Assembly: GCA_964431735.1 (NCBI GenBank)
Contig: CAYSLJ010000099.1
Span: forward strand, 1 to 28,625
Length of the DNA stretch: 28,625 bases
Direction of reading: 5' to 3'
Source: an uncultured Synergistia bacterium
Lineage (GTDB): Bacteria; Vulcanimicrobiota; SpSt-956; JAKJGF01
Part shown: positions 1 to 28,625 of the stretch, one piece after another
How positions within the stretch are numbered: the first letter of the stretch is position 1
How the letters are laid out: every line of letters begins with the position of its first letter
Program-made: the position numbers and the translations under genes
The notes under the pieces: generated by a model
Told to the model about the DNA's origin: nothing
The model's database searches: none
The model's input: the letters and a program-made list of their open reading frames with translations, nothing else

Positions 1-59
1 ATTTCTGTAGATTTGTGTAATGTTACATAGATTTACATAAATATAAATCAACGGAAATT

Positions 60-458
60 ATGGAAAAAAATAAGAAAGACAAAAAACTTATACTTATAGT
101 AGATGATGATGAACATATAAATAAAGTTCTGAAACTTACACTTGAAACAGAAGGTTATGATGTTATGTCTGCCATGAGTGCAGAAGAAGCTTTCGCATAT
201 ATTGGCTTTCGAAAACCTGATTTAATTATCTGTGACATAATGATGCCTGAAAAAGACGGCCATGTTTTTTTGAAAGAACTGAGAGATAACCCTGAAAACG
301 GGGATATAATAGTTATAATGCTTACTGCTCTGAGTGATTTTGAGAATATAAGAAAAACTGTTTCTGCAGGTGTTTATGATTATCTTACAAAACCAATAGA
401 AGCTCCGAAACTGATAGGTATCGTAAGAAACGCCTTCAACGAGTTTTATCAGTGGTAA
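60..458 (+). CDS. Stand-alone response regulator receiver (CheY-like) domain protein
   Basis: 132 aa. Receiver signature present: acidic pair in LILIVDDDEH, phospho-acceptor Asp in LIICDIMMPEKDG, conserved T in MLTAL and K in LTKP. No output domain. Confidence 0.8.
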   Translation: MEKNKKDKKLILIVDDDEHINKVLKLTLETEGYDVMSAMSAEEAFAYIGFRKPDLIICDIMMPEKDGHVFLKELRDNPENGDIIVIMLTALSDFENIRKTVSAGVYDYLTKPIEAPKLIGIVRNAFNEFYQW

Positions 459-499
459 AATTTTATTTATCATAATCAGTAGAAAATATTTAACCGGTT

Positions 500-528
500 G
501 TGTAGAGACACCCCTGGCGTCTCTACAC
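500..528. terminator. Perfect 10-bp inverted repeat hairpin between convergent genes
   Basis: gtgtagagac / gtctctacac with a 9-nt loop, followed by an A6 run on + (T6 on -). It lies between the stop of the receiver gene (458) and the stop of the minus-strand Lon-like gene (538). The U-tract geometry is not canonical for either strand, so the terminator call is tentative. Confidence 0.35.
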
Positions 529-537
529 GTCAAAAAA

Positions 538-2535
538 TTAATTTTCCCCTAATTTGCCTGACATATAGGCCTGTATCTCTGATAATATAGTAGATCTCCA
601 GTAATAACCGAGTGCTTCAATCTGTTCTTCAGAATTTCCCTGTCTCAACAGAGATGCATTTTCATAATAACATATTGGCAGAACAGAATTCTCTTCCCCG
701 TTAAGATGTATAAGAGACAGAGCTCTTTTATCTGCAAAATTCAACATATTTGCAAGAGCTCTTTCGTTTTTTATAGATACAACCTGTGTATAATTTTTAT
801 CAAACTGAGGATCAAGGGAATAAAATTTTGCTATTAACTGTGCGGATAATGTATAGGTAGATGAAGCTTCTCCTATAATCATGGGAGCAGATTCAGCCGT
901 TTCTGAAAATTCCTTTTTCATTAATTCAACGCCATAGGTACTTGCAAAAGCCATCATATATCTGTTATCAAGCTTCATAAAATTATATTTCATAACATCT
1001 GAATGGATACCTGCAGATTTTGCATATTCGTCTACAATAGTGCTTTCAAAATAAGACATATTTGCCTTTGCCGCTCCTGCCATTATTTCTCCTAATTTTA
1101 CAAGGTCATCATTATTTACAGTGGCAGGACTTCCGAAATCTTTGGCAATATCGAGACAATCCTTTGTAATAGTAAGCAAAGCACTGGCACAGCAATAATA
1201 ATACCCTACATAATAAAGTTCTTCCATAAGCTGTGCTTCATCATAGGAACTGATATTTTTCTGTATTGTACTGATTTTATCATCTGCAAGCAAGATGAAT
1301 CCTTCTGCCATTGTGAGTTTGCTGTAGGCTTCAAATAATGCCACATAATCACTGGTAGATTCAACATCTTCTGCTTTAAGATTATCCATAGCAGCACTTA
1401 ACTCGGTTTTAACAGATTCCTTGCTTTCAAGATAGGATATGGCGCCATCAAAACCGCTGTTCTGATAACGCTGTATCATATTCATGGCAAGTACTATGGC
1501 ATCCATCTGAACAGTAGCTCCCGTTGCCCTGTCATAGGCCACACTGGCCATACCCTGGGAAAGGGCATTATCGGCTTTTTGAGCCAGTTCATCAACCATG
1601 CCGGCAAATGCGCCGAAATAGGTCTGATAATCTTTAGGGAACGACTTATACTCACCTTTTAATTTTTTGTATCTGCTGTACCATTCCTTTGCTCTTCCTT
1701 TAAATCTGTCAAAGGCTTTTGACGGCAGTTGAGGAGGTGTATCGGAAACCTCCATTTGAGGAAGACTGTCTCCTGTAAGAAGTTTATATGCTTCATATAC
1801 ATTGGAGACTTCCTTTACTTCCAGACCAAGCTTCTTTCCTTTTTCTATAACATCAATAGATGCTTTTGTACCCATATCAACTGAATATCTCTGTCCTGCA
1901 GGAATAAGAACAAGGATTTTTCCTTTTTTCTGAGCACCGTAAAGTTTCTGCGGTATACCTCCTACAGGGCCTATTGTGCCATCAGGATTAATGGTTCCTG
2001 TCATAGTTGCATCTTCTCTTACCTGCTGTCCGCGAAGAGCAGCAAGTGTTCCTACCGTCATAAGACACCCTGCACTGGGGCCGTCAATTCTGCCGCCTGT
2101 ATCGAAAGAAAATTCGTAATTTGTGGCATCTTTACCAAGGAGCATATTTGCAAGAACAACTGCCATCCATCCGGAAGAGCGCCACATATTCCCTGTTCCT
2201 CCTGCTTCACTTTCACCGAAGGAAACTTTCATTTTTTCACTGGTTTTCTTTTCTGCTTTTATTATCACCTCGCTGGATCCACCACTGGGAGGATCACCGC
2301 CTAAATAATAAAGAGCATCTATTTTTACCTCTTTTTCTTCCTCTGTGCCGGAAGTTACAGGTGTTACTTCACCTGTGGAAGGAGTTTTTTGAGATACGTC
2401 CGTTCCCGGAGTTACACTGTCTGAAGGGATCTGCTGGAATAATTTAGTGCATGGAGGACAGCAGCAGGAAGAAAATAAAAGTGTTATAAGACAGATAAAT
2501 ACAGAAATAGAGAGCATTTTTGTTACTTTTTTCAT
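538..2535 (-). CDS. Lipoprotein with Lon-type (S16) serine protease domain and a ~380-aa C-terminal domain of unknown function
   Basis: Signal peptide plus lipobox-like LLFSSC, then a Thr/Ser/Glu-rich linker. Lon catalytic Ser motif DGPSAGCLMTVGTLAAL and Lys region GGIPQKLYGAQKKGKILVLIPAGQ are present. No AAA+ ATPase region. AAGGAGG Shine-Dalgarno 8 nt upstream of the ATG. Confidence 0.75.
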   Translation of the reverse strand: MKKVTKMLSISVFICLITLLFSSCCCPPCTKLFQQIPSDSVTPGTDVSQKTPSTGEVTPVTSGTEEEKEVKIDALYYLGGDPPSGGSSEVIIKAEKKTSEKMKVSFGESEAGGTGNMWRSSGWMAVVLANMLLGKDATNYEFSFDTGGRIDGPSAGCLMTVGTLAALRGQQVREDATMTGTINPDGTIGPVGGIPQKLYGAQKKGKILVLIPAGQRYSVDMGTKASIDVIEKGKKLGLEVKEVSNVYEAYKLLTGDSLPQMEVSDTPPQLPSKAFDRFKGRAKEWYSRYKKLKGEYKSFPKDYQTYFGAFAGMVDELAQKADNALSQGMASVAYDRATGATVQMDAIVLAMNMIQRYQNSGFDGAISYLESKESVKTELSAAMDNLKAEDVESTSDYVALFEAYSKLTMAEGFILLADDKISTIQKNISSYDEAQLMEELYYVGYYYCCASALLTITKDCLDIAKDFGSPATVNNDDLVKLGEIMAGAAKANMSYFESTIVDEYAKSAGIHSDVMKYNFMKLDNRYMMAFASTYGVELMKKEFSETAESAPMIIGEASSTYTLSAQLIAKFYSLDPQFDKNYTQVVSIKNERALANMLNFADKRALSLIHLNGEENSVLPICYYENASLLRQGNSEEQIEALGYYWRSTILSEIQAYMSGKLGEN

Positions 2536-2558
2536 TTAAATAACCTCCTTAAAAAAAT

Positions 2559-2588
2559 CGTGACGCGTGACGCGTGACGCGTGACGCG
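2559..2588. repeat. Tandem heptamer array (CGTGACG)x4, directly 5' of the Lon-like gene start
   Basis: cgtgacgcgtgacgcgtgacgcgtgacgcg. On the gene's sense strand it reads ...cgtcacgcgtcacgatttttttAAGGAGGttatttaaATG. Confidence 0.9.
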
Positions 2589-2708
2589 AGGTAAAACCTG
2601 AGATGTCAGAGAGAAAACATTGCCGGTTATACTTCCTGACAGATTATATTACAGGCTTCCAGATATAAATTCTTCTAAAATCTATAAATTTCCTACATAA
2701 ATATAAAT

Positions 2709-3113
2709 TTATTTCTTCCCGCCTATGATACGGGAAATTTTTGTTTCCAGAAGAAGGGGAAATTCAGTAAAAAGCTTCTCGTTCAAACAGGCCTGAAACC
2801 ACAAAAGCCCCGGCCTGTAAAGGGGAAAATTCTTTAAAGGCGATAAAAACCTCTTAACGGTACATTGCTGATCAGAATGAAAATTTCTCTTTAAAATCTC
2901 GAAATAAAGCTGATCCTTCTGGGCTGTAAGTATTTTTATCTCTTCTTTATAATCACCTTCAGGAACAACCCATTCCGTAACGATACAGAAAGAAATATTT
3001 GAAGGATATGTTACAGCCTTTATTTTATTAAATATACCGCTCAATACAGGTCTTTCTGACATATCTTTACCTATGGCATCACATAATATAAATGATTTTA
3101 TAAAAGCTTCCAA
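2709..3113 (-). CDS. Hypothetical protein (134 aa), TTG start
   Basis: ORF with AAGGAG Shine-Dalgarno 9 nt upstream of a TTG start. The same heptamer promoter-proximal module precedes it. I recognise no domain. Confidence 0.5.
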   Translation of the reverse strand: MEAFIKSFILCDAIGKDMSERPVLSGIFNKIKAVTYPSNISFCIVTEWVVPEGDYKEEIKILTAQKDQLYFEILKRNFHSDQQCTVKRFLSPLKNFPLYRPGLLWFQACLNEKLFTEFPLLLETKISRIIGGKK

Positions 3114-3132
3114 TATGATTGACTCCTTAAAT

Positions 3133-3162
3133 CGTGACGCGTGACGCGTGACGCGTGACGCG
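3133..3162. repeat. Tandem heptamer array (CGTGACG)x4, near-identical copy of the 2559-2588 array
   Basis: atcgtgacgcgtgacgcgtgacgcgtgacgcgagg is shared between the two loci, flanks included. It lies immediately 5' of the 2709..3113 gene start. Confidence 0.9.
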
Positions 3163-3241
3163 AGGATCGTTTATTATGAACAATATATATATTGATTTAT
3201 TCTATAAATATGAAAAAAATCCTACATAAGAATTATCTTCA

Positions 3242-3304
3242 GTGAGTAGTGAGTAGTGAGTAGTGAGTAGTGAGTAGTGAGTAGTGAGTAGTGAAAAGTG
3301 AATT
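3242..3304. repeat. Tandem heptamer array (GTGAGTA)x7 followed by GTGAAAA/GTGAATT units
   Basis: Perfect 7x7 bp tandem repeat 3242-3290, then degenerate GTGAnnn units. Confidence 0.95.
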
Positions 3305-3317
3305 TTACGCTTTACGT

Positions 3318-3434
3318 GTCACGCGTCACGATTTATAGTATCACGTATTACGCATCACGCATTACGCATCACGCATCATGCATCACGAACCACCCGTCAC
3401 ACGTCACGCGTTACGCGTCACGCGTCACGACTAT
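3318..3434. repeat. Composite heptamer array (TCACGCG / TCACGTA / TTACGCA / TCATGCA units) ending in the conserved module ...CCACCCGTCACACGTCACGCGTTACGCGTCACGCGTCACGACTA
   Basis: About 16 consecutive 7-bp units. The terminal part matches the modules at 13584-13620 (-), 17003-17035, 23345-23381 (-) and 25817-25853. Confidence 0.9.
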
Positions 3435-3457
3435 AGAAGAAATATTATACGTAAACT

Positions 3458-4819
3458 ATGCAGGAAATTAAAGATAAATTTAGAAATTCATTTATTATGA
3501 AACAAAAAGTTATCAATGATCCTGTCCACGGATTTATACTTATAGATCCTCCGTTAATTCTGGAATTAATGGACAGTTATACCTTTCAGAGGCTCAGAAG
3601 GATAAGACAGTTAGGAACTACATTTATTACCTATCCCGGGGCGGAACATACAAGGTTTGCCCATTCAATAGGGGTTTTTTATCTTGCCACAAAGATAATA
3701 TCACACCTGTTAAACCTTTCGGGAAATCCTTTTTCTCATTTAAACAGAGAAGAGAAAGAAAGGCTTCACCTGCTGGTTCAGGTAGCAGGTCTGCTCCATG
3801 ATATAGGCCACGGGCCTCTTTCTCATGTATTCGAACGTATTTTCGGCCTGCCCCATGAAGAATGGACAAAAAAAATAATACTCGGTGATGAAAATTGTAA
3901 TGAAATCTACAATATACTGACAGGAAAAAATAATCCTTTCGGAAAAGATTTTCCCTCAGACCTTCTGGCAATACTCAATAATAAATATATAGATCCGAAG
4001 GAAGGATATCTGTCCTGTGTAAATCCCATCATATCAAGCCAGTTAGATGCAGACAGACTCGATTACCTTCAGAGAGATGCCTACTATACGGGAGTAAGAT
4101 CGGGTTTTATAGATGCAGACAGGATAATTTATACACTCGATCTTTATAAATCGGAAGAAGACGGTAAAATAAAAGAAAAAATCGTAGTATGGGATAAAAG
4201 CTTTTATAATGTGGAAGAATATATTTTTTCCAGATATTATATGTACTGGAAGGTATATCACCACAGGACTACAAGGTTTTTCGATTTGCTCTTTATGAAT
4301 ATAGTAAAAAGACTTAAAGAGAGTAAAGAACCTGATGACGTAAGTATTGCCTCCAAGAATCTTTTAAACATACTCATAAAACCTTCTCCGTCTCTCCAGG
4401 ACTGGCTTATGCTCGACGAATCCGATTTACTTTATTCAATCAAGATGTGGGCCTTCCACGGTAAGGATGCAATACTGAAAGATCTATGTGAAAGATTCAT
4501 AAAAAGAAAGGTTTTTAAATCTATTCCAGATTCATTCATAATGAATGAAGAAAAAATAGAAGAAGTAAAATCTTTCCTTCTCGGGAAAGGTCTATCACCT
4601 GAATATTATTTCCTTCAGGATACGGCGTCTAAAGTAGCCTATGATTTTTATACGGAAGAACATGAACGTATCTATATAATGGACAAATATACCCATAAAC
4701 CATGCCCCATATCAGACTTATCCGATAAAGTAAGAACACTGGCACAGAAAAATGTAGAAAAAAGATTTTATGTACATCCCGATTTTCATGAAGATATTTT
4801 AAATATTCTGAAAGGCTAA
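3458..4819 (+). CDS. HD-domain phosphohydrolase, dNTP triphosphohydrolase (dGTPase/SAMHD1-like, COG1078-type)
   Basis: N-terminal DPVHGFI...FQRLRRIRQLG...YPGAEHTRFAHSIGV and HD motif LLHDIGHGPLSH. 453 aa. The start could alternatively be the Met at 3497 (MKQKVINDPVHGF). Confidence 0.8.
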   Translation: MQEIKDKFRNSFIMKQKVINDPVHGFILIDPPLILELMDSYTFQRLRRIRQLGTTFITYPGAEHTRFAHSIGVFYLATKIISHLLNLSGNPFSHLNREEKERLHLLVQVAGLLHDIGHGPLSHVFERIFGLPHEEWTKKIILGDENCNEIYNILTGKNNPFGKDFPSDLLAILNNKYIDPKEGYLSCVNPIISSQLDADRLDYLQRDAYYTGVRSGFIDADRIIYTLDLYKSEEDGKIKEKIVVWDKSFYNVEEYIFSRYYMYWKVYHHRTTRFFDLLFMNIVKRLKESKEPDDVSIASKNLLNILIKPSPSLQDWLMLDESDLLYSIKMWAFHGKDAILKDLCERFIKRKVFKSIPDSFIMNEEKIEEVKSFLLGKGLSPEYYFLQDTASKVAYDFYTEEHERIYIMDKYTHKPCPISDLSDKVRTLAQKNVEKRFYVHPDFHEDILNILKG

Positions 4820-4900
4820 AGAACCTTGTCATGAATGGAGTGTAAACCTCTGTTAAAACCTTATAGAAACAAAAGATCTTACAATTTCGTTAAAAATCCT

Positions 4901-4932
4901 CGTGTCACGCGTCACGCGTCACGCGTCACGAT
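4901..4932. repeat. Tandem heptamer array (TCACGCG)x4 ending cgtcacgattct immediately before the ATG at 4936
   Basis: cgtgtcacgcgtcacgcgtcacgcgtcacgattctATG. No Shine-Dalgarno lies between the array and the start. Confidence 0.9.
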
Positions 4933-4935
4933 TCT

Positions 4936-7272
4936 ATGAAACAAATAATTACAGGTGTCCATACATTACTCGATCTCATATTCAGAGAAAAAGATCTTTC
5001 TCTGTCAATAATGTCACAAACAAGGCTTACAGAAGGCATAGCAGGTCATATAGAAGTTCAGTCTTCAAGACCGGCACACTATGAAGCAGAAGTTCCTGTT
5101 CAATTCAACTATATATATGAACCATATGAAGTTATTGTAAGAGGACGTATTGACGGTATCTACAGATATGAAGATATTCTGAAAATTGAAGAAATAAAAA
5201 CTACCTCTATGGAACTTGAATCATTAAGGGCCGGCATTCATCCCTACTATGAAGCACAGCTTAAACTCTATATGTATTTCCTCAAAGAACAAAATAAAGA
5301 TAAAAAGATTGAAGGAGTGCTAACATATTATTCGACAAAGACAGGCCAAACAAGAGAATTTAATATAGAATTCAATGAAAAAGATTTCAGAGATTTTTTC
5401 GAATATCTTGCGGGAACCATTATAGATATACAGAAAAAAGAAGACAAATGGAAGGAATTAAGAGACAGTTCCATTCAAGAATTGACATTTCCATTTGATA
5501 TATTGAGAAAAGGCCAGAAGGAACTGGGAGAGAAAATCTCACAGATTATAGAAGAGGGAAAAAATCTCCTCCTGGAAGCACCTACGGGGACAGGGAAAAC
5601 TGTGGCAATACTTTTTCCGTCAATAAAACTTCTTCCACCGGGACTTTACGAAAAAATCTTTTTCCTCACAGCGAAAACGCCGGGACAGAATATAGTAAGG
5701 GAAACACTTCAGATATTTAAAGAAAAAGGACTTCATATGAAAAGTGTCTTTTTAAATGCAAAAGAAAAGATGTGTGTCACGGGAGATTGTAACTGTGATC
5801 CTTTACTGTGTAAATATGCGGAAGGGTATTATGAAAAACTCCCCTCTGCCATCGAAGAAATAGTGAAAGATGAAATTATTACAAGAGAACAAATTATTTC
5901 CGTGGCAGAAACATTTAAGATATGTCCCTTTGAATTTTCTCTCGATCTGTCTCTGTACTGCGACATGGTAGTCTGCGATTATAATTATGTCTTTGATCCC
6001 GCCGTATATTTAAGAAGATATTTTCTCGGAGGAAAAGAGAAATATCTGTTTCTCATAGATGAAGCCCATAATCTGGTAAACAGAGGAAGAGATATGTATT
6101 CCGCCTCTTTAGATAAAAAAACTGTGCTTGAGCTGAAAAGAGAAATGAAACATAAAGACAGGAATCTGTATAAATTCTTTGATGATATGAATAAACAGTT
6201 TATTTCCTGGAACAAAGAATTAAAAGAACTTAAAAAATCCATCCTTCTCTTAAATGACATACCGGAATGTTTTAATCTATGGAAAGAAGAATTTTTCAGC
6301 ATGTCAGATGAATTTTTCGGTAGTAATAACCAGTCTCTGGAGCTAAAAAATTTTTATTATGACTTTCAGCATTTTAAAAGAATAATGGAGCTTGCCTCTG
6401 AAGAACACAGAATTTTCATAAAAAGTACTCATCAAAATCTCTTCTGGAAAATATTCTGCCTCAACCCGGGAAAAGAACTATCAAAAAGATTAAAAAGAAG
6501 TCATGCTTCCATTTTCTTTTCAGGCACCCTTTCACCTGACGAATATTTCAGAGACCATCTTGGTTTAAAAGAAGAAACCGAATATTTAAGCCTTCCCTCG
6601 CCTTTTCCGCCTGAAAATTCACTCTATCTTCATATCCCCGGTATAGCCACTACCTATAAAAGAAGAGAAGAATTTTATGAGAAAATCGCAGAACATATAA
6701 AAAGAGTTATTTCTACGAAAAAAGGGAATTATCTGTGTTTCTTCCCTTCCTATAAATTTTTAGACGATGTTCTGGCAAGGTTTCCTTTACCGGAAGACTC
6801 TTATATCTTTATACAATCAAAAAATATGACAGAAACTGAAAGGGATGAATTTTTAAATAATTTCATTCTTTCCGGAGAAACACGACTTGGATTTGTAGTC
6901 ATGGGAGGCCTTTTCGGAGAAGGCATAGATCTGCCCGGCGAAAGACTCATAGGTGCCATTATAATCGGAGTAGGTCTTCCCATGGTAGACGAAGAACAAT
7001 CGCTCATAAGCGACTATTTCGAAGAAAAAGAAAAAGGTAAAGGGTTTCTTTACAGTTATATGATCCCGGGCATGATAAGGGTCATACAGTCTGCCGGAAG
7101 GGTTTACAGGACTCCGGCCGATAAAGGGATCGTAGTGTTAATGGATGACCGGTTCAGACATAGCGGGTATCTGAAGCTTATGCCGAAGCGGTGGTTTACA
7201 GAGAAAAGAGCCCTGTCTTCAGGTGAATATGAAGGGATTTTAAGGGATTTCTGGCATGGTAATTATAGATAA
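4936..7272 (+). CDS. Fusion protein: N-terminal RecB/Cas4-family PD-(D/E)xK nuclease domain + XPD/DinG (Rad3)-family iron-sulfur SF2 helicase
   Basis: Nuclease motifs in the first ~130 aa: GRIDGIY (motif II), EEIKTT (ExK), YEAQLKLYMYF (QxxxY). Helicase motifs: Walker A EAPTGTGKT, DEAH box IDEAHNL. Four-Cys Fe-S insertion: CVTGDCNCDPLLC ... CPFEFS...YCDMVVCDY. Also SEGIDLPGE-like GEGIDLPGERL and motif VI QSAGRVYRTPADKGIVVLMDDRF. Confidence 0.85.
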   Translation: MKQIITGVHTLLDLIFREKDLSLSIMSQTRLTEGIAGHIEVQSSRPAHYEAEVPVQFNYIYEPYEVIVRGRIDGIYRYEDILKIEEIKTTSMELESLRAGIHPYYEAQLKLYMYFLKEQNKDKKIEGVLTYYSTKTGQTREFNIEFNEKDFRDFFEYLAGTIIDIQKKEDKWKELRDSSIQELTFPFDILRKGQKELGEKISQIIEEGKNLLLEAPTGTGKTVAILFPSIKLLPPGLYEKIFFLTAKTPGQNIVRETLQIFKEKGLHMKSVFLNAKEKMCVTGDCNCDPLLCKYAEGYYEKLPSAIEEIVKDEIITREQIISVAETFKICPFEFSLDLSLYCDMVVCDYNYVFDPAVYLRRYFLGGKEKYLFLIDEAHNLVNRGRDMYSASLDKKTVLELKREMKHKDRNLYKFFDDMNKQFISWNKELKELKKSILLLNDIPECFNLWKEEFFSMSDEFFGSNNQSLELKNFYYDFQHFKRIMELASEEHRIFIKSTHQNLFWKIFCLNPGKELSKRLKRSHASIFFSGTLSPDEYFRDHLGLKEETEYLSLPSPFPPENSLYLHIPGIATTYKRREEFYEKIAEHIKRVISTKKGNYLCFFPSYKFLDDVLARFPLPEDSYIFIQSKNMTETERDEFLNNFILSGETRLGFVVMGGLFGEGIDLPGERLIGAIIIGVGLPMVDEEQSLISDYFEEKEKGKGFLYSYMIPGMIRVIQSAGRVYRTPADKGIVVLMDDRFRHSGYLKLMPKRWFTEKRALSSGEYEGILRDFWHGNYR

Positions 7273-7330
7273 AAATCATATTTTATGCTATAATTGCTGT
7301 GGTGAATATAAATAATACAATAGCTGCTCT

Positions 7331-7346
7331 CGTGACGCGTGACGGG
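7331..7346. repeat. Short heptamer array (GTGACGC x2) in the 4936..7272 / 7397..7972 intergenic region
   Basis: cgtgacgcgtgacggg. A TATAAT hexamer lies 40 bp upstream at about 7289. Confidence 0.7.
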
Positions 7347-7396
7347 AGAAACACATTTCTCATGTCATTATAAAGGGAATTCACTTAGAAAGGCAG

Positions 7397-7972
7397 GTGA
7401 AAAGGATGATAATAGAAGAGAGAGTAGACAGACTGGAAGAAATGATGGTTAAAACTCAGATGGTGGTGCAGAGCCTGGCTATAGAAATGAAATTATTCAG
7501 GGATGAAATGAAAAGAGATACTAAAAATTTAAAGCAGGAACTGGCAGGAGTGTCAAAGAAAATGGGCACAATAGTGGAAGATATTGTGGCACCGAATATT
7601 AATTATATAGGAAAAAAATACTTTAACTGTTATGATTGCCAGCTTTTTATGGTAAGAGTGAAAGTAAATCACAGTAAAATAAAAGGAAAGAATACGGAAT
7701 TTGACATTATAAGTGTATACTCTGATAAAGTAATAATAAATGAAACAAAATCTACTCCAAGAACAGAAGATCCTCAGAATTTCTCCGAAAAAACAAATGA
7801 TTTCTTTGACTATTTCCCTGAATATAAAGGGAAGCAATTAATTCCGGTGTTTGCCAGTATCCATATCCCTGAAAATATTCTTGCAGATCTTTCCAGAAAT
7901 AAGATTTATGCTATGGCCATGAAGGAAGGCACTATGGATATACTCAATCCAGAGGTTCTGGAAGTATACTGA
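7397..7972 (+). CDS. Hypothetical protein: N-terminal coiled-coil plus C-terminal putative PD-(D/E)xK (restriction-endonuclease-like) domain
   Basis: 191 aa. Begins EERVDRLEEMMVKTQ... (heptad-like). Spaced acidic/Lys residues GTIVEDIV ... EFDIISVY ... INETKS fit an E / D / ExK pattern. GGTGAAAAGG Shine-Dalgarno upstream. The domain call is inference only. Confidence 0.55.
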   Translation: MKRMIIEERVDRLEEMMVKTQMVVQSLAIEMKLFRDEMKRDTKNLKQELAGVSKKMGTIVEDIVAPNINYIGKKYFNCYDCQLFMVRVKVNHSKIKGKNTEFDIISVYSDKVIINETKSTPRTEDPQNFSEKTNDFFDYFPEYKGKQLIPVFASIHIPENILADLSRNKIYAMAMKEGTMDILNPEVLEVY

Positions 7973-8130
7973 CAGGAAGCCAGTATGTTAGTAAAAATAT
8001 TAACATACTGGAGGTGTAACCATTGTTTCTTACTCTGAGAAAATCGGCTTTAACAGAAGAATTTGATTACAATTTTATCAAGTATGCCCTTCGTAAAAAA
8101 ATCAGGACTGTTCAATAAAAATATAAAGAA

Positions 8131-8168
8131 TTTATTACGAATAACGTAATAAATTCCGTAATTTTTTT
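8131..8168 (+). terminator. Candidate intrinsic terminator (AT-rich stem + T7 run) downstream of the 7397..7972 gene
   Basis: tttattacg-aataa-cgtaataaa stem-loop followed by ttccgtaattttttt. The stem has only 2 GC pairs. A separate perfect 11-bp hairpin (ccagtatgtta/taacatactgg) sits at 7980-8011 right after the stop. Confidence 0.3.
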
Positions 8169-8179
8169 GATAATAACAC

Positions 8180-8392
8180 TTATCCCTGATTTTGTTCAGC
8201 TTCTATCTGCCTGTCACATGTATCAAGATAATTTTTCCATAATCGTTTCTTACACTCAGAGCAGATAGTATGACTTATGTCCTGAATAATATCTGAAGTT
8301 TCCGTCCATATACCTGTATCAATATCTTTTACTTTTCTGCACCAGGCACATTGTTTTAATTTATACCTGGCTTTTTTTATAATATCTATAAT
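8180..8392 (-). CDS. Candidate small zinc-ribbon protein (two CxxC pairs) lacking a canonical start codon
   Basis: The minus-strand frame encodes ...KKARYKLKQCAWCRKVKDIDTGIWTETSDIIQDISHTICSECKKRLWKNYLDTCDRQIEAEQNQG*. It is preceded by an AAGGGGGG Shine-Dalgarno-like run. The only in-frame candidates are ATT/ATA/CTG, so it is absent from the supplied ORF track. The coordinates assume an ATT start. Confidence 0.25.
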   Translation of the reverse strand: MIDIIKKARYKLKQCAWCRKVKDIDTGIWTETSDIIQDISHTICSECKKRLWKNYLDTCDRQIEAEQNQG

Positions 8393-8459
8393 AAAACTTC
8401 CCCCCTTCAGATGTTAGTAAGAAAATATCCGTATCAGACTTTCACAGGTGAAGGTCACA

Positions 8460-9848
8460 TCAATACCCATAAGACCATGACCAGGTTATATTATTATTAT
8501 CAACTCCATTATTTATCTTTATCTTTTGGGAATTATTCAGATATGGTGGATATTGCAGATTTCCATTTCCTTTAAATTCAACATTATCTCCAATAATAGC
8601 TCCATACATAGTCCCCTGGCCGGTATAAGTTACATCTCCATCCGGATTATATACAATACCATATGTTTCACCCTGGCCGGACACTTCTATATCAGTATAT
8701 CCACTGACTTCTGGATTGTAAGAAGGATTGGTAGTTTTTCCATTACTACCATAAATTATAATATCTGAAGCAAGAGTGGTTTCATTTGAGGGACGCATTA
8801 TAGATTGTCCGGTAAATTTAAACGTGTGACCTGCTTCACAGTATATCTCTACAGGTATAGGATTACCCTGAGCATCATTGCTAATAGACAGTCTTATATC
8901 AAGCTTTGATGCTGCTTTAAAATCAGATGCAATAACATATTTTCCTGATTTAAAAACCAGAACGGAATTATTTCCTCCGCCAACAGTCCCACCGCCAAAA
9001 TCATAAGCATAACCCGGTTCCAGTGTAACTGTCTGATTATTACTTATAGTAATAGTACCTGGATATAAAGTAAAAGATGGAGCCGTTATATCAGTCATAA
9101 GTGGGATCGGTGCAGGTAATACAAGGGTACCTTTATAATTAGATGAGCTAATTCCTCCTGAAACAACATCGTCGATAGTATTGGGATCATTACCACCATA
9201 GATATATCCATTGACAACAGTATTATGTCCCGTACTTATAGCACCTGATGCTGTAGAATTTACAGCTATATTTGCATAGGTATTGGGATCAGACGAATTA
9301 TAGCCTGTACTGACAACCTTACCGTTACCTGTAAATCTTATAGAAGTCTTTCCAGTTATAGCATTGGGAACAAGGGGTACTTCTTCCAGGAGGGCACTTC
9401 CTATAGCTATAACCCTTGCTTTGGATTTATAATTTGCAGAACTAACATATCCGCAGTAGCCCGTGGCAACAATTTCAACTTTTCCAGCGGGAATATTCGG
9501 TATAACACCGCTTATGGATGGTACAGACGTAGTTCCATTTATATTATTTTTTATCTGAACCTCGTAATATCCGCGGATTTTCTGGTCTGTAACAGTATAA
9601 GTAGTTAAAGGAGTAGGAGGTAATGGTGTATTACAATCAGGATCCTGTTCCACCATGTAAATAGCATAAGAGACACCGGCTTTGGCTGCTTCTACGGCTG
9701 TTATACTGTAATTTTTCTTTGTTATTACATTTGCCAGAGTCATACCTCTTACAACAAGAGCAGTCCCCAGAATAGCAATAAGAACAAGGGACATAATAGT
9801 AATAGCTATTCCCATACCTTTCTGGTTTTCAAATAACTTTTTCAACAT
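8460..9848 (-). CDS. PilX-like large minor pilin / pseudopilin (462 aa)
   Basis: N-terminal PilX_N-type hydrophobic segment MGIAITIMSLVLIAILGTALVVRGMTL, then a Gly/Thr/Asn-rich beta-rich region. AGGAGG Shine-Dalgarno 9 nt upstream. Last gene of the kinase-pilin cluster. Confidence 0.65.
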   Translation of the reverse strand: MLKKLFENQKGMGIAITIMSLVLIAILGTALVVRGMTLANVITKKNYSITAVEAAKAGVSYAIYMVEQDPDCNTPLPPTPLTTYTVTDQKIRGYYEVQIKNNINGTTSVPSISGVIPNIPAGKVEIVATGYCGYVSSANYKSKARVIAIGSALLEEVPLVPNAITGKTSIRFTGNGKVVSTGYNSSDPNTYANIAVNSTASGAISTGHNTVVNGYIYGGNDPNTIDDVVSGGISSSNYKGTLVLPAPIPLMTDITAPSFTLYPGTITISNNQTVTLEPGYAYDFGGGTVGGGNNSVLVFKSGKYVIASDFKAASKLDIRLSISNDAQGNPIPVEIYCEAGHTFKFTGQSIMRPSNETTLASDIIIYGSNGKTTNPSYNPEVSGYTDIEVSGQGETYGIVYNPDGDVTYTGQGTMYGAIIGDNVEFKGNGNLQYPPYLNNSQKIKINNGVDNNNITWSWSYGY

Positions 9849-9871
9849 ATTCTTTACCTCCTTAATTTATT

Positions 9872-10585
9872 TTAATTACTCATATTCATAGTAAAGGAAA
9901 CAATAATAGAGTTATAAGATGTATTTGGATTATTGGGATCAAAGTTGCTATTTGCTTTTTCAGATATTATTATATCTACTTTCAATGGTAATTTAGTTCC
10001 TATAACAGACGGAGGAATACCTGTAGAAGAAACGCCTATTTCAGGGAAATTCAAATCTCTTACTCTATGAGCTATAATCATTTTTTGAGTATAATCTGTT
10101 CCACCTGTAATAAAACTGTTTACTCCCAGTCCACATGGAAGTGGTATAATACTGCCTGTTGTGCCTCCTGAAGGATCCTGTAAAAATTCTCTTCTGCACA
10201 GAGCCTTTTCATTTGACTTTTCATCTGTATCTATATAATAACATACATACTTATACCATATAGATTTTGCAGTATTGGGGTCAATCTGAAATTCATTATT
10301 CTGGTTAAAATCTCTGGCAGAAGCAAATATTATTCCTGTTGGTTGATTAACATCAGAAGGATTATATATACTGGCAGTTTTATAAGATGATTCCATAAGT
10401 TCTCTCGACATTTTTGCCAGTGCAACAGAAGCATCCTGCTGCATATTGGAAAGACTTGATTGAGAAAGATAGCTTTTTTTAAGAAGCAATCCTATACCTG
10501 CTATCATGGTAAACATAATACCCATAACAGATATGGTTATAAGGAGTTCTACTGCAGTAACACCTCTCTTCTTTTTTATAGTCAT
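9872..10585 (-). CDS. PilW-like prepilin-type N-terminal domain protein (minor pilin)
   Basis: Class-III-like N-terminus KKKRGVTAVELLITISVMGIMFTMIAG. I place the start at the ATG preceded by AAAGGAGGTG, which is Met16 of the 9872..10630 track ORF. That leaves a 13-nt gap after the PilV-like stop instead of an overlap. Confidence 0.65.
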   Translation of the reverse strand: MTIKKKRGVTAVELLITISVMGIMFTMIAGIGLLLKKSYLSQSSLSNMQQDASVALAKMSRELMESSYKTASIYNPSDVNQPTGIIFASARDFNQNNEFQIDPNTAKSIWYKYVCYYIDTDEKSNEKALCRREFLQDPSGGTTGSIIPLPCGLGVNSFITGGTDYTQKMIIAHRVRDLNFPEIGVSSTGIPPSVIGTKLPLKVDIIISEKANSNFDPNNPNTSYNSIIVSFTMNMSN

Positions 10586-10598
10586 TTCTGCACCTCCT

Positions 10599-11066
10599 TT
10601 ATATACCGGAATTTCCCGGATTAACGACAATAGTTACAAGTTCTATCTGTCTGAGCCTGCCACCACCGGAAGCAATACCACGTCCCATAGTATGTTCATT
10701 CCAGGTTACTCTCACATTTAGATTATACATCTTACCTGTTGTAGAAGGTGTACATGGTGACGTAGCGACATTAACCTGAAACGTTGTAGAACTAACAACT
10801 CTATTTACATTGGTTGTTACAACTACAGGTTCTGAATGGCCTGTAGAAGCAAGCTGGCCTTTAACCTGGTTCCATCTGACAGTGGTCGGAGTGGCATAAA
10901 GTTCCATATATGATTGAGCAATCTGCTGTGCAAGGAGTCTGTTCTGTGAGCTTTTTATAAAAATTCCTGTCCCCGGAACTACCTGCAATATGGAAAGAAA
11001 TCCCATAGAAAGAACTATGATTGAAATCATTGCGTCTATCAGGGTAATACCCTTTTCTCTAATCAT
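10599..11066 (-). CDS. PilV-like type IV minor pilin (prepilin N-terminal methylation motif)
   Basis: MIREKGITLIDAMISIIVLSMGFLSI matches K-G-F/I-T-L-I-E/D plus a hydrophobic helix. GGGGGA Shine-Dalgarno 7 nt upstream. Confidence 0.7.
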   Translation of the reverse strand: MIREKGITLIDAMISIIVLSMGFLSILQVVPGTGIFIKSSQNRLLAQQIAQSYMELYATPTTVRWNQVKGQLASTGHSEPVVVTTNVNRVVSSTTFQVNVATSPCTPSTTGKMYNLNVRVTWNEHTMGRGIASGGGRLRQIELVTIVVNPGNSGI

Positions 11067-11112
11067 ATAACATCCCCCCTTTTTTCATTCTTTATAAAAT
11101 TCATCTGTATAA

Positions 11113-13095
11113 TTATTTTAAACTGGAAGACATAAATACAAGACTCATAGGAGTCACAACAGGGCTGGCAATTTTATTATTAGTTTTATTATCTATATCA
11201 CACATATAGATATAATTTAAGGCATGGTCAAAGGTAGTTGTGCCGACATAAAGTTGTTTTCCGTCTTTAGAAAAAACAAGACTGCATGGTATATTTTGAA
11301 ATTTCATTTTATTTACAACTTTATCATCTATAAGTGATATAAGAAGAACTTCCTGCGGTTTCTGGCACATTACAGCAAGTAATTTCTTATCTTTAGAATA
11401 AGCAATTTTACCAGGCCCATCACCTGTCTCTATTCTGGAAACAACCTGTCTTTTCTCACCATCTATAACAAGTATCTCATTTTTATCTATTATCGATAAA
11501 TAGATTTTATTATTAATACCGGAATTAATTATATCTACAGGGGTACCATCAATCTTTATGGAAGCGAGTAAATTTCCAGTAATTTCCATAATGTCTACAG
11601 TCATAGAATCTCTGTTAACTACAAAGAGTTCATTACCTGTAGAAGAAAAACAAACTGAAACAGGCCCTTTGCCTCCACTTTTTAATGTAGCTACAGGATT
11701 ATTATAATCTGTATCTACAAGGGTTACAGTATCTGAACTTCTGCCGGTTACTGCAAGATAATTCTGAACAGGAGAAAAGCTCAACCCCTTCGGCTCATTA
11801 CCTACTTTTATTTGTGTTACTATTTGATTTTTTCTGGAGTCAAAACATTCAATGAGATCGGAACCGGATGTTACATAAACATATTTACCATCTCTACTCA
11901 GGATTGCATCTCCAGGTAGTTTATATTTTGTCTTAACAATTTCTATGGCATCTGGTTTTTTCATATTCATTGAACCTATGCTGCTGTTGCCTATAATTAT
12001 AATTCTCTCTTCTTTACCTGTTCTGGAAGAGGCAAACATTATGGCAACACCTGCCAGACATAACACAAATATGGCAGCAATGGCTATTAACTGATTCATG
12101 TGGGCATACCAGATTTTTTTTATATTCCAGGAAATAGAGCTACATAGTTCTCCTATGAAAGATTGTTGTCTGGCTTCCATCGTTTTCCCTGTTTCAATCT
12201 TCTGCTTCATTTTTATAGTCACAGACCTTGCTACACCTGCATCAAAAGAAATATTCTCAAGTAATTCCTTAACTTCGGAAATCTTCTGTATTCTTTTATC
12301 CTGATTGAATTCTATACATTTTGTAGCAATATCGCCCAGTTCTTTTTTACCTCTCAGAGGAGAAAAATTCAGGGGATTATTTCTGGGATCTTCCTTTGTT
12401 AACATATAATACAACAGGGCTCCCAGGCCGAAGATATCAGCCCTGGTATCAACAGGCTTTAACCCATACTGCTCAGGTGCCGAATATCCGGGAGTTCCCA
12501 TATATTTATTATGGGAAAATCCTTTATCTAACATTCTTGAAAGTCCGTAATCTGTCAGCTTTATTTTTCCGTTACCGGTAAAAAGTATATTTTCAGGTTT
12601 GAGATCATAAAATATGACCGGCCCTTCAGCAGAATTATGAAGAGTAGAGAGGGCATCACATATCTGAAGAGCCCAGTCTTTAATTTTATCAAAAGGTATA
12701 TCTTCACTATATTCTTTTATAGCCTGAACCAGGTTTATTCTATCTGCATTTTCCGCCTCAGTAACAATATAAACCCTGTATTTCAGGAATTCCTTTTCAT
12801 CTTCTGTAAAAATATCAAATACAGGGCTCAGGTTTTCATGACTTATATTAATAATATGTTTAATTCTATCTTCAAGCGTTTCTATAACTTCTTTCCTGAA
12901 TTTATCATCAGATATGGAAAATACAAGTTCCCTTATTAAAACATTTTTTTCAGGGTTATAAATATCAAAGGCTATATATGCAAGATCATTTTCTTCACCT
13001 TCACCTGATAAAACCTGAATAATTTTATATTTTTCTTCGAGAATAGTGTCTTTAGATAATCGTGTAGTTTCTCTCATAAGTTTCACCTTTTTCAC
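11113..13095 (-). CDS. Transmembrane Ser/Thr protein kinase with extracytoplasmic YVTN-type beta-propeller domain
   Basis: Hanks motifs: IFYDLKPENILF (HRD-like catalytic loop with D/K/N kept, H and R replaced by F and Y), KLTDYGLS (DFG as DYG), GYSAPEQ (APE), DIFGLGALLYYML. One TM helix LIAIAAIFVLCLAGVAIMFA. YVTN repeats follow, e.g. DGKYVYVTSGSD...LFVVNRDSMTV. The more likely true start is the ATG at 13077, which has an AAGGTGA Shine-Dalgarno; the track start at 13095 is GTG. Confidence 0.8.
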   Translation of the reverse strand: MKKVKLMRETTRLSKDTILEEKYKIIQVLSGEGEENDLAYIAFDIYNPEKNVLIRELVFSISDDKFRKEVIETLEDRIKHIINISHENLSPVFDIFTEDEKEFLKYRVYIVTEAENADRINLVQAIKEYSEDIPFDKIKDWALQICDALSTLHNSAEGPVIFYDLKPENILFTGNGKIKLTDYGLSRMLDKGFSHNKYMGTPGYSAPEQYGLKPVDTRADIFGLGALLYYMLTKEDPRNNPLNFSPLRGKKELGDIATKCIEFNQDKRIQKISEVKELLENISFDAGVARSVTIKMKQKIETGKTMEARQQSFIGELCSSISWNIKKIWYAHMNQLIAIAAIFVLCLAGVAIMFASSRTGKEERIIIIGNSSIGSMNMKKPDAIEIVKTKYKLPGDAILSRDGKYVYVTSGSDLIECFDSRKNQIVTQIKVGNEPKGLSFSPVQNYLAVTGRSSDTVTLVDTDYNNPVATLKSGGKGPVSVCFSSTGNELFVVNRDSMTVDIMEITGNLLASIKIDGTPVDIINSGINNKIYLSIIDKNEILVIDGEKRQVVSRIETGDGPGKIAYSKDKKLLAVMCQKPQEVLLISLIDDKVVNKMKFQNIPCSLVFSKDGKQLYVGTTTFDHALNYIYMCDIDNKTNNKIASPVVTPMSLVFMSSSLK

Positions 13096-13116
13096 ATCCT
13101 TTTCAATAAAAATAGA

Positions 13117-13338
13117 TTATTCATTCTCTGTATAATCACTGCAACGCCAGATTCCGCCTTCTGCTCCGGCAAAAACACAGGTTTTATTTTTTATACAATT
13201 AGAACATAAACCTCCGGTATAATCTCTGGCTTTATTGTAAACAGAAATAATAGTATGTTCCTCTGTTCCTGAATGGCTACCACAGAATGGAAGATAAAGG
13301 TATATATCTTCATAAATGTATTCACTGATCTTTAACAC
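13117..13338 (-). CDS. Small Cys-rich protein (73 aa), GTG start with GGAGAAA Shine-Dalgarno
   Basis: Five Cys: CGSH, LCSNC, C54, RCSDY. A good ribosome-binding site 5 nt upstream of GTG. Sits between the 78-aa ORF and the kinase in the same orientation. Confidence 0.45.
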   Translation of the reverse strand: MLKISEYIYEDIYLYLPFCGSHSGTEEHTIISVYNKARDYTGGLCSNCIKNKTCVFAGAEGGIWRCSDYTENE

Positions 13339-13568
13339 AGGATTTCTCCTTTATCACAAAGATTATAGAATGAAAATTCAATTAATATAATGGCAAATTC
13401 TGTACCAACAGGAAAGTTACCGTTACAGAGCAATAATTTTCTCTTTACAGTATAAGGAATTGAATAGCAAATAAAAAATTTTAAGGAGAAAAAAATCATG
13501 AAAAAAACATTTTTTATCGGGGAAATATACCTCGGTGGGGAATTTTTACCCATTTTTTCAGCTATCAA
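13332..13568 (-). CDS. Hypothetical small hydrophobic protein (73-78 aa)
   Basis: ORF immediately 3' of the conserved CGTCACGAT module. Overlaps the next gene by 7 nt (GTGTTAA). No convincing Shine-Dalgarno. A 28-codon plus-strand ORF with a perfect TAAGGAG Shine-Dalgarno (13498..13584) lies antisense to its 5' end. Confidence 0.3.
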   Translation of the reverse strand: MIAEKMGKNSPPRYISPIKNVFFMIFFSLKFFICYSIPYTVKRKLLLCNGNFPVGTEFAIILIEFSFYNLCDKGEILC

Positions 13569-13583
13569 TATAGATACTTTATA

Positions 13584-13645
13584 ATCGTGACGCGTAACGT
13601 GTAATGCGTGACGGGTGGTTCGTGATGCGTGATGCGTGATGCGTT
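13584..13645. repeat. Heptamer array (CGTGACG / CGTAACG / GTAATGC / CGTGATG units) containing the conserved module in minus orientation
   Basis: Its reverse complement reads catcacgcatcacgcatcacgaaccacccgtcacgcattacacgttacgcgtcacgat, matching 3370-3432 and 25800-25853. Confidence 0.9.
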
Positions 13646-13652
13646 AAATAAA

Positions 13653-13683
13653 GTTGAGGGTTGAAAGTTGAGGGTTGAGAGTT
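13653..13683. repeat. Second heptamer family: GTTGAGG / GTTGAAA / GTTGAGA tandem units
   Basis: gttgagggttgaaagttgagggttgagagtt, just downstream of the response-regulator stop at 13732. Confidence 0.85.
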
Positions 13684-13731
13684 TTAAATCAGTCAACTTA
13701 TAAACCTTAAACTATAAACTCTCTTCAACCT

Positions 13732-15075
13732 TCACGACTCCTCATCAATCTTCAATTTTTTCAATTTTTCTCTGAGAGTTTTTCTGTCAATACCCAGTAT
13801 CTCTGCTGCCTGTGTTTTATTTCCTCCCACACTTGACAGAACATTGGATATATATTCCACTTCCACTTCTGCAAGGGGCCTGTTAAAGCCGGACGTTCTC
13901 AGTGCCGAAAAACGCATAAGAGAAGGTAAATCAGGGACTTCTATTAAATCTCCGTCTGTCATAACTACAAGGCGATTGATTACATTCTCAAGTTCTCTTA
14001 TATTTCCGGGCCAGTGATAGTTTTTAATAACCTGTATGGCATTATCAGAGAAAGCCGGCACAGTTTTACCTGTTTCTCTGGCAAACTTTGCAGCAAAATG
14101 ATATGTTAATAATACAATATCTTCTCCTCTTTCACGAAGTGGCGGGAGATCAATAGTAATAACATTCAGTCGAAAATATAAATCTTCCCGGAAGGTACCC
14201 TTTTTTACAAGTAACTGAAGATCCTTATTTGTTGCAGCAAGAACCCTTACATCTACTTTTCTTGTTTTTGAAGAGCCTACCATACAGACTTCTTTTTCCT
14301 GAAGAACACGGAGCAGTTTTGCCTGCATGGCAATACCTGTATCACTTATTTCATCAAGAAATATAGTTCCTCCGTCAGCAGTTTGAAAAAAACCTGCTCT
14401 TGTTTCTGTAGCACCGGTAAAAGAACCTTTTACATGTCCGAAAAGCTCACTTTCAAGTAAACTTTCCGGTATACCGCCACAGTTTACAGGGACAAAAGGA
14501 GAAGCGGCACGGCTTCCGGTATAATGTATCGCTCTGGCAACAAGCTCTTTTCCCGTACCGCTTTCACCGGTGATAAGAACAGTAGCAGATGTTGAAGCAG
14601 CTTTCTCTATATCGGAAAAAATCTTTTTAATTGCTACAGACTGGCCTATTATGCCGTAAGGAGCAGGGGGAATATCAGTTAATTTATTTCTTGCCCTCCT
14701 GAGCATGATTTTATCCATTACCCGCTTTACAGCAGCAAAAAGTTCGTCAGATGTAAAAGGTTTGGACAGATATTCCTCTGCGCCAGTCTTTACGGCCTCG
14801 ACAGCACTTTCAATAGATGCATAACCGGTAATCATCATAATTTCCGTATCTTTAAAATTTTCCCTTACATGCCTTATCAGATCCATACCGCTTACCTTTG
14901 GCATGCGAAGATCTGTGATTACAAGATCAACCATCATGGTTTCAAGAATCTTAATAGCTTCTCCCACACCTGAAGCAGTAAAAACCTCATATCCCTGAGA
15001 TGTGAGATTTCTCTGGAAAACTTCAAGTGTATTAATTGAATCATCAACAATTAAGATGCGTCCTTTTTTAGACAC
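13732..15075 (-). CDS. Sigma-54-dependent response regulator (NtrC family): receiver + AAA+ sigma-54 activator + Fis-type HTH
   Basis: ILIVDDS...DLVITDLRMPKVSG receiver. Walker A GESGTGKE. GAFTGA-like GSFTGATETRAGFFQTADGGTIFLDEI. ESELFGH. C-terminal HTH QAAEILGIDRKTLREKLKKL. GTG start with GGAAGG Shine-Dalgarno. Confidence 0.9.
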   Translation of the reverse strand: MSKKGRILIVDDSINTLEVFQRNLTSQGYEVFTASGVGEAIKILETMMVDLVITDLRMPKVSGMDLIRHVRENFKDTEIMMITGYASIESAVEAVKTGAEEYLSKPFTSDELFAAVKRVMDKIMLRRARNKLTDIPPAPYGIIGQSVAIKKIFSDIEKAASTSATVLITGESGTGKELVARAIHYTGSRAASPFVPVNCGGIPESLLESELFGHVKGSFTGATETRAGFFQTADGGTIFLDEISDTGIAMQAKLLRVLQEKEVCMVGSSKTRKVDVRVLAATNKDLQLLVKKGTFREDLYFRLNVITIDLPPLRERGEDIVLLTYHFAAKFARETGKTVPAFSDNAIQVIKNYHWPGNIRELENVINRLVVMTDGDLIEVPDLPSLMRFSALRTSGFNRPLAEVEVEYISNVLSSVGGNKTQAAEILGIDRKTLREKLKKLKIDEES

Positions 15076-15134
15076 TTACACACACCTTCCCTGTATTCAT
15101 GACGTGTTATGCGTCACATTAAAGTTATTTCTTC

Positions 15135-15156
15135 CCGTCACCCGTTACCCGTTACG
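15135..15156. repeat. Heptamer array (CCGTCAC/CCGTTAC x3) overlapping the sensor-kinase stop codon
   Basis: ccgtcacccgttacccgttacg, in the opposite orientation to most promoter-proximal arrays. Confidence 0.8.
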
Positions 15157-16879
15157 TTAAAGGTATCTGTATTTCAAACCTTGTTCCTTTACCTTCTTTA
15201 CTGTCAATATTAATATTTCCTCCATGAGAAGATATAATTCCATGGACTACAGCAAGTCCCAGGCCTGTTCCCTGATTGATATCTTTTGTAGTAAAGAAAG
15301 GATTGAATATATATTTTTTAGTTTCTTCATCCATACCTTTACCTGTATCCTCTACAATAAAGGAAATACAATGTTCACATGACGAAGTCTTTATTTCAAG
15401 CCTTCCACCGTCCGGCATGGCATGAATGGCATTGGTTACAAGATTGATAAGAACCTGTGTCATCTGAGACGGATCTGCAGAAACAGAAGGAAGAGACTCT
15501 GATAGATTAATTACCACTTCTATACCGGACTGTTCGCATTTTCCTTCAAAAAAATAAAAACTGTCTTTAATTATATTATTAATATTCACACTGACCTTAT
15601 TTGAAGGTACCTGCCTTGCAAAAAGGAGCAATTTTTTTACTATTTCTCTTGCATAAAGAGAAGATTTTTCTATTTTTTCCAGATCAGTTACCGTCTGTTC
15701 CGGGAGAGACGGACATTGTTTTGCAAGCTGAGCAAAACCAAGTATATTTCCCAGTGGTTCATTTAATTCATGGGCTATGCCTGAAGCAAATTTTCCTATA
15801 GTTGCAAGCCTGTCTGCATGTCTTATCTGTTCACTGGAAGCATCAACTCTTGCAAGCATACTATCAATAGTACAGGCCAGAGAAGCGATTTCGTCTTCTC
15901 CTGGAAGTAATTTCTTTAATGAAAGATCCTTTATAAGACCTATATTATCAACACTGTTACTCAAAAGATAAAGACGGGAAAGAACTGTCATATCCAGGAG
16001 TAACATATTTACCATTCCAAGTACAATTGCAACTACGAGAAAGGACAGCATAAAATAGTAGAGACTCCTCTTTCCCTGAAGGTAAATCTCTCTTACCATA
16101 TCTACCTTTAATATAAGGGCAGGTTGTCCGTAAATATCTTTTAACATAATGTAGCCTGCCGTATAATCTCTGTTAAGAGGTCTCACAAAAATACCTGTTT
16201 CTTTTAAGAAATGATCCTTTACCTGCCGGACATCATAAGGCAGATCCAGTGCGGACAGTTTATAGATATTAATCGAAAGAGATGTAATATCTCTGAGCCT
16301 GTTAACCTCTGCATCATCGATAAATCTCCCCATAATCAATGTACCTCTCGAAGGGCCTTTCCATTCATTCGTAAGAATAGGACGGGAGGAAACAATCATA
16401 GGCCTTCCCTGAAACATAATAATACCTACAACACTGCTGGTCGTGCTCTGGTGGTTTAACAGGGGCGAAGTGTCACTAAAAAAACCATTCAGACTTCCGG
16501 CATGTATCTCTTTACCTGATACAAGATCAACTCCTTTAGAAAAAACCATTTCCCCTGAAGAATTAATAAAAAATATAAGATTAACCCTTAAATTTACAAG
16601 AGTTGCCCTGTTGAGATTATCATTTATATAGGATTTATTTAAATCTTCAATAAATTTATAGGTCTCATCCCAGGGAGCCCAGTCTCCTGTAATGGCTGCC
16701 AGAGAGATATATTCATCCTGCAATGCATTTACAGCTCTTTCTACATTCCTTGTAACGGTTTTTTTCTCTAAATCAATAAAGCCTCCCAGAAGTATTACTC
16801 TTGAAATTATATAAAGCAATATAATTAAAAATATAAATGTAATTATTATAACGATAAGTGTTTTTTTACGTATATTCAT
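15152..16879 (-). CDS. Sensor histidine kinase: two TM helices flanking a ~240-aa periplasmic sensor domain, HisKA + HATPase_c
   Basis: N-terminal TM LIVIIITFIFLIILLYIISRVILLGG. Second TM LYYFMLSFLVVAIVLGMVNMLLL. H-box GIAHELNEPLGN. N/G boxes LVTNAIHAM, DTGKGM, GTGLGLAVV. Confidence 0.85.
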   Translation of the reverse strand: MNIRKKTLIVIIITFIFLIILLYIISRVILLGGFIDLEKKTVTRNVERAVNALQDEYISLAAITGDWAPWDETYKFIEDLNKSYINDNLNRATLVNLRVNLIFFINSSGEMVFSKGVDLVSGKEIHAGSLNGFFSDTSPLLNHQSTTSSVVGIIMFQGRPMIVSSRPILTNEWKGPSRGTLIMGRFIDDAEVNRLRDITSLSINIYKLSALDLPYDVRQVKDHFLKETGIFVRPLNRDYTAGYIMLKDIYGQPALILKVDMVREIYLQGKRSLYYFMLSFLVVAIVLGMVNMLLLDMTVLSRLYLLSNSVDNIGLIKDLSLKKLLPGEDEIASLACTIDSMLARVDASSEQIRHADRLATIGKFASGIAHELNEPLGNILGFAQLAKQCPSLPEQTVTDLEKIEKSSLYAREIVKKLLLFARQVPSNKVSVNINNIIKDSFYFFEGKCEQSGIEVVINLSESLPSVSADPSQMTQVLINLVTNAIHAMPDGGRLEIKTSSCEHCISFIVEDTGKGMDEETKKYIFNPFFTTKDINQGTGLGLAVVHGIISSHGGNINIDSKEGKGTRFEIQIPLT

Positions 16880-16886
16880 AGTAATT

Positions 16887-17035
16887 CGTGACGCGTGACG
16901 CGTGGCGTGACGCGATGGTTTATTTTATTATATAAACATAATAACGTCGTAATGCGTGATGCGTAATGCGTGATGCGTAATGCGTGATGCGCAGGGATTA
17001 AACCCGTCACGCGTCACGCGTTACGCGTCACGACT
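16887..17035. repeat. Divergent intergenic region made of three heptamer arrays plus the conserved CGTCACGACTATAAT module
   Basis: (GTGACGC)x3 abuts the kinase start. GTAATGC/GTGATGC x7 runs 16948-16992. Then aaacccgtcacgcgtcacgcgttacgcgtcacgactataat at 17001-17040, which includes a TATAAT hexamer. Confidence 0.9.
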
Positions 17036-17152
17036 ATAATATATTATACGTCATATTTCTTAAGTGATCAAATAATTTGACATTAATAATTTAAAAATAT
17101 ATAATATTTGTAAATATAACCATATATTCAGAATGAAAGAAGGTTCGAATAA

Positions 17153-28625: not shown

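Follow-up and report, generated by a model that had tools for sequence, protein, structure and literature searches.

Strand-specific heptanucleotide tandem arrays at gene starts and stops in an uncultured bacterium of the lineage labelled Vulcanimicrobiota, and their possible role as mRNA leader elements

The window, that is the whole stretch of 28,625 nt analysed here, contains genes for a Lon-like protease, a DUF6941 protein, an HD-domain protein, a helicase-nuclease, a sigma-54 activator, a histidine kinase, a radical-SAM protein (rSAM), an MVP-like protein, LepA, a HemW-like protein and GlgC. Short tandem arrays with a period of seven nucleotides stand beside many of these genes (Table 1). 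About a third of the window genes carry such an array. Distances run from the array end to the called start, and starts were taken from a hexamer log-odds gene caller. The start of the hemW-like gene was placed at 25882, not at the longest-ORF start, 25777.

Table 1. Heptamer arrays of the window, with what stands at the same place in related loci (L087, L111 and L191). SD, Shine-Dalgarno sequence.
Positions	Strand	Array	Setting	Related loci
2556..2591	-	class II start-proximal module CCTCG(CGTCACG)4ATT	then T-run, AAGGAGG, ATG 2535 (Lon-like protease gene); 23 nt to start	L087 ortholog: 2 units vs 4
3130..3165	-	class II module CCTCG(CGTCACG)4ATT	then AAGGAG, TTG start 3113 (DUF6941 gene); 19 nt	L087: 4 units kept, one C>T at unpaired unit centre
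3241..3301	+	B-type array (AGTGAGT)x8.7; TRF 100% matches, score 108	divergent spacer, upstream of the A-type arrays of the HD-domain gene	
3317..3432	+	site of the earlier note: decayed A-type units (TGTCACG, CATCACG/CATTACG), AACCACC, then CGTCACA-CGTCACG-CGTTACG-CGTCACG-CGTCACG-ACT; TRF span 3340-3429, 12.9 copies	HD-domain gene, ATG 3458; 28 nt to start, no SD	
4898..4933	+	class I module CCTCGTG(TCACGCG)…CACGATT	5 nt before ATG 4936 (helicase-nuclease gene), no SD	
7331..7344	-	two-unit A-type array	antisense between two + genes; GTGA-sense on the + strand, 58 nt past stop 7272	
13583..13644	-	composite (CATCACG)n-AACCACC-(CGTCACG-like)4-ATTATAA	87 nt past stop of sigma-54 activator gene	
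16884..16914	-	class I array	histidine-kinase start 16879, 7 nt away, no SD	L191: 5 perfect units, 11 nt to start
16948..16991	-	(CATTACG/CATCACG)x6 array	TYAC-sense towards kinase gene	L191: absent
17000..17035	+	module AAACC(CGTCACG,CGTCACG,CGTTACG,CGTCACG)ACT	abuts conserved TATAAT, 120 nt 5' of start 17153	L191: ACTATAAT…ATTATACGTCATATTT retained, array missing
17840..17856	+	two-unit A-type array	then GGGAGGG, start of 24-codon upstream ORF	
17908..17934	+	(ATTCACC)x4 array	radical-SAM start 17935, 0 nt, no SD	ortholog: (ACGCGTT)x3, ending 8 nt from identical ATGAATAAA
20741..20809	-	inverted heptamer-array pair	directly 3' of MVP-like stop, 24-bp hairpin	
23346..23381	-	module	MVP-like gene, start 23268; 80 nt upstream	L191: (GATCACT-like)x11 instead, ending 21 nt from start
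23604..23639	+	module CCTCC(CGTCACG,CGTTACGx3)ATT	272 nt 5' of lepA, outside lepA leader	L191: absent
25718..25775	+	GTGA-sense stop-proximal arrays GTGAGTA x4.6, AGTGAAA x4.4	start 3 nt past lepA stop	L191, L111: each a different GTGA-type array
25786..25877	+	TYAC-sense arrays including composite CCACCTGTCACGCGTTACGCGTTACGCGTCACGATT (25816-25851)	4 nt to hemW-like start 25882, no SD	L191: (TCACGCA)n too, 2 nt from ATG
27040..27155	+	17-unit (CGTGATG) array	GTGA-sense for hemW, begins within hemW stop region; convergent genes	
27177..27210	-	GTGA-sense array	3 nt past glgC stop 27214	

An earlier note on this DNA had described six copies of a composite sequence and shorter versions before four further starts. 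A search with the pattern CCWCCYGTCACGCGTYACGCGTYACGCGTCACGAYT, allowing up to 3 mismatches, gave 10 matches at 9 distinct sites, compared to 0 expected from 100 shuffles: 3390-3432(+), 13583-13618(-), 17000-17035(+), 23346-23381(-), 23604-23639(+), 25816-25851(+), 2556-2591(-), 3130-3165(-) and 4898-4933(+). The short form CGTCACGCGTCACGAWT matched 10 times (16884-16900(-) among them), and CGTCACGCGTYACG with at most 1 mismatch matched 32 times, against 0 expected. All ten places claimed are present, with a chance expectation of nil. Shorter versions do exist, but the last three composite sites, which had been counted among them, proved to be full four-unit modules with the flank CCTCG. The description as a fixed, conserved module of ~40 bp did not survive: TRF shows a tandem array of 7-nt period instead. 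The module is a short array of CGTCACG or CGTTACG, usually of four units, with the flanks CCYCG…ATT. Its commonest unit, CGTCACG, is self-complementary, and the common variant CGTTACG differs from it by C>T at the central, unpaired base. Rfam 15 gave 0 matches at or above the gathering score over the whole window on both strands, and a known RNA family was ruled out on this basis. Literature searches for the unit CGTCACG and its rotations returned nothing relevant, and nothing was found on heptamer repeats in Eremiobacterota/Vulcanimicrobiota. A second recurring motif, TACATAAATATAAAT (33-48 and 2693-2708), was not significant.

Five of the six composite sites had been put within ~120 nt of a start, which holds for starts 3458, 17153, 23268 and hemW. 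The fifth, at 13584(-), had been assigned to a small ORF (13332-13568, 78 aa, TTG start, putative); the nearest confident start downstream is 499 nt away. The sixth, said to be ~270 bp upstream of lepA, was measured at 272 nt from the lepA start (23909). Neither the 23609 nor the 13584 site is in the leader of the gene named for it, and neither adjoins a confident start. A constant orientation towards the downstream gene is correct for the ten sites listed, but not beyond them, as 7331-7344 is antisense and 27040-27155 follows the hemW stop. In the latter, A-type sequence is used past a stop rather than before a start. A Shine-Dalgarno (SD) sequence is missing before 4936 and 3458, as had been pointed out, and likewise before 16879, 25882 and 17935.

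The rules of placement were measured over 271 kb, comprising the window and loci from related 'Vulcanimicrobiota' MAGs. Period 7 dominated the TRF rows with 209, compared to 39 and 36 rows for the next commonest periods. Though 84% of the sequence is coding, only 1 of 182 A- or B-type arrays lay within a gene. Relative to starts, the arrays showed a bias in both orientation and distance. Arrays at most 60 nt from a start were TCAC-sense by 62 to 5 (p=1e-13); the bias remained when the arrays used for locus retrieval were left out (36:5), and in the unbiased loci alone (12:1). Arrays adjoining a stop were GTGA-sense by 58 to 19, mostly 0-3 nt past the stop. Upstream of starts, A-type arrays in the sense orientation (n=77) were at a median of 25 nt, with a sharp peak at 21-24 nt, compared to a median of 224 nt for antisense arrays (n=38), only 1 of which was within 30 nt. 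Where the nearest gene end was a start, 53 A-type arrays were sense and 1 was antisense. That the arrays are not random repeat debris is borne out, as they are intergenic, strand-specific towards the downstream gene and sharply placed relative to start codons.

When the top 4-mer of each array was counted with no motif assumed, start-proximal arrays gave TCAC (26 of 36) and stop-proximal arrays GTGA (45 of 67); the remaining three bases of the unit varied. Conservation is confined to the core TCAC, the period of 7 nt and the orientation. The module very probably belongs, as the form found next to starts, to a family of intergenic heptanucleotide tandem repeats that spans the lineage, has a TCAC/GTGA core and a strand rule, and is generated and reshaped by slippage.

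The two strands of the arrays differ in the signals they carry. The sense strand is open in all three frames and has no start, stop or SD-like sequence; the reverse strand is SD-like and contains GUG together with UGA/UAA in every frame. Since no frame is closed within TCAC-sense arrays, gene callers run ORFs on through them and set the starts wrongly. Examples are hemW (25777 vs 25882) and the differing calls for the identical loci L191 and L192. Assemblies also break at arrays.

The start-proximal end of an array is found either at 21-24 nt, just 5' of the SD, or at 0-12 nt without one. Class I comprises 14 genes with an array 0-12 nt from the start and an SD in 0 of 14. Class II, the majority, comprises 43 genes with 13-36 nt between array end and start; a clear SD stands in between in 28 of them. 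All are built to one plan: CCYCG(CGTCACG)2-4 ATT, then an A/T-rich stretch, AGGAGG and ATG. Perfect CGTYACG runs had 2 (39 cases), 3 (30), 4 (36), 5 (1) or 14 (1) units.

Comparison with relatives drew mainly on L111, the only close relative obtained from a metagenome scan via LepA (85% identical), and on L191, obtained by protein search followed by contig look-up. In relatives that are ~86% identical, orthologous spacers keep the rules of orientation and adjacency, while unit, copy number and even presence change. Other heptamers (GATCACT, ATTCACC, TCACGCA) or no array at all are found there. The unit changes from ATTCACC to ACGCGTT at the rSAM start and from CGTCACG to GATCACT at the MVP start; the hemW start has TCACGCA in both the window and L191. 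Where orthologs differ in copy number (4 vs 2), flanks and SD are intact, as expected in a 5' UTR. The ACGCGT palindromes, pointed out earlier within the module, are not the conserved feature, because orthologous spacers carry other heptamers or none.

Presence is equally variable. Modules 17005, 23349 and 23609 are missing or replaced in L191. L111 has 3 arrays per 10 kb, compared to 8.7 in the window, and is without the hemW, MVP and lepA-upstream modules. Over six related loci the density per 10 kb was 8.7, 8.3, 3.7, 3.0, 0 and 0, and relatives at 76–80% may carry no arrays. Since arrays are poorly conserved and missing in relatives, no gene needs its array. Between two independent metagenome samples, L191 and L192 are 100% identical over 21.8 kb, 18 arrays included, as compared in consensus assemblies only. 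A Logan contig (L001) is identical to the window over 23616-25747.

Could the arrays be functionless, as a selfish or neutral repeat? They may arise by slippage, or by spread of a small element, in dispensable intergenic DNA, with selection removing only the harmful orientations. Arrays would then expand up to essential sequence (a stop codon, or the A/U-rich stretch and SD), GUG/UGA-rich and SD-like strands would not be tolerated in leaders, and palindromic CGTCACG runs of more than about 4 units would be lost through hairpins in replication. The rapid turnover and the loss of arrays at orthologous spacers are consistent with this, as is the lack of a functional pattern among genes with and without arrays. 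Arrays fill the stop-to-start spacers 25715-25881 and 27052-27213, the orthologous spacers of which are only 97 and 27 nt. Perfect palindromic runs end at 4 units apart from the two longer ones above, and non-palindromic variants reach 8–17. Decayed units differ through CpG transitions (TGTCACG, CATCACG), the strand rule agrees with the asymmetry of coding signals, and flipping the array had no predicted effect on accessibility (see below). However, independent slippage from random seeds does not explain why the same unit and flanks, CCYCG…ATT, recur in more than 100 spacers and in MAGs of other phyla, nor why the TCAC/GTGA core is fixed while the other three positions drift. Moreover, arrays adjoin the SD despite more than 100 nt of unique spacer upstream (for example 2536-2708), and a 53:1 bias is very strong for a mere tolerance filter. 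We consider this explanation, the main rival of the reading favoured below, somewhat unlikely.

The three options of the earlier note were a promoter/UP element, an array bound by a global regulator, and a structured 5' leader. The last fits best, with the array 5' of the SD or abutting the ATG; the other two are improbable. An element acting at the DNA level would be an ACGCGT array that binds a global transcription factor or nucleoid protein, or that substitutes for a promoter, UP element or -35 box. A TATAAT-like sequence does directly follow 3 of 10 modules (17033 ACTATAAT, 3430 ACTATAGA and 13583(-) ATTATAAA). GTGACG on the opposite strand matches TTGACA at 4/6 positions, and a promoter scan combines it with hexamers resembling a -10 box at 3148-3177 and 3329-3302. 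In Nostoc, deletion of heptamer repeats altered the action of LexA and NtcA on a promoter (bioRxiv 10.1101/2022.06.06.494920). However, the position is locked to the start codon or SD (21-24 nt, or abutting the ATG), so that a -10 box and leader would not fit in between, and arrays are found within short, operon-type spacers. Arrays abut starts within short co-directional spacers (lepA–hemW and CHAP–rSAM, in both the window and L191), which links them with start codons and not with promoters.

Several further results make a DNA-level role improbable. The TATAAT reported after 17003-17035 is present, but L191 keeps it (at 17036 of the window) without the array, which argues against the array as an obligatory promoter or UP element. 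A promoter-like TTGACA..TATAAT for lepA (about 23768-23803) is downstream of, and separate from, the 23609 module; it is conserved in two relatives, and the module is absent from the closest one. Promoter prediction was no richer than in shuffles (13 vs 9.3±3.1 expected) and was dropped. The 7-bp period places successive sites 240° apart on the helix, which does not match the phasing of a dimeric regulator. The palindrome is dispensable, because orthologs use ATTCACC or GATCACT, and a 14-bp change in copy number between orthologs is tolerated. We rejected an operator or regulon box, as sites are not kept at orthologous promoters (L191; hemW and MVP in L111), and also an operator positioned by -35/-10 boxes, as the peak at 21-24 nt is relative to start codons.

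Is RNA structure sufficient? The four-unit core, CGUCACG x4, is predicted to fold as (((((.(((((...))))).))))) at -14.1 kcal/mol. The inverted arrays after the MVP stop reach -27.5 kcal/mol (z = -4.4, 0/200 shuffles as stable), 2563-2582(-) scores as terminator-like with a hairpin and then a T-run, and between lepA and hemW the GUGA trailer is predicted to pair with the UCAC leader (-47.6 kcal/mol). All four would suit structural RNA punctuation, in which arrays would be building blocks for hairpins that stabilise or insulate 5' ends, serve as sites for RNase III or other processing, or terminate transcription, with no sequence-specific reader. Against this, many start-proximal arrays, with units such as ATTCACC, TTTCACT and CATCACG, are predicted to be unstructured (MFE about 0), and the hairpin is not the common denominator. 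The lepA–hemW fold is marginal (z = -1.9) and missing in L191, and a general coupling hairpin between GUGA trailer and UCAC leader was rejected on these grounds. Structure alone also fails to explain the 62:5 orientation bias, because the palindromic unit gives an equally good fold on either strand. As an intrinsic terminator only 2563-2582(-) qualifies; the 3' flank is generally ATT and then A-rich. We give a purely structural role little probability.

A fourth explanation, phase-variable contingency switching, appears highly improbable. A unit added or lost changes the length by 7 nt and the frame by +1, and this would toggle the downstream gene within populations. Copy numbers do differ between species (4 vs 2; about 3.7 vs 5 units), the sense strand is open in all frames, at least one upstream ORF (17869-17940) traverses an array and terminates at the start codon that follows, and the in-frame upstream ATG of hemW (25777) reads through its array. 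However, the arrays of L191 and L192 are 100% identical between samples and L001 equals the window (in consensus assemblies), the target genes are housekeeping genes (hemW, Lon-like protease, helicase, kinase) rather than surface or restriction genes, and most arrays lie outside both ORF and promoter spacer.

We favour a different reading: the arrays, which slippage creates and reshapes, would work in the mRNA leader as strand-specific elements that influence the initiation of translation. This is the best reading overall, with a probability of roughly 0.45. Several results tell against it: the poor conservation of the arrays, the lack of a hairpin common to all, the unchanged accessibility on flipping and the weak sequestration of the SD (both below), and the two listed modules, 23609 and 13584, that have no confident start beside them. 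We infer the place of the arrays in 5' UTRs from geometry only, and suggest, tentatively, that the start-proximal arrays are transcribed as mRNA leader and may act on initiation there; any effect on translation and any binding partner are likewise what we infer. Class II arrays, which end ~22 nt before the start, would stand directly 5' of the A/U-rich stretch and SD, and class I arrays would take the position of the SD in genes without one. The sense strand would present a 7-nt-periodic UCAC platform, to be read by a putative trans-acting single-strand-binding factor or by the 30S subunit with protein S1. In its CGUCACG version the array could also fold into an 11-bp hairpin bounding the ribosome landing site. 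The reverse strand, which bears GUG and UGA, would be kept out of leaders and used past stop codons.

Pairing with the ribosome is predicted to differ between the strands. Predicted affinity to the canonical 16S 3' tail averaged -1.5 kcal/mol for the TYAC strand and -5.4 kcal/mol for the GTRA strand, where 32% of arrays were at -6 or lower. The idea that GTGA units pair with the 16S 3' tail over more than the 4-mer was rejected, as position 5 is least often T, the base needed; a moderate likeness to the SD remains. Flipping the array in silico left the accessibility of the initiation region unchanged (0.537 vs 0.532, p=0.30), which rules out accessibility of this region as the explanation of orientation. 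Sequestration of the SD by the CCUC 5' flank was found to be too weak, with a mean SD–flank pairing probability of 0.17; replacing the flank raised SD accessibility from 0.475 to 0.52 (p=0.05).

A broader version of the leader reading would be a strand-coded, genome-wide punctuation of genes, with UCAC before starts and GUGA past stops, read by a conserved partner, either a dedicated oligomeric RNA-binding protein or the ribosome. Its partner would set initiation, including initiation independent of the SD, and would handle post-termination ribosomes. Identical CGTCACG arrays are also found in MAGs of Bacteroidota, Nitrospirota and Planctomycetota, to which such a code would be common. With crude ORF calling, a test of orientation across phyla gave 10 vs 6 at GC<0.60, and noise above that value. 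At several Nitrospira loci, GTGACAG arrays followed by CGTCACG arrays and an ATG can be seen by eye. We regard this version as unlikely. If true, it would give the STRR of cyanobacteria and the TAACTGA heptamer repeats one common function.

This lineage is a clean case, with mirror-image rules for starts and stops, an invariant four-base core, and natural swaps between genomes that are ~86% identical. Because the rules are clean and the swaps natural, the question of whether such arrays are functional translation signals or filtered junk becomes directly testable.

Short cores at a fixed period in leaders, with variable bases between them, are known from the binding sites of HutP (UAG every 7 nt), TRAP (GAG/UAG repeats) and cold-shock proteins (6-7 nt sites). 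The arrays, with UCAC every 7 nt in a putative leader, may resemble these by mechanistic analogy only; sites of the HutP and TRAP type are found at one or a few operons, and the arrays here before about a third of genes. REP/BIME elements are imperfect palindromes of 20-40 nt with a 5' GT[AG]G, are mostly 3' of genes and RAYT-associated, and can stabilise or punctuate mRNA. Like them, the module is a highly repeated, hairpin-forming intergenic element of ~35 nt with conserved ends. We rejected this identity, because palindromes are limited to the CGTCACG version, the flanking sequence is CCYCG…ATT and not GTAG, the location is 5' of the ribosome-binding site (RBS), and the repeats are tandem heptamers.

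The STRR of heterocystous cyanobacteria have the units CCCCAGT, TTGGTCA and CAACAGT. None of these is among the array families here, and the closest labelled relatives of the host are Vulcanimicrobiota MAGs. In Nostoc PCC 7120, 3-8 contiguous heptamers (units TTTTGAA and GACYAAT) stand within 30-100 nt of the starts or -10 boxes of at least a dozen genes, some overlap the start codon, and their deletion changes reporter behaviour (Pradhan et al. 2022, bioRxiv 10.1101/2022.06.06.494920). As in the STRR and Nostoc repeats, several families of tandem heptamers are dispersed here through the intergenic DNA of one genome, but for those repeats no start/stop orientation grammar or common core is reported. 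According to Mrazek et al. 2007, as cited in PMC4679880, heptanucleotides are the most abundant class of LSSR (units of 5-11 nt) in most carrier genomes, are sporadic, and have slippage as their accepted origin. As far as that citation goes, LSSR are a descriptive class without a rule of position or orientation, and with none reported for this lineage, whereas the window arrays have a rule.

Among systems already described, the nearest to these arrays are the TAACTGA direct repeats that MacGregor 2015 (PMC4679880) reported from marine Beggiatoaceae and that some Cyanobacteria and Bacteroidetes share. They occur in 2-6 copies, nearly all intergenic and mostly forward, end a few nt before a start mostly without an RBS, and precede functionally unrelated genes; a post-transcriptional regulator was proposed (PMC4679880). 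In BOGUAY, TAACTGA-related heptamers are rarely repeated (PMC4679880). Common to both are tandem 7-nt repeats, an intergenic location, orientation towards the start, unrelated genes and unrelated phyla. The unit differs (CGTCACG, CGTTACG, CATCACG, ATTCACC and others), and TAACTGA is not among the top array families here. In contrast to TAACTGA, the main unit is self-complementary and hairpin-forming, many unit variants coexist, and most arrays (class II) are 5' of a good SD rather than replacing it, although class I ends at most 12 nt from the start without one. The host is a low-GC lineage labelled Vulcanimicrobiota, and its arrays include a mirror-image, GTGA-sense class past stops.

The module at 3391-3457 (…CATCACGAACCACCCGTCACACGTCACGCGTTACGCGTCACGCGTCACGACTATAGAAG…, then ATG at 3458) is a tandem array of 7-nt period, as shown by Tandem Repeats Finder, and such arrays are present in nearly every spacer of the window. 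They comprise several unit families, including 'A' units (CGTCACG/CGTTACG/CATCACG) and 'B' units (AGTGAGT/AGTGAAA/ATTCACC). The earlier note had placed a module of about 40 bp at six sites, and shorter versions at four more, upstream of starts; pattern searches of the window found all ten coordinates correct, and the 'short versions' described at 2535, 3113 and 4936 are actually full four-unit modules. The 14-mer CGTCACGCGTYACG (≤1 mismatch) had 32 matches in the 28.6-kb window against none expected from 100 shuffles, the full composite pattern (≤3 mismatches) had nine distinct sites against none expected, and its short form had ten matches. In a multiple alignment of the sites, (CGTYACG)n forms an invariant core, bordered by CCNC(C/G)… on one side and …A(C/T)T on the other. 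An Rfam search of the whole window gave no family match. Window 3390-3402 (CCACCCGTCACAC) closely resembles CCGCCCGUCACAC, a universally conserved 16S rRNA stretch (about positions 1397-1409); given many implicit comparisons, this may be chance.

A (CGTCACG)3 scan of one genome per species gave at least 109 loci. Among the matches listed, about 36 were low-GC loci from three MAGs labelled Vulcanimicrobiota (ER1, ER2 and CTOTU7676), one of which (L087) was 86.6% identical to window 1609-3302; the remaining listed loci came from Bacteroidota, Nitrospirota, Planctomycetota, Chloroflexota and other MAGs. In these other phyla (for example L010, L070, L073, L076 and L093 from Nitrospira, and L014, L016, L023, L056 and L063 from Bacteroidales, within L002-L110), other heptamer arrays (GTGACAG, CCAGTTCA, GTGGTTA) usually adjoin, an ATG often follows shortly, and a crude orientation count was 10 versus 6. 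LepA searches retrieved two identical loci, L191 and L192, collinear with window 13.9-28.6 kb (LepA 94% identical, coding DNA about 86%), as well as L111 (LepA 85%) and more distant syntenic relatives (76-80%).

Statistics were computed on 271 kb, comprising the window and 36 related loci. Period 7 accounted for 209 Tandem Repeats Finder rows, with 39 and 36 rows for the next most frequent periods, and only one of 182 A/B-type arrays lay inside a gene, with 84% of the sequence coding. TCAC-sense A-type arrays upstream of starts (n=77) lay at a median of 25 nt and clustered sharply at 21-24 nt, whereas for antisense ones (n=38) the median was 224 nt, with a single array at ≤30 nt; where the nearest gene end was a start, sense outnumbered antisense 53:1. 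Over all families, arrays lying ≤60 nt from the nearest gene end were TYAC-sense rather than GTRA-sense at starts (62:5, p=1e-13) and the reverse at stops (58:19, p=1e-5). The bias persisted when arrays that had triggered locus retrieval were removed (36:5 and 55:13), and in three loci picked independently of arrays (window, L191 and L111; 12:1 and 13:2). A motif-free count of sense-strand 4-mers ranked TCAC first in 26 of 36 arrays near starts and GTGA first in 45 of 67 near stops; the unit's remaining three positions varied. Sense-strand composition was 36% C and 21% G before starts, and 34% G and 12% C after stops. Together with the shuffles, these orientation and distance counts bear out the view that the module is non-random, oriented and linked to starts. 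We regard it as secure that the arrays are an orientation-constrained heptanucleotide repeat family.

The window is a chromosomal contig of 36% GC with ordinary genes, whose products include a Lon-like protease, an HD-domain protein, a helicase-nuclease, a Ser/Thr kinase, a sigma-54 activator, a CHASE4 histidine kinase, two radical-SAM proteins, an MVP-like protein, LepA and GlgC. A gene caller combining hexamer log-odds, Shine-Dalgarno (SD) and start-codon terms agreed with the previously noted starts and shifted hemW to 25882 and the radical-SAM gene to 17935, both backed by orthologous N-termini in L191. The MVP-like gene (20809-23268, minus strand), kept in L191 and L111, has matches to PF11978, the shoulder domain of major vault protein (1.9e-29), to a Vault_3 repeat and to SPFH/Band 7. 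Spacers 19993-20808 (816 nt) and 7973-8459 (487 nt) contain no confident ORF or Rfam match; the former is partly kept in L191 (window 19393-20289 aligns at 83%).

A typical start-proximal module reads CCYCG-(CGTCACG)2-4-ATT, 8-12 A/T-rich nt, AGGAGG, 6-9 nt, ATG. Arrays further 5' (class II, 13-36 nt from the start, 43 genes) have a clear SD in 28 genes, and those abutting the start (class I, 0-12 nt, 14 genes) in none. Among the 19 window genes, seven have a TYAC-sense array no more than 30 nt from the start. Perfect units occur in runs of up to four, with a sharp drop beyond that (2:39, 3:30, 4:36, 5:1, 14:1), whereas non-palindromic variants reach 8-17 units. In start-distant units most differences from CGTCACG are CpG transitions (CG>TG or CG>CA), as if these units were older copies decaying by deamination; the four next to the start remain pure. 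Because TCAC-sense arrays lack stop codons in all frames, ORF finders stretch genes across them: the called hemW start is 25777 rather than 25882, and the kinase and radical-SAM starts are called differently in the identical L191 and L192. A 24-codon upstream ORF (17869-17940) with a strong SD, GGGAGGG, runs through the (ATTCACC)4 array, and the TAA of this ORF shares bases with the radical-SAM start (ATGAATAA), an arrangement that could allow termination-reinitiation coupling via a repeat open in all frames. Short-read contigs both start and end inside heptamer arrays, so the arrays fragment this lineage's assemblies; cases are the Logan contig L001, which equals window 23616-25747, and several contig ends of ER1/ER2.

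Heptamer-array features of the window and their counterparts in relatives
Feature	Window	Relatives
Class I starts (examples)	4936, 16879, 17935, 25882	
CpG-transition units TGTCACG	3317, 4903, 25821	
CpG-transition units CATCACG/CATTACG	3340-3390, 25786-25813	
GTGA-sense array, lepA stop	25718-25775; 2-5 nt past stop	L191, L111: each a different GTGA-type array, same place
GTGA-sense array, hemW stop	27040-27155	
GTGA-sense array, glgC stop	27177-27210 (-)	
GTGA-sense array, MVP-like stop	20777-20809 (-)	
GTGA-sense array, histidine kinase stop	15134-15155 (-)	
Inverted array pairs forming long hairpins	20741-20809 (-); 28516-28569	L191: about 9480-9560
Lon-like start	4 units	ER1: 2 units
Kinase start	about 3.7 units	L191: 5 units
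Radical-SAM start	(ATTCACC)4 abutting ATG; no SD	L191: (ACGCGTT)3, 8 nt away; no SD
MVP start	CGTCACG x4, 80 nt away	L191: (GATCACT-like)x11, 21 nt away; L111: none
hemW start	(TCACGCA)n abutting ATG	L191: same; L111: only short GTGA-type array

GTGA-sense arrays start 0-3 nt past stop codons or overlap them (B-type median 1.5 nt), with TGA/TAA in all three frames. The inverted arrays directly after the MVP-like stop have a predicted fold of -27.5 kcal/mol (z=-4.4), which looks like a putative repeat-built terminator or 3' stabiliser.

Between the window and its relatives, orthologous spacers change fast while the start/stop grammar is kept. The modules at 17005 and 23609 are missing from L191, where the adjacent TATAAT and lepA promoter-like site are kept. 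This TTGACA…TATAAT site (about 23768-23803) is almost identical in L191 and L111, unlike the non-conserved spacer around it, which includes the 23609 module. Across six related loci, arrays per 10 kb number 8.7 in the window, 8.3 in L191, 3.0-3.7 in L111 and L195, and 0 in L194 and L197. Over short time scales the arrays are stable, since 21.8-kb sequences from two independent samples are identical, all arrays included. The main alternative, a repeat without function that selection filters, explains why arrays turn over and get lost and why palindromic runs are capped; we consider it rather unlikely. It leaves unexplained one unit, flank pair and core common to more than 100 spacers and other phyla.

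How might the arrays act? The property separating their two strands is coding signal. On the GTRA strand, GUG and UGA/UAA fall in every frame because 7 mod 3 = 1, and sense-strand stops occur in 84% of stop-proximal arrays. Against the canonical 16S tail, the GTRA strand also shows moderate SD-likeness, averaging -5.4 kcal/mol with 32% of arrays at or below -6. Neither feature is shared by the TYAC strand (average -1.5 kcal/mol, 3% at or below -6). The four-unit CGUCACG core is predicted to form an 11-bp hairpin with one C·C mismatch (-14.1 kcal/mol), while many start-proximal arrays are predicted to be unstructured, and flipping arrays in silico left initiation-region accessibility unchanged. 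SD sequestration by the CCUC flank had a weak predicted effect, and trailer-leader pairing was marginal in fold predictions. The link to start codons even in short operon-type spacers, and the tolerated 14-nt length change between orthologues, point to action at the RNA and translation level rather than as promoter or operator. Of the cis-element readings proposed before, a leader-level role is the most likely; neither a promoter or UP element nor a conserved regulon box is favoured. The invariant TCAC core, the kept 7-nt period and the dispensable palindrome match the constraints expected from a periodic reader that recognises single-stranded RNA by its sequence; such a reader may recognise the arrays, and the hairpin would be an extra property of the CGUCACG version.

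Our literature search found no mention of CGTCACG arrays, or of heptamer repeats in the host phylum. According to Mrazek 2007, as cited in PMC4679880, long SSRs of prokaryotes most often have heptamer units. The nearest precedent is the TAACTGA repeats (MacGregor 2015, PMC4679880), which have a scattered occurrence in Beggiatoaceae, Cyanobacteria and Bacteroidetes. Their 170 sets, each with 2-6 copies, lie mainly between genes and in forward orientation; the most numerous class ends 1 nt ahead of the start, and an RBS is usually lacking. In Nostoc, heptamer repeats close to start codons alter reporter expression (bioRxiv 10.1101/2022.06.06.494920). New here are the TCAC/GTGA-core unit family, the self-complementary main unit, the host lineage, the array class 5' of the SD and the mirror-image class after stop codons. 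The window's arrays add to a known but mechanistically unexplained kind, heptamer repeats near starts.

Follow-up and report, generated by a model that had tools for sequence, protein, structure and literature searches.

An EndoDinG-type nuclease-helicase gene and its two neighbours in an Eremiobacterota-labelled genome

The EndoDinG subgroup of XPD/DinG-like SF2 helicases, in which a PD-(D/E)xK nuclease precedes the helicase, received its name in a 2025 review (PMC11981726) and was characterised in July 2026 through its type example, FmaDinG of Finegoldia magna (PDB 9KQH; PMC13650095). FmaDinG acts as a Mn2+-preferring endonuclease on single-stranded DNA and as an ATP-dependent 5'-3' helicase, and mutagenesis has shown that its residues H40, E54, R73, D75, E88 and K90 are essential (PMC13650095).

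Other described systems share parts of this design. Archaeal XPD and eukaryotic XPD/Rad3 (e.g., Thermoplasma acidophilum XPD, PDB 4A15) have an SF2 5'-3' core with 4Fe-4S and Arch (HBB) domains in common with the protein studied here, but lack a nuclease domain. ExoDinG (Staphylococcus aureus DinG), Escherichia coli DinG and YoaA, and CasDinG (Csf4) belong to the same helicase superfamily. In ExoDinG an N-terminal nuclease is likewise coupled to 5'-3' translocation, but that nuclease is a DnaQ-like DEDD 3'-5' exonuclease rather than a PD-(D/E)xK enzyme, whereas E. coli DinG and YoaA have no nuclease domain at all. CasDinG is encoded in type IV CRISPR loci and has a degenerate Fe-S domain, described as vestigial in two reports (PMC13650095; PMC10450177). 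Finally, Dna2 and AddAB follow the same logic, single-stranded DNA being driven by a motor into a RecB-family nuclease of related fold; these motors are of SF1 type and the Fe-S cluster lies inside the nuclease domain, whereas the present protein has an SF2 motor and an Fe-S domain within the helicase.

In this study, we examine three adjacent genes in the window, by which we mean the whole stretch of 28,625 nucleotides that was analysed. The host is an Eremiobacterota-labelled MAG, of a phylum absent from the published list of EndoDinG-bearing orders, and the range of EndoDinG now reaches a lineage with this label. The three co-oriented open reading frames that an earlier note had reported are all present on the plus strand: an HD-domain gene, a nuclease-helicase gene and a small gene of the DUF8196 family.

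The nuclease-helicase and its family

The central gene (4936-7272, plus strand) encodes a protein of 778 aa. Its first 175 residues (4936..5460) form a Cas4/RecB-like PD-(D/E)xK endonuclease domain, and residues 176-778 (5461..7272) an XPD-type SF2 helicase core made up of MD1, a four-Cys Fe-S domain, Arch and MD2. Pfam places PDDEXK_1 at aa 41-168 (E = 3.6e-8), followed by DEAD_2, HBB and Helicase_C_2, and each motif quoted in the earlier note was found (GRIDGI at 70, EEIKTT at 85, QLKLY at 108, APTGTGKT at 215, DEAHN at 375 and QSAGRVYR at 718), which upholds its reading of a complete XPD/DinG Fe-S helicase preceded by a fused RecB/Cas4-like nuclease. The Cas4 model TIGR00372 scores 26.7 bits on the nuclease domain, under its cut-off.

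Full-length homology to the characterised member is extensive: the match to FmaDinG (PDB 9KQH) has E = 1.3e-131 and 37.6% identity over query residues 10-753 and chain residues 11-747. Across 16 homologues from several phyla, no substitution occurs at the nuclease residues H38, E52, R71, D73, E86 and K88, whose counterparts in FmaDinG are H40, E54, R73, D75, E88 and K90. Also invariant across the 16 are the four Fe-S cysteines, C280, C287, C292 and C330, the second and third of which align to FmaDinG C289 and C294, together with G218, K221 and T222 of Walker A (G218-T222) and D375 and H378 of the DEAH box (375-378). Every residue mutated in FmaDinG, whether for nuclease, ATPase, Fe-S or DNA-binding function, is conserved or conservatively replaced. 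An AF2 model of the protein (pLDDT 87.3) superposes on 9KQH with TM 0.81/0.85. The nuclease catalytic set, the XPD-like core, the four-Cys Fe-S domain and homology along the full length were thus each found, and the 778-aa protein is, as judged from its sequence and predicted fold, a member of the EndoDinG subgroup. Domain order is the same in both proteins, with a PD-(D/E)xK nuclease, MD1 carrying four-Cys Fe-S and Arch insertions, and MD2. The differences are that the substrate-binding R10 of FmaDinG is H9 in the window clade, that the window protein has N, Y and H at the Arch contacts D475, F478 and K482, and that pairing with a SAMHD1-type HD gene occurs in the window clade only.

Membership in the other families can be set aside by score. 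Outside EndoDinG, XPD is the nearest match in both sequence and structure (E ~1e-32; TM ~0.6 to archaeal XPD), and the rad3 model TIGR00604 gives 169 bits against a cut-off of 247. The ExoDinG models TIGR01407 and NF005569 match the helicase part only (397-751), at 105 bits, the TIGR01407 cut-off being 547.7. The YoaA model gives 134 bits against 680, and the DinG models 116 against 789 and 111 against 598; all these scores are far under the equivalog cut-offs. Of the two outcomes that the earlier note had joined as evidence against its own view, missing co-occurrence of the three genes elsewhere was observed, but a grouping of the helicase with housekeeping DinG/YoaA orthologues was not.

A CRISPR type IV accessory helicase, CasDinG, is suggested by the name of one match, the PADLOC typeIV_DinG model PDLC01439 (407 bits). 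This model, however, matches all 16 EndoDinGs tested, whatever their context, and so is a generic helicase-core model, whose match supports neither a CRISPR type IV nor a defence assignment. Models of true Csf4 reach 15-23 bits, TIGR03117 giving 15.7 against a cut-off of 400. The Fe-S cysteines that are degenerate in CasDinG are intact here, and the predicted fold has TM ~0.5 to CasDinG (and to E. coli DinG) against 0.81 to EndoDinG. Domain-profile searches of the window ORFs of 110 aa or longer found no cas or csf domain, and no CRISPR array or CRISPR-like repeats were found in the window. We therefore reject CasDinG identity as a practically negligible alternative.

The earlier note had called the fusion an unusual architecture. 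This view has to be given up, since the fusion defines a named subgroup for which a crystal structure has been solved and biochemical assays reported (PMC11981726; PMC13650095), and is very common. More than 7,800 clusters match the full-length protein, the top 120 nearly all over their full length, and EndoDinG occurs in at least 588 GTDB species genomes; these homologues come from many phyla. With the nuclease domain alone as query, 844 representatives were retrieved, and 78 of the top 150 are at least 700 aa long. Short matches (<400 aa) were considered as stand-alone nucleases, but the six that were inspected, ~180-300 aa in length, represent the N-terminal part, most of them running into the helicase N-terminus, so that all six are truncated EndoDinGs. 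Scanning metagenomes with the one protein as query yielded two distant loci only (34% and 24% identity) and no further members of the window clade. As a widespread family with published structure and mechanism, the fusion is already known, and the locus is ordinary and carries little weight as a discovery.

FmaDinG has been assayed, whereas the window protein is known from its sequence and predicted fold, and we infer its activities by homology. By analogy with FmaDinG (PMC13650095), the XPD-type motor would load on a 5' single-stranded tail and translocate 5'-3' with ATP, and the duplex would be parted by the 4Fe-4S and Arch domains. The strand with the 3' end, once displaced, would thread into the N-terminal PD-(D/E)xK site (H38, E52, D73, E86 and K88), where it would be cut endonucleolytically, preferably with Mn2+. 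Helicase action of this kind would allow the nuclease to chew deep into duplex DNA.

The genes on either side

The upstream ORF (3458..4819, plus strand) is of 453 aa, although translation probably begins at M14 (ATG at 3497, 440 aa), the start given in a 98%-identical strain (L085) and the point at which orthologue alignments begin. Its product has Pfam domains HD and HD_assoc_2 and the metal-site motifs H69, H114-D115 and the D197-D199 region. Residues 13-439 align with the dNTPase EF1143 of Enterococcus faecalis (PDB 2o6i; E = 3.5e-63), and the protein also matches 2q14 (1.2e-50) and SAMHD1 (~1e-29); full-length similarity and an H..HD..D metal site are thus common to this protein and the EF1143/SAMHD1-type dNTPases. 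Orthologues include Bacillales proteins annotated "HD domain-containing protein", at ~40% identity. The domains, the 2o6i alignment and the motifs agree with the dNTPase-like neighbour described in the earlier note, and the gene is predicted to encode a SAMHD1/EF1143-type dNTP triphosphohydrolase homologue, of the common type that controls the dNTP pool as a housekeeping function. The link that the same note drew to anti-phage dGTPases fails by a wide margin: the Dgt-type models NF041026 and NF003701 score 17.5 bits against 400 and 20.1 against 383, and the PADLOC dGTPase model reaches 27.9 bits over residues 39-127 only, which is the HD motif.

The downstream gene (7397..7972, plus strand; 191 aa) belongs to DUF8196 (PF26618) and most likely starts at the ATG at 7406, for a protein of 188 aa, in agreement with the N-termini of its homologues. 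The N-terminal part is a coiled coil, whose 7-residue repeats vary in number, and precedes the C-terminal domain. A sequence search against the PDB returned chance coiled-coil matches only, the protein having no solved sequence-level relative, and a comparison of folds was therefore needed. This placed the C-terminal domain in the restriction-endonuclease-like fold with a D...(D/E)xK signature, so that the PD-(D/E)xK-like character ascribed to this small coiled-coil protein proved genuine and DUF8196 can now be assigned to the PD-(D/E)xK fold. Its closest known counterparts are the nuclease domains of Can2/Card1, NucS and type II restriction enzymes, from which it differs in having a coiled coil in place of a CARF or other sensor domain.

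Directly after the DUF8196 gene, at ~8097, strain L085 carries an inserted AbiEi/AbiEii toxin-antitoxin cassette (AbiEii and AbiEi_4 matches). Similarity between the window and L085 ends at 8097 and returns for 50 nt after L085 position 9682. Homologues of DUF8196 elsewhere are solitary genes in unrelated contexts, one of them standing among PIN and HEPN/MNT (toxin-antitoxin) modules. This homologue and the AbiE cassette give the downstream spot a mobile or defence flavour. The DUF8196 gene is a solitary PD-(D/E)xK gene at a strain-variable spot, unrelated to the HD and EndoDinG genes.

Gene neighbourhoods of EndoDinG

The earlier note suggested that the three genes could constitute a defence island or a dedicated repair module. 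We examined 6 kb around 80 EndoDinG loci from other phyla and found neither an HD gene of this type nor a DUF8196 gene within that distance at any of them (0/80). No recurring partner gene emerged, the best neighbour cluster being present at 13 of 80 loci in mixed positions. Among the 150 immediate neighbours of EndoDinG genes, 179 Pfam families are represented, each in four members at most, and no PADLOC family matches more than three of the 150. Conserved co-occurrence of the HD, EndoDinG and DUF8196 genes as a multi-gene system was thus not found. Even within the window clade, DUF8196 is absent next to EndoDinG in the two more distant lineages sampled, L081 and L084.

An anti-phage island in which a dNTPase is combined with nuclease-helicase and PD-(D/E)xK effectors would fit the two PADLOC matches, the AbiE cassette next door in L085 and the DUF8196 homologue among toxin-antitoxin genes. 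Against it, the helicase match is generic and the dGTPase match covers the HD motif only, the trio is conserved nowhere, and the neighbours of EndoDinG genes are almost never defence genes. In the window itself no defence cluster was found, and the other genes are housekeeping ones: LepA, GlgC, a HemN-like radical SAM protein, a sigma-54 two-component system and pseudopilins. The one exception is a Ser/Thr kinase whose kinase domain gives generic matches to PADLOC kinase models. Given these neighbourhoods, the unrelated contexts of DUF8196 and the missing cas genes and CRISPR array, we do not retain the proposed island or module, and regard the defence version as very improbable.

The absence of the trio from other genomes, which the earlier note had named as evidence against a system, holds for the three genes together but not for the HD-EndoDinG pair, which is kept in the window clade. 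Both genes stand side by side in the same orientation in all three lineages sampled, namely the window and L085 (98%), L081 (EndoDinG 66% identical) and L084 (61%), and the divergence of the HD orthologues (76% and 69% identity) tracks that of the EndoDinG orthologues. In L084, where the upstream flank is a different one, the stop and start codons overlap (TAATG). The HD gene is probably co-transcribed with the EndoDinG gene, and this in the window clade only. Since adjacency is found in all three lineages, in one of them with TAATG and different flanks, some functional coupling may remain.

A lineage-specific two-gene operon with real functional coupling could take two forms. SAMHD1-like local hydrolysis of dNTPs might be coordinated with nuclease-helicase resection in repair, or dNTP depletion and DNA degradation might be directed together against invading DNA. 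However, three lineages only were sampled, and the L081 pair is part of a longer conserved block (response regulator, Lon_C, DUF6941, HD, EndoDinG), where simple synteny explains the adjacency. The HD orthologue that comes next (55% identity) adjoins RNase Y, with no EndoDinG gene. Furthermore, the two genes are separated in the window by 116 nt bearing a repeat array of its own, and in L085 by 413 nt with an inserted repeat element, which indicates that tight coupling has not been maintained. On balance we consider real coupling unlikely, and the specific proposal that the products of a clade-specific operon act together, for example with dNTP hydrolysis coupled to resection at damaged or foreign DNA, quite unlikely. 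If true, this would give bacteria an equivalent of the connection between SAMHD1 and DNA-end resection. The pairing in one clade is a weak but testable observation.

Most probably, therefore, these are three ordinary chromosomal genes that are neighbours by chance, an EndoDinG, a housekeeping dNTPase and a solitary DUF8196 gene, with no three-gene system. The lack of a conserved partner across the 80 loci, and of enrichment next to defence genes, favours a stand-alone role for EndoDinG, which in the cell is probably genome maintenance, with DNA ends, forks or flaps being processed.

Repeat arrays and signals between the genes

The earlier note had pointed to promoter-proximal heptamer modules at the first two genes. 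The arrays are real. Upstream of the HD gene, ~19 heptamers (CGTCACG/CATCACG/CATTACG) occupy 3303..3440 on the plus strand, preceded by (CGTGACG)x4 at 3133-3162 and (AGTGAGT)x8 at 3241-3301, and (GTCACGC)x3.9 at 4904..4930 (plus strand) ends 5 nt before the EndoDinG ATG. Two CGTCACG units in the opposite orientation (7331..7344, minus strand) lie in the spacer between the EndoDinG and DUF8196 genes. A link between the first two genes does not follow from them, since the arrays are genome-wide: they are found in almost all intergenic regions of the window (28 matches, with 0 expected) and thus say nothing specific about these three genes. In L085, the site of the HD-upstream array has two units only, and the HD-EndoDinG spacer has three imperfect units and a ~300-bp insertion with nested inverted repeats.

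An Rfam search of the window gave no matches. Between positions 2600 and 8600, a sigma-70 promoter scan found 31 promoter-like sites against 23.3 +/- 4.3 in shuffled sequences, and an intrinsic-terminator scan found 4 terminator-like sites against 4.0, neither count being clearly above the shuffles, and the scans did not delimit transcription units. The single notable result of these scans was a hairpin at 8128-8156, bidirectional and terminator-like, which lies 3' of the DUF8196 gene in the region of the strain breakpoint (8093..8156).

Identity of the nuclease-helicase fusion

Three co-oriented ORFs lie at 3458-4819 (HD, a gene of the SAMHD1/EF1143 type, 453 aa), 4936-7272 (the nuclease-helicase fusion, 778 aa) and 7397-7972 (DUF8196, PF26618, 191 aa), coordinates identical to those in the earlier note. 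HD probably starts at M14 (ATG 3497), a start supported by the gene call in L085, a strain 98% identical, and by the onset of the orthologue alignments; DUF8196 most likely starts at ATG 7406, in agreement with the N-termini of its homologues. In the 778-aa protein, Pfam places PDDEXK_1 at residues 41-168, followed by DEAD_2, an XPD Arch-type HBB domain and Helicase_C_2. The best NCBIfam helicase model is rad3 (169 bits), and the N-terminus has a sub-threshold NCBIfam match to Cas4. Cysteines were found at 280, 287, 292 and 330, as was every motif that the earlier note had quoted, and its domain calls were right.

Searched against solved structures, the protein matched PDB 9KQH (E 1.3e-131), with query residues 10-753 aligned to chain residues 11-747, a span that includes the nuclease domain. 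This structure is the Finegoldia magna DinG (FmaDinG), published in July 2026 as the first "EndoDinG" to be studied structurally and biochemically (PMC13650095), a name that a 2025 review gave to the DinG-like subgroup whose helicases carry a PD-(D/E)xK nuclease at the N-terminus (PMC11981726). Identity to FmaDinG is 37.6% over 727 aligned positions, and all residues found important by mutagenesis are conserved or conservatively replaced. These are (FmaDinG to window protein) the nuclease residues H40 to H38, E54 to E52, R73 to R71, D75 to D73, E88 to E86 and K90 to K88, the ATPase residue D378 to D375 and the Fe-S residues C289 to C287 and C294 to C292. The DNA contacts K249, K278, K280, R578, F698 and R733 of FmaDinG are identical in the window protein, and F478 is replaced by Y475. 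Aligning 16 homologues, drawn from several phyla, showed no variation at the nuclease and cysteine positions or at those of Walker A and DEAH. An AlphaFold2 model (pLDDT 87.3) superimposes on 9KQH with TM 0.81/0.85, as compared to about 0.6 for archaeal XPD and about 0.5 for E. coli DinG and CasDinG. Judged by the 9KQH alignment, the mutagenised and invariant residues and the predicted fold, the protein is an EndoDinG in every respect open to sequence and structural comparison, and thus belongs to an already known family.

None of the other DinG-type identities fits, as the NCBIfam equivalog scores for DinG, YoaA, ExoDinG and CasDinG all fall far under their cut-offs. The PADLOC "typeIV_DinG" model PDLC01439 matched at 407 bits, which would suggest CRISPR type IV; this reading was rejected because the same model matches 16 of 16 EndoDinGs tested and genuine Csf4 models score only 15-23 bits. 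Also against a CasDinG are the intact Fe-S cysteines and the lack of cas genes and of a CRISPR array within the window.

The fold and the catalytic, Fe-S, ATPase and DNA-contact residues being conserved, the window protein may act as proposed from FmaDinG (PMC13650095). The motor would load onto a 5' tail and move 5'-3' by ATP hydrolysis, passing the displaced 3'-ended strand to a gated PD-(D/E)xK site, where it would be cut endonucleolytically with a preference for Mn2+ and a dA/dC bias; digestion deep into duplex DNA would require ATP hydrolysis.

Distribution and gene neighborhood

The earlier note had regarded the fusion as an unusual architecture, a view since overtaken by the naming of EndoDinG and the FmaDinG structure. 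It is neither rare nor new, given >7,800 significant clusters in a protein search, at least 588 confirmed loci in a scan in which each GTDB species was represented by a single genome, and 844 representatives (50% clustering) found with the nuclease domain alone. The best 120 of the >7,800 clusters nearly all measure about 770-850 aa and cover 96-100% of the query; a PDDEXK_1 annotation is present in most, and their hosts are Bacillota, Armatimonadota, Bacteroidota, Deltaproteobacteria and Eremiobacterota; cultured hosts among the loci listed include Clostridium, Bacillus infantis, Peribacillus, Enterococcus and Levilinea. Among the best 150 of the 844 representatives, 78 are at least 700 aa. 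Six short matches were inspected and rejected as stand-alone proteins; they are truncated EndoDinGs, since they are N-terminal pieces, most of which extend into the helicase N-terminus.

The proposal that the three genes form a defence or repair module was not supported. ORFs within 6-kb flanks of 80 EndoDinG loci from other phyla were searched for homologues of four window proteins (HD, DUF8196, DUF6941 and Lon_C), and 0 of 80 loci had any. Clustering of all neighbor ORFs gave no recurrent partner, the largest cluster being ABC-F-type ATPases (13/80 loci, in mixed positions). The 150 immediately adjacent ORFs comprise 179 Pfam families, each in at most four members, and each PADLOC family matches at most three. 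DNA-repair-type nucleases adjoin EndoDinG in a few cases (FAN1-like VRR-NUC, 2/150; GIY-YIG, 3/150), too few to interpret. DUF8196 homologues sit in unrelated contexts, between DUF885 and a kinase, between radical-SAM and fatty-acid synthesis genes (Jettenia), or among PIN and HEPN/MNT modules, and in the contexts examined never beside EndoDinG or the window's HD type. Their PD-(D/E)xK domain is well conserved behind an N-terminal coiled coil in which the count of 7-residue "EMKEFKD"-type repeats varies greatly among homologues, from none to about ten.

Within the window's own clade, only HD departs from the no-partner pattern. It lies directly upstream of EndoDinG in L085 and in the more distant relatives L081 (EndoDinG 66% identical to the window, HD 76%) and L084 (61% and 69%). 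The pair sits inside a larger conserved block in L081; in L084 the upstream flank differs and the two genes overlap as TAATG. The next HD orthologue (55% identity) adjoins RNase Y, without EndoDinG. The pairing is thus a shallow, clade-specific and weak lead, the sole one remaining of the module. HD itself aligned end-to-end with the EF1143 dNTPase (2o6i, E 3.5e-63), and also with SAMHD1 and two further bacterial HD phosphohydrolases; homologues outside the clade are "HD domain-containing proteins" of Bacillales, about 40% identical. An anti-phage dGTPase was rejected, as the models score 17.5-20 bits against cut-offs of 383-400; the PADLOC dGTPase model reached 27.9 bits, on the HD motif only.

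Outside the three-gene locus, the window encodes housekeeping functions (LepA, a HemN-like radical SAM protein, GlgC, a sigma-54 two-component system, a Ser/Thr kinase and pseudopilin-like genes). With no conserved partner and non-defence neighborhoods, we favor a stand-alone genome-maintenance enzyme.

Heptamer arrays

The heptamer modules noted earlier upstream of HD and EndoDinG are real, but are not a regulatory signature shared by these genes, as (CGTCACG)n and variants (CATCACG, CGTTACG, AGTGAGT, AGTGAAA) occupy nearly all of the window's intergenic regions. By TRF there are >20 arrays, and the pattern has 28 matches with 0 expected. Tandem arrays lie at 2559-2588, 3133-3162, 3241-3301, 3303-3440, 4904-4930, 7331-7344, 13586-13683, 16887-17032, 17840-17854, 19331-19391, 20660-20809, 23349-23376, 23609-23636, 25718-25877 and 27040-27210, usually placed from a few to some tens of nt 5' of a start codon, with the coding strand reading CGTCACG. 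Copy numbers differ between the window and L085, and arrays are absent in L081 and L084; they characterize the genome at the species level. Among published repeats, the nearest analogue found was the intergenic TAACTGA heptamer repeat of Beggiatoaceae, Cyanobacteria and Bacteroidetes (PMC4679880).

Strain variation and other features

The downstream side of EndoDinG is a strain-variable spot, since DUF8196 is absent there in L081 and L084, and L085 carries an AbiEi/AbiEii toxin-antitoxin cassette (L085 8290-9681) right after DUF8196, missing from the window (breakpoint about 8097). The HD-EndoDinG spacer is 116 nt in the window (4820-4935) versus 413 nt in L085, where an insertion of roughly 300 bp (L085 4716-4935) has nested inverted repeats, gagcctatccgaaaag...cttttcggataggctc enclosing cacccttccggagggtgag...ctcaccctccggaaggt, and looks like a small MITE-like element. 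Nucleotide identity to L085 is a mosaic (EndoDinG and DUF8196 98%, HD 94%, the Lon_C/DUF6941 region 89%).

Upstream of HD, a 665-aa lipoprotein-like protein with a Lon_C proteolytic domain as its only domain (538-2535, minus strand) adjoins a DUF6941 protein (2709-3113, minus strand), a pair kept in L081 and L085. Convergent with DUF8196, and separated from it by a bidirectional hairpin (8128-8156), is the pseudopilin-like cluster (8460-11066, minus strand), with an N_methyl prepilin motif protein, a DUF7305 protein and a 155-aa ORF. An 819-aa ORF (20809-23268, minus strand) matches MVP_shoulder (E 1.9e-29), Vault_3 and Band_7/SPFH, and by these matches is a predicted bacterial homologue of the shoulder region of the eukaryotic major vault protein.
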